Source of the DNA: a virus
Lineage: Duplodnaviria > Caudoviricetes
Reading direction: 5' to 3' (one strand)
Virus record (IMG/VR): IMGVR_UViG_3300042901_002137
Location: 5,865-69,864 of that record
Length of the DNA stretch: 64,000 nucleotides
The notes under the pieces were generated by a model that was given only the letters and a program-made list of their open reading frames with translations, had not been told where the DNA came from and made no database searches. Numbering within the stretch: position 1 is the first letter of the stretch; each line of letters begins with the position of its first letter. Below, one piece after another: positions 1-64,000 of the stretch. The position numbers and the translations under genes are program-made.

Positions 1-23
1 AGATAGTTAAATTATATTACAAC

Positions 24-1367
24 TCAAATAAAACCTTTTGGGTTATTTAGAAATTCTTCAAAATCATTAATATCAACATTCAGTCCCTTTAAATAATGAC
101 TTGGAGTAGAAACTTTCATACGAACAACATTTTTATTTGGATTAAAATCTAATATTTGAACTTTAATATCGTTTCCAAGGTCTCGTTTTGTAACCGAATC
201 AATATCAAACCCAAATTTATTCATGATTGTGTGGAACTTTGTATAAGATTCTATATTCTCGTCTAATTTTTCAATCATATTTTCCAAATGTTTAACTGAG
301 ACTTCAGTCATTTGGTCTCTATCAAAATATTCAATGTTTTCAAATTCATATCTTGATTCATCAAAACCAGCAAATTTGACATCAATTAAAATTTCCGAGA
401 TAATTTTTTGTATGGAATCCTTAGCCCCCAACGCATAGATGTTTTCCATTCTCATTAAAGAATACAAAGTGGATGCTTTGAGTGATATGGTTTCATCTTC
501 CCAATCAACACGAATCCCATATGGGTCAAACGCCGCCTTTGTTTCTTTTTCCACAGCATCTTTAGTGGCCAATTTAACCTCCTCATTTCTAAGATTAACA
601 TATTCATTCAAAATTTCATCAACCTCTTCCCTGAAATAGGTAAACATAATATCATTTACATCGGACCAATCCCGCTCACCGGCAGTTGAAAAATTAAAAT
701 CGGGTTTGAGTTTTTTGATAAGTTCATAATACTTTTCCTTTGCATTATCCCGAAATATGAAATTACTCAACCACCCACCATCTAACCAATTATCCTTAGC
801 AACCTCATATTCATCAAGGTCATAATCGTTGTCAGAATAAACAGCTCTAATAACCCAAGGGTCACCCTCACCCAACGCCTCTGTCTCAACCAAATCGTCA
901 AAATCGATGTCAAAATAAATTATAGAATCTCCAATAGGATTTTTACTATAAATTCTACCAATATCAGAATGCCTTGACATCAAAGCATTAGCAGATATGG
1001 TATCGGTTAAAAACCTTCTTAAATCCTTAATAAAAAATTTTCTATTGTTTGTTAAACCATCAACAAAATGTCTGATATCATAGTTAAAAATGTTGTTAAC
1101 GGACAACAAATCCCTGTCATCAAAGAAAATAAAAGCATAATCGTAAGGACCAACAGAAGCAAAACCAATGTCAGAGACAGTATCATCTCTTAATTTCAAA
1201 TTCTTCAACATGAAAAATCCATTACCCGACAACGACTTCTTTACAAAGTCAGTATCCTCACCACCCTTACATAAGGTCGGATAGTCCTCACAAACACTAC
1301 TCATACTCAGATACTCAACAACTTCACCCGCACCAGTAGAGAGAATCTTCCTTATCTTCTTTGCCAT
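24..1367 (-). CDS. hypothetical protein (~447 aa)
   Basis: Long ORF; start moved to MAKKIRK because a TATTTAT motif (1373-1379) and a divergent promoter lie in the upstream extension. Confidence 0.8.
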   Translation of the reverse strand: MAKKIRKILSTGAGEVVEYLSMSSVCEDYPTLCKGGEDTDFVKKSLSGNGFFMLKNLKLRDDTVSDIGFASVGPYDYAFIFFDDRDLLSVNNIFNYDIRHFVDGLTNNRKFFIKDLRRFLTDTISANALMSRHSDIGRIYSKNPIGDSIIYFDIDFDDLVETEALGEGDPWVIRAVYSDNDYDLDEYEVAKDNWLDGGWLSNFIFRDNAKEKYYELIKKLKPDFNFSTAGERDWSDVNDIMFTYFREEVDEILNEYVNLRNEEVKLATKDAVEKETKAAFDPYGIRVDWEDETISLKASTLYSLMRMENIYALGAKDSIQKIISEILIDVKFAGFDESRYEFENIEYFDRDQMTEVSVKHLENMIEKLDENIESYTKFHTIMNKFGFDIDSVTKRDLGNDIKVQILDFNPNKNVVRMKVSTPSHYLKGLNVDINDFEEFLNNPKGFI

Positions 1368-1402
1368 ATAATATAAATACTTATAAGAACAAAGATTAAC
1401 GA

Positions 1403-1433
1403 TTTGGTATTTCATACTTATTTATTATCTTTG
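1403..1433 (+). promoter_or_regulatory. Bacteroidota housekeeping-sigma promoter (-33 TTTG / -7 TATCTTTG)
   Basis: TTTG 1403-1406, 19-nt spacer, TATCTTTG 1426-1433; matches TTTG-N19-21-TAnnTTTG consensus. Confidence 0.8.
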
Positions 1434-1439
1434 TAGAAC

Positions 1440-1520
1440 AAATCACGGGTGGCTCCCTTAATAGTTAAGGCTGACCTTAAGCATCTGACGTTATGTCTAT
1501 ACAGGGGGCGAAAGTGATTT
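1440..1520 (+). ncRNA. unassigned structured RNA in tmRNA leader
   Basis: AAATCAC/GTGATTT closing stem, GCTCCCT/AGGGGGC stem, TTAAGG-CTGA-CCTTAA and GAC-GTTAT-GTC hairpins. Confidence 0.5.
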
Positions 1521-1524
1521 TAAT

Positions 1525-1536
1525 GTTCTTTGAAAA
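1525..1536 (+). promoter_or_regulatory. boxA-like antitermination element
   Basis: GTTCTTTGAAAA just upstream of tmRNA; near-identical copies precede two tRNA operons. Confidence 0.5.
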
Positions 1537-1539
1537 TAT

Positions 1540-1951
1540 GGGGGTGCCTTGGTATCGATTGGCAGTATTAGTCATCGGGGGCATGCAGTGAGACGTTCTC
1601 TATCACTATAATACACGGGGATAATTTTTAAGTGGCAACACTTTCGCAAAGCTTCAGGCTGTAGGTCTTCTTGCAACTGAAGAAGTTACTGTAGCCTAAG
1701 CTATAGTGACAATTGGGTCGATGGACATATAACCTAGAAACAGAAGTCTTTAAGGTGTGGTTTCTACCCAAAAAGAAATGGAGGTACCGTTTGGTGTTCT
1801 ACCGATTTAAGTGAACACCCCACAGTTGTTGGTGACGATGGAAAAATTGGAACCAAATATTTCGGAGGGTTAAACAAACCCTGACCTAAGCATGTAGTCC
1901 CTTATGGGTAGACTGAGCAAGACAGGGGTTCGACTCCCCTCACCTCCACCA
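1540..1951 (+). ncRNA. ssrA: tmRNA
   Basis: GGGGGTG/CACCTCC acceptor with G3.U70, GGTTCGACTCC T-arm, ACCA 3' end; internal tag frame 1634-1699 (A)GNTFAKLQAVGLLATEEVTVA* after TAAGT. Confidence 0.93.
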
Positions 1952-1954
1952 TAG

Positions 1955-1986
1955 AAAACCCATCAAAAATTTTGGTGGGTTTTTTT
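1955..1986 (+). terminator. intrinsic terminator
   Basis: AAAACCCATC/GGTGGGTTTT hairpin plus T tract after tmRNA. Confidence 0.75.
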
Positions 1987-2062
1987 ATTATCCCCCTTGT
2001 CTAAATGACACTTTATATTATATTTATTGTAATCTTAAAAAAATAATATTTAAAAAAAAACC

Positions 2063-2242
2063 ATGAAAAAAGTAATTTTCTCTATCCTCGCAGTAGCCAT
2101 GTTGGCTTCTTGCAGCAACTCAACCGAATCTGTATCAACTGACTCTGTAGGAATTGACACCACAGCTGTTGATACTACAGTAGTTGAATCTGTAGAAGAC
2201 ACAGCGTTTTCTTCTGAGGAAGTCAAAGCTGAATTAAAGTAA
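2063..2242 (+). CDS. small acidic lipoprotein (59 aa, absent from ORF track)
   Basis: MKKVIFSILAVAMLASCSNSTES...; lipobox LASC; TATTTAT at 2021-2027; terminator follows. Confidence 0.8.
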   Translation: MKKVIFSILAVAMLASCSNSTESVSTDSVGIDTTAVDTTVVESVEDTAFSSEEVKAELK

Positions 2243-2262
2243 TTTTAATTAACATTGAATTT

Positions 2263-2290
2263 AAAAAGGGTTCCTTGTGAACCCTTTTTT
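2263..2290 (+). terminator. intrinsic terminator
   Basis: AAAAAGGGTT/GACCCTTTTTT. Confidence 0.7.
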
Positions 2291-2305
2291 TATTATATTA
2301 GTCAT

Positions 2306-2701
2306 ATGGGAAATCATTGTAACATTTGTAGTTTTAATTGTTGGGGTCGTAAAGGATATGATGCCAGTTGTTGTACTTTAGAAGACAGGAATTGGATTAT
2401 TGGTCCTCACACAGACACCGAAGCATTCTTGGGTAGACTATCAGAAAGAATTGGACGTACAGTTGAATTCAAAGAAGTATTTTACGATTATGAGGAAGGT
2501 CATAAAAAGTTCCCTGACAAAGAAGTTTGGCAAAGTGCTGGTAACTATCCGGCAATTAGGGTTGATGAGGAAAATAAGAGACTCCCATGTGTGAATTATA
2601 ACATTGCAACTCGTAGTTGTATGGTTTATGATATTCGTCCACAAATTTGTAGAGATTTTGTTTGTGATTATTTGGAGAGAGAACTATTGATGAACGAATA
2701 A
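2306..2701 (+). CDS. YkgJ-family cysteine-cluster protein
   Basis: CxxC...CC N-terminus and C..Y..RP.ICR.F.C C-terminus; start trimmed to MGNHC. Confidence 0.75.
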   Translation: MGNHCNICSFNCWGRKGYDASCCTLEDRNWIIGPHTDTEAFLGRLSERIGRTVEFKEVFYDYEEGHKKFPDKEVWQSAGNYPAIRVDEENKRLPCVNYNIATRSCMVYDIRPQICRDFVCDYLERELLMNE

Positions 2702-2726
2702 TTATTAATATATTTGTAAAATATTC

Positions 2727-2813
2727 GGAGGTTTGGCAGAGCGGTCGAATGCGTCAGTCTTGAAAACTGAAGATGTTGAAAGGCATCCTGGGGTTCGAAT
2801 CCCTAAGCCTCCG
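2727..2813 (+). tRNA. tRNA-Ser(TGA)
   Basis: Cloverleaf, TCAGT-CTTGAAA-ACTGA, long variable arm; TATATTTG promoter 2709-2716. Confidence 0.95.
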
Positions 2814-2816
2814 CTG

Positions 2817-2849
2817 AAATCTTGGGACAACATCCCAAGATTTTTTTTT
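2817..2849 (+). terminator. intrinsic terminator
   Basis: AAATCTTGGGA/TCCCAAGATTT plus T tract. Confidence 0.8.
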
Positions 2850-2886
2850 GTTTGACATTTCCAAGTTTTAAACCTAACATTGTTAC

Positions 2887-3219
2887 ATGGAACTATTTAA
2901 AGAATTTTTAGAAAAAATAAGAAGTGGAATTAAAGTAATAATGAACTACTTCTTCATTATCGTCGGGATGGCGGTGTTTTTCACACTTGGTTATTACTAC
3001 AACACCCTTAGAGAACTACCCAAAATGGGAAAACCTAATTTCATCATGAGAGATGAAGTCACGATTGCCGTTGATGAGGCGAACAACGCCATGGTCATCA
3101 ACAAAAAAGACGGAACCTACTTTGTATTAGAAGAAGGTATCGGTAAAACAATTTTTAATGTTTATGCACGTAATCTTTGGGGTCAACACGACGCACCTAA
3201 AGCACCCGTAACTCCATGA
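2887..3219 (+). CDS. single-TM hypothetical protein
   Basis: ORF with hydrophobic helix; ATGA overlap with next gene. Confidence 0.7.
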   Translation: MELFKEFLEKIRSGIKVIMNYFFIIVGMAVFFTLGYYYNTLRELPKMGKPNFIMRDEVTIAVDEANNAMVINKKDGTYFVLEEGIGKTIFNVYARNLWGQHDAPKAPVTP

Positions 3220-3761
3220 GTATTAAAAACACCATAAGGACCATAATTACCACACTCGTGATTTTTATTCTCGGGTGTGGTTATTTCCTTTATAATATTG
3301 AACGTGATTTGTCTGAACATGAAATTTACCAAATGGGTAAAGAAGACAGTTCTCCAACATCACTTCATATGTATTACTTATTGATTAACGCATCCAAAAA
3401 GTACGATATACCAAAATACATCTTATTTAACGTTGCGTATTTGGAAACAGGTTACAAGGGTCCTTTTCATTGGCAGTACAATCCATATCAAACATCTTTT
3501 GCGGGAGCTCAGGGTCCAATGCAAATCATCACAAGATGGTCTCACTCATATGCCGGTCGCACGTTAACACCCAAGGAATTGAGAACGGATTTGAAACTGA
3601 ATATTGACGTGAGTTGTAAAATGTTGGTAAAATTAAAAAAAATGTATAAACGTTGGGACTTGGCTCTTGGGTTCTATAACACTGGTTATCCAAATGTTAA
3701 CCACTACGCACAATATGCCAGCTCCACCTACAATTACAAACAAAAGTGGATTAGACCATAA
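3216..3761 (+). CDS. lytic transglycosylase (SLT domain) with N-terminal anchor
   Basis: Catalytic ET (YLETG), GPMQI and ALGFYNTG motifs. Confidence 0.85.
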   Translation: MSIKNTIRTIITTLVIFILGCGYFLYNIERDLSEHEIYQMGKEDSSPTSLHMYYLLINASKKYDIPKYILFNVAYLETGYKGPFHWQYNPYQTSFAGAQGPMQIITRWSHSYAGRTLTPKELRTDLKLNIDVSCKMLVKLKKMYKRWDLALGFYNTGYPNVNHYAQYASSTYNYKQKWIRP

Positions 3762-3810
3762 TTATTATTTGGTAATTCAAATTTCTGTTGTATATTTGTA
3801 GTATCAAAAT

Positions 3811-3884
3811 GTCTCCGTAGCTCAGCTGGATAGAGCAACGCACTTCTAATGCGTAGGTCGCAGGTTCGAATCCTGCCGGGGATA
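3811..3884 (+). tRNA. tRNA-Arg(TCT)
   Basis: Cloverleaf, ACGCA-CTTCTAA-TGCGT; promoter TTTG 3768-3771 / TATATTTG 3791-3798. Confidence 0.95.
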
Positions 3885-3888
3885 CAAA

Positions 3889-4077
3889 ATGACAAAAGAA
3901 CAAATCCTTCAAGCAAGATATTCAGGTATTGCACCTGAAGGGTTTGTTTTATTGACTGAAGAAGCGATGGAGAAGTTGAGAGACTTTGACACTTGGAAAA
4001 AATGGAAAAACAACGAAATCTCTTTAATTGAGTTAGAATATGAAACAAATACTGATTCTACTAACATTCCTGATTAG
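3889..4077 (+). CDS. hypothetical protein
   Basis: 62-aa ORF starting 4 nt after tRNA-Arg. Confidence 0.6.
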   Translation: MTKEQILQARYSGIAPEGFVLLTEEAMEKLRDFDTWKKWKNNEISLIELEYETNTDSTNIPD

Positions 4078-4468
4078 TCTGACGGCTAAATCACAATCCT
4101 CAGCAATTGTTTATATTCCAAGTGATTATTCCGTAATCGGGATTTATAAACCAAATCAAAAAACAGGGTTTTATTTAGGTGGTAGGTATATCTTTTCCGT
4201 ACCTGCACAATACTCCTACACAACACCTTACTCATACGTGAACCGATTTGGTGTTGATATATCACTTACACGTGGTACTTCCTTAATGGGTGGTGGATGT
4301 TTTACCGAAGCACCATCATTTATAAACACAAAGTTTATCCCCGAACTATGGGTTAGAAGTAATTTGGTTCAATTGTTTACAAATAAGGATAAAAATTTGG
4401 ACTTGACACTGATGGTTCGTATTTCTAAAGAATTTTACTATGGTCTTGGACTTAATTACCCGATTTAA
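4040..4468 (+). CDS. secreted hypothetical protein
   Basis: Sec-type signal MKQILILLTFLISLTAKSQ; aromatic C-terminal strand. Confidence 0.7.
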   Translation: MKQILILLTFLISLTAKSQSSAIVYIPSDYSVIGIYKPNQKTGFYLGGRYIFSVPAQYSYTTPYSYVNRFGVDISLTRGTSLMGGGCFTEAPSFINTKFIPELWVRSNLVQLFTNKDKNLDLTLMVRISKEFYYGLGLNYPI

Positions 4469-4985
4469 ATACATCTTTTTAATTGTATTTCTCTTTTCAT
4501 CCTGTGAGATGTATGTCACAGAAAAAAAGACAGTTACCTTAAGTGGGAAGTATGTGATATCCAAAGTAAGGGTACAGTCTGCAGACCAAAACATGTCATC
4601 AGATACTAACTACCTTACAATGGACATAGTTCACACTGTAATGCCATACCCATTTGATACTTTTATGGTTGATGATTTATTTATCCATTTTGATTATTCA
4701 CAAGTTATGTTGAATTTGGAGGGAGTTCAATCAGGTGGACGAGATGTTTGGGAAATAGGTCCTCACAAGTATTGGATATTTAATTCAACACCATATTATT
4801 CAGGTGATTTACAGTTTTCTTATGAGTATACCAAAGGTGGACAATTACACAAACCAACTTTAACTTTCTCTATTGAAGATGATGGTTTAGAACACATTCA
4901 ACTTAAATCAAAAGGAGTTTGGCCCAATAAAGAGTTTGGTGAACAGGTAATTATCACTTTTTTCTTGATGAGAGTGGGTCCATAA
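4440..4985 (+). CDS. putative lipoprotein
   Basis: Hydrophobic stretch ending FSSC. Confidence 0.65.
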   Translation: MVLDLITRFKYIFLIVFLFSSCEMYVTEKKTVTLSGKYVISKVRVQSADQNMSSDTNYLTMDIVHTVMPYPFDTFMVDDLFIHFDYSQVMLNLEGVQSGGRDVWEIGPHKYWIFNSTPYYSGDLQFSYEYTKGGQLHKPTLTFSIEDDGLEHIQLKSKGVWPNKEFGEQVIITFFLMRVGP

Positions 4986-5039
4986 CCAATTTTTTTATTT
5001 GATAATATAATTATTATTTGTATATTTGTATGACAATAA

Positions 5040-5112
5040 GCCACAGTAGCTCAGTTGGTAGAGCTTCTGATTTGTAATCAGATGGTCGGGGGTTCGAGTC
5101 CCTCCTGTGGCT
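5040..5112 (+). tRNA. tRNA-Thr(TGT)
   Basis: Cloverleaf, TCTGA-TTTGTAA-TCAGA; promoter TTTG 4998-5001 / TATATTTG 5021-5028. Confidence 0.95.
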
Positions 5113-5116
5113 CAAA

Positions 5117-5284
5117 ATGAATGGTGAATCTTTAATATCTGAAAATGTAATGTCTGAAGACCACTTGGACGCTATGTTCACAATTCTTAATGAGTTGGGA
5201 GATGATATTAAAGACAACGAAAAAAAAGAAGTGTGGGTCTGTGAGTGGGACAATGTTCACGGAGACATGGTATTCTTTAGATAA
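5117..5284 (+). CDS. small acidic protein between tRNAs (55 aa, absent from ORF track)
   Basis: MNGESLISEN...MVFFR*; fills the Thr-Gly spacer exactly. Confidence 0.6.
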   Translation: MNGESLISENVMSEDHLDAMFTILNELGDDIKDNEKKEVWVCEWDNVHGDMVFFR

Positions 5285-5357
5285 GCGGGAGTAGCTCAGT
5301 TGGTAGAGCGACAGCCTTCCAAGCTGTAAGTCGCCAGTTCGAATCTGGTCTCCCGCT
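5285..5357 (+). tRNA. tRNA-Gly(TCC)
   Basis: Cloverleaf, ACAGC-CTTCCAA-GCTGT. Confidence 0.95.
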
Positions 5358-5362
5358 CTAAG

Positions 5363-5416
5363 TAGACCTTAAAAAGGGCCCTTCCGTCTTTGAACGGCTT
5401 GTTGGGCCCGGGTCTA
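5363..5416 (+). ncRNA. structured spacer RNA between tRNA-Gly genes
   Basis: Nested TAGACC/GGTCTA, GGGCCC/GGGCCC, CCGT/ACGG stems. Confidence 0.45.
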
Positions 5417-5424
5417 TTTTTATT

Positions 5425-5497
5425 GCGAGAGTAGCTCAGTTGGTAGAGTACGACCTTGCCAAGGTCGGTGTCGCGAGTTCGAATCTCGTCTCTCGCT
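5425..5497 (+). tRNA. tRNA-Gly(GCC)
   Basis: Cloverleaf, CGACC-TTGCCAA-GGTCG. Confidence 0.95.
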
Positions 5498-5528
5498 CAA
5501 GTTTAATGTTCGGTATATTTATATTAAT

Positions 5529-6938
5529 ATGAAATCGGTACTTAACGAAGAAATCAATTCAATAAAAAAATTGATGAAAATTACAGAAGAAGAAATTTCT
5601 GTAAAAGATGGTGAGTATAGTATCATTACTACTGATGGTGATGCAACCAGTACTGATAAGATTAACAAAGCTTTATTAGATGATATTGAGGCAGCGGCAA
5701 AAATGGCAGGAGTTAAACCTGTAATTACCACAGCATCGTCAGGACACTCAGAAAAAACCATTAGTGGGACTCGTAGTAGACATTCAGACCGAACTGCAGT
5801 TGATATTGCCATTATAGATGGTATTAACTCAGGTGGTGCTAAAGATGAAAAATCAGGAAGTTCTAATTTTAGAAATAAAGGAAACAAACTAAAAGATGCT
5901 TTGGTTTCCATGGGTTATAAGTTAAACTCTGAATCAGGTAATCCAAAGGCAGTCTTGTGGCAGACAAATTTGGGTGGTAATCATTATAACCATTTACACG
6001 TTTCAAACACAAATCCATCACCATCAACAACAACTACACCAAACACAACAGAACCTAGTAAAGAAAATCCATTGTCAAATATTTTTGGTTCAAAAGGAAC
6101 TGAAAACATATCAGGAGCCGTAGATTTATTATCTAAACTTCAGAAAAAGTTTTATTTACAAGAAGAATCAGTTTCATATACCAAACGTATTTCTAAAGAA
6201 AATAAAAATATCGTATCTTATGTTGACGGTGAAATTGTTAATGTAAATTATGGTTCATGTGAAGATTATGTAACAATATATTTTGTAAAAAAGTTCAAAG
6301 GTTATTTCTTAACTTATTGTGGTATTGAGAACATAAGAGTAAGAGAAGGTCAAAAAGTTGAGCCAAACAGTATTTTAGGATACAGCTTAGACCCTGTAAC
6401 AATATATTTTTATGACTCAAACGGTAAACCATTACCGATATCATACTTTTTTGAGATAACTGATAGAGTAAAAAAAGATGATGGTGAAAAGTCGCAAAGA
6501 AAATCTAAAGATAGGCAAACCGCAACAGGTAGAGCGTTTGACAGAGCACAAAAAGAAAATTTGGCAGGATTTACTCTATCAATGGCAAATCATTTTTTGA
6601 ATCCGTTCACCAATCGTTATGATGATAAAGGAAAAAAAGTTTCATCCGCACCTGTATTGAACCCATTTAAAAAAGAATTCTATACCCAAATGGTTAGAGA
6701 TAATTTTGAACCTTGGGATGAGAATAAAAATTATAGTGAAGATGATATGGTTACTTATAATGGTGACACATACGTTGCCATACGAGATGTTAAATCAAAT
6801 AGTAAAAACCCTAAAGATTCAGGTGATTGGGAATTAGAGAAAATTCAAGGTAATATTACTCAACTATACAAGTACGATACTCAGTCACCCAACGGAGTGA
6901 ATGAAGAGATTAACCGAATCAAAGAGTTGTTAAAATAA
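5529..6938 (+). CDS. modular cell-wall hydrolase: M15-like peptidase, degenerate M23-like domain, CBM5/12-like domain
   Basis: SRHSDRTAVDI and HYNHLHVS zinc-peptidase motifs; VREGQKVEPNSILG; WDENKNY..DDMVTYNGDTY..W; NEEIN.IK.L at both termini; TATTTAT 5516-5522. Confidence 0.65.
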   Translation: MKSVLNEEINSIKKLMKITEEEISVKDGEYSIITTDGDATSTDKINKALLDDIEAAAKMAGVKPVITTASSGHSEKTISGTRSRHSDRTAVDIAIIDGINSGGAKDEKSGSSNFRNKGNKLKDALVSMGYKLNSESGNPKAVLWQTNLGGNHYNHLHVSNTNPSPSTTTTPNTTEPSKENPLSNIFGSKGTENISGAVDLLSKLQKKFYLQEESVSYTKRISKENKNIVSYVDGEIVNVNYGSCEDYVTIYFVKKFKGYFLTYCGIENIRVREGQKVEPNSILGYSLDPVTIYFYDSNGKPLPISYFFEITDRVKKDDGEKSQRKSKDRQTATGRAFDRAQKENLAGFTLSMANHFLNPFTNRYDDKGKKVSSAPVLNPFKKEFYTQMVRDNFEPWDENKNYSEDDMVTYNGDTYVAIRDVKSNSKNPKDSGDWELEKIQGNITQLYKYDTQSPNGVNEEINRIKELLK

Positions 6939-6963
6939 AAAAGGGACTTATGTCCCTTTTTTT
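6937..6963. terminator. bidirectional intrinsic terminator
   Basis: AAAAAGGGAC-TTAT-GTCCCTTTTT between convergent units. Confidence 0.8.
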
Positions 6964-6966
6964 ATG

Positions 6967-7052
6967 CGGTGGGTGAGGGGCTCGAACCCTCGCGGCTGTT
7001 ACACCCTAACAGTTTAGCAAACTGCCCCCTTCACCAACTTGGGTAACCCACC
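6967..7052 (-). tRNA. tRNA-Ser(GCT)
   Basis: Cloverleaf, GCAGT-TTGCTAA-ACTGT, long variable arm. Confidence 0.95.
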
Positions 7053-7057
7053 AACAC

Positions 7058-7708
7058 TTATTCCTCCTCGTCTAAATCATAGACACCATCGTTCACATCC
7101 TCAAGAGTGAATACATAGATATCCAAAGATTTTCCGTTAATCCACTCATCTTCAAAGTCTTTTTCCAACTCCTGATTCTTATAGAACATCTTATCCATAT
7201 ATTCATAATCAAACACAGGTGACTCCAAAGAGTGTGTGGTAAATCCGAAATCTTCAACCACAGGAACCTCATCAGATTCTATAATGTAATTACTAAGGGT
7301 ACCTTTAACATCCTCAATAACACAGAGAATGTTTTCATGACCATCGTGAGGATACGCGTCAATACTCTCCATTAAATTTTCAAAATCTTTAGGGAGACCG
7401 TATTTCTCATCCAATTCATAAACATCCAAAGTTTCAGTGTGAGGTGTTTCCCACACTACTTCATCGTTTTCGTTTTTTAAAACAAATCGTAATGAGGAGT
7501 TCACGTACGGACGAGATGCCGTCCACCAATTAGTATCACCGTGTTCAAAACTTTCCAAAATTTCAGGAAGTTCTGAATACATTTCAGAATACTCATTATG
7601 TGAGTTTTTATCTTTATAATCACGAAGTTTTTGAACTTCTTCGTTAGTTAGAGTGTGAGCACATCCTTCCATACCCCACCCTAATACACACAATTTATAC
7701 TTAGCCAT
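7058..7708 (-). CDS. hypothetical acidic protein
   Basis: 216-aa ORF. Confidence 0.8.
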   Translation of the reverse strand: MAKYKLCVLGWGMEGCAHTLTNEEVQKLRDYKDKNSHNEYSEMYSELPEILESFEHGDTNWWTASRPYVNSSLRFVLKNENDEVVWETPHTETLDVYELDEKYGLPKDFENLMESIDAYPHDGHENILCVIEDVKGTLSNYIIESDEVPVVEDFGFTTHSLESPVFDYEYMDKMFYKNQELEKDFEDEWINGKSLDIYVFTLEDVNDGVYDLDEEE

Positions 7709-7710
7709 TT

Positions 7711-7875
7711 TTAATTAGAATTAGAATTGTTTAACCAAATGGTATCTCCCGGTTTGAATTCAATCTGAGAAAATACACGACCTTTAATATTGTTATCACT
7801 TTTACAAAGATATTCATTGACATCGTTTGTTGTAGATAAAAAACTAATCACCACACAAAAAATTACTCCTCTCAT
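7711..7875 (-). CDS. small hypothetical protein (54 aa)
   Basis: MRGVIFCVVIS...; tiles between neighbours with ATGA overlap. Confidence 0.5.
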   Translation of the reverse strand: MRGVIFCVVISFLSTTNDVNEYLCKSDNNIKGRVFSQIEFKPGDTIWLNNSNSN

Positions 7876-8024
7876 TGCTCTTCCTCCTCCTCTTCACAAT
7901 TACACATAGGACTAGGTGCTAAAATAATTAAAAGTGCCCACCATGGATTTTGTGTCATCCATATGCACATTCCGATAATACCTAAAAAGGCTAAACTGTA
8001 AATTACGTTTCCAATATTTTTCAT
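7872..8024 (-). CDS. small two-TM protein with acidic tail (50 aa)
   Basis: MKNIGNVIYSLAFLGIIGMCIWMTQNPWWALLIILAPSPMCNCEEEEEEQ*; TAATG overlap. Confidence 0.55.
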   Translation of the reverse strand: MKNIGNVIYSLAFLGIIGMCIWMTQNPWWALLIILAPSPMCNCEEEEEEQ

Positions 8025-8626
8025 TATAGTAGATGTTTTAAAATTTTTTCTTTGATTCCTGATTGTTTGATTCCTTCGTTTGACATGGGGGTATGTACAA
8101 AGTTTGTAAGTCCGGGTTTTTCATCAAGACCGTCTTTATGGGCGAAATGTTTAGACAAGTATTCAACTGACATATCCAAGTCATCAATGGCAACCCAATT
8201 GGTAACTTCAGGATGTTTATTCAGCCAATCCAAGATTTCAATTGAACGTTCAAGTTCCAAGTCTGCTCTAAAACGTAATACTCTCCACAGTTCAGGTTCA
8301 ATCTCTTTAGTTGATGAGGTAAATGCAATCGGTGCTTTTATGATACCCTGTGATAGGTAGTATTCACCAAGTTCCTCTAATGAAGCGTGGTATCTCCAAT
8401 CTGATGATACAACAATTTCAGCACCTGTCTCTTCTAAAATAGAGTTTAGAACTTTAATCGCTTTATCGTTAAAGTTGTCAAAACGGTACTCAACAGGTAA
8501 TTCATAAGCCATTGCGTCAGTAGGTATTAGACCTTTCTTAATACCCTCACGTTTTTTCTTGTTTCTTCCACCCCAATTTTCTGAAAGGCAGATTACACCG
8601 TCGTTATCTAAAAATATAACTTTCAT
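8024..8626 (-). CDS. HAD-superfamily phosphatase (Swiss-Army-knife RNA-repair type)
   Basis: FLDNDGV, VVSSDWR, WVAIDD motifs; TATATTTG 8631-8638. Confidence 0.8.
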   Translation of the reverse strand: MKVIFLDNDGVICLSENWGGRNKKKREGIKKGLIPTDAMAYELPVEYRFDNFNDKAIKVLNSILEETGAEIVVSSDWRYHASLEELGEYYLSQGIIKAPIAFTSSTKEIEPELWRVLRFRADLELERSIEILDWLNKHPEVTNWVAIDDLDMSVEYLSKHFAHKDGLDEKPGLTNFVHTPMSNEGIKQSGIKEKILKHLL

Positions 8627-8644
8627 AAAGCAAATATAATGAAT

Positions 8645-8806
8645 TTATTCTGTTATTTCATCAAGAAATTGAAAATAATATTCTTTTGTCATCAAATGTC
8701 CCGATTTTCCAACAAGGTCACAAAAAAGTCCTTCAGAAATTATTGAATAATCTTTGGTATCAACAAGAACCCACGGATTTATGTCTCTTAAGTCTTTACG
8801 TTTCAT
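8645..8806 (-). CDS. small hypothetical protein
   Basis: Start trimmed to MKRKDL. Confidence 0.5.
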   Translation of the reverse strand: MKRKDLRDINPWVLVDTKDYSIISEGLFCDLVGKSGHLMTKEYYFQFLDEITE

Positions 8807-8911
8807 AAAAATAAAATGATGATAAAAATTGTAATATAGCAAAAAGCCGTGATTTTGTATGAAAATTCTACATTGTCACGACTTCTACCTTGCCAGTCGT
8901 TTGGGTTCCAC

Positions 8912-9373
8912 TTACTCACGATAAGAATGATTAATTGTTACTCTCACACAAGTCTGAGGTTGACCCTCATTCATGAGAAAGTTGTTTATGTATCCCATAA
9001 TATTGGCAGAACCAATTGGGTTGGCTGAGTGAGTGTAAACAACAGGGAATGGCATCTTATGTTGTTTCTTATCTGAACGATTTAACATAATCCAAGATTC
9101 ATCCTTATCATAAAAATGATTCACCAACCACTTGGCACAATCGTAACCTGTCTTTTCTTGGATGTTTGAATAATCCAAGGTGTAGTTTGGAGATACGTTG
9201 TCAAAATATTCTTTCATCGCCGTATCACCCAAATCATGGTCCAAAGAAATTACTTCAATATTTTCCAATCCAAGTTCTTCAACTTTGTTTACAAACTCAT
9301 CAAAGTTGGTTACTAAAATCCATTCCTTATCGTTAGGAATTCTTACGTCGTCAAGATAGATACGGTGTTTCAT
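8912..9373 (-). CDS. cyclic-phosphate-processing receiver-domain protein
   Basis: IYLDDVR.P, ISLDHDLG, TGYDCAKWL, HSANPIG motifs. Confidence 0.75.
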   Translation of the reverse strand: MKHRIYLDDVRIPNDKEWILVTNFDEFVNKVEELGLENIEVISLDHDLGDTAMKEYFDNVSPNYTLDYSNIQEKTGYDCAKWLVNHFYDKDESWIMLNRSDKKQHKMPFPVVYTHSANPIGSANIMGYINNFLMNEGQPQTCVRVTINHSYRE

Positions 9374-9389
9374 ATTGGTAGTTTTTATT

Positions 9390-9495
9390 AATCACATCAG
9401 ACAGGCATTCTACTTCCCGCTTCTACACAAATGTAGTACGAAATTGTATCTTACTTAGCCCTACGTTAGCGGTACGGGTACCTGAAGATATGATT
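9390..9495 (-). ncRNA. unassigned structured RNA after tRNA-Glu
   Basis: AATCATATC/GATGTGATT closing stem; CAGG/CCTG, CCCG/CGGG, TACA-TTTG-TGTA stems. Confidence 0.5.
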
Positions 9496-9499
9496 ATTG

Positions 9500-9571
9500 T
9501 AGCCCGACGGGGAATCGAACCCCGCTTTCATCCGTGAAAGGGACGTGTCCTGACCGATAGACGACCGGGCC
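9500..9571 (-). tRNA. tRNA-Glu(TTC)
   Basis: Cloverleaf, CGTCC-CTTTCAC-GGATG. Confidence 0.95.
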
Positions 9572-9583
9572 TTGTATTTTAAT

Positions 9584-9658
9584 TGGCTCCCCGAGCAGGA
9601 TTCGAACCTACGACCAATAGATTAACAGTCTACTGCGCTACCACTGCGCCATCGAGGA
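9584..9658 (-). tRNA. tRNA-Asn(GTT)
   Basis: Cloverleaf, GTAGA-CTGTTAA-TCTAT, encoded CCA; TATATTTG 9672-9679. Confidence 0.95.
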
Positions 9659-9714
9659 ATTAATTATTGTACAAATATACTATAGATAGTATAATAATCA
9701 AAATTTATTTTTTA

Positions 9715-10671
9715 TTAAGCTGACATAGGACCATTCCAATATTCACCTTCCGAAATCTCCATTGGTAATTCAGGTTCGTATAACGTTTCTTCCGTTTCAT
9801 AGGTCATTTCACGAACTGGGGTTGGTTCCGCTAAAGCGACATTTATCTCTCTATTTTTTAATTGAAATTCATGATTTCGTGAAAAAGATTCATCCCATAC
9901 TTTTTCATTTATGAATTTGTTAGGTTCTTTTTCAGTTTTAAATAGTTCTCTAACAATTTGCAAAATTTCATACGGAAGTTTAGTATCCATCGAATCTACT
10001 CGTATATCTTCCATGTTATAAAACTCAGATGCAACTTCATCAGGATTTTTATAACAACCAACTTTATCACCTGTTTTCTTATTGATAACGTATATCAAGA
10101 CACCGTTTTTTGTGTATCTGAAGAAGTGGTCAGGATTTGATTCAGATGTTGTACACCATTTTGTTCCCGCACCGTACTTACAAGATGATTCAAAAGAGAA
10201 TGGTCGTAAAATTAACCACTCTAAATCTTCATAATCAATTTTAACTTGTTTTCTAAATTCATTTGTGATGGATTTCAAAGAAGCCAAACTTGTATAGTTG
10301 TGAATGTCTTGAAAAGTTTTAACGGTTGACACATCAATACCACCTAAAACTTTTGCTTCATTCAAAGACATAAAATTTTTAATCATTTGAATGTCTTGTC
10401 TGTTAAACATATCAAGTTTTTGATGTATCATAATAAGAGATACGTCATCCATACCTTCAGTATCAATATTTAAAATTTCTTTAATTGATTCTTTGAAATG
10501 TTTAATATCGTGATTATCATATCTCGTATTTATATGATGGTTCATCAACACTCTCAGAATCATCTCACTATATTTGTTAGTTTTAGAAATATCAATCATA
10601 TTGATGATATCAACAAATCTCATCTTAGCCCAAAAGGGTGAATTCTCAACAATATCTTTAAATTTTGCCAT
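9715..10671 (-). CDS. conserved large-phage hypothetical protein
   Basis: 318-aa ORF with SCKYGAGTKWCTT motif. Confidence 0.75.
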   Translation of the reverse strand: MAKFKDIVENSPFWAKMRFVDIINMIDISKTNKYSEMILRVLMNHHINTRYDNHDIKHFKESIKEILNIDTEGMDDVSLIMIHQKLDMFNRQDIQMIKNFMSLNEAKVLGGIDVSTVKTFQDIHNYTSLASLKSITNEFRKQVKIDYEDLEWLILRPFSFESSCKYGAGTKWCTTSESNPDHFFRYTKNGVLIYVINKKTGDKVGCYKNPDEVASEFYNMEDIRVDSMDTKLPYEILQIVRELFKTEKEPNKFINEKVWDESFSRNHEFQLKNREINVALAEPTPVREMTYETEETLYEPELPMEISEGEYWNGPMSA

Positions 10672-10734
10672 ATACGTGTTTTTTGTAAATTATAGTGATA
10701 AAATAATTGACCATCAACTTAGAACCTCAAACTT

Positions 10735-11451
10735 TTAATAAGTTTTTAGTTTCATACTTTTTATAACTCTTTCAGCAACTTTTTTGTGTCCTGATGGGTG
10801 CATGTGACAAGTCCAATCACCACAATCAGTTCTAATCACCACCCGAGTATCAATTACTGTCGCATTTTTTATACTGTCCATTAAAATTCTTTGGTATTTT
10901 GAATATGCCTTTGGGTAGAACTCCTGACCTTTGATTGGTCTAACACATTCTTCAGCATTGAAACCTGTCAATACCACAGGTTTTACACCCTTTGAATTAC
11001 AGATGTTAACAATCTTCTGAACATCCTTAACAACTTGATATGGATTTCTGTTTCCGTGAATATCGTTAGCACCACCGTAGATAAAACAATAATCAAAATT
11101 GGATGTAATACTTGTCTTAGCAACATTAACCATCCAAGGTAGGTGTTTACCAATAACTGCGGTATTGTTCATTCTTAATCCTGTTTTCTTACAGACAATT
11201 ACTTGCCAACCCCAATTATGATTTGCGGTGTGGGAATCACCAATGAAGAGTGCGTTCTTACCGTTAACATCTACAATGGTATCTAACCCTTGTTTTGGTA
11301 TAGGTGTTAGAATGGTATCAGAAATTACAATTTGATTTGGTGTAAAGTAACCTGGTACAAAATTCAGTTTACCTGACAACAGTAGAGAATATAATATTGC
11401 AAATGCAAAAAAACCGATGGTAAAAATGGAAAGTTCTGTTTTGTTTTTCAT
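10735..11451 (-). CDS. SGNH/GDSL hydrolase with N-terminal TM
   Basis: FIGDSHT, GGANDI, DWTCHMHP motifs; start trimmed to MKNKTEL (upstream extension is tRNA-Cys). Confidence 0.85.
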   Translation of the reverse strand: MKNKTELSIFTIGFFAFAILYSLLLSGKLNFVPGYFTPNQIVISDTILTPIPKQGLDTIVDVNGKNALFIGDSHTANHNWGWQVIVCKKTGLRMNNTAVIGKHLPWMVNVAKTSITSNFDYCFIYGGANDIHGNRNPYQVVKDVQKIVNICNSKGVKPVVLTGFNAEECVRPIKGQEFYPKAYSKYQRILMDSIKNATVIDTRVVIRTDCGDWTCHMHPSGHKKVAERVIKSMKLKTY

Positions 11452-11452
11452 G

Positions 11453-11526
11453 AGGTCCTGAGCAGATTCGAACTGCTGAATAAGAGTTTTGCAGACTCCC
11501 CCCTTAAGCCACTTGGGTACAGGACC
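11453..11526 (-). tRNA. tRNA-Cys(GCA)
   Basis: Cloverleaf, GGAGT-CTGCAAA-ACTCT, U73. Confidence 0.95.
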
Positions 11527-11527
11527 G

Positions 11528-11580
11528 TGGAGTGCAGTGGGAGCTAGCATCCCTGAGGCATCTGCACAAGTTACTCCTCT
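11528..11580 (-). ncRNA. structured His-Cys spacer
   Basis: GGA/TCC, GTGCAG/CTGCAC, GGGA/TCCC nested stems. Confidence 0.4.
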
Positions 11581-11584
11581 TTAG

Positions 11585-11658
11585 GGTGAATAATGGGAAT
11601 CGAACCCATGGCACACGGAACCACAATCCGTTGCTCTACCTACTGAGCTATATCCACC
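11585..11658 (-). tRNA. tRNA-His(GTG)
   Basis: Cloverleaf with G-1:C73, ACGGA-TTGTGGT-TCCGT. Confidence 0.95.
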
Positions 11659-11667
11659 ATTTAAATA

Positions 11668-11840
11668 GTAGTAGTTGAATTTATCAGGAATCTCGCCTTA
11701 GCAACCTCAAGAGGGCCCAGCTTCACACACCATTAGAGAGTTGGGATTTACATTAATACAATTAAGATTAAATACCTATCCTTAGTGTGTACCCTTGTGT
11801 CACGTCTCTCCACGCTTATCAACCTACACTTTTTTACTAC
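11668..11840 (-). ncRNA. ~175-nt structured RNA, unassigned
   Basis: GTAGT/ACTAC and GTTGA/TCAAC closing stems, CACAC/GTGTG inner rod; no convincing ORF. Confidence 0.5.
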
Positions 11841-11846
11841 CATTTG

Positions 11847-11985
11847 TAGTCAGGACAGGAATTGAACCTGTTCCAAGGGACCGCTCCCTTATCAATCACA
11901 CAAGGCAATTACTCCTTGTTTTACCTGCCGTGTAATGTCTTGTGGCCACTCCACATTACCAAAGGTCTCCAAAGACCACCTGACT
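11847..11985 (-). ncRNA. tRNA-like RNA A (no anticodon arm; three-hairpin insert)
   Basis: AGTCAGG/CCTGACT-A acceptor, GTC-TTTGGA-GAC D-arm, ACAGG-TTCAATT-CCTGT T-arm. Confidence 0.75.
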
Positions 11986-12008
11986 ATGTTCGAGGATGAG
12001 AAATCCTC

Positions 12009-12224
12009 TGTGTTGTAGGTCGCCCAAATAAATTTGTCCTTTATCCTCAACTCAAGCAATTCCTTTCTCAAGGGAACAACACAATATCTTTGATAATGAT
12101 GGGATACCCGTCTCGTCCCAATCTTAACAGCTTCCTGAGTTTTACGAGGCCTCGGCTGAGGGTGGTGAATTCCGATTCCACTCTGGATTGTCGACATCCG
12201 TTGAATGGGGAAAACCATTATCAA
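12009..12224 (-). ncRNA. two-domain structured RNA between the tRNA-like RNAs
   Basis: TTGATAATG/CATTATCAA (12216-12224 with 12090-12098) and TGTGTTGT/ACAACACA (12076-12083 with 12009-12016) closing stems. Confidence 0.5.
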
Positions 12225-12227
12225 TTG

Positions 12228-12326
12228 TAGTCAGGACAGGATTCGAACCTGTAAACCATTGCATTAGATGGGTGAACATCTGTATGGTATTTTCACCTAT
12301 TGCGTCTACCATTCCGCCACCTGACT
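12228..12326 (-). ncRNA. tRNA-like RNA B (Leu-type D-arm, aberrant anticodon region)
   Basis: Same AGTCAGG/CCTGACT-A acceptor and ACAGG/CCTGT T-stem as A; GCG-GAATGGTAGA-CGC D-arm. Confidence 0.75.
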
Positions 12327-12329
12327 ATG

Positions 12330-12606
12330 GTTGTCAGTCTCTCCTGACCGTCACCCCCACTCCGACGGTATTAGCCTTCATCGTGATGCTGGGTTAGCAA
12401 TTTAAAAATGAAAACCTCCTTCCACGCTCACCGTGGGTTTAGATTTTACAGATGGTTTGTTCCCCATCACCTGTTATGAGTGCACCATAGAGCAGGGTCC
12501 ATTACAGAGTACCTTGAGTCATTCAAGCTTCAGTTGGGTAATTACTCCCATGAAGTCAAGGTTCCTTTCATCCGCGCTAATCGGACTTCCGTAAGGAGTT
12601 TTCCAT
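12330..12606 (-). ncRNA. multi-hairpin structured RNA downstream of tRNA-Phe
   Basis: ATGGAAAACTCC (12595-12606) pairs with GGAGGTTTTCAT (12408-12419); inner CCTTGA/TCAAGG, CCACG/CGTGG, GATGG/CCATC; CCGTC/GACGG and GTCAG/CTGAC hairpins. Confidence 0.55.
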
Positions 12607-12608
12607 TT

Positions 12609-12685
12609 TGGTGGTGTGAACGGGAATCGAACCACGTGGCACGTAGGGTTTCAACCTACTGCTCTACCTGCTGAGCTACCACACC
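12609..12685 (-). tRNA. tRNA-Phe(GAA)
   Basis: GTAGG-TTGAAAC-CCTAC; encoded CCA; one bulged T in T-stem. Confidence 0.85.
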
Positions 12686-12701
12686 ATTTTAATTTACTAA
12701 G

Positions 12702-12775
12702 TGGACCGTGGGAGACTCGAACTCCCGACCCCCTGCGTGCAAGGCAGGTGTTCTAGCCAACTGAACTAACAGCCC
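12702..12775 (-). tRNA. tRNA-Ala(TGC)
   Basis: G3.U70, CCTGC-CTTGCAC-GCAGG. Confidence 0.95.
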
Positions 12776-12847
12776 TTAGTGATGACTTATCGTTTCAAAG
12801 AAAGCTCTTACAAACCCTCTCCAAAACTTTAAAAGTTTCTCTTTCAT
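12776..12847 (-). CDS. 23-aa amphipathic peptide between tRNAs (absent from ORF track)
   Basis: MKEKLLKFWRGFVRAFFETISHH*; stop abuts tRNA-Ala 5' end. Confidence 0.45.
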   Translation of the reverse strand: MKEKLLKFWRGFVRAFFETISHH

Positions 12848-12863
12848 TTCTATAAGTATTTTG

Positions 12864-12935
12864 CGGTCCGTGCGGGAATCGAACCCGCCCCACAGCCGTG
12901 ACAGGGCTGCATCCTAGCCGCTAAACGAACGGACC
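12864..12935 (-). tRNA. tRNA-Asp(GTC)
   Basis: CAGCC-CTGTCAC-GGCTG. Confidence 0.95.
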
Positions 12936-12950
12936 GTTATTTTTACCATC

Positions 12951-12997
12951 ATGTCAAAGAACTCCGAAGTATTACCTTCTTTGTTGATACAAAATTA
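12951..12997 (-). promoter_or_regulatory. -7 promoter element (TAATTTTG) followed by boxA-like GTTCTTTGACAT
   Basis: caaaatta 12990-12997; atgtcaaagaac 12951-12962. Confidence 0.6.
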
Positions 12998-13008
12998 GAT
13001 AAATTTTC

Positions 13009-13512
13009 TCAATTCACCAAATCTATCTCGTAGATTTTTTCACAATTTTTCTCAACCCAACCCTTACCAACAGATATGTGTTTGGATGATTCAGACATTG
13101 TTTCCAACTTAACTTTTACCTCGTCCAAAAAAACTGAAGTTTCACATTTCCAAATGGTTTTACAATCAAGGCCATTTTCTTTGTCAAATAAGGCGAAGAA
13201 AATTGCGTTGTTACGCTCAATGCGATGAAGGTTATCTTTGTGAATTCGGTCAAGTTGAAAACTACCACCTTCTTTACAAGATAGGTATTCGTATTTTTCT
13301 TTACCGTCCTTGGAGTAAGCATCCGCACCGTGTTTTGTCTTGTGACAATCATGACCCAAGATTTCGGAAATCATCCACTCTTTGATAAAACCTGGTGTCA
13401 ACAAGTCTTGCTCAAAACCGTTTTTATTTTTCAATAGGTTCAAAGCACCTATCAAAATGTTTAACGGGTTGGACTCGTTTTCAAGTTTGTCTAAGAGTTC
13501 TTGAGAATTCAT
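13009..13512 (-). CDS. PD-(D/E)xK nuclease resembling PvuII-type restriction endonuclease
   Basis: GADAYSKDGKEKYEYLS and HISVGKGWVEKNCEKIY parallel PvuII GNDAVDNAGQEYELKS and KIPVKYVMEHGTKIY (from memory). Confidence 0.55.
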   Translation of the reverse strand: MNSQELLDKLENESNPLNILIGALNLLKNKNGFEQDLLTPGFIKEWMISEILGHDCHKTKHGADAYSKDGKEKYEYLSCKEGGSFQLDRIHKDNLHRIERNNAIFFALFDKENGLDCKTIWKCETSVFLDEVKVKLETMSESSKHISVGKGWVEKNCEKIYEIDLVN

Positions 13513-13630
13513 ACTGCTAATCTACGTAATATTTTTTAAACTTCCAAATTTTAAAAATCAGTTGTATTCCAAATACTAGTTTTACTATTTGAAATAGTAT
13601 TGTTATTTTTTGTATAAATAGTTTTATAAA

Positions 13631-14344
13631 ATGTCTTATTTAAATACACCTACCCCAATTGTTGAAGCCTTCATTAGAGGAAACTTCTTAAGGAATCAAG
13701 AGGATTCTTTTGACAAAAAATTCCCATGTTACATATTTGGTATGTCATCTATACCAGCTCAAGCACCATTATTTCACTTTATGATGGAAGACGGTGGAAT
13801 ATGGTGGAGGATGCCAATACATGCATTTTGTTGGAAAGAAGATGCACCACAACAGGAATTAGACGAACTCGTTCTTTGGGACTCATTTACTTATCACGTC
13901 GGGGTGACGGCATTTCCGATATTAAAAAACAAAACCTGTAAATTTACATCACGAAGGAGGGTCCAATATTCAGGTAGATATTTATTTACTTTAGATTGGG
14001 GTAGTTCAGATGATATGAGTGATACAGATTTTGGGTTGAGTGAATTTCCGTCACAACATAAATGCGGACATTTTATCCAAATGGATAACGGTAATTTTGC
14101 AATTCAACCTAACAACAGATTAATTATGCACGACCCATCATTTACTGTCAAGGAAGATATTGTTATAAATAGAAAATATAATACAACCCTTTGGACTGCA
14201 GAAAGAAATGGAAGATGGGTTACACCCGATACCGATGTATTTAACTACGACCATACTGATTTAGAGAGTGGTGAATCCAACAAACAAAGGTCTGAAGAAT
14301 ATGATAAATTAGATTCTAAATATAAAGATGAAAATAATATTTGA
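13631..14344 (+). CDS. conserved T4-like phage hypothetical protein
   Basis: MSYLN...LFH.M..GG..WR.PIHAF...HKCGH..Q.DNGNFA.QPNNR pattern. Confidence 0.7.
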   Translation: MSYLNTPTPIVEAFIRGNFLRNQEDSFDKKFPCYIFGMSSIPAQAPLFHFMMEDGGIWWRMPIHAFCWKEDAPQQELDELVLWDSFTYHVGVTAFPILKNKTCKFTSRRRVQYSGRYLFTLDWGSSDDMSDTDFGLSEFPSQHKCGHFIQMDNGNFAIQPNNRLIMHDPSFTVKEDIVINRKYNTTLWTAERNGRWVTPDTDVFNYDHTDLESGESNKQRSEEYDKLDSKYKDENNI

Positions 14345-14957
14345 CCATCTACATGGTCATATTAAAAATGATAGAGTTTTTTGTGAAGCCTTTGTAATTC
14401 CTGAAGGAGAAACCGAAGATGAGCTTTTAGAACTTGGATTTCTTCCAAACCTTCAACCACCATTATATTGGTATCAAGCAAAAAGTTGTAGAATCAATAA
14501 TGATAATGTGGTATTATCATATAAAAGAAAAAAAATATTATCTCAACTAATAATAGAAATTCTTCCATACTCTAATATAAAAAATGAAGTAGATTCATTC
14601 TTCCTAAATTATTTTAAAATTAAAAATTTTGATTTAGTCAATTATTATAACAATAACTCACAATATGAAGATTTAAAAATTATGAAAGTTATGTTTAATG
14701 ATGAAGTTGTTGCCTATACTAGATTCAGAGAATTTGAAAAAGTACTATTAGGATTAGAAACCGCAATGGTTCAAAATTTAAATAAATTTTCATTAGGTAA
14801 AGACTGTATTCTATTACTCAGTAATTATGGGAAACTTTATGATAAAAATTTTCTATACATTTACGAATCATACGAAAATTATTTTCCCTACAAATTAGAA
14901 ATAACAGGGGCCGAATACTGGGAGGGAGAAAAATGGATTACGTCACAATATTTATAG
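14328..14957 (+). CDS. aminoacyl-tRNA-protein transferase-like (ATE1/Bpt family)
   Basis: LL.LGF, SCRI, DEVVAY, FSLGKDCIL, FLYIY, YK....EYW...W follow ATE/Bpt motif order. Confidence 0.65.
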   Translation: MKIIFDHLHGHIKNDRVFCEAFVIPEGETEDELLELGFLPNLQPPLYWYQAKSCRINNDNVVLSYKRKKILSQLIIEILPYSNIKNEVDSFFLNYFKIKNFDLVNYYNNNSQYEDLKIMKVMFNDEVVAYTRFREFEKVLLGLETAMVQNLNKFSLGKDCILLLSNYGKLYDKNFLYIYESYENYFPYKLEITGAEYWEGEKWITSQYL

Positions 14958-14963
14958 AGTATA

Positions 14964-15674
14964 ATGTCAGAAAATTTAAAAAAAATTAAAACCACGATTG
15001 AAACTTTAAAAGGGTTTGATAAAGTATTGTTTTTGACTTGCTCAAACAGATACAAAGATATATTAGAAACACAAACGCCAAAATCCACTATTTTAGCCGA
15101 AGTAATTTCCCAAAAATTAGATAATGTAACGATTATAAATGTTCCTGATTTAAACATTTATCCGTGTGAGGGCAATGTATCGAGAGAAGATGGTAATAAA
15201 TGTGGATTAAAAGAAGCACTACTCAAAGACGAAGAAAAAAATCCATCGGGATATCATAGATGTTGGGCATCAATACACAATCCCGACGATGAACTTTGGA
15301 AAATTTCAAAAGAATTATTTGAATCAGATTGTGTCGTTTTTTTTGTTTCTACAAGATGGGGAAATGCAAATATGTTTTATCAGAAACTAATCGAAAGATT
15401 AAATTGGATAAATAATAGATTTGTACCTGGTAACGAATCTAATATAATTAAAGACGTAAATTCAGGATTAATTTGTATAGGTCAACATTATTATTCTGAT
15501 AAGATTGTTGAATTACAAAAACAAATACACGACTACTTTGGTTTTAAAGTTAATGACGATTTGTATTGGTCTTGGATGGCAGAAGATATTGATTATGGAA
15601 AAGAGACATATAAAGGTTATTTTGAAAGTTATCCTGAGTTCTTTAAAGATTTTAAAATAATCAAAACTTCTTAA
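14964..15674 (+). CDS. flavodoxin-like / NADPH-dependent FMN reductase family (WrbA-like)
   Basis: FLTCSNR, IYPCEG, ESDCVVF..TRWG, KLIERL motifs. Confidence 0.8.
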   Translation: MSENLKKIKTTIETLKGFDKVLFLTCSNRYKDILETQTPKSTILAEVISQKLDNVTIINVPDLNIYPCEGNVSREDGNKCGLKEALLKDEEKNPSGYHRCWASIHNPDDELWKISKELFESDCVVFFVSTRWGNANMFYQKLIERLNWINNRFVPGNESNIIKDVNSGLICIGQHYYSDKIVELQKQIHDYFGFKVNDDLYWSWMAEDIDYGKETYKGYFESYPEFFKDFKIIKTS

Positions 15675-15705
15675 TAAAACTCACAAAAAAGTTTAAGGGG
15701 TTTTG

Positions 15706-15779
15706 TGGACCTTGAGGGACTTGAACCCCCGACCAATTGATTATGAGTCAACTGCTCTGACCAACTGAGCTAAAGGTCC
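15706..15779 (-). tRNA. tRNA-Ile2(CAT, lysidine type)
   Basis: GGACCTT acceptor and GTTGA-CTCATAA-TCAAT resemble Ile2 rather than Met. Confidence 0.8.
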
Positions 15780-15784
15780 AATAT

Positions 15785-15859
15785 TGGTGCACCCTGAAGG
15801 ATTTGAACCTCCGACCCCTTGGATGTAAGCCAAGTGCTCTCCCGCTGAGCTAAGGGTGC
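15785..15859 (-). tRNA. tRNA-Val(TAC)
   Basis: CTTGG-CTTACAT-CCAAG; encoded CCA. Confidence 0.95.
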
Positions 15860-15865
15860 AATTTG

Positions 15866-15946
15866 TACCGAAGGTGGGACTCGAACCCACACACCGTGAA
15901 GTACTGGTTCCTAAGACCAGCGTGTCTACCATTTCACCACTTCGGC
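15866..15946 (-). tRNA. tRNA-Leu(TAG)
   Basis: CTGGT-CTTAGGA-ACCAG, long variable arm. Confidence 0.95.
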
Positions 15947-16022
15947 AAGTTACAGGATATCGCTTAACCTGTGGTGATTGTACACTTCACCTTCTTCCCT
16001 TGCGGTACTACGATTTTTTTTG

Positions 16023-16097
16023 TGACCCCGTCGGGACTTGAACCCGAAACCCCCTCATTAAAAGTGAGGTGCTCTAAACCAATTGAGCTACGAGGTC
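16023..16097 (-). tRNA. tRNA-Lys(TTT)
   Basis: CCTCA-CTTTTAA-TGAGG; TACCTTTG 16107-16114. Confidence 0.95.
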
Positions 16098-16099
16098 AT

Positions 16100-16153
16100 T
16101 ACGGCTCAAAGGTAGGGAATTTACGGCTCAAATATCACTCTTTTTGAGCCGTA
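16100..16153. repeat. triple 11-bp motif TACGGCTCAAA (two direct, one inverted)
   Basis: 16100-16110, 16122-16132, inverted 16143-16153. Confidence 0.8.
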
Positions 16154-16788
16154 TTTTCTTCTTTGTTGAGCTGATTCTTTAATCCGAACTTACTATTAAC
16201 CATAAAATCATCCCAATCTTTATAACCCTTTTCTTGAGCATAAACATCGTTTTTCTTTCTCCGATATTCCTTTACATTTTCAGGGTCTCTCATTTCTTCC
16301 GAATCTTTAAAACCAAGAGATTTTGCACACTCGGATTCACACCATCCATGAGAACCGATTTCAATGTTTATTGGTAAATCAGTTTCCAAAGACTCAATGA
16401 AATCCTCAAATTGATTTGCCGCTACAAATGGCATCGTGTAGATACCCTCACTAACCGCGTATCCTGACTCATCTTCACTATCAAAGATTTCAATCCTACC
16501 CATTCGGTATTTTTCACCCATAAGTGAAAAGATACCATAACCAACAGTTGAGTAACTAAACCTACCAGGGTTGCTAACACCATTCATATCAACACAACCA
16601 GGGTTTGTCTCAATATAACCGGCAAGTTTATCCGCCAACTGCTCATCCGTAAGTTCTTGACCCTCGGCTCTCCTACGGATGTTTTGGAGAAACCATAACA
16701 GGTCTTTCCTGTTTATTTTCATATATCGTTCAATTTTATTTAATTTATGACTCATTTTAAGTGTTTTTGACCGATAATCATTACTCAA
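16135..16788 (-). CDS. hypothetical protein
   Basis: 217-aa ORF; start may be MKINRK at 16722. Confidence 0.7.
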   Translation of the reverse strand: MSNDYRSKTLKMSHKLNKIERYMKINRKDLLWFLQNIRRRAEGQELTDEQLADKLAGYIETNPGCVDMNGVSNPGRFSYSTVGYGIFSLMGEKYRMGRIEIFDSEDESGYAVSEGIYTMPFVAANQFEDFIESLETDLPINIEIGSHGWCESECAKSLGFKDSEEMRDPENVKEYRRKKNDVYAQEKGYKDWDDFMVNSKFGLKNQLNKEENTAQKE

Positions 16789-16801
16789 GTGACCTGTATT
16801 G

Positions 16802-16873
16802 TAGCTTCGGGTGGATTTGAACCACCGACCCTCTCCGTATGAAAGAGATGCTCTACCCCTGAGCTACGAAGCC
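16802..16873 (-). tRNA. tRNA-Met(CAT)
   Basis: TCTCT-TTCATAC-GGAGA; paired position 1-72, so elongator type. Confidence 0.85.
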
Positions 16874-16874
16874 A

Positions 16875-17366
16875 TTAACTAAAGTCAGTTGAAGTTGAAA
16901 CACGGAGACCCTCAATGTACTCCTCGTGTTTACGGTCACCCCAAACGTTACGTTCAGGATTTTCCTTGTGGTAACTTTCAATGTCCCAACCTTCTTCTTG
17001 ACCCCACTCTAAAGCCATTTTGATGAATTCTTCGGTATCCATCAACTCACCATATTCATCCACAACCCTACCATCACGAATAAACTTGAACAACTCTTCC
17101 TTGGTCTTGTAGAACTTGTTGGAATTCCAATTCCATAGAAACTTCCAACCACTACTTCGTTTACCTAAATGAATATTTGCTTCGTAAGTGAATTCATCCC
17201 ACGGATTTAACTTAGACCAAGAATCTTTAGGGTCTTCAATGTCCCTGAAATTACGCTCAATCAAAGATGGATTAATCCAATCCAAATGAGCAACACGGTC
17301 GTGTAATTTTTGGTATCGTTCCGTCATCTCCTTAGACTTCGGAATCCTGTAGTAGTTAGTTCCCAT
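16875..17366 (-). CDS. conserved phage hypothetical protein
   Basis: MGTNYY...IHLGKRSSGWKF pattern; start trimmed because extension overlaps tRNA-Tyr. Confidence 0.8.
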   Translation of the reverse strand: MGTNYYRIPKSKEMTERYQKLHDRVAHLDWINPSLIERNFRDIEDPKDSWSKLNPWDEFTYEANIHLGKRSSGWKFLWNWNSNKFYKTKEELFKFIRDGRVVDEYGELMDTEEFIKMALEWGQEEGWDIESYHKENPERNVWGDRKHEEYIEGLRVSTSTDFS

Positions 17367-17383
17367 GATTTTAAATTTTTTAG

Positions 17384-17465
17384 TGGGGGTAGATGGACTC
17401 GAACCACCGAACCAATTAAGGAGCTGATTTACAGTCAGCCGCAATTGCCACTATGCGATACCCCC
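17384..17465 (-). tRNA. tRNA-Tyr(GTA)
   Basis: GCTGA-CTGTAAA-TCAGC. Confidence 0.95.
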
Positions 17466-17471
17466 ATTATT

Positions 17472-17729
17472 TTACATACACATACTCCAACCCAAACTGT
17501 TTTGGGATTGATACTGCGAGTAAGTGCAGCGACGCATTGACTTATAGTCAGGACGTAGTTGACTGTATGTCGGGTTTTTTGATTCCCATTCTTTACGCTC
17601 ATTTACAACTCTGCGGTATGCCTCTTTTTTTGAAGGAGCCCATACATCGTTGAATCCACCACTAGTCCAATTAAACAAGTAAAGGTATTCACCTTGTGCG
17701 TTCCTGTACAATTTTTCTTTCTGTTTCAT
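17472..17729 (-). CDS. hypothetical protein
   Basis: 85-aa ORF; TATCTTTG 17734-17741. Confidence 0.7.
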   Translation of the reverse strand: MKQKEKLYRNAQGEYLYLFNWTSGGFNDVWAPSKKEAYRRVVNERKEWESKNPTYSQLRPDYKSMRRCTYSQYQSQNSLGWSMCM

Positions 17730-17776
17730 ACTTCAAAGATACAACACGTTTTTTAATTACACAAATATTTTTTTAG

Positions 17777-17847
17777 CACGGGTGGAGAGATTCGAACTCC
17801 CAACAACGGTTTTGGAGACCGGTATGATACCCTTTCACCACACCCAT
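17777..17847 (-). tRNA. tRNA-Trp(CCA)
   Basis: CCGGT-CTCCAAA-ACCGT. Confidence 0.93.
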
Positions 17848-17853
17848 GTATTG

Positions 17854-17928
17854 TGATTCCTGAGAGACTCGAACTCCCACATCTTCTCGTCCGTAGCGAG
17901 ATGTTTTATCCAATTAAACTAAGAAACC
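17854..17928 (-). tRNA. tRNA-Arg(ACG)
   Basis: TCTCG-CTACGGA-CGAGA. Confidence 0.93.
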
Positions 17929-17932
17929 ATTG

Positions 17933-18003
17933 TTACCCCCCAGAGATTCGAACTCCAATTAAGTGGACCAAAACCACTTGTCCTGCCGTTAGACGAGAGG
18001 GTA
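17933..18003 (-). tRNA. tRNA-Gln(TTG)
   Basis: AGTGG-TTTTGGT-CCACT. Confidence 0.93.
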
Positions 18004-18009
18004 ATATAG

Positions 18010-18083
18010 TAGGCAATGCAGGACTTGAACCTGCGACCCCCTGAGTATCAGTCAGGTGCTCTAACCATCTGAGCTAAGTGCCT
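18010..18083 (-). tRNA. tRNA-Ile(GAT)
   Basis: CCTGA-CTGATAC-TCAGG; one acceptor-stem mismatch. Confidence 0.9.
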
Positions 18084-18091
18084 ATGTATTG

Positions 18092-18166
18092 TGGAAAGGA
18101 TGGGAATCGAACCCATATCTTCGGATTTTCAGTCCGACGCGTGCTGACCAACTGCGCTACCTTTCC
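18092..18166 (-). tRNA. tRNA-Phe(GAA), second copy
   Basis: TCGGA-CTGAAAA-TCCGA. Confidence 0.9.
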
Positions 18167-18181
18167 GATTTGGCTACCAAT

Positions 18182-18205
18182 ATGTCAAAGAACTCTACAA
18201 AGTTA
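18182..18205 (-). promoter_or_regulatory. -7 element TAACTTTG followed by boxA-like GTTCTTTGACAT
   Basis: caaagtta 18198-18205; atgtcaaagaac 18182-18193. Confidence 0.6.
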
Positions 18206-18209
18206 AAAC

Positions 18210-18238
18210 AAAAAACCCGAACTTTTTGAGTTCGGGTT
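18210..18238 (-). terminator. intrinsic terminator
   Basis: AACCCGAAC/GTTCGGGTT hairpin plus T tract on minus strand. Confidence 0.75.
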
Positions 18239-18571
18239 CACGATTTTTAATCCTTGTTGAATTTACATGAGAATACCCGAACTAGCAATATTACGCTGAT
18301 ACCACTTATCACAAATGGCTACAAACGCAAAATTCATAATGAGTTCAAAATTAGTTTTCATGTCTTTATAATTATACCACAAATATACAAAAGTTTTTTA
18401 ACTTGTCAAATTATTTTTCTTCTTTACCATATTCTCGGGCTAATTTAAGGGCGATACCCACAAACCAACCACCCATGAACCCAAATAATATTGGATAATT
18501 ATTATTAACCAAAAGGATAATGACACCCATTATGGCAATTATATTGGCGTAGAAATATTTTGTGAATTTAA

Positions 18572-18769
18572 TCATTCCCAATAAGATTCATCAATGAAAT
18601 TCTCTAATTCATTGAGTTTAGTTTCCAAGGAATTCATGTCTTGTTTTAATTCACTGTTTTCTTTTTTCAACTTTTCATTCTCTTGTGAAACAACTTTTAA
18701 GTCATACAAACACATGGCCAAACAAAAAATTAAGAATAGAATTAAGAAAATTGAGGATTTGTTTTTCAT
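18572..18769 (-). CDS. TM plus coiled-coil small protein
   Basis: Hydrophobic N-terminus, heptad repeats. Confidence 0.65.
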   Translation of the reverse strand: MKNKSSIFLILFLIFCLAMCLYDLKVVSQENEKLKKENSELKQDMNSLETKLNELENFIDESYWE

Positions 18770-19194
18770 TAGATGATTTTGTCAGTTATATCTATCTCTC
18801 CATTAATTATCTTAGCAATACGGTTTTTTGCCCTATCACTTATGGGAATTGAGTTTCCTTCTTCATCAATTCTTACAAATTTTATATTTGTTCTCAATAT
18901 CACTTTTTGTTCCCCAGTATAAACATTGTGAACCCGACACTCCATATACATTGTTATTGATGTTGTCCCGACTTTATGAGGTAAACCATAGATTTTAATT
19001 AATGAACCTTCTTTTGCAGGTCTCTCAAAAAAACATTTATCAATTGATATTGTCACCATTCTTGGTGTATCACAGAGTTGCATTGCGTAACCCGCTGCTG
19101 CCGAGTCAATCCACGCAAGCATCTTCCCACCAAATAAATTTCCGTGAAATCCTAAGTCTGATTTTTTAATCGGGTGTGTATTGAGTAGTTCCAT
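18769..19194 (-). CDS. acyl-CoA thioesterase (hotdog fold)
   Basis: DLGFHGNLFGGKMLAWID...VT motif; start trimmed to MELLNTH. Confidence 0.85.
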   Translation of the reverse strand: MELLNTHPIKKSDLGFHGNLFGGKMLAWIDSAAAGYAMQLCDTPRMVTISIDKCFFERPAKEGSLIKIYGLPHKVGTTSITMYMECRVHNVYTGEQKVILRTNIKFVRIDEEGNSIPISDRAKNRIAKIINGEIDITDKII

Positions 19195-19209
19195 GATGTT
19201 TTGTATATG

Positions 19210-19283
19210 TTGTGTGAATGGGATTTGAACCCATGACCTTGATTGTATAAGAATCCTGCTCTTACCAACTGAGCTATCACACA
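19210..19283 (-). tRNA. tRNA-Ile(TAT)
   Basis: GATT-CTTATAC-AATC; top anticodon-stem pair mismatched. Confidence 0.8.
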
Positions 19284-19291
19284 AAATTTTG

Positions 19292-19376
19292 TACCGATGG
19301 CCGGACTCGAACCGGCACGGACACTACTGTCCAAGGGATTTTAAGTCCCTCGTGGCTACCTTTACACCACATCGGC
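19292..19376 (-). tRNA. tRNA-Leu(TAA)
   Basis: AGGGA-CTTAAAA-TCCCT; TATATTTG 19386-19393. Confidence 0.95.
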
Positions 19377-19420
19377 ATTACACTACAAATATATGTTAAA
19401 TTTTTGAGAGTCCAAACGAT

Positions 19421-20125
19421 TTAGAAAGTTTCTTCAAAAAAAGTATTGGTGTGTTGTCCTTCAATGTTTTCGGTATAAAACAATGTGAAAGTACCTTTAC
19501 TAACATCAAACACACCCGAACCTTGACTACCCTCGTTGATTTCCCATCCACCAGGTAACTTATCATACATATAATCTTTACAACTTTCAGGTGCACTATC
19601 TGTACTAAAATTTGTTGTCATATCATCTTCAATATACCCTGAATCACCACCACCACTGAAATCTAAGGTTGCCGTGATTATTTCATCATCCATTGATTTT
19701 AAATCATTAATACACTCAGCAAGTCTTGTATCTCCGTCAACTTCCCATTCTTCAATTTGTTCATCGCCAGCGCCATAATAATCTGCCCATACTGTTGCAG
19801 ATACTTCTGAAATACCAAAGTTGAACCTTAAATACATACCTCCCTGACTAAACTCATCATCACCAGGAAAATTTTGCCATACATCTTCAATTTTGTCTTT
19901 GAGCTCTCGGTTGTAAAATTCCAAAATTTTAACGGCAATTGCTTGAGGTACTTGTATATTTTCATTATAATAACCTCTACCACTTGTTGATGTAAAAAAA
20001 TCAACCTCAACATCGGTAGCGGGACTGTACTCATATTCAAATGAGAATTCTACTTCGTCAATTCCAAGACTCAACGAATATTTTTTTAAGTATTTAAATG
20101 CTTTGCTTTCTTCAGGTGTAATCAT
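19421..20125 (-). CDS. DUF6878-like protein
   Basis: FSGGGDSG and GWEINEGSQG motifs; TATTTAT 20130-20136. Confidence 0.55.
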   Translation of the reverse strand: MITPEESKAFKYLKKYSLSLGIDEVEFSFEYEYSPATDVEVDFFTSTSGRGYYNENIQVPQAIAVKILEFYNRELKDKIEDVWQNFPGDDEFSQGGMYLRFNFGISEVSATVWADYYGAGDEQIEEWEVDGDTRLAECINDLKSMDDEIITATLDFSGGGDSGYIEDDMTTNFSTDSAPESCKDYMYDKLPGGWEINEGSQGSGVFDVSKGTFTLFYTENIEGQHTNTFFEETF

Positions 20126-20136
20126 GTTTATAAATA

Positions 20137-20490
20137 TCAGTCGGTAAAACTCAACTTCAGAGTTTTAACCATCCAAACTGGTTTTTTTTCCAAATTTAGA
20201 CCATTTATCCATTCTTTGGCTGATGGTATGTACCCATTACAGTCTTCTTTTACATGTTGTTCACCAACATAACGAGTATAAACCGTTTTACCGTCTGAGT
20301 TCACAAAACTTTTACCGAACTTGTTTTCAAGTTCAAAAATACCTTCAGAATGGTGGCGAAACATTCTGTGTAATGAATCGCCAAACCATCCTTTGGTTTC
20401 ATCCAACCATTGGTGGATGTGGTCATAGTCTTCAGGTTTACCACCAAACTTGTGGGCTGAAGATTTACTGTGCTCTAGTGGATGTGCCAT
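20137..20490 (-). CDS. DUF6915-family protein
   Basis: MAHP..H..SS...GG..DY..IH.W.D...HR..RHH.EG...GEQHV.ED pattern. Confidence 0.75.
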   Translation of the reverse strand: MAHPLEHSKSSAHKFGGKPEDYDHIHQWLDETKGWFGDSLHRMFRHHSEGIFELENKFGKSFVNSDGKTVYTRYVGEQHVKEDCNGYIPSAKEWINGLNLEKKPVWMVKTLKLSFTD

Positions 20491-20668
20491 GACCTATTTC
20501 TCTGATTTCGTAAACACTTGAGTGAGTGGTGTTGTTTTGGAAAAGTTCTCTAATCTTTTCTGCTTGCTCAAGAGTTTCAAATTCAATGGATTCACCCTCA
20601 CTATCATTTACAATGACAGTCTTTTTTTCTCCATTCCAGTCTATGTGTTTTAAAATAACGTATACCAT
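20465..20668 (-). CDS. hypothetical protein
   Basis: 67-aa ORF in operon. Confidence 0.65.
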   Translation of the reverse strand: MVYVILKHIDWNGEKKTVIVNDSEGESIEFETLEQAEKIRELFQNNTTHSSVYEIREIGHGTSTRAQ

Positions 20669-20669
20669 A

Positions 20670-20912
20670 TTAATAAATTAGTTTTTCCATGTCAATTGAG
20701 TGTCTATTCAATATTTCATAAAATTTGTCTCGTACCTCAACGTATCCTTGATACTTCTCATCTGAAAGACTATCAGGAGAATATTTGACCAATTTTCGTA
20801 ATTCCTCCTCAAAATCATTAATCATCAAACACAAGTCAAGAGCTCTAATTGCACGCATATGAGCTACTTGGTCATCAAACTCATTTAAATCAAATTTTAA
20901 TATTGCTTCCAT
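20670..20912 (-). CDS. hypothetical protein
   Basis: MEAILKFDL.E.DD pattern. Confidence 0.7.
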   Translation of the reverse strand: MEAILKFDLNEFDDQVAHMRAIRALDLCLMINDFEEELRKLVKYSPDSLSDEKYQGYVEVRDKFYEILNRHSIDMEKLIY

Positions 20913-20925
20913 AGTTTAAAAAAAT

Positions 20926-21001
20926 TGGTCGGGAAGACAGGACTCGAACCTGCAACCCCCTGGTCCCAAACCAGGTGCGCTACCACTTGCGCCACTTCCC
21001 G
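20926..21001 (-). tRNA. tRNA-Pro(TGG)
   Basis: CCTGG-TTTGGGA-CCAGG; encoded CCA; TATCTTTG 21011-21018. Confidence 0.95.
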
Positions 21002-21036
21002 TTGTTAATACAAAGATAAAAATTATTGTGTGAAAA

Positions 21037-21234
21037 TCAAATACTAACCACCCTTTTTAAGGGAGATTGGTTCTTTTCATCAAGTAACTGAATGAAAAAT
21101 CTACCATATACTTCTGACCTATCCGATTTCGGATTCTTATTCATGTAGTCACATGTTACATCTCTCCAAAGTTCAAAAAACCCATACTCATGGGCCTTGA
21201 AACCGTAATATTCTGAAAGTTCTTCGTTAGTCAT
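21037..21234 (-). CDS. hypothetical protein
   Basis: 65-aa ORF. Confidence 0.6.
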   Translation of the reverse strand: MTNEELSEYYGFKAHEYGFFELWRDVTCDYMNKNPKSDRSEVYGRFFIQLLDEKNQSPLKRVVSI

Positions 21235-21468
21235 GGTAATAATATGTATCTGTTGTTTATAAAAAGTTAATCTTGATTTAACAAGAATACAAATATACTA
21301 TAAAAATCATTTGGTTCCAAACAAATTTTTACTATATTTATGATTATGTTCAATTATTGGAATACATTTTTACATCATCTTGGTACACTAATTTCAAATT
21401 ATAGTGCATCGGATGAGCACTCTGTATTTCGGACCCATGAACGCATAAAATAAACGGAAAAAAGTGTT

Positions 21469-21492
21469 AAGGGGTCATTTGACCCCTTTTTT
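21469..21492 (+). terminator. intrinsic terminator
   Basis: AAGGGGTC-ATTT-GACCCCTT plus T tract. Confidence 0.8.
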
Positions 21493-21521
21493 ATTATTAT
21501 TAAAAGAATTATATTTGTGTT

Positions 21522-22013
21522 ATGCAACAAGTGTTGGTATTAAACTATGACTACACCCCTTTGAACGTTACATCGCTTCAAAGAGGATTTGTATTGGTGG
21601 ATAAAGGAAAAGCTGAAGTCATCAAACAAGATGAGAATCCTATCGTTACAACGTATAAGACATACGTACGCCCACTTATTATCCGTTTGCTTCGTTATAT
21701 CAATTACCGTAGTTCCGGTATTAGTGTTAACCGTCATAGAATCTTCAAAAGAGATGGACACCAGTGTGGATATTGCGGTTCTACTCGTGATTTAACGATT
21801 GACCACATTCAACCTCGTTCAAGAGGGGGTCGTAACACTTGGACCAACTTGGTAACTTGTTGTTCAAAATGTAATTTAAAGAAGGGTAATAAAACACCCG
21901 AAGAGTCTCGTATGATACTAAGAGTTAAACCAACTCAACCAACATTTATTAACGACTACGATGGGTTAAATAATCTATGGGATGCTGTTAATCAATCTTT
22001 TCTTTCTAACTAA
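21522..22013 (+). CDS. HNH endonuclease
   Basis: VLVLN..Y.PL; CGYCG...TIDHIQPRSRGG.NTWTNLVTCC..CN..K; TATATTTG 21510-21517. Confidence 0.9.
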   Translation: MQQVLVLNYDYTPLNVTSLQRGFVLVDKGKAEVIKQDENPIVTTYKTYVRPLIIRLLRYINYRSSGISVNRHRIFKRDGHQCGYCGSTRDLTIDHIQPRSRGGRNTWTNLVTCCSKCNLKKGNKTPEESRMILRVKPTQPTFINDYDGLNNLWDAVNQSFLSN

Positions 22014-22039
22014 AAAACTTACTTTTTAAAAAAAATATT

Positions 22040-22333
22040 ATGGAATCACAAAATAATGAACTAACTCAAAACGACTTATTAAACGCATCTATTGTGTTCT
22101 CACAGGCAATCTCTCTTATGTTGGATAATGGCCAAGGTATTATCGTTGATATTTTACCTGAAATGGGAATTGTTCTTCCTGAAGAAACTGATAAAGTTGC
22201 GGTATTCAAACTTAACAACGCTGTTCACATTCAAAAGTATGATGGTGATTTAGAAGCTGGCACTTCGGTTAACATTAACGAACCCGAAGAAGAAACCCAA
22301 GAAAATCAAGAAACCCAAGAAACTCAAGAATGA
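22040..22333 (+). CDS. hypothetical protein
   Basis: 97-aa ORF with (Q)E(T/N)QE repeats. Confidence 0.7.
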   Translation: MESQNNELTQNDLLNASIVFSQAISLMLDNGQGIIVDILPEMGIVLPEETDKVAVFKLNNAVHIQKYDGDLEAGTSVNINEPEEETQENQETQETQE

Positions 22334-24009
22334 TAGTATTAGGTTTTTCTGTCGGTCACGACAAAGGAGCTGCACTTATCAAAGATGGTGAGGTTCTAAT
22401 TGCAATTACTCAAGAAAGATTATCTCGGGTAAAAAATGATGGTGCATATCAAGGTGGTGTAATTCCCTTGGATTCAATTTTATATTGTTTGAATGAATAC
22501 AAATACACCCTTGATGATGTTGATTTGATTGTCTACAGTACAACTGAAGTTACTGATACAACTTATGAACAACTTCAAAAGTTTTGGAATCTACCAAGAA
22601 AGAAGTTGATTCATATTCCACACCACTTGGCTCACGCTTATTCAACATTCTTTTCATCAGGAATGGAAGAATCTGCAATCATAGTGGCGGATGCATCAGG
22701 AAGTATTTTGAATTCAGATAATCAAACAAAAAATTGGTATCCTGAAGAATACGAAAAAGTTTTAAGTGGACAACAAGACTTGACTGAAGGTATTTCACTT
22801 TACCATTTAACCAAGTCAGGTTACACTGAAGTCTATAAAAAATGGATTATATCTCCTCCCGATATTAACACTAATGAATGTACTTCGGTTGGTACCATGT
22901 ATTCTGAAGGTTCAGTTCAACTTGTTTATGAACCAAGAACCCAAACTTGGCCCGCAGGTAAACTGATGGGACTGGCATCATACGCCAATCAAGATATTGT
23001 GGATGAGGCACCAAAATTTGCCCATTGGACTGATTCAACTCAAACCGATATTTGCATCCCAAATAATACAATCTACCCAAATGTGACTTGGAAATCTGAC
23101 TTCTTCTCAAGGGCTTGTGTTGCGGGAATTTATCAGAGAGAACAAGAGAGAATTTCTGTTATGTTATCTGAATTAGCAAAAAAATTAACAAAATCAAACA
23201 ATGTTTGTACTGCAGGTGGTTCTTTTTTAAATTGTAATTCAAATGAACGAATCTTAAAATCAGGTCTTTACGATGGTTGTTTCTTTTTACCACCGTCAGA
23301 TGATAGTGGAATCCCATTAGGTTGTGCATGGTATGCATATCAACAAGTTGCGGATATTGAAAAGACGGAAATGATTTCCCCTTATTTAGGTAAAACATAT
23401 TCTGAGGAAAATTTCCTAAAAGCATTAGAAGATTTCCCAAACTGTGAAGCAACCCATTATCCAAATTTTGATGATTTAGTTGAATTTATCTCAGATAAAT
23501 TAGTTAACAATAGAGTTATTGGTTGGTATCAAGGTGGTTCTGAAATTGGTCCAAGAGCTCTTGGTAATAGGTCAATCATCTCATCTCCAATACCTCATTG
23601 GATGAAAGACCATATCAATCATGATATTAAATTCAGAGAGTGGTATCGTCCTTTTGCACCCGCAGTATTGTTTGAACATCAAAGTGAAATTTTTGAATTA
23701 GATACCTACTCACCACACATGTTGGTTACCAGTCAAGTTAAACCTGAATGGTGGGACAGAATTCCTGCCGTTACTCACATTGATAAATCCGCAAGATATC
23801 AATCAGTAACAAAGGACAATAATCCAAGATTTCATCAAATAATTTCTTCATTCTATAACAAAACAGGGGTACCCGTATTGTTGAATACAAGTTTCAATGG
23901 ACCGAGAGAACCTATTGTTGAAACCCCACATGATGCCATTAGAGCTCTTCACAACTGTTATTTAAATTATCTTGTTATAGGAAATTACGTTATAGTTCAA
24001 AATAGATAG
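22330..24009 (+). CDS. carbamoyltransferase (NodU/CmcH/TobZ family) 1
   Basis: GHD..AA, ERLSR.K, HH.AHA, GKLMGLA, GPRALGNRS, RPFAP, LNTSFN. Confidence 0.92.
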   Translation: MIVLGFSVGHDKGAALIKDGEVLIAITQERLSRVKNDGAYQGGVIPLDSILYCLNEYKYTLDDVDLIVYSTTEVTDTTYEQLQKFWNLPRKKLIHIPHHLAHAYSTFFSSGMEESAIIVADASGSILNSDNQTKNWYPEEYEKVLSGQQDLTEGISLYHLTKSGYTEVYKKWIISPPDINTNECTSVGTMYSEGSVQLVYEPRTQTWPAGKLMGLASYANQDIVDEAPKFAHWTDSTQTDICIPNNTIYPNVTWKSDFFSRACVAGIYQREQERISVMLSELAKKLTKSNNVCTAGGSFLNCNSNERILKSGLYDGCFFLPPSDDSGIPLGCAWYAYQQVADIEKTEMISPYLGKTYSEENFLKALEDFPNCEATHYPNFDDLVEFISDKLVNNRVIGWYQGGSEIGPRALGNRSIISSPIPHWMKDHINHDIKFREWYRPFAPAVLFEHQSEIFELDTYSPHMLVTSQVKPEWWDRIPAVTHIDKSARYQSVTKDNNPRFHQIISSFYNKTGVPVLLNTSFNGPREPIVETPHDAIRALHNCYLNYLVIGNYVIVQNR

Positions 24010-24010
24010 T

Positions 24011-25606
24011 ATGAGCACAATCTACGGAATCTACACAGGTTACCATAGTCAATCTATCTCTTTAGTTAAAGATGGTGAAATAATAAACTGTCTTGAAGAG
24101 GAGAGAATGACCCGATTAAAAGCGGGTGATAATCACGACTGTTTACCTGAAAAGTCACATGCAAAGATTGAAGAAGTCACCGGTTTGAAATTTGAAGATT
24201 CTGATTACCGTGTTGATGTTTTCCCAAGTCATGAACCTTACACAAGTTTTATTTCTAACGGTAAACCTTATGAAATAATCTCTCACCACACAGCACACTG
24301 TGCCGGTGCCTATTTCACTTCGGGAATGGACGGTAAAGTTTTGACTTTGTCTTATGATGGTGGTGGTCATGAACACCTAATGAAAATTTTTCTATGTGAA
24401 GATGGTAAGATGTTAGAGATATTCAATCTTGAACAATCAACATCAGGAAGTTTAGCACACATTTGGGCATTTGTCACATCAGGTATTATGGGTTATGACC
24501 AATACATGCAAGGTAAATGGAAAATGTGTAAGGATGAAGGTAAGCTCATGGGTATGGCACCTGAAGGACACTACGATGAAAAGATTCATAATCTACTATC
24601 AAGTGTTATAAAGTATGAGAATTTTAATTTCTCACCTTCAGCAACCGCAGAAAAAACCAAGTTCCTCATAGATTCAATGTATCATGATGGTCTGATGAAA
24701 ACACCAAAACAAAGAGAAATTATTTCATATAATCTTCAAAAACTAACCGAAGATTTAATGATTGAATTCTTTAATGATATTCATAAAAAATTTCCTGAGT
24801 ACACCAAAATCGCAGTTGCCGGTGGATTGTTTGCAAATGTCAAACTAAACCAAAAGTTAAATGAATTGGATTGGTTAGACGAATTGTTTGTATACCCACC
24901 AATGGGTGATGAAGGATTGTCTTTAGGTGCAGCTCTTTGGAAATCAAATCAATTGGGTGAATTAAAAAAACCTTTGAAATTGACAAATTTTTCATTTGGT
25001 CCAAGTTATGATGAAGAATCCATTTATGAGTTCTCAAGAGAATTTGATTTCATTAGAACGGGATTAGATTATGATGAAATTGCCAAAGACATTCATTCAG
25101 GAAAAATCATCGGATGGTTTGATGGGGGTATGGAGTTTGGACCAAGAGCGTTAGGTAATAGAAGTTTATTGGTTAGACCAACTCAATTAGAGACCCATAA
25201 AGTTCTTAATCGTAGATTAAACAGGTACGACACAATGCCGTTCGCACCGATGGTCTTGGATGAGTATTTTGAAGATTTGTTTACAACCAACAAATCAAAA
25301 TATTCCGCTCAGTTCATGACAATATGTTACTCAACAAAAACTGAGTGGATGGACAAAATTCCTGCGGTGGTTCAGAAATCAGATAAAACCGCACGACCAC
25401 AGGTAATTACAAGTGAGAATAACCCAAAAATATATCAGTTGATGAAACAATATTTTGAATTATCGTCAATTCCCGCGATATTAAATACATCATTCAATAC
25501 TCACGGAGAACCAATAATTGAAAACCCCTCACACGCCTTTAATCATTTGAAAAATAAAGTTGTTGATAAATTAGTTATAGGAAATTATGTATACCAAAAT
25601 AGATGA
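24011..25606 (+). CDS. carbamoyltransferase (NodU/CmcH/TobZ family) 2
   Basis: EER..R.K, HHTAH, EGKLMGMA, AGG.F.N, GPRALGNRS, PFAP, LNTSFN. Confidence 0.92.
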   Translation: MSTIYGIYTGYHSQSISLVKDGEIINCLEEERMTRLKAGDNHDCLPEKSHAKIEEVTGLKFEDSDYRVDVFPSHEPYTSFISNGKPYEIISHHTAHCAGAYFTSGMDGKVLTLSYDGGGHEHLMKIFLCEDGKMLEIFNLEQSTSGSLAHIWAFVTSGIMGYDQYMQGKWKMCKDEGKLMGMAPEGHYDEKIHNLLSSVIKYENFNFSPSATAEKTKFLIDSMYHDGLMKTPKQREIISYNLQKLTEDLMIEFFNDIHKKFPEYTKIAVAGGLFANVKLNQKLNELDWLDELFVYPPMGDEGLSLGAALWKSNQLGELKKPLKLTNFSFGPSYDEESIYEFSREFDFIRTGLDYDEIAKDIHSGKIIGWFDGGMEFGPRALGNRSLLVRPTQLETHKVLNRRLNRYDTMPFAPMVLDEYFEDLFTTNKSKYSAQFMTICYSTKTEWMDKIPAVVQKSDKTARPQVITSENNPKIYQLMKQYFELSSIPAILNTSFNTHGEPIIENPSHAFNHLKNKVVDKLVIGNYVYQNR

Positions 25607-26231
25607 TATAAAAATTTACTATGATTTTAACGATGGTATCAAGGTTAATGTTGATGGACCTGATAACTTATATTATGTAGAGGTTAGGGAGTATCCAAAA
25701 AAGTCTCAAATAAGTAAACTTGTTCAAGGATATCACATAACAAGTAAAAACATCTACGGTCAAAAAAAGATGTTTCAACTTGATATTAAGTTTTACATGG
25801 ACTTTGAAATATTAATCTACAAATATGATAGTGAGATTGGTTTATCTTTAATATGGTCTCACAGATACAATGATAGGGGTAAATTAGTTAATTTTGAAAT
25901 CACAACTAATGATGAGGACGAAGCCAAATTTTGGATGTCCAAAGTTTTACAATATTCAAAAATAAGTGGGTGTAAGCCAATTATTAAAAGTAAGTTTGAT
26001 AATCTAAATAAATTAACACCTAACTTTTTCAACATAGATGGTGTTGAACCTTACAAAACATATAAAATAGGTAGATTACCTAAATCATCTACAGATTGGA
26101 AAACTGTTGACGATAGATTTCAAGGAGTACTCTATTTTGGTAATTGGAAATCTTTTTGGTCATACGAACATCCTCGTTCTTGGAACGAATTAAATTCTTC
26201 TCAAATAGTTGATGACATACTTGGTTTATAG
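25587..26231 (+). CDS. hypothetical protein
   Basis: 214-aa ORF coupled to carbamoyltransferase 2. Confidence 0.75.
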   Translation: MYTKIDDIKIYYDFNDGIKVNVDGPDNLYYVEVREYPKKSQISKLVQGYHITSKNIYGQKKMFQLDIKFYMDFEILIYKYDSEIGLSLIWSHRYNDRGKLVNFEITTNDEDEAKFWMSKVLQYSKISGCKPIIKSKFDNLNKLTPNFFNIDGVEPYKTYKIGRLPKSSTDWKTVDDRFQGVLYFGNWKSFWSYEHPRSWNELNSSQIVDDILGL

Positions 26232-26263
26232 TATATTTGTACTGTAAACTAAAAATGTTAAAA

Positions 26264-26941
26264 ATGAACTACGGTAAAGAATTTGAAAAGTATTGGGTAA
26301 ATCACTTAGGTAAAGGTTCTCAGAACCTTCATAACTATCAATCACAGATTGAATCATCATTAACCCCTTATGTTTTGGAAGAAAGGGAGTTACGAGCAAC
26401 TCAGATTGATATCTTCTCACGATTGATGAGAGACCGAATTCTTTGGGTTGCGGGTGGAGTTGATGACAACATGTCCACCATAGTGCAAGCACAGTTGATG
26501 TTTTTAGACTCTGTTGATTCCACGGACATCACGATGCACATCGATAGTCCTGGTGGTAGTGTAAAGTCAGGTCTTTCTATTGTTGACGTTATGGATTACA
26601 TTAAATGTGATATCCGAACTGTAAATACAGGGATGGCAGCGTCTATGGGTTCTGTTTTGTTAGGTGCTGGTACCAAAGGTAAACGTTCATCATTACGTTT
26701 CTCTAAAACAATGTTACACCAAACCTCAGGGGGCGCTGGCGGTAACATCCAAGACGCTCGTATTAATTTTCAAGAATGGGAAAAGGTCAACAAAATCTTG
26801 TTTGAACTCTTGGGTTCTTACTGTGGAAAAACTGCAGAACAAGTTGAGTTAGACTCTACTCGTGACTTTTGGTTATCTGCCGAGGAAGCCGTGGAATATG
26901 GTATTATTGACGAGGTTGTTAAAACGAAAAAGAGGGGTTAA
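26264..26941 (+). CDS. clpP: ATP-dependent Clp protease proteolytic subunit
   Basis: IDSPGGSV, AASMGS (Ser), LHQ (His), RDFW (Asp); TATATTTG 26232-26239; start set to MNYGKEF. Confidence 0.95.
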   Translation: MNYGKEFEKYWVNHLGKGSQNLHNYQSQIESSLTPYVLEERELRATQIDIFSRLMRDRILWVAGGVDDNMSTIVQAQLMFLDSVDSTDITMHIDSPGGSVKSGLSIVDVMDYIKCDIRTVNTGMAASMGSVLLGAGTKGKRSSLRFSKTMLHQTSGGAGGNIQDARINFQEWEKVNKILFELLGSYCGKTAEQVELDSTRDFWLSAEEAVEYGIIDEVVKTKKRG

Positions 26942-26954
26942 AAAACCCCTCTTT
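26927..26954. terminator. bidirectional intrinsic terminator
   Basis: AAAGAGGGGTT/AACCCCTCTTT. Confidence 0.8.
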
Positions 26955-27023
26955 CCGAGATACAATTAGAACACCCCTTTCTGTTTGTGTTTATATCAAC
27001 ACGAGTCTCCTCGGAAGATTCCG

Positions 27024-27674
27024 TTAGGACGCAAGTTTTGTCTGCAAGCCTCCAATGTTTTTAACCAATGAGGAGAAGAAGTTACATACTGTTTTACTTA
27101 ATTCTTTACTCAATGGGTCAGTAAATTGTTTTGCCGAATTTCCAACAGAGTTTCTTATAAAATCAACAACCATGTTGTTTGTGAGTTTACTACTTTGTTG
27201 TAGTTCCATAACAAACGCTTCAATTATCGCTTCCGACAATAATTTAGAAAATGCTTCACAACTTCTAAATGAACTAATTAGTTCTGATGGTCTTGATGTT
27301 AAGTAGGACACAATAACACTTGTCCAATACCAATTTTCATCAAAACCTATAAACGCTAATACCTTTCTAACTACGGGTTCTGCCAAGGTCTCAATACCAC
27401 TTGAAAATATTCCACCGAAACCACCAAACAAACCTTTGAACGCAGACCATAAGTCTTGCTCTTCAATCAATCCATAAGAATTGAGTTCATTTAATTCACA
27501 AAAAAGTTGATAAGAAACAACAACTTTCTTGTCTTCGGAAAGTTTATTGTATCTTTCAAAAAAATCAGGACCTCCAATAAGTTCCTTGATTCTTGATTCA
27601 ACAATAACTCTTGAGACTTGTTTGATTTCTTTTTCTTCTTGTATTTGTGTAATATGCTTACGTATGTTGGACAT
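27024..27674 (-). CDS. putative virion/membrane-associated protein
   Basis: Last gene of TATTTAT-led operon; LIEEQ site followed by amphipathic helices. Confidence 0.6.
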   Translation of the reverse strand: MSNIRKHITQIQEEKEIKQVSRVIVESRIKELIGGPDFFERYNKLSEDKKVVVSYQLFCELNELNSYGLIEEQDLWSAFKGLFGGFGGIFSSGIETLAEPVVRKVLAFIGFDENWYWTSVIVSYLTSRPSELISSFRSCEAFSKLLSEAIIEAFVMELQQSSKLTNNMVVDFIRNSVGNSAKQFTDPLSKELSKTVCNFFSSLVKNIGGLQTKLAS

Positions 27675-27676
27675 AA

Positions 27677-28831
27677 TTAAGTTCTTGGTGTTCTTGGTGG
27701 ATTTACTCTAATTAAAAATGCCGAATTTCTATCTACTGTGATGTAGTTAGGACTTGCCTGTCCCATTAATGCTGTAAGTTGAGCTCTTGCTTTTCTATCT
27801 AAACTAACATCTTTAAGTAGGATTGCTCTCTTAGCACAACCTTCAACATCAGATTTGAACTTATTGAATTCTGATGGTGATAGATTTGATGTTCCCTGCA
27901 TAACAAATGCTGTATAGAATACCTCAATCGCGTTATTACAATATTGTCTACTATCAGTTTCAGACCTCATTCTGTCTTTAGCCGCTTGTAATTCACTACC
28001 CTTAACTTTTTGTTCTCCTTCAACTTTGAGATAGATTGTTACAGGGTAATCAAATGGATTATTTGATGCCGGATTAATAACAATTTCTTTAAACCCAATT
28101 TGATTAATTTGTGCCTGATTAGCGTTTTTAGCTAAAACCCATTTAGCGGGAACTTCAGCACCTGTCTCAGGGTCAGTTTTTGGTTGATTATCACCACCAA
28201 GACCATAAAGTTCATTTAAGTAAGCTATTTGGTCTTTAGTCAAAGCTTGATATTGGTTTCTATATTTTTGATTTACACGATATAATTTTTCATTACAAAC
28301 TGTGATGATTTCAACCATAGCAGGATTGTTAACTAATGATGCTCCTCCAGCTGCTGATAATTCATCAATAGTCATAAAATTTTGAGATTTTTTATCTTTC
28401 TTAATAGCATCACACTGACCAGACTCAATGTTTAAAGCTTTACACATCCATTTTCCGGTTGTCTTAATTTGATTGTTAGGTGCAACTGTTTGATAAGTAA
28501 AATTACCAAAATAGTAAGTTGTATCACCCGAAGATGCACCAACTTTTTGGTCATCACCTTCATGTTTGTATTTAATAGCATCACCAGCTCCCGTAACTTT
28601 TATGATAGTTCCTTTAGTTAAAGGTGAACCCTGAGTACATTTAGTTTGAGCATCTCTCAAAACTTTTGAAGGTTCAGTATAACCTTGAGGATTTGCCTCA
28701 GGTGCTGTAAATGATTGTTGTTCTTTAATCAAATTTTTATCAAATAGATGACCCATCAAATCTTCTCTGTATGAGTTATGGCTTTCTAAAATTCGGTCTT
28801 TTTCTTCTTGGGAAATTATTATTTTTTTCAT
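27677..28831 (-). CDS. putative internal virion protein
   Basis: MKKIIISQEEKDRILESH leader, LIKEQ site. Confidence 0.6.
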   Translation of the reverse strand: MKKIIISQEEKDRILESHNSYREDLMGHLFDKNLIKEQQSFTAPEANPQGYTEPSKVLRDAQTKCTQGSPLTKGTIIKVTGAGDAIKYKHEGDDQKVGASSGDTTYYFGNFTYQTVAPNNQIKTTGKWMCKALNIESGQCDAIKKDKKSQNFMTIDELSAAGGASLVNNPAMVEIITVCNEKLYRVNQKYRNQYQALTKDQIAYLNELYGLGGDNQPKTDPETGAEVPAKWVLAKNANQAQINQIGFKEIVINPASNNPFDYPVTIYLKVEGEQKVKGSELQAAKDRMRSETDSRQYCNNAIEVFYTAFVMQGTSNLSPSEFNKFKSDVEGCAKRAILLKDVSLDRKARAQLTALMGQASPNYITVDRNSAFLIRVNPPRTPRT

Positions 28832-28837
28832 TTTTTA

Positions 28838-30010
28838 TTAGTATTCTGCTGTTAGTCCTTCAGTTGAATTAGTCCCTGAAGGTTGAGTTGATGGTGATGA
28901 TGTTGAAGCCGCATCATAATCGGCATATGGTTCTTCACCTGAAAAAGTTCTATTTTGTTGTCTATTTTGCAATTTTTCTCTTGATGATTCTAAATCAGCA
29001 TTTGAACCTGTTTTAATTTGATTGTACGAGTTACAAATACCTTCAATATCTGAAACTAAAATACCTGTCGCCAACCCTAATTCAACCATTTTGGCTTGTG
29101 TTTTTGGACCCCAAAGGCCATCAACATCTCTACCTGTTAATCCAATACAAGTTTGTAAATCTTTAATTTTTTCTGATTTACAACCCTGACTTAAAAATTC
29201 AACTGAATTACAATCTCTGTAGTTACTAGATTCAGGATTAGGACTTGGTGGTGTTGGTGTTGGTGTAATATCATCAGGAACGGGTGTTGCATCATCACTC
29301 ATAAAATAAAATAATAAATAAAGAACACCGGCACCGATACCAACTCGTGCACCCCATTTTAGATATTTTACCCAATTCCAATTTTTTGTTATCACTGTCT
29401 GTACTTGTTCTATAGCACCATTTCTTACTGCTGTATCTAACTCGAGCACTTGTTTTTCTGAAAGTGCTGGTCGTTTCAAATTTTTTGTACGGCCCGTAGC
29501 CGTTTTAACAGTTTTAGAACCGGCCCTTGACGCATTTTTAATTCCTGGAAGTTTACCTTCTAGTTTTACAACAACTTCTACAGTATTTTTATTAAAATTC
29601 TTATTAATGTTTTGTGCCGCAGTCACCGCAGCTTCTTTTTCCGCTGTAGATGTAACAGCTTTTGCACCTTTAGATGTGGTGATTTTAGCAGCTGCTTCAG
29701 TCTCTTCTTTAGCAATTTTTGCAGCCTCAACCCTAAGAGCACTTTTTTGTGGTCCAGTCAAAGAATTCAAACCGGTTTTTTTCAAAACACTTGACTCAAT
29801 ATTTTTAGCAGATTTTGTTACGGCTGCGTCAGCTTCTTTTGCACCCGCTCTTATTGCGGTTTTAATTTCTGCTCTAATAATTGTTTGTATTTCGGTCTCT
29901 GCAATTTGTTTGAATACATTACCTATTACACCCTCATTAAGTAATGATTTTGTCGTACCGTAAATTATCTCACTTATTCTTGATACTTCGGTTAGTAGAT
30001 TATTTGGCAT
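28838..30010 (-). CDS. Ala/Lys-rich TM protein with peptidoglycan-binding-like domain
   Basis: LLTEVSRISE leader, TM helix, CKSEKIKDLQ...DGLWGPKT; TATTTAT 30024-30030. Confidence 0.65.
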   Translation of the reverse strand: MPNNLLTEVSRISEIIYGTTKSLLNEGVIGNVFKQIAETEIQTIIRAEIKTAIRAGAKEADAAVTKSAKNIESSVLKKTGLNSLTGPQKSALRVEAAKIAKEETEAAAKITTSKGAKAVTSTAEKEAAVTAAQNINKNFNKNTVEVVVKLEGKLPGIKNASRAGSKTVKTATGRTKNLKRPALSEKQVLELDTAVRNGAIEQVQTVITKNWNWVKYLKWGARVGIGAGVLYLLFYFMSDDATPVPDDITPTPTPPSPNPESSNYRDCNSVEFLSQGCKSEKIKDLQTCIGLTGRDVDGLWGPKTQAKMVELGLATGILVSDIEGICNSYNQIKTGSNADLESSREKLQNRQQNRTFSGEEPYADYDAASTSSPSTQPSGTNSTEGLTAEY

Positions 30011-30050
30011 AAGTTTTTTTATTATAAATATATTAATTTGTTTTTAAGTT

Positions 30051-31463
30051 TTAAGCGGTCGGTCTTTTAGCTTCAACCCCTTTGAGTCCCTTCCTCAAAA
30101 AATCAGTTCCAGCCTTAGCCGCTTTACCCATAGCATCTTTTGCTTTTTGTGGTATAAGTTTAGCAATCCCTCTCTCATCCATAGTAACACCCACAGATTG
30201 TAGACCGGCATTATCTATTTTACCGTCCGTTCTTAATTGAGTATACCTACTCAACTCAGGGTCACTATTAAAATACGATGCGAATTTTTTTACCGCATCT
30301 TCAGTGTTTTTATCAAAAGTATTACCTGTAGATATTTTTTTTGGGTCAATTTTAAATTTATCTGAAACAATTGAGTTATGATATTCTCTAAAATATTTAT
30401 TCAATGCTGCAACATCTTGTCCTGAAGAACCGATACCTAAAAGAACAGGTTTAGAAATAAAACCAACCACAACACCTGTCCCCACAGCAACCGCTCCTTG
30501 TTTACTAAATAATTGTGATATGAACTTATCCACTCCGTCTAAAACCTTACTAACACCTGACATTACCGTGCTAACAACTTTTTTAGCCCCAGGAATATAT
30601 TTTACAATAAAATCTCCAAAAGATTTTAATGTGTTAGAGATACCTGGTAACATATTTTTGAATTTAGTTAAGGTACTTTTTAAAAAACTACTCATTGGTT
30701 TACCAGCTTTAACCGCTCTTATTGCGGTTTTAGCGGTGAGTCCAGCTGCGGCGGCAAAGGTAAATGAAATTAAATCAATTAATAAACCAGCATAAGGGTC
30801 TTGTTTTCTTTCCTCATCTTCAGGGTCAAAGTTTCCAGTTGTTATTTCAAAAATATCCAAAATAACAATCATTGACCATATCAACTTATTAATACCTGAT
30901 GTTACAGGTATTATTGCACTAACAACATCAACTATGGTACCCATCATAGTGTAGGCATTTTTTCTAATCCATCTAAGAAGAGGTAAAAATCCTTTCATTA
31001 AAATAGATTTTGCAAAATTAGCAGATACTTTACTTATGGCACTACCAACTTTTTTTGCACCATCCCAAGCTTTTCCTGCACTTTTTTTAATCCAATCCCA
31101 CTGTTCAGTTAATAACCCATCGTCATCTAATGAAACAACACATTCTAAAAATAACTCTTTAGTCCAAACAATCGAGTTAACAACACTCTCCTCAATAACA
31201 TCAACACCTTTATTAATATTCTCATTGATAATCTCATTAATTACCCAAGTATTTTCCCAAATATTACCAATGTAACCAAGTTCTTTTGATATTAGATTAT
31301 CAGCAAAAATCACATACTTTTGATTTTCAGTAACCACAAAATCAAAAATTACATCATCATTAGAATTCGTTAACAAATCATAATTTTCGTTTAATGTTTT
31401 GTTACTGTCAAAACTCATTAAAAATTTACTTCTTTCTAATTTGGTGTTCATATTAAAATCCAT
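30051..31463 (-). CDS. multi-TM protein with peptidoglycan-binding-like domain
   Basis: LLTEQ site, hydrophobic helices, LGIGSSGQDVAALN...FDKNTEDAVKKF. Confidence 0.65.
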   Translation of the reverse strand: MDFNMNTKLERSKFLMSFDSNKTLNENYDLLTNSNDDVIFDFVVTENQKYVIFADNLISKELGYIGNIWENTWVINEIINENINKGVDVIEESVVNSIVWTKELFLECVVSLDDDGLLTEQWDWIKKSAGKAWDGAKKVGSAISKVSANFAKSILMKGFLPLLRWIRKNAYTMMGTIVDVVSAIIPVTSGINKLIWSMIVILDIFEITTGNFDPEDEERKQDPYAGLLIDLISFTFAAAAGLTAKTAIRAVKAGKPMSSFLKSTLTKFKNMLPGISNTLKSFGDFIVKYIPGAKKVVSTVMSGVSKVLDGVDKFISQLFSKQGAVAVGTGVVVGFISKPVLLGIGSSGQDVAALNKYFREYHNSIVSDKFKIDPKKISTGNTFDKNTEDAVKKFASYFNSDPELSRYTQLRTDGKIDNAGLQSVGVTMDERGIAKLIPQKAKDAMGKAAKAGTDFLRKGLKGVEAKRPTA

Positions 31464-31971
31464 ATTTCACTTTTTTAGTATCAACAACTGTACACCACTT
31501 ATCATATTTTTTATCTCTTGGTTTTGCGTTACATAATTTTTCAGCCAATCCAATACCTCTATTAATAATTCTACTTTCTCCCGAACTAAACAATTCTCCA
31601 TCTAAAGCAGATAATAAAGATTCACCATACGATTCTTTATATTTTTTAGACAAACCCAAAAATTCGTTTAATGATTTAAAACCGTTATCGATTGAATAAT
31701 TTACACCTTCGAATGAAGTTCCCAAACCTGTTACAGCATTTTTGATAGCTTCAGCGGCTTTAACCTGTGTGTTTCCAATAACAGGTGTGAAGTCTTTTAC
31801 TAATTCAGGGTAATCTAAAATTTGTCTGATTCTAATATCAAAATATTCCTCAGGAGTCGATTCATTTATTAGTTCGGCGTTTTCACTTAAAGTTTTGTTT
31901 GTGTCGTAGTTCATTACCAAAAGGCTTCTTTTCAACTCTTCAAGACCTTCATTAATATTGTACTGTCCCAT
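31453..31971 (-). CDS. hypothetical protein (annexin-like helical repeat)
   Basis: INEG leader, AIKNAVTGLGT...YGESL..ALDGE; TATTTAT 31986-31992. Confidence 0.55.
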   Translation of the reverse strand: MGQYNINEGLEELKRSLLVMNYDTNKTLSENAELINESTPEEYFDIRIRQILDYPELVKDFTPVIGNTQVKAAEAIKNAVTGLGTSFEGVNYSIDNGFKSLNEFLGLSKKYKESYGESLLSALDGELFSSGESRIINRGIGLAEKLCNAKPRDKKYDKWCTVVDTKKVKYGF

Positions 31972-31992
31972 ATTTTTCTTTCTTAATAAATA

Positions 31993-32280
31993 TTATGATT
32001 CTTTAGCAGGATTTGCTTTACCTCTTTGTACACCACTGTACCATTTATGTTTTGGGTCGTTCATATAGGTCTTTCCGAAAGTTCTACCACTCTCCCATTT
32101 ATAACCAGGTCCACCGTATGTTTTACCCATAGTCCTTCCACTCTCCCACTTTTTAACAGTACCAGATGATGTATCTGAGCTTGACGTATCCGCAGAGGCA
32201 TCCTGCTCAGCAAATTCCATTTTATTTGAGTAGGATAGTTTTTTTAAGAGATTGATAATATTATCAACGTTTAAATCCAT
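31993..32280 (-). CDS. small protein with KWESG repeats
   Basis: KWESGRTMGKTY / KWESGRTFGKTY / KWYSGVQRGKAN; TATTTAT 32285-32291. Confidence 0.7.
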   Translation of the reverse strand: MDLNVDNIINLLKKLSYSNKMEFAEQDASADTSSSDTSSGTVKKWESGRTMGKTYGGPGYKWESGRTFGKTYMNDPKHKWYSGVQRGKANPAKES

Positions 32281-32299
32281 ATTAATAAATACCTTTTCC

Positions 32300-32623
32300 T
32301 TAGTAAATCTCGGCTTTCGGTAATCTATTTGGATTTACGGTGTAATATTCATTCAAAAAGGATATTAATTGGTCTTCATCAATTAAAGTGTCACCAACTT
32401 CATGGTCTTCCTCAAACAACGAGTCTTCATCATCCTCATCAAAACCCATTTCAAAGAAATCAAATGTCTCATCTTCCAAATTATACCCATACTCCTCAGC
32501 AATGGAGTAATCCATTTTATCCTCCCTGACCATATCCTCAGAATCGTCCATCAATCTAAATGTAACTTCCAAAATGTTTGTCTTTGGGTTTACATTATAT
32601 TCAACTATTTCAATCACTTCCAT
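32300..32623 (-). CDS. acidic hypothetical protein
   Basis: 107-aa ORF. Confidence 0.75.
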   Translation of the reverse strand: MEVIEIVEYNVNPKTNILEVTFRLMDDSEDMVREDKMDYSIAEEYGYNLEDETFDFFEMGFDEDDEDSLFEEDHEVGDTLIDEDQLISFLNEYYTVNPNRLPKAEIY

Positions 32624-32712
32624 ATCTAAACTTTATCAACAAATATTTCAAAATCCACATAAGTTCACTTTCTTATATTTTTATTTTGAATATTTTTATA
32701 AAAAAATTACAT

Positions 32713-33291
32713 ATGAGAGTCAACGCATTGGTTATTGATGATTTTTATTCTGACCCCGATAAGGTTAGAAATTTCGCATTAAAACAAGAATTTAAAGTCC
32801 GTGGTAACTATCCAGGACAAAGAACCGAGTCATATTTAAATGACTCAATGAAAAAAAGATTACAGGAAATTTTGTATCCTTACGCTGGTACTATCACAAA
32901 CTGGGGTGGGGAATATACAGGGTCTTTCCAATACACCGTATCTCGTGACCGTTCTTGGATTCATGCTGATTCAACAACTGATTGGGCTGCGGTTCTTTAT
33001 TTAACCCCTGACGCACCACTAAGTGCTGGTACAGGTATTTTCAAACACAAAGCAACGGGTTTGACAAATTGGGACTATAGAAATAGTAATCCTGAATATC
33101 TAAAGACTCAACCTCCTGGTGATGATTTCCAAGACATGACAAAATGGGAAATAGTTGATAAATTTGGAAACGTATACAATAGATTAATTATGTATCGTGC
33201 CGATAACTACCACATGTCGTTGGACTATTTTGGTAATAATCTTGAGAACGGGAGATTGTTCCAAGTATTCTTCTTTAATACAGAGTTTTAA
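32713..33291 (+). CDS. DUF6445 / 2OG-Fe(II) oxygenase-like
   Basis: VIDDFY.DP..VR.FAL, NYPG.RT, IHAD, NVYNRL, RLFQVFFF; start trimmed to MRVNA. Confidence 0.75.
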   Translation: MRVNALVIDDFYSDPDKVRNFALKQEFKVRGNYPGQRTESYLNDSMKKRLQEILYPYAGTITNWGGEYTGSFQYTVSRDRSWIHADSTTDWAAVLYLTPDAPLSAGTGIFKHKATGLTNWDYRNSNPEYLKTQPPGDDFQDMTKWEIVDKFGNVYNRLIMYRADNYHMSLDYFGNNLENGRLFQVFFFNTEF

Positions 33292-33716
33292 TCTAATGGT
33301 AATAGTGTGGGGTCGGTTAATATAATCGTCTCCACAACACCATTTAAACAATAACAAGTAACTTCATTACTTGGGATTCCCCTAACGTATTTCAAACCAT
33401 TAAATGCAAGGAAAAGGGGTTTAAACCTCCTTTTTTTGTTGTACCACACATCTTCAGAGTTAAATCCAAACCCCATCAAAAAATCAATAGAATCTTTGGT
33501 GTAAGATTCGTATATTCTGATGTTATAATCAATAACCAAGGACCTCAATTGATGTCCTCTTGAAGACCTTGGCTCTTCAATTATTAATGGGTCTAAAGAT
33601 ACAGGAGTTTTAGTTTGGTTATCAATGATGAAATTCCAAAAAAATACTCCCCCATCTTTTGAAATGTTATAAAACTCACTAACAGGTGTTATCTCAAATT
33701 TTTCCCCGACAACCAT
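33288..33716 (-). CDS. hypothetical protein
   Basis: 142-aa ORF. Confidence 0.65.
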   Translation of the reverse strand: MVVGEKFEITPVSEFYNISKDGGVFFWNFIIDNQTKTPVSLDPLIIEEPRSSRGHQLRSLVIDYNIRIYESYTKDSIDFLMGFGFNSEDVWYNKKRRFKPLFLAFNGLKYVRGIPSNEVTCYCLNGVVETIILTDPTLLPLD

Positions 33717-34285
33717 GTTACCAATGAAATACGAGTACCGTCTGTTACTGGTGTAACTCTGTGTAAAACAAATGATGAGAAGAATATGATTCTACCTTTT
33801 TTCTTTTCAATTGTAATCACACCTGAACCATTGTTTAATTGTAAGTCACCACCTTCATAATCGTCAGGGTCAGACAATTGGATTACACACGATAATTTTC
33901 TGTTTGAGATTGTTGGACCCAAATCAGCATGCCAGTCATAGTGACCTCCATTACCTTCATAAACGGTGTATTGGAGTTGGTCGTTATAACCCCAAATTTC
34001 GTAATTCCACATATTGGTGTTTGCTGTGTGAGCTAACTCACTAATTTTATCGTACAACCAAAGACTTCTTTGTTCATCAGGAAGCCAAGTGACAGTACTT
34101 TTTCGGTACTCAGAAACGTTTACCCCCTCTTCTCCAACGGTGGTAGCATTCAGTTTAGGATAAGACATTGCAAGATTGTGAATTTTTGTTAATTCATCAT
34201 CAGTGAATACATTGTCAAAATAGTAATAATTGTAGTGGTCTACATTATTTCTTTCTTTAGAAATAAAAAAGTGATTAGCTGACAT
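33689..34285 (-). CDS. 2OG-Fe(II) oxygenase (prolyl-4-hydroxylase-like)
   Basis: YDWHAD, RKLS, YEGGDL, HRVTPVT.G.R.SLV.W. Confidence 0.9.
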   Translation of the reverse strand: MSANHFFISKERNNVDHYNYYYFDNVFTDDELTKIHNLAMSYPKLNATTVGEEGVNVSEYRKSTVTWLPDEQRSLWLYDKISELAHTANTNMWNYEIWGYNDQLQYTVYEGNGGHYDWHADLGPTISNRKLSCVIQLSDPDDYEGGDLQLNNGSGVITIEKKKGRIIFFSSFVLHRVTPVTDGTRISLVTWLSGKNLR

Positions 34286-34327
34286 TAGTTTAAAATAATT
34301 ATAATTTGTTTATCTTTAAGTAAAGAT

Positions 34328-35233
34328 ATGAAAAAAAATAATTTAATCAATTTAATTTTATACAACAATGAACCCGAACTTTTGGAAAAGAGGATGTCGT
34401 ACTACGAGGGGGTTGTTAATGAATTCATTATAATTGATATAAAAACTTTGGGCATTTCATATGATGAGGTTCTTAAATCAAATTATGTTAAAGATTTGAT
34501 TAAATCAATTCCTAATTTGAATTTTGATGACATGTTTTGGTTATCAAAGGTGAATGAGATTATTCCCAAAGAACTAATCCACGAAATAAAAACATATAGT
34601 GATTTTGATGTTTATAATCACACAATACTAAATTGGTCCGATAACTTATCACTCAACAGAATCATCATGGGTTCGTGTGTGTTTTCATATTCCAGTGTTT
34701 TACGGAATAAGAAATTATTTGAAGAGATAAGTTTTTATTATACTCAACCTTACAATATAATCCGAAACAAGTTATTAGGTTATAGTTTGATTGGATTCCA
34801 AAACTTAAATGAATTGTCTGATTTCTTAAATGTGTTTTATGGGTTGAATTTCACTATTCAAGAATTGTTGGATTTTAAAATAAACATGATATCGGTTGAC
34901 CCAATAAATAAACCTTTGGTGTTGAAAGACATTCATTGTAAACTTGGGGGACATTTTAACATTAATTTTGAACCGCGACCACCAAAGAATTTTGATGTTA
35001 TAATTGAAGAGGAAGGTTTTTGGATTAATTCAAAATTTTATAAGAATGACTGTCCAAAAAACTATGTTTTGGGAACCAAAATGGATTATATCAAAAATGA
35101 ATTGTTGTTTTTATTGCAAAGTCATTTTGTTCTTGATGATGACACACTTGTTATAAAAAACAAAACCGAAGATAAGTCCTCGGTTTTGAAATATATTAAT
35201 TTTAAAAATTCTATCCCTTCAGAGATTACATAA
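34328..35233 (+). CDS. divergent GT17-like glycosyltransferase
   Basis: LYNNEPELLEKRM.YY..VVNEFII resembles GT17 N-terminus; DxD region looks degenerate. Confidence 0.45.
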   Translation: MKKNNLINLILYNNEPELLEKRMSYYEGVVNEFIIIDIKTLGISYDEVLKSNYVKDLIKSIPNLNFDDMFWLSKVNEIIPKELIHEIKTYSDFDVYNHTILNWSDNLSLNRIIMGSCVFSYSSVLRNKKLFEEISFYYTQPYNIIRNKLLGYSLIGFQNLNELSDFLNVFYGLNFTIQELLDFKINMISVDPINKPLVLKDIHCKLGGHFNINFEPRPPKNFDVIIEEEGFWINSKFYKNDCPKNYVLGTKMDYIKNELLFLLQSHFVLDDDTLVIKNKTEDKSSVLKYINFKNSIPSEIT

Positions 35234-36068
35234 AATTCTTCATTCTCTGTATCATCTCCAAAATTTGTTTTCTTTCAGATTTGGCTTCAGTCAATTCTTC
35301 CCAATCTTCACCTTCATCACCATCATCATAGTTTGGGTAAGACTCACCACCCTCTGAACCATCTGAGTAAAAATCATAACCTGGTTCTGATTTTCCTAAG
35401 TCCATATCATTTTCGGTATCTTGACCTAAACCTTCATCACCCATTCTGTTAACGTCACCAGCATCGTGTTGGAACGTGTCTGATGGTTCATCTCTAAATG
35501 CAAATCCATCTGATACGTCAAACATATCCGCCAAGTCATCACTTGGGTCATATCTTTCAACATCCTCCATTGAATCATAGTCGTGATGTGGGTGTTCTTT
35601 ATCATAATCATGTAAAGTACCGTAAACATCCTCAGGACCGTGAGATTGGAATTGGTATGCCGACTCTACAGAATCATACTGCTCGTCAGTTTCACCCTCT
35701 TCTTCAATGTAATCAACATGAGCTTTTGGGTCAATGTCTTCAACGGTGTCTAATTCTTGACCATACATTTGTTCGTTAACACTACCACATTGTTCACAAA
35801 CATTTTCTACCATACCACCTCCACATTGTTCACACATTTCTTTACTAACAGATTCGTTAATACCCATGTTAGTGTATTTCATAACCTCTCCTCTATTATT
35901 GACCGTAAGACCACTTTTGTCATTTGCAAAGTCTTGGGTGTAGAGAGGTTGTATTTTCTCCATAGCGGCGGGGTTCAAGGTTTGATACCCATTATACAAC
36001 TCTTTGTGTTGTGTTAAAATATTCTCTCTTTCGTTTTCCGAAGGACTCCAAACTGCAAAATGTGCCAT
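35226..36068 (-). CDS. acidic protein with zinc ribbon
   Basis: CEQCG..CEQCG; INES and LTEA sites; TATTTAT 36086-36092. Confidence 0.7.
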   Translation of the reverse strand: MAHFAVWSPSENERENILTQHKELYNGYQTLNPAAMEKIQPLYTQDFANDKSGLTVNNRGEVMKYTNMGINESVSKEMCEQCGGGMVENVCEQCGSVNEQMYGQELDTVEDIDPKAHVDYIEEEGETDEQYDSVESAYQFQSHGPEDVYGTLHDYDKEHPHHDYDSMEDVERYDPSDDLADMFDVSDGFAFRDEPSDTFQHDAGDVNRMGDEGLGQDTENDMDLGKSEPGYDFYSDGSEGGESYPNYDDGDEGEDWEELTEAKSERKQILEMIQRMKNFM

Positions 36069-36141
36069 ATATGATTACTTTCTTAATAAATACTTTCATA
36101 CTCACATTTGTTTTATAATTCAATTTTACTATCTTTGTCCT

Positions 36142-36393
36142 ATGGATATTGAAGAAATCAAAGAACGTGCTGAGGGAGCTATCTTATTGGATGGTCTTGA
36201 TGACGCAATAATTGGTATGGCGGAAGAATTCGGTAATGGTTATCGGATTGTATATTCCAAATCAAAAATCTATGAAATATTAATGAACCGTGATGGTATG
36301 ACTGAGGAGGATGCAATTGAATTTTATGATTACAATATTCTCGGATTGTATGCATCCCCACAAAACGCCATTTTCATGGAAGACACTTTTTAA
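36142..36393 (+). CDS. conserved phage hypothetical protein
   Basis: LLDGLDDAIIG...DGMTEEDAIEF..YNI.G; TATCTTTG 36130-36137; start trimmed to MDIEE. Confidence 0.8.
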   Translation: MDIEEIKERAEGAILLDGLDDAIIGMAEEFGNGYRIVYSKSKIYEILMNRDGMTEEDAIEFYDYNILGLYASPQNAIFMEDTF

Positions 36394-36404
36394 ATTTACT
36401 AAAA

Positions 36405-36629
36405 ATGATTATACTCAACTTTAACACAACAACTAAGACCGCAAAAGTTTACGACGGCTCTCAAAACATGATTAACCCAACAATCATTCAAGTTTTCAGT
36501 GATGTACCAACAGTTCAAGTTCGTACTGAAGGATTTTATGAAATTATGCAAGAACGCACACAAGGTGAACAACGTATTCCTGTTTGTCGTCTACCAATTC
36601 AAAATACTTTGATGCAGATTGAAAAATAA
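36405..36629 (+). CDS. hypothetical protein
   Basis: 74-aa ORF. Confidence 0.65.
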   Translation: MIILNFNTTTKTAKVYDGSQNMINPTIIQVFSDVPTVQVRTEGFYEIMQERTQGEQRIPVCRLPIQNTLMQIEK

Positions 36630-36645
36630 TTAGTATCTTTGTTCC

Positions 36646-37740
36646 ATGGAACTTTCGTTAAACATACTAAACAAATACCACGAGGAAGGACTGTTGTACA
36701 AACAAGTACATCCGACTTTACCGTTGACTATTTGGAACTACTCAGAAAAAGTTCAGTATGAAGGTCTATGGGACGAGGTTACCATGTCTTGTCGTGGACT
36801 AATCACCGACAATGTAGGAAACATAGTTGTTCAACCATTCAAAAAATTCTTCAATTATGAAGAGTTGGTTGGTAAGGGTGTAATACCTGAAAAAGGTGAT
36901 TATGTCTATGTTCAAGAAAAAATAGACGGGTCTTTGGGTATCTTGTTCAACTATGATGATGAGTGGATTATGGCAACTCGTGGTTCCTTTACCTCAGAAC
37001 AAGCCGTAATGGGACTTGAAATTGTAAAAGAAAAATACTTTTTGGATTCTTGGATGAAGGAATACGCCTACTTGTTGGAAATTATTTATCCTGAAAACCG
37101 TATCGTTGTTAATTACGGAGTTGAGAAAGTGACATTTCTATCTGCAGTGTTGAATGGGACTTACAAGTGGAATTCCACTGATGATACCGAACTACATTGG
37201 AGTACCTCTCTTATGATATTTAAATCTAATGGAATCCACGAGTCAGATGTTGTAAAGACTGAACAACACTTCAATTTTTCAGACGAACTTTACAAAAGTT
37301 TGAAAGAAAAGAATGAAACCAATAAAGAAGGTTTTGTTTTGAGGTTCCAACCAGGAAACTTTAGAATGAAAATCAAATTTGAAGAGTATGTTCGTTTACA
37401 TAAGATAATGACTAATTTATCAACAACCGCAGTTTGGGAAGTATTATCTAATGGTGGAAACATGGATGAATTACTTAAAGATGTACCTGATGAGTTCTAT
37501 GGTAAAATCAAAGAGTATGAAGATGAACTTAAGTTTATGTTCAACTCATTGAGTAATGATTATGGTATTCACTTTAGAGATATCCAAAACATGATGGATA
37601 AGGTTGGTGGTGACCGTAAGAACTTTGCAAATGTTGCAAAACAATACAAATACCCGTCATTATTGTTTGGGATGTTGGATGGTAAAGATGTTTCACCTAT
37701 TATTTGGAAAATTGTAAAACCTGAATTTAAAAAATTATAA
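36646..37740 (+). CDS. T4 Rnl1-like RNA ligase
   Basis: CRGL, FKKFFN, EKIDGSL, ATRGSF, EIIYPENRIV, EGFV, KIK motifs; TATCTTTG 36634-36641. Confidence 0.9.
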   Translation: MELSLNILNKYHEEGLLYKQVHPTLPLTIWNYSEKVQYEGLWDEVTMSCRGLITDNVGNIVVQPFKKFFNYEELVGKGVIPEKGDYVYVQEKIDGSLGILFNYDDEWIMATRGSFTSEQAVMGLEIVKEKYFLDSWMKEYAYLLEIIYPENRIVVNYGVEKVTFLSAVLNGTYKWNSTDDTELHWSTSLMIFKSNGIHESDVVKTEQHFNFSDELYKSLKEKNETNKEGFVLRFQPGNFRMKIKFEEYVRLHKIMTNLSTTAVWEVLSNGGNMDELLKDVPDEFYGKIKEYEDELKFMFNSLSNDYGIHFRDIQNMMDKVGGDRKNFANVAKQYKYPSLLFGMLDGKDVSPIIWKIVKPEFKKL

Positions 37741-37743
37741 ATT

Positions 37744-38010
37744 ATGCCTGAGTTTGAGACTTACGTAGATGTTGATGTGGATGAGTTTTGGTCCTTATGT
37801 TCAACAAGAGAAAAAGAAAGTTTTATCGACATGCTTGAAGAAGATGGTTGGGTAAGACGAATATCACCTAAGGGGACTAACCCTTCAGAAAAACTACCTT
37901 CAATTTTGGAAATTGAATGGCAAGATATGTGTAATAAACTATCTGATATTAGACAACGAATTTCTTCTGATGATGAGGAAACGATTAAAAATATACTGAA
38001 GAAATACTAA
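37744..38010 (+). CDS. hypothetical protein
   Basis: 88-aa ORF. Confidence 0.7.
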   Translation: MPEFETYVDVDVDEFWSLCSTREKESFIDMLEEDGWVRRISPKGTNPSEKLPSILEIEWQDMCNKLSDIRQRISSDDEETIKNILKKY

Positions 38011-39038
38011 TGAATACTTTAGACAAACAATATCAAGAACTCCTAAAGACAATTTTAGAGTTTGGTGTAGAAAAAAAAGATAGGACAGGTACTGGAACCA
38101 AATCAATTTTTGGTTACACTATTCGTCATAATATGAGTGAAGGGTTCCCTCTTTTAACAACTAAAAGAATGGGTATTAAAACTCTGACAACAGAACTTAA
38201 ATGGTTCCTTCGTGGTGATACTAATATTAAGTTCCTTGTTGATAATGGTTGTCATATTTGGGATGGTGATGCTTATAAGAGATATTCTATAATTGCCGGT
38301 ATGTCCACTCAAGTTGAGTCATTAACTCAAGACCAATTCATCAACAAAATCAAAACCGATGATGAGTTTGCTAAGAAGTGGGGTGAGTTAGGTCCAATTT
38401 ATGGTAAACAATGGAGAAGTTGGGAAAAGTGGTATGTAGATGAAAATCAAAGATATCTTACATTTACTAAAAAGATAGACCAAATCCAAAACCTAATCAA
38501 CGACCTAAAAACAAACCCAGACTCAAGACGATTGATGGTTAATGCTTGGAATGTAGGTGAATTAGACCAAATGGTTCTTCCACCTTGTCATTATGGATTT
38601 CAAGTTTATACAAGAGAGTTGAGTTGGGGTGAAAGAAGTGATATTTATTATAAAAAATATCCAGTGGGTACTGATGATATTAAGTCTGATGAATATTATG
38701 ATGAATTACACATCCCTAGTAGAGCAATCTCTTTAATGTGGAATCAACGTTCAGTAGATACATTCTTAGGTTTACCATTCAACATTGCATCTTATGGTAT
38801 GTTACTTTTAATGATTGCCAAGGAAGTGAATATGGTTCCCGACCAACTAATTGGCTCATTGGGTGATGTTCATTTGTATCTGAACCATATTGAACAGGCT
38901 GAAGAGCAGATTGAAAGAGAACCTTTTGAATTACCAAAAATGGATGTTATTGAATCAGATATTTTAAATGGTCAATTTGAATATAATTTGTTAGATTATC
39001 AATCACACGGACAAATAAAAGCACCTTTATCAAATTAA
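38010..39038 (+). CDS. thyA: thymidylate synthase
   Basis: DRTGTGT, LGPIYG.QWR, SRR, LPPCH, QRSVD.FLGLPFNIASY, D.HLY.NH. Confidence 0.97.
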   Translation: MNTLDKQYQELLKTILEFGVEKKDRTGTGTKSIFGYTIRHNMSEGFPLLTTKRMGIKTLTTELKWFLRGDTNIKFLVDNGCHIWDGDAYKRYSIIAGMSTQVESLTQDQFINKIKTDDEFAKKWGELGPIYGKQWRSWEKWYVDENQRYLTFTKKIDQIQNLINDLKTNPDSRRLMVNAWNVGELDQMVLPPCHYGFQVYTRELSWGERSDIYYKKYPVGTDDIKSDEYYDELHIPSRAISLMWNQRSVDTFLGLPFNIASYGMLLLMIAKEVNMVPDQLIGSLGDVHLYLNHIEQAEEQIEREPFELPKMDVIESDILNGQFEYNLLDYQSHGQIKAPLSN

Positions 39039-39044
39039 AAAATT

Positions 39045-39287
39045 ATGGATACAAGTTCAATTTCTTTACCACCAACTAAATCTAGCATCGTACAAAGATT
39101 GTTAGATGGGAAGTTAATCACTACAGAAGAAGCGGTAATTCTTCTCATAAACGACCAACCAATTAATTTTCCTGTTTACCCAATTTACCCAACTTACCCA
39201 ATAGGTCCTCCAAACCCTTACTCACCACCTTTTAACCCTCAAATTTGGTATACAAATAGTGTAAATCACAACGACACAAAAAAATAA
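39045..39287 (+). CDS. Pro-rich hypothetical protein
   Basis: 80-aa ORF. Confidence 0.6.
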   Translation: MDTSSISLPPTKSSIVQRLLDGKLITTEEAVILLINDQPINFPVYPIYPTYPIGPPNPYSPPFNPQIWYTNSVNHNDTKK

Positions 39288-39288
39288 T

Positions 39289-39810
39289 ATGGAAAAACCA
39301 TTTATCATTCAACACCCAACCTTTCAAGATGAAAGAGGTAATTTTTGTAGTATTCAAACAAACATGATTAAAGATGTTCGTTTGGATAAAAATTGGGTTC
39401 AGGTTAATACAAGTATTAGTCATGAACCCTACACCATCAGAGGAATGCATTTTCAAATTAATGGGTTTGAACAAACAAAATATCTTAAGGTTGTTTGGGG
39501 TAAAATAATCAACTTCATAATTTGTGTTGATAACAAATTACCTGACTTTGGTAAGAAGTATTTTTTTGAAGTGGATAAAAATCAGGCGGTTTTGGTACCT
39601 AAAGGATATGCAAATGCATTAATAACTTTAGAACCAAATACTATTATCCAATATCTTGTGGATAACACTTACTCACCCGAAAATGAGCGTTCTTTATATT
39701 ACGGTAGTGTTCCTGAGTTTAAATCTATGGTAGATGGTTTTACAAATACCCCTGTGATTTCAGAAAAAGATTTAAATGGTATTTTGTGGGAAGATTGGTC
39801 TAATCAATAG
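39289..39810 (+). CDS. rmlC: dTDP-4-dehydrorhamnose 3,5-epimerase
   Basis: F.DERG.F, Q.N.S.S...TIRGMHFQ, VPKGYA, YLVDN.Y, S.KD. Confidence 0.88.
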   Translation: MEKPFIIQHPTFQDERGNFCSIQTNMIKDVRLDKNWVQVNTSISHEPYTIRGMHFQINGFEQTKYLKVVWGKIINFIICVDNKLPDFGKKYFFEVDKNQAVLVPKGYANALITLEPNTIIQYLVDNTYSPENERSLYYGSVPEFKSMVDGFTNTPVISEKDLNGILWEDWSNQ

Positions 39811-40421
39811 AATAACATCCAAAATGTTGTGAATCTGTTGGCGGCTTTGAAAACAAGTCTTTCAAGATTACGAAAATATTCATCATTATACTCACCTTCT
39901 AAATCATTAATAGATTTAAGTACACCATTAATTAATTCTGATTTAACGTTATCCGCCATTTCAAGAACTTCCTCAAAAGCTTCTTGATTTGGTGGATTTT
40001 CGCCATGATATCTATCTATCCAATCTCTTCCCGAGTAAAGAAACTTTGGAGATTCATACATATTAACAACACCAGATTCTCTCAATTTATTTAAATAATT
40101 GAAGATTAAATCCCTATTGAAATTTTTTCTTAAGTCCCGATTTTGTATCAAAAAATCAATTTGTGCCTCATCTTTACTAATACCATAGTCTTCAGCTTGT
40201 TCTTTGATTGTGTCTTTTATTACCCTATAAACATCCCTACAAGACAATAAACTTAGTGAAGAACCTTCATCCCAGTCAACCCCAATAATATAACATTCGT
40301 CAGTTTCAAATGGGTCTCGGGTTACACTTGTAACGGTACCTTTATCTTTTGTGGATAGGTCTAATTCGTCTTCCATGTAGACTAACATTACCCTATCACC
40401 AATTTTTACTTTAGGATTCAT
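39804..40421 (-). CDS. hypothetical protein
   Basis: 205-aa ORF; TATTTAT 40428-40434. Confidence 0.75.
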   Translation of the reverse strand: MNPKVKIGDRVMLVYMEDELDLSTKDKGTVTSVTRDPFETDECYIIGVDWDEGSSLSLLSCRDVYRVIKDTIKEQAEDYGISKDEAQIDFLIQNRDLRKNFNRDLIFNYLNKLRESGVVNMYESPKFLYSGRDWIDRYHGENPPNQEAFEEVLEMADNVKSELINGVLKSINDLEGEYNDEYFRNLERLVFKAANRFTTFWMLFY

Positions 40422-40455
40422 TTGATTATAAATATATTGAAGTATTTATTAAAAT

Positions 40456-41082
40456 ATGGAGTATCTTATAAGTGAGAGTCAACTCAAATTAATTTTAAGT
40501 GAATCTAATGGTAATGGAAACATTACTGAGGACCTTAAACAAATGTTTGAGTCTGTAAAACAAATGTTAATCACCAACGCAAATGTTTGGGGATTGAATG
40601 CAAAATTTTTAATCACTTGGGGTGCTGCATTGGGTGGTATGATTCTTCCACTAAAAAATTGGCTTGAAGGTCAAGGTGCTAACTTGACACAAGAACAAAT
40701 ATATCTTTTACTTTTAGGTATTGCATCAAATTACTATTACGATAACTCAGATTTTATTAGAAAAGTTGTTGCTAAAATAAAGGATGAAGGATTAATGGAT
40801 ATCTTTAAGAGATTATACTCCAAATCCGAAGAATTAAAAAGAGCTTTAGAAGAGTTTTTACGAACAATTAAAATTAGTGTAAGTACTCAATCATCTATAA
40901 TGAGTTATGCATTTATTTTACCAATACTCAACGACATTTACCATTTATATGATGGTGTAAATCCAAATGAATCACTAAAAATGATTATAAGTAGGATAAT
41001 AGCCTCAGGTGTTGTATTAATTGGTGGTAGTGTCCTAACCACTTTTATTCAAAAAGTTATAAGTAAACTTTCAGGTAATTAA
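40456..41082 (+). CDS. membrane protein with ISE leader
   Basis: MEYLISESQLKLILSES; several TM helices; TATTTAT 40443-40449. Confidence 0.75.
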   Translation: MEYLISESQLKLILSESNGNGNITEDLKQMFESVKQMLITNANVWGLNAKFLITWGAALGGMILPLKNWLEGQGANLTQEQIYLLLLGIASNYYYDNSDFIRKVVAKIKDEGLMDIFKRLYSKSEELKRALEEFLRTIKISVSTQSSIMSYAFILPILNDIYHLYDGVNPNESLKMIISRIIASGVVLIGGSVLTTFIQKVISKLSGN

Positions 41083-41714
41083 GTTATTGTTATTGATGTG
41101 AGAAATGCCCAATCTCCATCATTTACAGTAATAAACTTATTTTCATATTGAGAAAGTAAAAACCCACTCATGTAATTATTGGTCATGTCAACAAAAATGT
41201 GGTTTTGAGCTTCATTTTTAGATATACCATATTTTTCTTTATCAAAATCAACATAAAACGTAAAATCAATTGATTTTAACGTAGAATTTATATCCAAATT
41301 AAAGTCTGACGCTTTTCCTTTATATGGGATAATTTCTTCATCTTTAACTATAGCACCTATAAGGGGTAAACTATTAAACTTATTTAAGGTTTTTTGTTTG
41401 TCCTTATCACTAACGTGATACATTGAATATGTTAATCTTTTACCATCCAAATTATTTGGTCCTGAAAAATTTAATTTAATTTCATAGGCGGTATCCTCAA
41501 TATCCAAAATATCAAAGGCAGCTAAAATTAATTTTTCACAAAAGCCATAGATGTTAAAGGCTAAAAATGTGATATCTTCAGACTGAGTAGCATTTACATA
41601 AAATTCATATACCCCCTCGTCAAAAACAATTTGAGTGAAGACATAAGTTGTACCTCTATCAGTCCATTTATTTCTTGATAGAATTTGTTTTAATATCCTT
41701 GATAAATCAGTCAT
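41079..41714 (-). CDS. hypothetical protein
   Basis: 211-aa ORF. Confidence 0.7.
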   Translation of the reverse strand: MTDLSRILKQILSRNKWTDRGTTYVFTQIVFDEGVYEFYVNATQSEDITFLAFNIYGFCEKLILAAFDILDIEDTAYEIKLNFSGPNNLDGKRLTYSMYHVSDKDKQKTLNKFNSLPLIGAIVKDEEIIPYKGKASDFNLDINSTLKSIDFTFYVDFDKEKYGISKNEAQNHIFVDMTNNYMSGFLLSQYENKFITVNDGDWAFLTSITIT

Positions 41715-42306
41715 TCTTTCCGTAATTTTCTAATAACCTTTTTATCAGTTTATTAACTTCTTTATCGGTAAGATTGTGTTTGTGAGGATATTTTTTAAAC
41801 CAATCTTTCATAACTTTTCTTATCTCAGTTTTTGTTGCTTTACTTTTAGCTTCAAAACCTCTGATTTGTGCTTCTAACTCGTGGGGTTGAGAATAATATT
41901 TAAATGGTTTTTTTGGTATCTTTTTGGGGAACTCAAGTCCACTTTCTTCTTGTAAGAAATGTACAACCTCATGAGTAACTAATTCATGGAGTTCGGGTAC
42001 AACCAATTCTAATATTTCATCTATTGGTTGGTTTGGATTCAACTTAACCTCAACTTTGATTGTTCCTTCACCATCATAGTATTCACCATCAACTTCTGGT
42101 TCAGGTAAAGTTGTGTCGTGAGTAACATCCAATTCCAAAGTAAGGGCGTTCAAATTTTCAAAAATGTATATCCCTTCACCAAGACTATCGTCAGGTAGAT
42201 AAAAGTATCCTGAACGATTTCGTTTGAGTACATTAACAGCGTCGGTAACCAAGGCGTTTGCAATGATTTCCAATTTCTCTAAGTTAGTTTTAACGACCTT
42301 TTTCAT
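41707..42306 (-). CDS. HExxH zinc-metallopeptidase-like protein
   Basis: THEVVHFLQ ... PHELEAQ. Confidence 0.6.
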   Translation of the reverse strand: MKKVVKTNLEKLEIIANALVTDAVNVLKRNRSGYFYLPDDSLGEGIYIFENLNALTLELDVTHDTTLPEPEVDGEYYDGEGTIKVEVKLNPNQPIDEILELVVPELHELVTHEVVHFLQEESGLEFPKKIPKKPFKYYSQPHELEAQIRGFEAKSKATKTEIRKVMKDWFKKYPHKHNLTDKEVNKLIKRLLENYGKND

Positions 42307-42572
42307 TCTACTTCTTCAATTGATACTACCAAGTTACCATTTCCTTTAATAACTCTGTGCCAAGCAAATTTAGGTATAAATAACTTATCGTTCACATTTA
42401 ATTTGTTTGGCAAATCATCATCCATTTGAAACATCCAATTATCGGACTCTAAAATAGTTACCCACCTGTCTTTCAAATCAAAGTGCCATTTTAGTTCCTC
42501 GTCATCAACATTTTCTTGAAATGTTCTGACAAGATTACCATCACTTATGATTTGTTCAAACGGGAAATCCAT
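42303..42572 (-). CDS. small cupin-like protein
   Basis: LKWHFD...FIPKF.WHRVIKG. Confidence 0.65.
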   Translation of the reverse strand: MDFPFEQIISDGNLVRTFQENVDDEELKWHFDLKDRWVTILESDNWMFQMDDDLPNKLNVNDKLFIPKFAWHRVIKGNGNLVVSIEEVE

Positions 42573-43189
42573 TACCAAGAATTACCTGAGGATAAACCTA
42601 ACTGTTTAGCGTAACGTCCAACATTACAAGACCAGTATCCTGCAGTTGTTCTATCTTTCTTTTGGTCACACTTGTGTCTTGCTCTGAATGATTTTGCGGC
42701 ACCCTTGTTGTTATTTCTAACTCTCAGGTTTGGGTCACCAAATGTTACTTTTTTAATTCCACCACCAGGTGTTTTTACATATACAGCAAATTTCTTTGGT
42801 CCACCAGATGTTCTAAATGGTTTATTCAATTTAACATTTTTTCCTCTGTGTTTAGCCTCTTCTAAAACCTCATCTTCATCAACTAAAAATGGTGCATCCA
42901 AATATACTTCTTGTCCTTCAATAATAATGGCTTTACCTAAATCTGATTCAATCATTAAAGTATCTTCCTCATTCAATTCAATTAAATCTTGTTTGTATAA
43001 ATCCCTAACCTCATTAACCAAATTAAAATAACCTGTTGAATATACTCTATAGATGTTATTGGTTAGCGATAGATTATTCTCAATGTGGTAGTTTAAACTT
43101 TCAGATATTTTAACATCCTCTTTGAGAACCAAAGTTGGGTTTTCCTTATCCTCAACATACTCTCTTAATATTTCTAATATGTTTTTCAT
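42572..43189 (-). CDS. conserved T4-like phage protein
   Basis: KLNKP..KKF.VYVK...FGDP...SFRARH.C...YWSC; TATTTAT 43205-43211; start trimmed to MKNILE. Confidence 0.75.
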   Translation of the reverse strand: MKNILEILREYVEDKENPTLVLKEDVKISESLNYHIENNLSLTNNIYRVYSTGYFNLVNEVRDLYKQDLIELNEEDTLMIESDLGKAIIIEGQEVYLDAPFLVDEDEVLEEAKHRGKNVKLNKPFRTSGGPKKFAVYVKTPGGGIKKVTFGDPNLRVRNNNKGAAKSFRARHKCDQKKDRTTAGYWSCNVGRYAKQLGLSSGNSW

Positions 43190-43258
43190 AAACACTATTT
43201 TATTATAAATACTAACTAACCTTATTGTGTATTGTATAGTTTTTACTATCTTTGTGAT

Positions 43259-43831
43259 ATGGAAAAACTTAAAAACTTGTATTGGGATGTATGGAGGTGG
43301 TTTAGATGGGAAGCAAAACATCTACCCAGAGAGATTGTCCAAGGATTTAAAAATCTTTGGAAGTGGTTTCCTATTATATGGAAAGACCGTGATTGGGATG
43401 ATTTTTATATTTTTGAAGTATTAAAGAAAAAGATTAAAAACACCGCAGATTACACCGAAAAGAAACAAAGGTTTGTTGGTTGGGAAAAAGAGGTTCATTA
43501 CATGAGAATCTGTGTCAAGTTAATTGACCGAATTAAAGAAGAATACTATCAACATGAGTATTGGGATTATTATGATATAGAATGTCATTTCACACCTATT
43601 GAAGGGACCGATAAGTTTGAGTGGAATAGTAAACCAACCAAGAATGAGTTAGAGACTTATATTTCAATGTATCCTCACGCACATCGTAGATTGATGCAAG
43701 ATAAAAAGTTAGGTAACTATAAAGATAAGGAGTATTCAATTGCGTTGGGTATGGGAATTATTCGTCACCGAAAAGCAAAGAAACTTTTGTTTCGTATTTT
43801 GGAAGAACGTGTTGAAAGTTGGTGGGACTAA
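43259..43831 (+). CDS. hypothetical protein
   Basis: TATCTTTG 43247-43254; W..I.W.DRDWD pattern. Confidence 0.75.
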   Translation: MEKLKNLYWDVWRWFRWEAKHLPREIVQGFKNLWKWFPIIWKDRDWDDFYIFEVLKKKIKNTADYTEKKQRFVGWEKEVHYMRICVKLIDRIKEEYYQHEYWDYYDIECHFTPIEGTDKFEWNSKPTKNELETYISMYPHAHRRLMQDKKLGNYKDKEYSIALGMGIIRHRKAKKLLFRILEERVESWWD

Positions 43832-43987
43832 TAATTATAGAATATGGGATTTTTAATATTTTTTTTGATTATGCTCCCAATAAGTTATTTATGGGTTAGA
43901 GGGATTGATTACATGAAAAAAAATCATCCTGATTATAATGGTGATGATTTTATTTAATTTTTAGAAAAAAAGTAGTATATTTGTGAT

Positions 43988-44680
43988 ATGAAAATCACAT
44001 TTATCTCCGATACCCACAACAAACACGCTCAGGTGACATCAAGTCTTCCTGGTGGTGATTTGTTAATTCACGCGGGTGATATGAGTTCCATGGGTCATAA
44101 ACACGAAATCCAACAGTTCCTTAAGTGGTTCAATGGTTTGAATAACTATACCCATAAGATTTTCATCGCTGGTAACCACGATTGGGGGTTTCAAGAAAAC
44201 CCTGTAATGTGTAAAGAGCAGTTGGATTTTTACGACAAGGTGACTTATCTCCAAGATAATCTTGAAGTTATTGGTGAGGACTACGAAACTGCAGTTAAAG
44301 TTTATGGGTCTCCATGGCAACCTGAGTTTTATAATTGGGCGTTCAATCTTCCGAGAATGGGTTGGGAGTTAGGAGTTATGTGGAATGACATACCTATGAA
44401 CACCGACATCTTGGTAACTCACGGACCGGCTTGGGGACACTTGGACACCGTTACCGGACAAGGGGTTCCATTGGGTTGTGAACTTTTGGCGGAACGAATC
44501 AAAGTTGTGAAACCTAAGATTCACGTTTGTGGACACATTCACACCGGTTACGGTTACAAGTTTGTGGATGGAACTCACTACTTTAACGCGGCGGTTTTGG
44601 ATGAAATGTACACATTCACTCAAAAACCAATGACGGTAGAGTGGGACCCCGAAACTAACGAATTGGAATTTGTTGATTAA
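43988..44680 (+). CDS. calcineurin-like metallophosphoesterase
   Basis: ISDTH, HAGD, IAGNHD, VTHGP, CGHIH; TATATTTG 43976-43983. Confidence 0.92.
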   Translation: MKITFISDTHNKHAQVTSSLPGGDLLIHAGDMSSMGHKHEIQQFLKWFNGLNNYTHKIFIAGNHDWGFQENPVMCKEQLDFYDKVTYLQDNLEVIGEDYETAVKVYGSPWQPEFYNWAFNLPRMGWELGVMWNDIPMNTDILVTHGPAWGHLDTVTGQGVPLGCELLAERIKVVKPKIHVCGHIHTGYGYKFVDGTHYFNAAVLDEMYTFTQKPMTVEWDPETNELEFVD

Positions 44681-44704
44681 AAGGTGGGGTAATACCCACC
44701 TTTT
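44679..44704 (+). terminator. intrinsic terminator
   Basis: AAAGGTGGG/CCCACCTTT. Confidence 0.7.
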
Positions 44705-44719
44705 GAGTATTTATTATTG

Positions 44720-45325
44720 ATGAAAGAGGATTTATCAAACTATCCCGAAAAATTTATTTATAGGATTGCAAAATCTCTTAAGGCAGAAGGTTTTGATTTT
44801 GAACCATACTATGAGGCTGCTTTCAAAGACAATATTGAAATTGTTGAGGAAGTGTCATCACTTTACGGTATTGACATTCCTGAAGATTTTTTTGTTGAGT
44901 TGTATAAACTCAATGGTGGTGTAGAAATGTTTGAAGATGGATTCAACATTAATAATTTGAGATATCCCACATTAGAAAGATATTTTGTTACGATTGGAGT
45001 ATCACATGATGTGGTTATTACCAGAGAATATAAAATACCAACTAAAACTTTTTATAGTAAACTAAGACTTGAAAAGTATTGGGAATTTTTAATTGAAGAC
45101 CAATTGTATGGTGATTTAATACGAGATGAACGAGGTAACCCTAAATTTATTGGTGAACCTAAGGTTAGTCATTCTGATGAAGATTTTAACGAAACGTATC
45201 TCAGTAGTGTTAATGAAATAGGAATTAACGAATCTGTCCAAAAAAGAAAAACGAAGCTTGAATCCCTGAATAGAGACCAATTGCTTCGTTTAAGAGGGTT
45301 GATTGATGAACAACTTAAGAGATAA
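44720..45325 (+). CDS. hypothetical protein
   Basis: TATTTAT 44708-44714; C-terminal INES site. Confidence 0.75.
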   Translation: MKEDLSNYPEKFIYRIAKSLKAEGFDFEPYYEAAFKDNIEIVEEVSSLYGIDIPEDFFVELYKLNGGVEMFEDGFNINNLRYPTLERYFVTIGVSHDVVITREYKIPTKTFYSKLRLEKYWEFLIEDQLYGDLIRDERGNPKFIGEPKVSHSDEDFNETYLSSVNEIGINESVQKRKTKLESLNRDQLLRLRGLIDEQLKR

Positions 45326-45331
45326 TCTCTC

Positions 45332-45595
45332 TTACATTACTTCTTCTTCTTGTGCTGAGTTTTTGTTTTTGTTGTTAACCCATTTGTCAATCGATGCAAT
45401 ACCGAAAGAACCTAATGTGATTACCAAGAATCCGTCAAAGATGAATTCGTTAATTAATAGTTCTTTACCCATGTAACCTGTTACCAAGTCAACCAAAAGT
45501 GAGAGAACCATCATTGTAAATGATAAAAACCCAACGACAGATTTTTCATTAATTGTGTTGTTGTCGTCAAAGAGCTGTTTAAAAAAATTTTTCAT
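45332..45595 (-). CDS. two-TM holin-like protein
   Basis: Two hydrophobic helices, charged tail; TATTTAT 45614-45620. Confidence 0.5.
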   Translation of the reverse strand: MKNFFKQLFDDNNTINEKSVVGFLSFTMMVLSLLVDLVTGYMGKELLINEFIFDGFLVITLGSFGIASIDKWVNNKNKNSAQEEEVM

Positions 45596-45625
45596 AATGA
45601 TTAGTGTTTGATAATAAATATCCAA

Positions 45626-45931
45626 CTAATCAGGTATAACCCTCAAAACCATATCAATATACATTTTAATGGTTCGTCTGAGGATAGATTTATCAACGGA
45701 CGGAAAATCCTCTGAAATTAAGTAATAGATACGATTTACCAAGTTTTTTTTGTTGTCTTCAACATGGTATAATTTATCGTCAATAAACATTTGGGTAAAC
45801 GGTCTTTCCATCCAATCAAGTTTAATTGAGCGGACGGGAAAACGTCTTCTCATGTATTTTAATACCTCATCTGAAGTATTTTCATGATATTTTGATAAAA
45901 TTTCTTCTCTTTCGCTTTCAGAAATGAACAT
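45626..45931 (-). CDS. hypothetical protein with ISE leader
   Basis: MFISESEREEIL; TATTTAT 45936-45942. Confidence 0.7.
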   Translation of the reverse strand: MFISESEREEILSKYHENTSDEVLKYMRRRFPVRSIKLDWMERPFTQMFIDDKLYHVEDNKKNLVNRIYYLISEDFPSVDKSILRRTIKMYIDMVLRVIPD

Positions 45932-45963
45932 ACAGATAAATATAAGGCAAACATAGTTCAATT

Positions 45964-46116
45964 ATGGCTGCAGTAAAATCAAAAACCAAATCATCAAACA
46001 CCTCTTTGTTCAGGGAAAAATCAAAAGTATCTAGACCAGGTGTTCACGCTAAAACTAAGACTTCAAAATCAAAAAATTCCAAGAACTATAAGAAACGTTA
46101 TAGAGGTCAAGGTTAA
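45964..46116 (+). CDS. very basic 50-aa peptide (absent from ORF track)
   Basis: MAAVKSKTKSS...GVHAKTKTSKSKNSKNYKKRYRGQG*. Confidence 0.7.
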   Translation: MAAVKSKTKSSNTSLFREKSKVSRPGVHAKTKTSKSKNSKNYKKRYRGQG

Positions 46117-46145
46117 TTGATTTATTAAAGTTTTAACTTAATTTT

Positions 46146-46439
46146 TTGGATATGAACTCCAAGGGAAAAAACTATGCCCGTTTGTTAGAGAAAGTCCTAA
46201 ATAAAGTTAGGAAAGAACATTTGGAGTCATTTTATGGTGAGGGTACAAAAATTAAGATACGAAGTGTTAATTTTTCTCACACAAAGAAAGAATGTATCGT
46301 AGATGCTGTTATCATACTTGGTTCAGTCATCTGTGAGGACGTTTTAGAGGACGTTATTTTACAATATGAGATACTTGATGTAGCCGAACTATACTTAGAC
46401 GGTTATAAGGTCGGAATTCAAGTAAAATTTGATGTTTAA
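46146..46439 (+). CDS. hypothetical protein
   Basis: 97-aa ORF. Confidence 0.7.
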   Translation: MDMNSKGKNYARLLEKVLNKVRKEHLESFYGEGTKIKIRSVNFSHTKKECIVDAVIILGSVICEDVLEDVILQYEILDVAELYLDGYKVGIQVKFDV

Positions 46440-46741
46440 GACTGTTTCATGAACCTTTGTAGAAGGTCATTGTTTTCTTTTTGTAAAAACTCAACACGAA
46501 CCGACAATGCGGACACTTTTTCTGTCAAAATCAAGATAGTTTCTCTCATTTTGTCCTTCTCTTCAGAACTTTCTTGTAATAACGCTTCCAATTTGGCAAT
46601 TCTCTCTCTACAATCTTGTTTTACGAAATTATCATCGTCTCTTTTAACCTCAGCTCTCTTTTCATAGTATTTCCAAGCACTAGTTGACCCCAAAACTGTG
46701 ATTAATGTGATAATTACCGTCCAAATTGATTCCGTACCCAT
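46436..46741 (-). CDS. TM plus coiled-coil protein
   Basis: N-terminal TM, heptads; TATTTAT 46759-46765. Confidence 0.7.
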   Translation of the reverse strand: MGTESIWTVIITLITVLGSTSAWKYYEKRAEVKRDDDNFVKQDCRERIAKLEALLQESSEEKDKMRETILILTEKVSALSVRVEFLQKENNDLLQRFMKQS

Positions 46742-46921
46742 GTAATTTGATTATGATAATAAATATTCTGTTTTTAGAATGAAAACAAATTAGAATTATT
46801 TTTTCACAAATTGGATTTTCGTTTAAGTGGAACTAAGTATTAATTCTAGAATATAATATAATAATATATTATATTAATATAGTAATTTTAATTAATTCTA
46901 TAATGAGTTCTAATACTAATT

Positions 46922-47278
46922 CTAGGGAATTTTTTTCCAAACATTATCCGAGTTCAGTCTTACTGAGATGATGTGTTCCATGGACCATTCGTTTGGTTTA
47001 ATCATGGATAAAAACTCTCGTCCATCTCTTCCCCTGTAAATGTGATAGGTTTGTCCAATTTTTGGTTCAAAATTATACTTACAATTGTAAATCCTCTCGT
47101 TAAGCTCAATTGTATCCTTCAGTATCTGAGCTTCTTCTAACAAGTCATCCCATTTACCCCCAAAATAATCGTTTGCTTTTATGACACCGTACCGTTTGAA
47201 GGCGGTCAAGTCCACAGGTTCTATTTTAGGTGATGAAAGTGATGTAGGATACTCGTAAAGAGATAACGGTTTTTCTGA
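46922..47278 (-). CDS. DUF2452-family protein
   Basis: P.I.P.D...FK..G..KAN..F...N.RIY...FEP.IG..YH.Y...FLS.I.P.EW. Confidence 0.7.
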   Translation of the reverse strand, partial: SEKPLSLYEYPTSLSSPKIEPVDLTAFKRYGVIKANDYFGGKWDDLLEEAQILKDTIELNERIYNCKYNFEPKIGQTYHIYRGRDGREFLSMIKPNEWSMEHIISVRLNSDNVWKKIP

Positions 47279-47314
47279 CATACCCAAAATATAATGCAAA
47301 AAAAGGGGGAGTAA

Positions 47315-47830
47315 TTACTCCCCTCCTTTGATTATGGTTATACCATGTTTTAAAAACTCTTTAGCTCGTGGGTCCAAGTAGGAAAGTGCATAAACTTTCT
47401 CAATATCTTTCACCAACTCTTCTCCGTGTTCGTTCTCTTTGTAAAGCTCGATGATTTTGTCCATCGCCTTATTACATTGTTTGTTGTTTTCGTCAAAGTA
47501 GTTGTATGGTTTAAACTCTTGTAGTGTTGTAGACACCTTATGAGCTAAATCAACTCCACCGTCCGTAATCTGCGGGAACAATCTCATGGTCTTTAATACC
47601 TCTAACATATCCACCAAACTTTGGACACCACCTTTTCTTAATTTGATACCCTCGATATACTCTTCAGGCTCATCCATACCCATAAGGTCATGAATTGACT
47701 TTGTATTTTGAGAGTTACAGAACATTTTCTCACCCTGTTGTTCAGGTTGTTCTGATTCTTGCTCATTCAAACGATAAAGGGACTTAATTTCTTTGATATC
47801 CGCTTCCGTTAATGTAAATCTTTTTCCCAT
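47315..47830 (-). CDS. hypothetical protein with LTE leader
   Basis: MGKRFTLTEADIKEIKSLYRLNEQ; TATTTAT 47835-47841. Confidence 0.75.
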   Translation of the reverse strand: MGKRFTLTEADIKEIKSLYRLNEQESEQPEQQGEKMFCNSQNTKSIHDLMGMDEPEEYIEGIKLRKGGVQSLVDMLEVLKTMRLFPQITDGGVDLAHKVSTTLQEFKPYNYFDENNKQCNKAMDKIIELYKENEHGEELVKDIEKVYALSYLDPRAKEFLKHGITIIKGGE

Positions 47831-47842
47831 GTCTATAAATAC

Positions 47843-48523
47843 TCACATGTTATGAATAAAATCTACCTTTTCTTTCTGTGAAAGTACCTTAGAAGTGAAA
47901 CTAAAGGGGTCGTAACCATAAAAATCAAAAATGTGTCGGTGTTTTCGGTAAATAATCCTCGCATTTTCGTAACTCCACACATCTTTGTATGAATCTGAAA
48001 CATCGTATTGTTTGTATTCATCAAAATTAATGTTCATTTTATGTAAAAAGTCAATTTTTGATAAATCTTCACGGTAGTTATCCAATCGTATACTCTCATC
48101 GGGGGTAAATTGGGTGAAATCATAAGGATACAGGTAGATATAACTGTTTATAGTGGTTCTCCAATCCGTTTCTAATAAATGGAAATCATTTGAAATGAGT
48201 GGAGTTAACCAATTATTGAATTTTTCACTCAGGTAGTCTTTGGAATACTTCTTTAAAGACCAATTAACGTGTGAAATCTCCTTGTATTTGGACAATATAC
48301 GTCTATATGGGTTGTCTGTCACACAAACCACTTTAAATCCTTCAGGAGGTCTAAAATAAGGTTTGTAGTATGATACTTTATAACGACTAACATCCATCAA
48401 ATCTTCGGAATCAATTTCCATCCGTATTTTAAAACCCAAAATACCAAAATAATCACCCAAAACACGTTCACCGGTGTTGTGTTGGAACAAAACGATTGTA
48501 TTAAAAAGGTTTGATATATTCAT
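47843..48523 (-). CDS. sulfotransferase-2-like protein (degenerate PAPS loop)
   Basis: HNTG, V.DNPYRR.LS.Y, RLDNY.EDL, Y...F..Y.Y C-terminus. Confidence 0.55.
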   Translation of the reverse strand: MNISNLFNTIVLFQHNTGERVLGDYFGILGFKIRMEIDSEDLMDVSRYKVSYYKPYFRPPEGFKVVCVTDNPYRRILSKYKEISHVNWSLKKYSKDYLSEKFNNWLTPLISNDFHLLETDWRTTINSYIYLYPYDFTQFTPDESIRLDNYREDLSKIDFLHKMNINFDEYKQYDVSDSYKDVWSYENARIIYRKHRHIFDFYGYDPFSFTSKVLSQKEKVDFIHNM

Positions 48524-48561
48524 TTGAAATAAATGTAATGGACAATGATGGTCTTATAAAC

Positions 48562-48587
48562 AAAAAACCCCCAAAAGTGGGGGTTTT
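48562..48587 (-). terminator. intrinsic terminator
   Basis: AAAACCCCC/GGGGGTTTT. Confidence 0.75.
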
Positions 48588-48609
48588 AAGATAATTTTGT
48601 TAGTTTAAT

Positions 48610-49002
48610 TTAAATTTTGTTACATGAAATGTTAACTTCTGGTTCTGTTGGTAATTCATCACCTGAAACTACGGTTTCTTCTGTGGTTCCTGTAATTACA
48701 GGGTGAACCTCCCAAGAAACGGTTTTCATATCAACAACCATTTCAAAATCACCAGGTGTTGAACCCTTTGTTACGTAGATTCCATCAGCATCCCATCTTA
48801 CTGTTGCGTTAACAGAAGGTGCAGTGTTACAGTCTTCAGTTGGAAATAATTGAATTTGTTTAGAACCCGTGGAAGATGATTCAGTCCATTGGATTGTTTT
48901 ATCTTCAATTTCAGAGTTGGGTGTGATTACTTGGTCTTCAAAGACACCAGCAATCTTAGCATACAAGTCTGTGTTATTTCTAAAATTAAATGTGTGAGCC
49001 AT
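48610..49002 (-). CDS. hypothetical beta-rich protein
   Basis: 130-aa ORF; TATTTAT 49020-49026. Confidence 0.75.
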   Translation of the reverse strand: MAHTFNFRNNTDLYAKIAGVFEDQVITPNSEIEDKTIQWTESSSTGSKQIQLFPTEDCNTAPSVNATVRWDADGIYVTKGSTPGDFEMVVDMKTVSWEVHPVITGTTEETVVSGDELPTEPEVNISCNKI

Positions 49003-49026
49003 GAGCGTATTGTTTGATTATAAATA

Positions 49027-49218
49027 TTACTGCAATCGTTTAATTTCACTTACAATACTTGACAACTGTCTTTTCAGTTCATTGAGTTTTTGTGGTGTGT
49101 CTTTCATTGAAATCACATTACCAGTCTCAATGTTTTTGATTTGTTCTTGCACACGCTGAAATCTAAACATTAATTGGTCGTAGATTTTGGCTTTTTGTTC
49201 GTTAGGTCGTACTATCAT
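49027..49218 (-). CDS. small coiled-coil protein
   Basis: 63-aa ORF. Confidence 0.6.
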   Translation of the reverse strand: MIVRPNEQKAKIYDQLMFRFQRVQEQIKNIETGNVISMKDTPQKLNELKRQLSSIVSEIKRLQ

Positions 49219-49388
49219 ATTTTATTTTTATTTTATTTAATTTCTTCACAAGGAGTGAAACGACAACTCTTATAATGTGAAATAAAGAGTCTTTTGCCAA
49301 TGTAACAACCTAAAATAGAACAGGCTGAAACACCGATGATAAAAAATACTATTTCCATGGATTTTTTTATAAGATAAATATATCGTTT

Positions 49389-49586
49389 TTACAACTTATT
49401 TTGTTTATGTTCCTTCCAATCCAAATAAAAACCGAAAGCAACGATTATGTTCATACCAAAAGATGCAATAATCTCATAAATGTCTTCATATACATTCATA
49501 GTTAAATGCACATGACCAACCATCCAAAAAGGGATTGAGAGATTATTTGCCACCCATCTAAAAAAAAAGTTAAGAAACTTCAACAC
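49389..49586 (-). CDS. small membrane protein
   Basis: 65-aa hydrophobic ORF. Confidence 0.6.
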   Translation of the reverse strand: MLKFLNFFFRWVANNLSIPFWMVGHVHLTMNVYEDIYEIIASFGMNIIVAFGFYLDWKEHKQNKL

Positions 49587-49797
49587 TCTGATTTTCCCTA
49601 ATTTTTTTGTTTAAAAAGTGTAAAATATCAACAGAATCCCATCTGTTGAATGTTTCCCATAAGCTCTTAGAACGAAGAAAGGGATGAGGTAAGGACTTAG
49701 CCCATCTCATCCCTGTTCTAAAATCTTCAACATTCCAATTCAGTTCCTGAGTAGGAACTTTACAGGTTAATTTATAATAAAGTCTTTTAAAGTTCAT
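49570..49797 (-). CDS. hypothetical protein
   Basis: 75-aa ORF. Confidence 0.55.
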   Translation of the reverse strand: MNFKRLYYKLTCKVPTQELNWNVEDFRTGMRWAKSLPHPFLRSKSLWETFNRWDSVDILHFLNKKIRENQSVEVS

Positions 49798-49836
49798 TAT
49801 TGTTAGGTAATAATGAAATTATAAACTAAAAATAAA

Positions 49837-50448
49837 TTATTTCAAGTATCCGTAGTATTTGAATGTTTTTTCTTCTCTATCTGCCAAACCGTGAGTACCA
49901 CCATTAACTCTTTTTGTAAGAGCCAATATAGTGTCTTTACTCACACCTTTATCACAAATTGACCAAAGACCATTCTTTTCAAAGAAGAACATTGCAGATT
50001 CAAACGCAAACTCACTAGCAACTAAATCAGGTTGTTCCATAATCAAAGGATTCTTAAGATAGTCAGAAAAAGCCTTGTAATTTGACTTACCTGTCAATTG
50101 AAGAGCTCCTCTTCCTCTATACTTCCAACCGTCACCAGATGCCTCAGCACCATTACCCATTCTATCAGCGTAAACCCTGTTAGCGATTTTTTCAGGGTTT
50201 CTAGCGTAAGACTCTTCTAATGTACCAGGAAAATATTTTCCAAAAGTACCTTGAAGACCTTGTGCCGAGTAATTCAAGTTTTCAGAAAATGCTTTGAATC
50301 CTCCTGTTTCATGAGCTGTCTGAGCGAAAAAGTGTGCGGCTCTCTCGGGTGTCATTTTGTAATAAGCCATTGCGGCTTTAAGGGTACCAGGCCCGAACGC
50401 TCCGTCGGAACCAACCCCAATTTTTGTTTGAAGATTTTTTAAACTCAT
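49837..50448 (-). CDS. GH19 endolysin
   Basis: FFAQTAHETGGF, ENLNYS, YRGRG.LQLTGK.NY; N-terminal DG.FGPGT; TATTTAT 50467-50473. Confidence 0.92.
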   Translation of the reverse strand: MSLKNLQTKIGVGSDGAFGPGTLKAAMAYYKMTPERAAHFFAQTAHETGGFKAFSENLNYSAQGLQGTFGKYFPGTLEESYARNPEKIANRVYADRMGNGAEASGDGWKYRGRGALQLTGKSNYKAFSDYLKNPLIMEQPDLVASEFAFESAMFFFEKNGLWSICDKGVSKDTILALTKRVNGGTHGLADREEKTFKYYGYLK

Positions 50449-50503
50449 AATTAGTGTTTTTTTTCTATAAATACTCCGAAATATTCCTATATTTGTAACC
50501 TGT

Positions 50504-50812
50504 ATGGATTATAATAAATTAAAAGTAGACCAACTCAAGAAGGAGTGTGACAAACGAGAAATTGTTTGTAAAGAAACTCGTGAGGAGATGATTAAAGCGT
50601 TAAAACTTTATGATGAGGATAAATGGATTTTCCACACATTACAAAAAAAACTCAAACATGGTGGTTACCATGTTCAGATTGATATTAGAAACACTAAAGA
50701 ATTAATTGAGATGGGTAAATTAGTTGAAAAGAAATTGGCGACTAATTTAAAAATTTATGCAACCAAAAGATTGTATTTTAGAACCGAGAACGAATTTATT
50801 GTTCCGAACTAA
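50504..50812 (+). CDS. hypothetical protein with SAP/HeH-like N-terminus
   Basis: KLKVDQLKKECDKR..; TATATTTG 50488-50495. Confidence 0.6.
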   Translation: MDYNKLKVDQLKKECDKREIVCKETREEMIKALKLYDEDKWIFHTLQKKLKHGGYHVQIDIRNTKELIEMGKLVEKKLATNLKIYATKRLYFRTENEFIVPN

Positions 50813-52268
50813 CAATCTCAGTTTCTTGAGATTTCGCATTCGGGTGATTAATTTTAAACATTAAATCATCACGTTTTAATAGTTCAGGATATAATAAGGC
50901 TTTCATCTCTCTATCAACTGTCATCTCAGCTCCTTCAGAAAATAAACTTGGGTGAGCATAGGTTGTTGAAAGATATGCTCGTGTTGGTGTTGTAAATCCA
51001 CCACGAAGAATATCAATGGTTAACTCAGGTTTACCATCAACTAAATTAACGTCTTTAACAATAAAATCTATTTTACCGCCCCTATTATCCATATTTCTCA
51101 TTTCAGGTCTATTCCACCCTAAAGAATAAAAATCTATACTTCTAGTAAATTTTCTACCAACCAGTTCATTTTTTAACTTTTGAACTAATTTTTCATATTT
51201 GTTTGAAAGTAATTTTTCAGGATTAGCTCCCGACCTCAATGCATTCATTTCAGACTTATTGAAGAGGGGTTTATCATAACCTATCTGAGTGTTACTAACA
51301 TGTCTTCCTGTTGATGAGGAATATGTGTCATTAATTTTATACCATTGACCTTTTTTGAAAATGTAAATTGGGTACCACCCATAAGACGTAATAACATATT
51401 GGTCAACACCATTCAAATCTTTTTCCCAAAACCCCTCTAAATTACTACCTTTAAATGGAATTTTTGATTGTGCGAAAGCTCCAACGTTAGTGTTTGTTGT
51501 TTTTTGTGGTTTTAAGTCTTGAGGTCCCTTCTTTTCCGATTCTTTTGTTAAATCGTATCTACCATCCTCTCTGAAATTTGACGTAAATAAATAATAGTAA
51601 TACATTGCCTCTAATGGGTCAAAACCCATGTAATCAAGTATTTCTTTTATTCTACCAATAATTTTATCTTTAGTTTTTAATTCTTTAAGTTGTTTTTGAA
51701 TTGTTCTAAAGATATAAACTTCCTGAGATAAAAAGGCTTTAGCGTCCGAAGATTCTGTCAATCTTTTTTTGAGTTTTGATAACTTTGTTCCCTCAGTGTA
51801 AACTGAACTAACATTAACATCAAAACTTTCCGAATCAAATACTTCTCTATCCAATTCCTCACCTTCCCACCAATCAAAATCACCATCTCCTTCATCAGTT
51901 GTAAAAATTTGTGATGCTAAGTCACCATTAGGTGCTTCAACGGTAGTTTTATATTTGTAGACACCTGTTTCAGAAAAACCTACCCTATAAACAACAGTAT
52001 ATGTTTTTGAATCAACAGGAATTAAATTTTGGGAAGTTAAATTACCTTTTTCTAAACTATCAATATTATTTTTAATTAATTGATAATAATATGCGATTTC
52101 TTCTGTGTTCTGAATTATCTCATAATTACCCAACAAATCTACAACATCATCTTCCAAAAACGATTTGAACTGTCGCAAGTTTGTTAAAGAACCTGGGTGA
52201 TTCTTTGATAACCTATAAATAAATTTTATTAAATTTATCTTATTCATTTTTTCCAATATAATCTTCAA
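50796..52268 (-). CDS. hypothetical multidomain protein
   Basis: 490-aa ORF, internal LTES site; start may be 52247. Confidence 0.75.
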   Translation of the reverse strand: MKIILEKMNKINLIKFIYRLSKNHPGSLTNLRQFKSFLEDDVVDLLGNYEIIQNTEEIAYYYQLIKNNIDSLEKGNLTSQNLIPVDSKTYTVVYRVGFSETGVYKYKTTVEAPNGDLASQIFTTDEGDGDFDWWEGEELDREVFDSESFDVNVSSVYTEGTKLSKLKKRLTESSDAKAFLSQEVYIFRTIQKQLKELKTKDKIIGRIKEILDYMGFDPLEAMYYYYLFTSNFREDGRYDLTKESEKKGPQDLKPQKTTNTNVGAFAQSKIPFKGSNLEGFWEKDLNGVDQYVITSYGWYPIYIFKKGQWYKINDTYSSSTGRHVSNTQIGYDKPLFNKSEMNALRSGANPEKLLSNKYEKLVQKLKNELVGRKFTRSIDFYSLGWNRPEMRNMDNRGGKIDFIVKDVNLVDGKPELTIDILRGGFTTPTRAYLSTTYAHPSLFSEGAEMTVDREMKALLYPELLKRDDLMFKINHPNAKSQETEIVSSEQ

Positions 52269-52662
52269 CCATTATTTGTCTAGTAATTTTGTCCTCACTT
52301 CTAAAAACATCTAAAGATTTACCACTATTTAAAATATTTTCAATATCCTCTTGAATGTATCTTAAATCATCTCTACCCTTTTCAACGAAAGGTACCCACA
52401 ATAATGACGATGTAATTGTGTCATTGTATTTAAACCAACCTTCCATATAAGGTTCTAATGTTAGATTTTCTGACTCAACTATTTTTGGGATAGAATATAC
52501 AAGGTTTATTAAAATTAATTGGGGATATTCCGACAATTGTTCTTCATAATCACTAGGAAAATTATAACCAATAACAAATGGATATTTTTTTTTCAAATTA
52601 GACATTCCCAACCTGAAAATAGGATTTGATTTTAATCTTTGTTTATCCATTTTTAGTGACAA
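52240..52662 (-). CDS. hypothetical protein
   Basis: 140-aa ORF. Confidence 0.7.
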   Translation of the reverse strand: MSLKMDKQRLKSNPIFRLGMSNLKKKYPFVIGYNFPSDYEEQLSEYPQLILINLVYSIPKIVESENLTLEPYMEGWFKYNDTITSSLLWVPFVEKGRDDLRYIQEDIENILNSGKSLDVFRSEDKITRQIMVEDYIGKNE

Positions 52663-52667
52663 ATATA

Positions 52668-53306
52668 TTATTCGTTTTTACCAAAGTAACTTCTACGTTG
52701 ATTAATTTGTCTCATCAATTCTCTCATCTTCATTACATGCTTTTCAAGGTCATCTTGCATTTTTTCGTATTGGTCCTCAAGTTTCCTCAAAGAACCTTCA
52801 GCAGGTTTCCTACCTCTACGTTTTGGTTCACTTGGTACTGATGGTTCCATGGTTGGAGCCATTGATGGTTCAACATCCATAGTTTGTGTCATAGACAAAT
52901 CCGCAAAACCTGTTTTTGGTTTGTTCTTAGAACCTGGCTTTCTACCTCTTGGTCCTTTAACCCAATCATCGGGTTTATTCCAATTTTTAATTTTTTCCGA
53001 AATTACGGGATATCTTTGACTAATTAGGGTCAAGAATTTTTGAGATAATCTACCATCAATTTCGTTTAACCAATCTTCCAAGTAAGAGAATCCTAAAATA
53101 ACATCTTCATTGTTAGTAACATCTTCACCTCTATCAAGTAGGTATTTTCTGAAATCAGAATACATTGGCATTCTAACAACCATATTAGGGTCACCACCAA
53201 ATTCATCCAATAACCAATTAGGCATTTTTTTAGTTATTACCTCAAACTTATCGTCTGTATATCTTCTTTCGGTAATTAACTCATCGTAATAATCTGAGAA
53301 TTTCAT
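52668..53306 (-). CDS. protein with two AT-hook-like motifs
   Basis: KGPRGRKPGSKNK, PKRRGRKP; LITE site; TATTTAT 53322-53328. Confidence 0.65.
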   Translation of the reverse strand: MKFSDYYDELITERRYTDDKFEVITKKMPNWLLDEFGGDPNMVVRMPMYSDFRKYLLDRGEDVTNNEDVILGFSYLEDWLNEIDGRLSQKFLTLISQRYPVISEKIKNWNKPDDWVKGPRGRKPGSKNKPKTGFADLSMTQTMDVEPSMAPTMEPSVPSEPKRRGRKPAEGSLRKLEDQYEKMQDDLEKHVMKMRELMRQINQRRSYFGKNE

Positions 53307-53355
53307 AAGTATATTTTTTTAATAAATATTAAATTAGATGAAAGTATTTATTATT

Positions 53356-53754
53356 ATGGAGGTAAAAGTAAAATATAAGGACTGCAATAAGTTAGAAAGT
53401 AGTCATAACACCATAATTGATTTTATAAAACACCTCCAAAGTAAGTTTCCACTGAAAAATAATATCTCAATTATTTTTTTAGGTAAAAAGTTAAACGGGA
53501 TGACAACAGGGTCAAGAACTGATAATAGTGAGTTAAGAATTTTAGTTCAAAACCGAATCATTAGAGACGTTTTAAGAACCTTATCACACGAATGGGTACA
53601 CGAGTATCAAATAGATGTTTTAAACAGAGACAAGGGTCCTGACATAGGTGGTAAGAATGAAGACGAGGCTAATGCCTATTCAGGAAGATTGGTAAAACAA
53701 TTTGAAAAGAAAAACCCCTATAAAAGAGAGGTTGTTTACAACTCTTTTGAATAA
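53356..53754 (+). CDS. HExxH zinc-metallopeptidase-like protein
   Basis: RTLSHEWVHEYQ ... EDEANA; TATTTAT 53345-53351. Confidence 0.65.
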   Translation: MEVKVKYKDCNKLESSHNTIIDFIKHLQSKFPLKNNISIIFLGKKLNGMTTGSRTDNSELRILVQNRIIRDVLRTLSHEWVHEYQIDVLNRDKGPDIGGKNEDEANAYSGRLVKQFEKKNPYKREVVYNSFE

Positions 53755-54012
53755 TTAATATCTTCCAGTAAGAAAGACAAATACCACTTCAGGAATTTTA
53801 GTACAAATAGCGTCGTTACCATTTTTATCTACACACGCATATTCAGGTAAATCTTTTGCCCATCTTCTCATTTGTCTTGGGCCGGTCATCAAACGATTTG
53901 CAACATAATCTCTATTCCAAAGTTTGTCTCTATCATAATATTCTTCGGTGATAACTTTTTTCACCAAATCAACTAATTCAGATTCTGTCAATTTAATAAT
54001 TTTTTTTCCCAT
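53755..54012 (-). CDS. small protein with LTE leader
   Basis: MGKKIIKLTESELVDLVKKVITEE. Confidence 0.75.
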   Translation of the reverse strand: MGKKIIKLTESELVDLVKKVITEEYYDRDKLWNRDYVANRLMTGPRQMRRWAKDLPEYACVDKNGNDAICTKIPEVVFVFLTGRY

Positions 54013-54014
54013 AA

Positions 54015-54359
54015 CTATTTTTTTCTAAACTTAACCATTAATCCATCAAAATCACTGCCCATAACATCTCTATTAAATAAAAATGAACCTCCTTTTGGAT
54101 GCCAATCATAAAAAAATTTAGACTCTCTTGGAAAATCTTTTTTAAAGTCTTCATAGTTTTTATAGATTTTATCAAACTCATATTTTTCAATTGTCATTGG
54201 GTCAACCGATTCAAAATTTGAATCAACAAAAGAATCGTAATCAACCCCAAAAATCTTTTCGGTGTAGTCAAACTTTTCAAATTTTTCAACAGGTGGTTTA
54301 TCTAATATTTTTGAAACCAATCTGTTTATGTCGGAAGTTTCTGGCTTAGCAGTTTTCAT
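54015..54359 (-). CDS. hypothetical protein
   Basis: 114-aa ORF. Confidence 0.7.
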   Translation of the reverse strand: MKTAKPETSDINRLVSKILDKPPVEKFEKFDYTEKIFGVDYDSFVDSNFESVDPMTIEKYEFDKIYKNYEDFKKDFPRESKFFYDWHPKGGSFLFNRDVMGSDFDGLMVKFRKK

Positions 54360-55597
54360 GTCTTTATTTTGTAAAAAATTGTATAGATTATGTCACCATA
54401 CCTTCCGGTTTTGGTGTCATTCTTTTTAGTTTTTATAATGGTAGATTCAACATCAATTAAATCTCTAACTTTTCCTCCCTGAACAATCTCAACATATTTG
54501 GCACTTTTTGGTATTTGTTCTGCGGAAACACTAGAACCATTACAAAATTTGTAATAGTTGATATTATCAGGACTCCAAGGAGTTAAAGTTTTACAATTTA
54601 CAGTGAATGTACCTTTTTTATTTGATTTTTTAATTGATGGTTCTGGCTCAACTTTTTTACTAACACCCATGGGTTTATCTATCTCATACCACTCACCATC
54701 TTTTTTGTATGATACAAAACATTTACATCCACCTTGGTTATATTGCCATATATTAAGACTCCCTGTGGCACCACTTTTAGAACTTTTCACTTGTAATGGA
54801 AAATATTGACCATCTCTTAAAATTAAAACGTCAATACCCAACATATCTACAATTCCAAAATCATCACCAAAAGGAATAAATTTTTCACCTTTTTCTGACA
54901 AATAATTTAAATACTGTTCTTCATTTTTATCACCAACAATTTTGATTTTCTCAATCGTATCAACAATCTTTTTTCTAATGTGATTTGGCTTAACCAATAC
55001 ATCTCTTAGATAACCAACTAATTTATCCAAACCTAAAACGTTTCTGAAAAATAAATCAACAATTTCTTCAGGTGATTTTGTGGGTTCATAGTGAATGGCA
55101 TATTCGGTCATCAAGATTGATAAACCTGAAATATTTGTGTTGAGTCTATTTAGTAACGAATAATTCAACACCTCACCATCTTCCGTTACTTTCTTGTAAA
55201 GTAACATGTATTTTCCTTTAGATTGTAAATCCCTCAACGAATTAGTCGCCCTTTCTTTAAGAGTCACACAAGAAGGTGATACTTTATTGATAAGTTTTTC
55301 CAAGTCATAAACTTTACGAGTATAAATTTCTTGGAAATTTTTAATATTTTTATAAATTACTTTATACTCTCCCTCAGTTTCTTCTGCAACAAGATTTAAT
55401 GCTCTCTGAATTCTCCTGAATAAATTATTCCATTCTGTGTCATTGTTCTTACGGGGTTTACTTTTCAGAATATCATATACCGACTTACAGAATTGGTTGG
55501 ATGACGAGTCCGTAAACGTTTTACATGCGTCCGCAGCAAAATCTGAAGCTTCGGTAATTAAAACTTTTAATTGGGATTCTGAAATTAAAATTTCCAT
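54356..55597 (-). CDS. PD-(D/E)xK nuclease-like protein with ISE leader
   Basis: MEILISESQLKVLITEA; E..Y..YL...VDMLGIDVL...PLQVKS; TATTTAT 55608-55614. Confidence 0.55.
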   Translation of the reverse strand: MEILISESQLKVLITEASDFAADACKTFTDSSSNQFCKSVYDILKSKPRKNNDTEWNNLFRRIQRALNLVAEETEGEYKVIYKNIKNFQEIYTRKVYDLEKLINKVSPSCVTLKERATNSLRDLQSKGKYMLLYKKVTEDGEVLNYSLLNRLNTNISGLSILMTEYAIHYEPTKSPEEIVDLFFRNVLGLDKLVGYLRDVLVKPNHIRKKIVDTIEKIKIVGDKNEEQYLNYLSEKGEKFIPFGDDFGIVDMLGIDVLILRDGQYFPLQVKSSKSGATGSLNIWQYNQGGCKCFVSYKKDGEWYEIDKPMGVSKKVEPEPSIKKSNKKGTFTVNCKTLTPWSPDNINYYKFCNGSSVSAEQIPKSAKYVEIVQGGKVRDLIDVESTIIKTKKNDTKTGRYGDIIYTIFYKIKT

Positions 55598-55818
55598 AGG
55601 TATGATAATAAATACCCACTAACCACCATTATTTTCTATGGTATAGTAATCCTTTGTGTCTAATAAAGTTAAACCCTACTTGAAAGCTTGGGTAATGTGA
55701 CAAAGCAAATGTTTCGGTTTCTCCACTGTTGTATTTTAAAACCAACTTGTCATCTTTAATAAAAATTGTTCCTCTAATCTCTTCTTCCATATTAATAATA
55801 TACTAAATTTTGCACAAT

Positions 55819-55845
55819 AAAAAACCCCTCTTTATTGAGGGGTTT
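55819..55845 (-). terminator. intrinsic terminator
   Basis: AAACCCCTC/GAGGGGTTT. Confidence 0.75.
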
Positions 55846-55850
55846 AAAGT

Positions 55851-56246
55851 TTATTGATTTGCGAAATATCCTCTCATTGCGGATTCCAATTTTTCAGGAC
55901 TAACATTATCAATTATTTCAATAATTTTTTGATTGATTAGGTCAACCACTTCCGCGGAATCATATGGTTTTGGGTAAGACACCAAAATCTGAGGTCTTGC
56001 TTTGTTACAATACTCATAACTTAATTCAATCCCCATAGGATTAACTTTAGCATTTTTACAGAATTGTTTTTCAAATCCCATATCTTTAAGAGTCTCCACA
56101 ATTTCAGGGTCAGGACCACCAACAGCACTCTTTAAATCATCATATCCTTTTACAGCATTTTTTACGGGGGCATTTTGTTCTGAAATAACTCTTCTGACAA
56201 TATTCTTAATATCAGTTTCAGTTAATCTAATTACTCTTTTTTTCAT
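55851..56246 (-). CDS. protein with LTE leader
   Basis: MKKRVIRLTETDIKNIVRRVISEQ; TATTTAT 56270-56276. Confidence 0.75.
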   Translation of the reverse strand: MKKRVIRLTETDIKNIVRRVISEQNAPVKNAVKGYDDLKSAVGGPDPEIVETLKDMGFEKQFCKNAKVNPMGIELSYEYCNKARPQILVSYPKPYDSAEVVDLINQKIIEIIDNVSPEKLESAMRGYFANQ

Positions 56247-56281
56247 AAAAACAAATCTATTATTTGTTTATAAATACCAAG

Positions 56282-56665
56282 TTAATTATAATAGGTCGGG
56301 AATTTATTTCTTAAAAAGTCAAATATTTTCATCTTACCCCAAGTCTGTAATCCCTCCTCGTCATCAAACCAATGAATATTACCGAGGTCAAAGTTTTTGT
56401 TTTCCATTCTTTCGGTTTCAGGGTTGAAAAACATTATCTGAGCAAAACCGTTATTATCATCAACATTGAATCTAACCTTAGGTATTAGTTTCTCTTCTTT
56501 TTTTAATCTTTGGATTAATTTGTCCAATTCAGATTTTCTTTCTTTAATCATGGACTTTAATTGTCCTATAAGAAATTCTTGACTATAAACAAAATCATCA
56601 AATTCCCCTTGGAACATTTTATTGGCAACTTCCAATAATTGTCTTTCAGAAATTAATAGTTTCAT
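56282..56665 (-). CDS. protein with ISE leader
   Basis: MKLLISERQLLE. Confidence 0.7.
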   Translation of the reverse strand: MKLLISERQLLEVANKMFQGEFDDFVYSQEFLIGQLKSMIKERKSELDKLIQRLKKEEKLIPKVRFNVDDNNGFAQIMFFNPETERMENKNFDLGNIHWFDDEEGLQTWGKMKIFDFLRNKFPTYYN

Positions 56666-56894
56666 TTTTGTTTTTCTTATTGATTGAAGTTCTGATTGTT
56701 GGTTTTAGTTTTAACTTTACCATATTATCAGAATTTACTTAATAAATACTCAACACTACAACATTTTGTCATTCGTCCTCTAAAGAGTCACTGAATGTGA
56801 TTGGTTTCGTTTTAGAAATGGAAGGGGTGACTTCATCATCATAATCTTCTTCAAACATCGTTCATTAGTTTTAGGTTAAGTAACAAAGATATAC

Positions 56895-56924
56895 AAAAAA
56901 CCCGAGACTTTCATCTCGGGTCTT
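56895..56924 (-). terminator. intrinsic terminator
   Basis: ACCCGAGA/TCTCGGGT. Confidence 0.7.
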
Positions 56925-56929
56925 ATTTT

Positions 56930-58060
56930 TTATTTACTTGTTTTTAATACTTTTCGTGTTGTTCCGTCATTGTATTGGTAAATCAAGACTTCGTTTTCCC
57001 TAACATGATATACAGGTCTACCCATCATATCATACATTCCAATCAATTTAGGGTCACCTTTAATAACTTCATTAACACCTGATGTTGGTTGACAAGTTAC
57101 AGTTACAAAATTAGAATACGCAGTATCACATCCACCACATTTATTTCTAGCTATAACATATACTTTATACTTGCCTGTATCGGTAAATACTTTAGTGAAA
57201 GTTCTTGTTGTAAATGTATCAGTCCATTTTCCAGTCTTGAAACTATAAATGTAAGAGGTATAACTAATACAACTATCAATAGAACCTAATTCAAATTTAT
57301 ACACATTACATGGCATTGGTTTACCATACCCAAAACCAAGTTTAGACCAATCACATTTAGGTTTTGTAGTTGTTTTACAAACGTCTAACTTCCTAAACAT
57401 GAATGTATCTTGAGCAATACATTTGTTCCACCACTGAGCAATCATCAACACACGACCTGAATTCTTAAAAGTATAATCTACAACTCGTGTTTCGGTATAA
57501 TCTAAAAAATCAGCATCTGGAAAATTGTACTCCATTCCAATTTGATAATCAGTCAATGAATCCCACTCACCTTGAGTCATTTTAGCCATCCAAGGTCCTG
57601 AATAGAACATCAAGTAATAATCCATACAAGTGTCTTTTACTGAAAAACCTTTAATATAACTCAACTCAAACTTATATTTTTTACAATTTGAAGTTGACGG
57701 AGTACTGGTTACTTTAGCCCCTGGAAATTGAACTATGTTTACTTCACGGTATAAGGTGGTATCACATTTTTCACATCGGTTCCATACCTTCAAATACATT
57801 TTGTATTTACCCTTTTTGTTAAATTGAACCTCACAGATACCTCTGTTGTCAAATACAGTATCGGTTTTCTTAGTTTGAAAATCATAAACCATAAACATCC
57901 AATCAACACAAGTGTCATCTAATACTTTGCCACTTACATACCATTTATAGTAGTTACGTTCATTCCATTGTTGGAGTTTTAATGTGTTCCAATCACATTT
58001 TGCGGATAAAGACAGTGCTGTCGTCAGGACAAACACAAGAGTCATTAGTAGTTTTTTCAT
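56930..58060 (-). CDS. secreted Cys-rich PKD-like repeat protein with T9SS-type C-terminal domain
   Basis: Signal peptide; three F...G.Y......N.C..CDT repeats; C-terminal YDMMGRPV...YNDGTTRKVLK. Confidence 0.65.
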   Translation of the reverse strand: MKKLLMTLVFVLTTALSLSAKCDWNTLKLQQWNERNYYKWYVSGKVLDDTCVDWMFMVYDFQTKKTDTVFDNRGICEVQFNKKGKYKMYLKVWNRCEKCDTTLYREVNIVQFPGAKVTSTPSTSNCKKYKFELSYIKGFSVKDTCMDYYLMFYSGPWMAKMTQGEWDSLTDYQIGMEYNFPDADFLDYTETRVVDYTFKNSGRVLMIAQWWNKCIAQDTFMFRKLDVCKTTTKPKCDWSKLGFGYGKPMPCNVYKFELGSIDSCISYTSYIYSFKTGKWTDTFTTRTFTKVFTDTGKYKVYVIARNKCGGCDTAYSNFVTVTCQPTSGVNEVIKGDPKLIGMYDMMGRPVYHVRENEVLIYQYNDGTTRKVLKTSK

Positions 58061-58201
58061 ATATGTTTTTTTGTTTTATTTGTCTATCTGTTATTGCTAT
58101 AATAGCAATGAAAACCCCGATTAAAATAAATGCGTATGGATTCAGTTTCATAATTAACAAATATAGACATAAAAATCTGAAAAAACGTGTCTTTTATATG
58201 T

Positions 58202-58229
58202 AAAAAAACCCTCACGATTGGTGAGGGTT
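58202..58229 (-). terminator. intrinsic terminator
   Basis: AACCCTCAC/GTGAGGGTT. Confidence 0.75.
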
Positions 58230-58233
58230 AGTT

Positions 58234-58992
58234 TTATTTATCAATTTTACTCCACCATTCATTTGGTTCAGAAGGCATTGTTAATCCACCAATCAAATTC
58301 GCATCCTTCAAATGTTCCATCTCAACAACTTCACTCAAACTATCAGGGAGATAAAGTAATGTTGGATTTTTCTTTTGAATGTCAACTTCAGGATATTGTT
58401 TTTTAAACTCCATCACGTCAAATCTCTCAGTGATTAAATGGTATCCACTTTTAGTTGGGATAACTTTAATTACTTTGGGTACGTAGTCGTGAGTAACATT
58501 CACAGTACCATCAGATAAATGGGTATGAATCTCAGACCTTGTTAAAAATGGACGACATTCATTGTTTATCACATTCATGATTTTTAACAACTCATCATCA
58601 TCTTTAGTATCAATGTCAACAATCCAACGTTTCTCCAAAGTTTTAAGTTGACCAACAACTGAATCAAATAGGTGTTGTTGTTTATGTTGACCATTACGAA
58701 TCTTTTCGGCAAGAGCAACCATCATATCCAAAGACACATCATGATGATTTTGTTTTTGAACGTGAATGTAAGCACGAGCTTTAAACATCTCACAGAGTTG
58801 CATGATTTCTTCATATCTCTTTTCAAGATACTCAATACTCTCAACACAGTAAGTTTTGATTGTACGAACCGATTGGTGATTTGCTTTGTCTGTAGTTTGG
58901 TCTTTTTTCCTCTTAAAGACGTAAAGCATGTAAAAATCACCTTCTTTTTCAAAGTTCAACAGGGGTTTGATAAGTTCAAGGTTGTTAATCAT
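58234..58992 (-). CDS. AEP/PrimPol-like protein
   Basis: WIVDID (DxD) and TKSGYHLI (motif II); TATCTTTG 59017-59024. Confidence 0.5.
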   Translation of the reverse strand: MINNLELIKPLLNFEKEGDFYMLYVFKRKKDQTTDKANHQSVRTIKTYCVESIEYLEKRYEEIMQLCEMFKARAYIHVQKQNHHDVSLDMMVALAEKIRNGQHKQQHLFDSVVGQLKTLEKRWIVDIDTKDDDELLKIMNVINNECRPFLTRSEIHTHLSDGTVNVTHDYVPKVIKVIPTKSGYHLITERFDVMEFKKQYPEVDIQKKNPTLLYLPDSLSEVVEMEHLKDANLIGGLTMPSEPNEWWSKIDK

Positions 58993-59047
58993 CTTCGTAA
59001 TGGTTTATTGTCCACACAAAGATAATCAAAATATTCAATTAAAAAAA

Positions 59048-59395
59048 TTAGTCCTCATCAAAATCTTCCTCGTGGCTCATACCTTTGATTCTGACGGGGA
59101 AACTTTTTTCCAAATAAAACATAAATAACTCATCGGCATCAAGTCCAAATATGTCACCCAAGGTCAAATGAGGTGATTTTGTACCCAAATTATTCCACAA
59201 AACACCGGATTGGTTCAATTCGTAGGGTGGAACAATTCTTTTACCGTGAGGTTCAGGGGCATAATCTTCGTTTGTACCCCAAAAATTGGTATATCTTTTA
59301 TCTGATAATGACTCCATAACAATTTCTCCAAACATTTGTTTGATGTATTTGTCAATTAACTTGTATAATCTATCGTCTTGTATTGCGTAATTCAT
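59048..59395 (-). CDS. paralogous-array protein
   Basis: MNYAIQDDRLYKLI. Confidence 0.7.
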   Translation of the reverse strand: MNYAIQDDRLYKLIDKYIKQMFGEIVMESLSDKRYTNFWGTNEDYAPEPHGKRIVPPYELNQSGVLWNNLGTKSPHLTLGDIFGLDADELFMFYLEKSFPVRIKGMSHEEDFDED

Positions 59396-59787
59396 GTTAC
59401 TTTATAAATTAATACCATTTCATCAACCAAATTTAATGTGTAAACACCATCAAAATAAGATAGTTCCTCAACATATTCAGGTAATTTTTGTTTAAAATAA
59501 TAAATAAGTGACGGTCTCAAAATATATGTTGGGACAGAATATACATCCTTAATATCATCAAATATACGACGTGATATTTTCACCTCTTTAGTTGTTGGAT
59601 TAAAACTAAAATCCGCCCACCAATACTTACCCAAATGTCCCAACGATTTTTCATACTCCTCGCTAGTTGACACCATATATTCATCAGGACTTTCAGATGT
59701 TGAAACAACAACCAAATCACCCAAAATCATTTCAAAGACTCGGTTAACGAACTTTTGTAATTTTTTATCTGATATTTGATATTTCAT
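59392..59787 (-). CDS. paralogous-array protein
   Basis: MKYQISDKKLQKFV. Confidence 0.7.
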   Translation of the reverse strand: MKYQISDKKLQKFVNRVFEMILGDLVVVSTSESPDEYMVSTSEEYEKSLGHLGKYWWADFSFNPTTKEVKISRRIFDDIKDVYSVPTYILRPSLIYYFKQKLPEYVEELSYFDGVYTLNLVDEMVLIYKVT

Positions 59788-59790
59788 TCC

Positions 59791-60093
59791 CTAAATTTCG
59801 TGTCCGTAAGAGTTGTAAATTTTATCAATAAGTCTATTGAATACTTTTGAAAAATAAAACTTTAAAACCTCTACGGATGTCAAATCAATAATATCATCAA
59901 TAAAACCTATTAATTGAGTTGAATTAAGATATATTTTGGTACCTAATACAGTAAATGGTGGAAATTCTTCAACAGAAAAAAATCCGTGTTCGGCATAAAA
60001 AGCGTTATCAATAATAGTATAATTACCGAATTCTTCACGCATGATAACATCAATAACGTTAAAGAGTCTTTTATCGGTTATAGAATATATCAT
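59791..60093 (-). CDS. paralogous-array protein
   Basis: MIYSITDKRLFNVI; TATTTAT 60100-60106. Confidence 0.7.
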   Translation of the reverse strand: MIYSITDKRLFNVIDVIMREEFGNYTIIDNAFYAEHGFFSVEEFPPFTVLGTKIYLNSTQLIGFIDDIIDLTSVEVLKFYFSKVFNRLIDKIYNSYGHEI

Positions 60094-60182
60094 ACAATAA
60101 TAAATACCTTAAAAATGAATAACCCCCAATTAAATCGGGGGCTACTCTATATTAGGAAATCAAGCGGGTTATATTTATAAAT

Positions 60183-60440
60183 ATGGAACAAAACTCTCTA
60201 AGCAAACTACTCAATGGTGTTTTATTAAAAAAATATTCTTGTATCAATGACATTGTTGTTCTTTATAATGAAATTACCCCAAATGCATACGTCGTAACTG
60301 TTTATGTGATACCTGTAAGTAGTTCAAAAGGTTTTGAAGATTGTAACAGGGATTATCCTAAAATTAAAAACGATATTATTGAATTAGCGGACTCTATGGG
60401 GATACATATTCATAGTATATCTCAAGCAAGTCGTTCATAA
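60183..60440 (+). CDS. hypothetical protein
   Basis: TATTTAT 60172-60178. Confidence 0.65.
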   Translation: MEQNSLSKLLNGVLLKKYSCINDIVVLYNEITPNAYVVTVYVIPVSSSKGFEDCNRDYPKIKNDIIELADSMGIHIHSISQASRS

Positions 60441-60469
60441 AATTACCCACCTATCATGTAGGTTGATTA

Positions 60470-60856
60470 TTAAAATAACTCATCATCTTCATCTTCATCC
60501 TCATCTTCATCCTCATCTTCATCTGAAGGGACGTAATGTTGAAAAATATCATCGGAATAATAATCTTTAATTAAATTTTCCAATTCATCTTCATCTTGAA
60601 TTAAGGCATCGTTTTCGGGTAAAATACTAGTAAGATTATTCACAACAATGCCGATAACATATGTTGCAAAATCAAACATATCATCAAACATTGATTGTTC
60701 ATCTCCCACTTCATCAACAGCCTCTTCCAATAATTTTTCAATTAATGGTATTCTTCGTCTGAAATACAAGGGAATTTCATCATTTTCTTGTTCTAATATA
60801 ACATCTTTAATTAGTTCAACTAATTGAGATTCAGTAAGAGTAATTTTTTTCTTCAT
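60470..60856 (-). CDS. acidic protein with LTE leader
   Basis: MKKKITLTESQLVELIKDVILEQ; (DE)n tail. Confidence 0.75.
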   Translation of the reverse strand: MKKKITLTESQLVELIKDVILEQENDEIPLYFRRRIPLIEKLLEEAVDEVGDEQSMFDDMFDFATYVIGIVVNNLTSILPENDALIQDEDELENLIKDYYSDDIFQHYVPSDEDEDEDEDEDEDDELF

Positions 60857-60860
60857 AAAA

Positions 60861-61244
60861 TCATTCATCAAAAAAGATTGGTTTATTTATCTTTGGGTTC
60901 ATAAATGTTTTCACTTTGTGGTTAAAATTATCGTTCACCCACTGAACAAAAATCGGGTACCACCTATCACCAAACAAATCAGTTAAAATGGGTATAACAT
61001 TATCATCATCGGCAAGTAAAAGTGGCGCAGCATTTCTTAATCTATTTGAGTCTCTAAAATAATTTTCAAAATATATTGCAAAAAACTCGTCAAAATTATC
61101 ATCGTGATAAGTTATTTTAGTGATAACATCACTGTTTCTAAATTCCAAATCAGGGGTACTTTTAATGGTATCCTTATCAATTATCTTACCGATGGTTCGG
61201 TAGATAAGATTATTTAATTTTTTTTCAGGGATACTGTAGTTCAT
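60861..61244 (-). CDS. paralogous-array protein
   Basis: MNYSIPEKKLNNLI...DLFGDRWYPIFVQW...F. Confidence 0.7.
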   Translation of the reverse strand: MNYSIPEKKLNNLIYRTIGKIIDKDTIKSTPDLEFRNSDVITKITYHDDNFDEFFAIYFENYFRDSNRLRNAAPLLLADDDNVIPILTDLFGDRWYPIFVQWVNDNFNHKVKTFMNPKINKPIFFDE

Positions 61245-61588
61245 TAGTCTAATGTCTTAATCGGTACGTGGAAATTATTTTCAAACCATTCTATAAATAC
61301 GGGTTCCCATTTATTACCAAACAAATCATGCATTTCATATACAAATTCTCTATCATTTATCACTAAAAGGGGACACATTTTGGAATATTTGTCTGTATAA
61401 ATAAAATAATCCTCAAAATATACCATAAAAACAAGTTCTCCCTCCTCATCTCTGTAAGCCAAAGCATTTTCATCATTATCATCTGCATCAAGTAAGGGCT
61501 CCACATACATTTTTTGGGGGTCATAAGCCACGTCAATTGCTTTCAAGATGACGTTATTTAACCTGTTTTCTGTAATAATAATTTTCAT
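61244..61588 (-). CDS. paralogous-array protein
   Basis: MKIIITENRLNNVI...DLFGNKWEPVFIEW...F. Confidence 0.7.
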   Translation of the reverse strand: MKIIITENRLNNVILKAIDVAYDPQKMYVEPLLDADDNDENALAYRDEEGELVFMVYFEDYFIYTDKYSKMCPLLVINDREFVYEMHDLFGNKWEPVFIEWFENNFHVPIKTLD

Positions 61589-62754
61589 TACTTCGTTTTC
61601 TTTACACAATTTGGATATCTTTTACCAAACATTGTCTTCATACCCTTTTGAGTATATCCCTTCCAACATCTTTCAGTTAATTCAGATTCATTTTGTTCTT
61701 GTTTGCTTGAATTATCGTACATTTTAATACTTCTCAAAATTTGATTGTATTTTTCATCCTTTAATGTAAATTGTCCTTCATCATTCCACCATTGAATTGC
61801 TTCAGGTTTTAGATATTTTATCGCATCAAACACCCACTCTTGACCCTTTTCAGGATGTTTGAGATTCCAAAGAGTTATTATATTGGAATCTCCTTCCCAA
61901 TTTGATTTTTGTTTTTTTCCGTTACCAAATGGTTCAGTTATAAAAATAATTCCTTTATCAACTAAATCAAAAAAGTCCAAATCTTTTCTGTTGGTTTGTT
62001 TAGATTCACTCTGTTCTTGTTTACCAAAATGACTAAATACTTTTCTAATGTCTTTTGGAAGTGAGTTAATAGGTATTATCTTTGCTTTGATTGTTTCTAA
62101 ACCTTTTCTTACCGCCTTTTGTGCTCTGTGATGTCCATCTATAATTGATATAAATTCACCATCATTATCGACAAATATTAGTATTGGATATTGTAAATCA
62201 GCACTTTCTATTTTTTTAATCTCATCTTCATCTCCATCCCAAGTTAATAGGTGTGGTTTAAGTTCTTCTACCGATATTTTTTCCACAGGTATATCTTCCG
62301 TGGCGTTTAATAAATCCATAAGGGTTATTTTATCACCTTTATCATTTTCCCATGATGTGTCGTGTAAACCTTCTTTTTGTAATCTTATTGTTTTTTGTTT
62401 TGATTGTTCTTTTTTACCTTCAATATAATCAAGACCTCGTTTTAATCTTTCTTTTGTTTCAGGGTCTTTTGCGTTTTGATATGCGGCTCTAACTCTTTGA
62501 TGAATCAAATTAATAATCTGAGATTGTCTATTATGTGGTTTTGACTTGAAACTTTCTTTATTCAAAGTATCGATAATATCTTCTTTGGTTCTGAATTTTA
62601 CAGATACGGTATCACTTGGATTTTCATCCGTATACAATCTTCTATCAGACCCTTCAGGTTTTTTTCCTGTTCCCACTTTTGGGTCACTTTCATTTATAAC
62701 TTTCTTAAGTAACGAAATAAATTCTAATTCTGTTAGTCTAATTACTTTTTTCAT
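61588..62754 (-). CDS. mosaic protein: LTE leader, LYTDENP domain, ParB/Srx-like domain, CWKGY motif
   Basis: YPILI...IIDGHHR.QKA; RCWKGY..G.K...GK.YPNCV; repeated KQEQ(S/N)ES linkers. Confidence 0.7.
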   Translation of the reverse strand: MKKVIRLTELEFISLLKKVINESDPKVGTGKKPEGSDRRLYTDENPSDTVSVKFRTKEDIIDTLNKESFKSKPHNRQSQIINLIHQRVRAAYQNAKDPETKERLKRGLDYIEGKKEQSKQKTIRLQKEGLHDTSWENDKGDKITLMDLLNATEDIPVEKISVEELKPHLLTWDGDEDEIKKIESADLQYPILIFVDNDGEFISIIDGHHRAQKAVRKGLETIKAKIIPINSLPKDIRKVFSHFGKQEQSESKQTNRKDLDFFDLVDKGIIFITEPFGNGKKQKSNWEGDSNIITLWNLKHPEKGQEWVFDAIKYLKPEAIQWWNDEGQFTLKDEKYNQILRSIKMYDNSSKQEQNESELTERCWKGYTQKGMKTMFGKRYPNCVKKTK

Positions 62755-62755
62755 A

Positions 62756-63406
62756 TTACTCACCCCTTAATTCTCTTTCTTTTTGATTACGTAATTTACC
62801 CAAATACATTTTTTCAACCCACTCGTCACTTTTCTTTTTCAATTCCTCTTTTTTAAATAATGTATTGACAACAATATAATCAATCATTTCATCCTTGGTA
62901 ACATTATCCGGTTTTGTTGGTGGTGGAGCACATACATCTGCAGTGTCAGGGTGTACATCTAATTTATCAACATCAATGTCATCTCTACCAATCATATTCT
63001 TCGCATCACTTAATTTTGTGTCTTCAAACCACTGAAGTATCAAATGAGACAAATAAGTGGCTCTGATGGGTACAATATCCAAAATATCATTAAACTTATC
63101 TTCAGGTATCGTTAACGTACCATTTTCAAATGGTCGTTCTTCAATGTACCTTGCACCATCGATTTCTGCATCATCGCTGGGGTTGGTAAAAAATAAAACA
63201 AAAGTCATTATTTCTCTACCATCCTTACACCATTCCAAATCATGTCTGGTTGAATAATGTTTTATATGATATACATCAGAACCCCCAATATATCTATTCA
63301 AAAGATTATAAACCAATTTTTCAATTTCAGATGTTGGTTTGTTGTATTTACCACTCATCTGTTCCATCATATCATGGATTCTTGATACTTGTTCTTGTAG
63401 GTTCAT
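62756..63406 (-). CDS. protein with LQEQVSRI leader
   Basis: MNLQEQVSRIHDMM; TATTTAT 63412-63418. Confidence 0.75.
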   Translation of the reverse strand: MNLQEQVSRIHDMMEQMSGKYNKPTSEIEKLVYNLLNRYIGGSDVYHIKHYSTRHDLEWCKDGREIMTFVLFFTNPSDDAEIDGARYIEERPFENGTLTIPEDKFNDILDIVPIRATYLSHLILQWFEDTKLSDAKNMIGRDDIDVDKLDVHPDTADVCAPPPTKPDNVTKDEMIDYIVVNTLFKKEELKKKSDEWVEKMYLGKLRNQKERELRGE

Positions 63407-63429
63407 ATCTTATAAATACCCCCACAAAT

Positions 63430-63456
63430 AAAAAACCCCTCTTTAAGGGAGGGGAT
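63430..63456 (-). terminator. intrinsic terminator
   Basis: CCCCTC/GAGGGG hairpin plus T tract on minus strand. Confidence 0.65.
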
Positions 63457-63494
63457 ATATTAAAGATAATAATTAAGAAACTCTTTTAAATTGT

Positions 63495-63788
63495 TTAAAA
63501 TTCATCGTCATCATCGTCCCGATTCCACATACCCAGTAAAACATCATCGTATTCCATACGAAGGTCATCAATATCAAAACCCATTTCCTCAAGTTGCATT
63601 TCAACCGGTGAAAATACATCTTGCATCCAATCGTATGGGTCATCATAATCTTCTTGTGGAGTTGATTCAGCCTCCCTCATAAGCATACTAATAATAACTT
63701 CAGGTGTAATCTCACCTTCTTGTTCTTTAATAACTCGTTTAACAATACGAACCAAATCGGCTTCTGTTAATCTTACAACTTTTTTCAT
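63495..63788 (-). CDS. acidic protein with LTE leader
   Basis: MKKVVRLTEADLVRIVKRVIKEQ; TATTTAT 63798-63804. Confidence 0.8.
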   Translation of the reverse strand: MKKVVRLTEADLVRIVKRVIKEQEGEITPEVIISMLMREAESTPQEDYDDPYDWMQDVFSPVEMQLEEMGFDIDDLRMEYDDVLLGMWNRDDDDDEF

Positions 63789-63814
63789 GGTTTAATAATA
63801 AATACTTTTAATTA

Positions 63815-64000
63815 CTATTTGAATTCCAATGGAATACCAATTAAATGGTATTCATATTCTTGATTTTGAAAATTGAAATTACCTGTCTTCAATACTTTTG
63901 AACCAACATTTTTTGATAACGAATTATTTTTAGCTTGTTGGGGTTGTCCTTTTGGGTTAAATACAATTGAAAGAAAATTATATCCCGCAGTTTTTGGGTT
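63815..64000 (-). CDS. 3' part of a gene running off the window
   Basis: Open frame NPKTAGYNF...IPLEFK* ending at TAG 63815-63817. Confidence 0.55.
   Translation of the reverse strand, partial: NPKTAGYNFLSIVFNPKGQPQQAKNNSLSKNVGSKVLKTGNFNFQNQEYEYHLIGIPLEFK

Follow-up and report, generated by a model that had tools for sequence, protein, structure and literature searches.

What fills the long gap in the middle of this phage tRNA array? The window analyzed here (the whole stretch of DNA, 64,000 nt in length) carries five true tRNA genes on the minus strand in the order Asp, Ala, Phe, His, Cys, an order that a first-pass annotation of the sequence had read correctly. Between tRNA-Phe and tRNA-His lies a gap of 951 nt, which on the minus strand is non-coding and filled with RNA modules spaced 2-6 nt apart. 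From Phe to His, the modules are extended freshwater-1, S2, shell B, family C, S4, shell A, and family E. We consider it likely, with a probability of roughly 0.75, that a jumbo phage transcribes this locus as a single unit, in which the five tRNAs are interleaved with at least five to six non-tRNA structured RNA genes that are released by tRNA processing. The host of the phage is probably a member of the Bacteroidota. Comparison with related loci supports the proposed arrangement through the folds, their wide conservation in phage tRNA arrays, rules of strand and spacing, the absence of a coding signal, and a promoter motif. Co-transcription, the cleavage sites, the stability of the products, and any trans-acting function are what we infer from that comparison.

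The tRNA array and its promoter motif

The features of the locus are given below from the promoter motif onward, all of them on the minus strand.

12990..13021, minus: promoter motif of the Bacteroidota type, TTTG-N20-TAATTTTG, about 55 nt 5' of tRNA-Asp
12863..12935, minus: tRNA-Asp (GTC)
12776..12862, minus: Asp-Ala spacer, AT-rich, with a 23-codon mini-ORF that overlaps a 16-bp hairpin (MFE -19.1, z -2.62)
12701..12775, minus: tRNA-Ala (TGC)
12609..12685, minus: tRNA-Phe (GAA), CCA encoded
12406..12606, minus: extended freshwater-1 RNA, about 200 nt, 7 helices, Rfam core at 12444-12506
12327..12405, minus: S2, an AU-rich linker and two hairpins, ending 6 nt before shell B
12228..12326, minus: shell B, tRNA-Leu-shaped, with acceptor, D, and T arms kept and a structured insert replacing the anticodon arm
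12083..12225, minus: family C RNA, about 140 nt, closing stem UUGAUAAUG/CAUUAUCAA
11986..12082, minus: S4 cassette, with constant 5' arm GUGUUGUUCCCUUGAGAAAGGAA, variable core, and constant 3' arm ACAACACAGAGGAUUUCUCAUCCUC
11847..11985, minus: shell A, tRNA-shaped, with acceptor and T arm as in shell B and an altered D hairpin
11660..11842, minus: family E RNA, about 175 nt, 5 helices and a variable hairpin
11584..11657, minus: tRNA-His (GTG)
11527..11583, minus: S6, the 57-nt His-Cys spacer
11452..11526, minus: tRNA-Cys (GCA), with a GDSL-like protein gene beginning at the very next base (start codon at 11451)

The GC fraction of the Phe-His gap is 0.42-0.50, as compared with 0.25-0.39 in the genes on either side, and the GC excess described in the first-pass annotation is thus real. 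At about 12990, where it had placed a promoter, the promoter-like motif at 12990-13021 fits the Bacteroidota type TTTG-N20-TAnnTTTG. Motifs of this type occur 12 times in the window versus 2.6 +/- 1.4 expected (0/100 shuffles reach 12), mostly just 5' of tRNA or tmRNA clusters and in matching orientation. Among the related loci, 366 such motifs are on the module strand versus 73 on the opposite strand. A sigma-70 consensus scan found no minus-strand promoter. The minus strand has no further Bacteroidota motif between 12990 and 9702 (the next one is at 9672-9702), and no terminator-like site was found on it within the unit. Since the GDSL-like gene begins one base past tRNA-Cys with no terminator in between, it is doubtful that the operon is "RNA-only", as had been proposed. 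The 55-nt RNA proposed between tRNA-His and tRNA-Cys is not supported: shuffled sequences fold equally well (z +0.77), and a close relative (L073) has only 6 nt at this position. A conserved ORF near the array, at 14328-14957, shows only a generic GNAT fold in a predicted model. Blastn against 50,697 named phage records returned tRNA matches only, so the phage has no close cultured relative among them.

Conserved multi-helix RNAs and the S4 cassette

In 390 related loci, all modules are on the tRNA strand, with modules on both strands in none (0/390), and 45-91% of module instances have a tRNA or shell no more than 40 nt away on their own strand. From phage to phage, the modules form a mosaic and shift as independent units. 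Homologues were gathered with exact-match seeds, so that the seed regions are invariant by construction, and the structures tested were drawn from the same alignments.

The module next to tRNA-Phe contains the freshwater-1 RNA of Rfam (RF02979), matched over model positions 1-62 of 62 at 73.2 bits (gathering 72; E 4.9e-15). Its core, at 12506-12444, consists of two adjacent hairpins with conserved UGGACCCUGCUCU, AACAGG, and AACAGGUG strings; the second hairpin covaries, and the 45 sequences show no variation in the outer stem of the first. The whole 62-position model, both hairpins, and the conserved strings are therefore shared with the Rfam family. Whereas the Rfam model covers the core only, conservation and covariation here extend about 95 nt upstream and about 40 nt downstream of it, and a closing stem and four more helices bring the RNA to about 200 nt between tRNAs. 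The closing stem 12595-12606/12408-12419, already noticed in the single sequence, is present and covaries across the 45 sequences of alignment A1, in which 28 of the 39 pairs show compensatory changes (97.7% paired versus 33-42% with the partners slid; 0/500 shuffles, which ignore phylogeny). Extended freshwater-1 is found in 58 loci, with a tRNA no more than 40 nt upstream in 91% of its instances.

Covariation is likewise strong in families C and E. Family C occurs in at least 118 IMG/VR loci, and 16 of the 21 pairs in its alignment of 57 sequences (A3) show compensatory changes, with covariation of 0.491 versus 0.184 when shuffled (0/500 shuffles, phylogeny ignored). For family E, an exact 21-mer is common to 46 IMG/VR loci, and 18 of the 33 pairs are compensatory among 34 sequences (A2), with covariation of 0.463 versus 0.193 (0/500 shuffles, phylogeny likewise ignored). 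Over the three alignments, the slid-partner controls are 29-59% paired. Helices P4 of family E and P5 of freshwater-1 never vary in the alignments, and covariation thus says nothing about these two. All three RNAs are kept beside differing tRNAs (Gly, Leu, Tyr, Ala, Glu, Arg, and others). Neither C nor E matches any Rfam family; among the spacers, only the freshwater-1 core is catalogued there. A hammerhead-like reading of CUGAUAA in family E was rejected, as an invariant A occupies the position of the essential G and there is no Rfam ribozyme match.

The S4 cassette has a different organization, with 61 distinct copies in the related loci, the core being different in each. The first hairpin of its constant arms changes in a compensatory way from GAGG/CCUC to AAGG/CCUU, GAUG/CAUC, or GAAG/CUUC, and the other from UUCC/GGAA to AUCC/GGAU. 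Every copy has a tRNA, a shell, or another S4 a few nucleotides downstream; in the present locus, S4 ends 4-6 nt before shell A. The 135-nt domain, the 75-nt domain, and the 175-nt RNA of the first-pass annotation correspond to family C, S4, and family E, respectively, and all of them recur in other phages. S2 has few homologues (L130, L144, L284, and L040). Its two hairpins are ACCGUC/GACGGU and GUCAG-GAGAGA-CUGAC, and the stem of the latter, GTCAG/CTGAC at the DNA level, becomes CCTCG/CGAGG in L284 with the loop unchanged.

Single-sequence folding gives a less uniform picture. The predicted folds of extended freshwater-1 (z -2.59) and shell A (z -3.48, with a cloverleaf-like MFE fold) are better than those of shuffled sequences, but those of C (z -1.34), S4 (-1.15), S2 (-1.61), shell B (-1.48), and E (+0.44) are not, and folding of the whole gap shows no signal for either strand (minus, z -0.69; plus, z -1.93). 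Folding energy alone cannot decide on RNA genes here. Judged by conservation, the gap is home to at least five genuine folded RNA genes, one of them catalogued. The claim of at least five unexplained structured RNAs therefore stands in number, with covariation behind them, but one of the five has its core in RF02979.

tRNA-Leu-shaped shells and competing explanations

The two tRNA mimics of the first-pass annotation are real and are referred to here as shells. Both have a 7-bp acceptor stem, a T arm with a GGTTCRAWTCC-type loop, and a D arm. Against the Rfam tRNA model RF00005 (gathering 29 bits), shell B scores 42.9 bits and shell A 27.9 bits; ARAGORN calls neither as a tRNA, and neither has a 5-bp anticodon stem with a decoding 7-nt loop. 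Shell B carries an insert of about 39-47 nt (39 nt by the Rfam alignment) where the anticodon arm would be, and shell A carries two extra hairpins, an anticodon-like stem capped by GCGG (a 4-nt loop), and an 80-nt insert. An identical copy of shell B is found in L190, and L284 has an 80% homologue of shell A in which the acceptor stem is compensated (AGTCGGT/ACCGACT). The family comprises 308 distinct elements in at least 120 loci, with hypervariable inserts; only 69 of the 308 are called by ARAGORN, with scattered anticodons. A shell 22-mer was found in 18 MAG contigs, always in shells with inserts. The idea that shells are leaders of one protein family was rejected, as the downstream genes are not one family.

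One competing explanation is that the modules act in cis within the tRNA precursor, as leaders, insulators, folding chaperones, or processing/stability signals that set the yield of neighboring tRNAs and downstream mRNAs, and have no job of their own. We regard it as unlikely. S4 and S2 do always stop a few nucleotides before the 5' end of a tRNA or shell, an ORF follows within 50 nt of 19% of shells versus 11% of random positions (the distances peak at 15 nt), and some of the MAG contigs have lone shells before genes. However, extended freshwater-1, C, and E are multi-helix folds of 140-200 nt with invariant loops, which persist beside different tRNAs and move independently, and a mere spacer has no need of such large, conserved, and mobile folds; a spacer-only role is therefore disfavored. 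The hundreds of differing conserved shell inserts likewise argue against it.

The shells could also be selfish or decaying copies of a phage tRNA-Leu gene (pseudogenes or a tRNA-derived mobile repeat), with junk inserts between ends that gene conversion or recombination keeps constant. Near-invariant ends (266 of the 308 shells end in AGTCAGG/CCTGACT), up to 12 copies per locus, the 178 of 283 inserts that are singletons, and the mosaic arrangement of modules among phages are what this explanation would lead one to expect. Yet those inserts that have relatives are conserved with compensatory changes (in the insert clusters, and in shell A compared with L284), pairing in the T stem is maintained in 235 of 250 elements despite changes such as CAGG/CCTG to AGAGG/CCTCT, and every copy is on the transcribed strand. 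In addition, the shell 22-mer is present in no genuine host tRNA among 185,579 species genomes, by which an origin as a copy of a host tRNA was also rejected. We consider a selfish origin quite improbable.

Even less probable, in our estimate, is that the shells are tRNA-Leu mimics charged by leucyl-tRNA synthetase, which would feed or block an aminoacyl-tRNA-dependent enzyme such as the GNAT-fold protein encoded at 14328-14957. Leucyl-tRNA synthetase reads the discriminator, D arm, and elbow rather than the anticodon, and the shell D arm (UGGCGGAAUGGUAGACGC) and discriminator A are those of the phage's own tRNA-Leu genes. PDB matches to the predicted GNAT fold include FemX, MprF, ATE1, and tRNA-dependent peptide synthases, but this model reaches a mean pLDDT of 63 and TM of about 0.4, acetyl-CoA acetyltransferases score equally well or better, and the ORF has no Pfam or NCBIfam match. 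Furthermore, the Leu-type D arm is lost in shell A, and shells have A1:U72 as the first pair and ACAA as the 3' sequence, with no encoded CCA.

That the gap is partly protein-coding has a negligible probability: although the 110-aa ORF at 11892-12224 (the sole sizeable one of the gap) and the 23-codon mini-ORF are uninterrupted in the window, the former begins with TTG and runs across three independent modules, its homologous regions have lengths spread evenly modulo 3 (20/19/18) and, in 31 of 57, stops in all three frames, by which coding is ruled out, and the latter, which had been listed as a member of the operon, has a homologue in none of the fetched loci. The earlier statement that the gap encodes no credible protein is thus upheld, as homologues conserve no reading frame.

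Proposed processing, known counterparts, and significance

The preferred reading, a multi-RNA transcription unit, would work as follows. A host-type promoter at about 12990 would make a long precursor, in which RNase P would cleave each tRNA and shell at its 5' end; 3' ends would be completed by RNase Z or exonucleases and by CCA addition, and the spacers would be freed as discrete, end-protected small RNAs beside the tRNAs. Each module is either a mimic of the tRNA body or self-closed by an end stem, and is no more than 2-6 nt away from the end of a tRNA or tRNA-like element. Judging from this arrangement, the spacers are probably cut out by the cell's tRNA-trimming enzymes; action of RNase P or RNase Z on the non-tRNA modules is presumed from geometry only. 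The ncRNA array proposed in the first-pass annotation is in this sense retained, with its compensatory changes, its close spacing to tRNA or tRNA-like ends, and its common strand, but without the 55-nt piece, the boxA, and the "RNA-only" label.

Since the 1970s, stable RNAs from the T4 and T5 tRNA clusters have been without an explanation. T5 records annotate RNAI, RNAIII, RNAIV, RNA2H, and RNAX, plus the 'tRNA-like' RNA1, RNA2, and RNA3, and T4 records annotate rnaC (species 1) and rnaD (species 2). Like the present modules, these are non-tRNA, non-coding genes on the tRNA strand of a phage tRNA cluster that abut tRNAs (in T5, tRNA-His, RNAIII, RNAI, and RNA1 follow each other at gaps of 0-4 nt); in some, the T arm and acceptor resemble those of a tRNA, and the records give the function as unknown. 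There is no homology between the two sets, blastn returning only T-loop or tRNA words of 15-23 nt. The families to which the present modules belong are different and much larger, and are those of uncultured freshwater phages; the combination of constant frame and variable insert seen in shells and S4 is not annotated in T4 or T5.

The 3'ETS-leuZ sponge of E. coli and the TMERs of MHV68 are small RNAs that arise as by-products when tRNA or tRNA-like precursors are processed by RNase P, E, or Z; these come from other organisms, have no sequence relation to the modules, and are single short spacers or miRNA hairpins. In YrlA, too, a tRNA-like module is joined to a functional domain, and the ends of this RNA lie in the Ro-binding stem; its Rfam model (RF02553) matches only in part, at 19.7 bits (gathering 69), on tRNA-Ala/Phe and not on the shells. 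As in tmRNA, the shell ends pair into an acceptor stem beside the T arm, and the place of the anticodon arm is taken by a foreign domain, but shells have no G3:U70, reading frame, or pseudoknot ring. GOLLD and ROOL, to which the first-pass annotation had compared the array, are structured phage RNAs of unknown function, often beside tRNA islands, with which they may share a transcript (PMC5737381, PMC12286853). The analogy of context holds, but neither GOLLD (RF01998) nor ROOL gives an Rfam match here at the gathering score or at E up to 10, and the RNAs in the gap are of 100-200 nt as compared with 500-800 nt. A 2023 catalogue of viral candidate RNAs mentions tRNA-like candidates, none of which could be tied to the present families (PMC10690425). 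Literature searches on freshwater-1 and on ncRNAs of phage tRNA arrays returned no account of these families.

The kind of RNA gene found here is thus old, as in the stable RNAs of T4 and T5, and the families are new. The phenomenon is no oddity of two coliphages: uncultured freshwater jumbo phages have whole repertoires, with several fixed multi-helix RNAs (tens to more than 100 homologues each) and two frame-plus-cargo families with hundreds of inserts. Alignments backed by covariation are now available for three families, freshwater-1 grows from 62 to about 200 nt, and exact module borders are given. Any function of the modules probably lies in tRNA and the translation machinery, or in conflict over it.

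A bolder extension, which we put forward tentatively and hold to be doubtful, is that the tRNA arrays of Bacteroidota jumbo phages are a modular RNA display system, with trans-acting cargos directed against host defenses or serving translation takeover. The tRNA-Leu shell and the S4 stalk may be frames that mass-produce hundreds of exchangeable structured cargo RNAs via host tRNA-processing enzymes, with extended freshwater-1, C, and E produced alongside as fixed companions. The cargos may be decoys, antitoxin mimics, or aptamers against host defenses that target RNA or tRNA. If the RNAs are only processing aids, they would explain a common genome feature. If they act on host defense or translation, they would add a new layer to phage-host conflict, and a display system, if true, would constitute a new class of phage counter-defense or takeover RNAs and answer a 50-year-old question on the purpose of the T4 and T5 stable RNAs.

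Conserved structured RNAs between tRNA-Phe and tRNA-His

The 951-nt gap between tRNA-Phe and tRNA-His on the minus strand is richer in G+C than the flanking genes (42-50% vs. 25-39%), as the first-pass annotation had noticed. Its modules are tightly packed, with linkers of 2-6 nt. All five tRNAs of the row were identified by both ARAGORN and Rfam.

Features of the minus-strand unit
12935-12863, minus, tRNA-Asp
12775-12701, minus, tRNA-Ala
12685-12609, minus, tRNA-Phe
12506-12444, minus, match to Rfam freshwater-1
12405-12327, minus, S2, small module with a terminal hairpin (loop GAGAGA)
12326-12228, minus, shell B
about 12224-12085, minus, family C
12082-11986, minus, S4, cassette with constant arms around a variable core
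11985-11847, minus, shell A
about 11842-11663, minus, family E
11657-11584, minus, tRNA-His
11526-11452, minus, tRNA-Cys

The gap had been described as lacking any credible protein, and this holds. Its sole sizeable ORF (11892-12224, 110 aa, TTG start) was rejected as a gene: it crosses family C, S4 and shell A, the lengths of its homologues are spread 20/19/18 across the mod-3 classes, and all frames are stopped in 31 of 57 homologues. What the homologues conserve is base pairing, not a reading frame. Compensatory changes are found in 28 of 39 pairs in the extended freshwater-1 alignment (45 sequences), in 18 of 33 pairs in family E (34 sequences) and in 16 of 21 predicted pairs in family C (57 sequences). 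The covariation scores are 0.512, 0.463 and 0.491, respectively, vs. 0.187, 0.193 and 0.184 in shuffled alignments, and none of 500 shuffles reaches the observed score in any of the three. The observation that the gap holds conserved structured RNAs is thus confirmed.

The claim that the spacers are unexplained stands for families C and E, which match none of 4227 Rfam families even at E values up to 10, but not for the spacer carrying the freshwater-1 core (RF02979, a model of 62 positions), which scores 73.2 bits against a gathering score of 72. Freshwater-1 is a known family, here larger than catalogued. Using a 14-mer from the core, we gathered 58 true homologues from IMG/VR, whose blastn similarity to the window extends from about 12633/12595 down to 12400. 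The alignment yields a seven-helix consensus that includes the long-range closing stem previously seen by eye; 97.7% of its cells are paired with the consensus structure, vs. 33-42% when the partners are slid. In other phages the extended RNA lies directly between two tRNAs, with a tRNA within 40 nt upstream in 91% of instances.

Family C was gathered by a conserved pattern from at least 118 IMG/VR loci, and an exact 21-mer of family E occurs in 46 loci. As single sequences, the freshwater-1 RNA folds better than its shuffles (z = -2.59), whereas C (z = -1.34) and E (z = +0.44) are unremarkable, so that the support for C and E is comparative rather than thermodynamic. A 13-pair helix of E is without variation in the alignment and hence gives no covariation test of that helix. 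A purine loop, GGAGAG(A), caps hairpins in both E (ACGU-GGAGAG-ACGU, approx. 11800-11787) and S2 (GUCAG-GAGAGA-CUGAC, approx. 12347-12334). The loop in E could instead pair with an invariant downstream CUCUCU, forming a possible pseudoknot.

Two further spacers lie outside the gap. The Asp-Ala spacer (12776-12862, minus) has a 16-bp hairpin (z = -2.62 vs. shuffles) overlapping a 23-codon ORF, and its homologue is absent from every fetched locus. The 55-nt RNA proposed between tRNA-His and tRNA-Cys is not borne out, as its fold is no better than shuffles (z = +0.77) and only 6 nt occupy that place in the related locus L073.

tRNA-like shells and small cassettes

Shells A and B, tRNA-Leu-shaped RNAs with an insert, have in common the acceptor stem AGUCAGG/CCUGACU, discriminator A and the T arm, in agreement with the earlier reading of two tRNA mimics. 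B has a D arm resembling those encoded by the tRNA-Leu genes of the phage itself, and 39 nt in place of an anticodon arm; A carries a GCGG tetraloop on an anticodon-like stem and 80 extra nt. ARAGORN calls neither as a tRNA, and neither can decode. An identical copy of B was found in one related locus (L190). Another (L284) has an 80% homologue of A, in which the acceptor stem is altered on both strands.

Among 392 fetched loci there are 308 distinct shell elements, mostly 90-110 nt and up to 12 per locus, only 69 of which are called tRNA by ARAGORN, with scattered anticodons. Diversity among the inserts is very high, with 216 clusters for 283 inserts; those with relatives are conserved, with compensated changes. 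Some inserts contain a second T-arm-like hairpin (L401:3079, L020, L042, L040 and L095), e.g., GGUUCGAUUCC or GGUUCGAGUCC, which gives a few shells the look of a nested or doubled tRNA elbow. A 22-mer from the shell 3' end was found in 18 contigs among 185,579 species genomes, all of them MAG contigs and 10 labelled Bacteroidota. That it might be the end of a genuine host tRNA was rejected, since all 18 contigs carry a shell with insert.

S4 has the constant arms GUGUUGUUCCCUUGAGAAAGGAA and ACAACACAGAGGAYUUCUCAUCCUC. Related loci carry 61 distinct copies, no two with the same core. Compensatory changes are seen in the hairpins of both arms, and what follows each copy, a few nucleotides on, is a tRNA, a shell or a further S4. 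S2 has few homologues, and its hairpin stem is compensated in L284. The module families often co-occur, and in none of 390 related loci do modules lie on both strands.

Transcription, proposed release and neighboring genes

A sigma-70 scan found no promoter on the minus strand. The motif TTTG-N19-21-TAnnTTTG, which we take to be a Bacteroidota-type promoter (the consensus is that of Bacteroides promoters), has 12 copies across the window vs. 2.6 ± 1.4 expected (1403-1433, 3768-3798, 4998-5028, 9672-9702, 12990-13021, 17734-17765, 18380-18410, 19386-19416, 21011-21041, 21290-21321, 36107-36137 and 62054-62084). For most copies, a tRNA or tmRNA cluster in matching orientation begins just downstream, and in related loci 366 are on the module strand vs. 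73 on the other. This excess and placement suggest that the host belongs to the Bacteroidota and that the tRNAs are transcribed in many separate units. After the copy at 12990-13021, the next on the minus strand is at 9672-9702.

Terminator-like sites on the minus strand were absent both within the unit and between tRNA-Cys and the following gene. The mechanical ORF of that gene (10735-11550, minus, 271 aa) overlaps tRNA-Cys; translation almost certainly begins instead at the ATG (11451) that immediately follows the tRNA, an arrangement shared by the L073 homologue, and gives a 238-aa protein with a weak GDSL-like lipase/acylhydrolase match. Because this gene begins at 11451 with no terminator before it, the unit probably runs on into protein genes, and the label "RNA-only" probably does not apply.

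Each module is either a tRNA-shaped substrate or has its own ends closed in a stem beside a tRNA end. A polycistronic precursor would span tRNAs and modules, RNase P would cut it at the 5' end of every tRNA and shell, and 3' tRNA-processing enzymes would complete the ends, releasing end-protected small RNAs. Release by tRNA-processing enzymes is the best reading, inferred from this geometry and the T4/T5 precedent, and the earlier interpretation is largely right.

RNA-repair-type genes of the window
8024-8626, minus, HAD_SAK_2 (Swiss Army Knife RNA repair HAD domain)
8912-9373, minus, cREC_REC (cyclic-phosphate processing receiver domain)
36646-37740, plus, T4 Rnl1-like RNA ligase

These genes, the first two less than 3 kb from the unit, would fit a conflict over tRNAs. 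The ORF at 14328-14957 (plus, 209 aa) is highly conserved (351 homologues at 65-79% identity) and has no Pfam or NCBIfam family. Its AF2 model has a GNAT fold (pLDDT 63, core above 80) with weak PDB matches to the acetyltransferases VipF and AAC and to the aminoacyl-tRNA-dependent transferases FemX, MprF, ATE1 and Sba18. Given this weak resemblance, which acetyltransferases equal in score, it is a low-probability lead that the Leu-like shells are charged or serve as decoys.

The window contains 27 tRNAs and one tmRNA (ARAGORN). The phage tmRNA (1540-1951, plus, 88.5 bits) has a long tag, GNTFAKLQAVGLLATEEVTVA, whose end is not of the usual ALAA type. Also present are genes for ClpP (26237-26941) and for a tandem carbamoyltransferase pair (Carbam_trans_N and Carbam_trans_C, 22330-25606, plus). 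The record is 69,864 bases long with a CheckV completeness of 21%; taken at face value, this estimate implies a jumbo-phage genome of about 330 kb.

Relation to known phage RNAs

In the T4 record, rnaC and rnaD are annotated beside tRNA-Arg, and the end of rnaC is shaped like the T arm and acceptor of a tRNA; in the T5 record eight genes for "stable RNA" or "tRNA-like stable RNA with unknown functions" abut tRNAs. Like the present modules, these are non-tRNA RNA genes abutting tRNAs in phage tRNA clusters; sequence homology between the two sets was looked for and not found. An HNH endonuclease gene (21522-22013, plus) adjoins tRNA-Pro, a placement like that of the homing endonucleases in the T4 and T5 clusters. 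GOLLD and ROOL, cited earlier as context, have no Rfam match here, and the likeness to them is limited to context (PMC5737381, PMC12286853). Neither Rfam nor the literature searched describes the shells, S4, family C or family E, which are to that extent undescribed. The kind of locus is known, namely stable RNAs within phage tRNA clusters, and this one adds to that long-standing unsolved class a rich case whose limits are well defined, whose borders can be tested and whose families are in part new.
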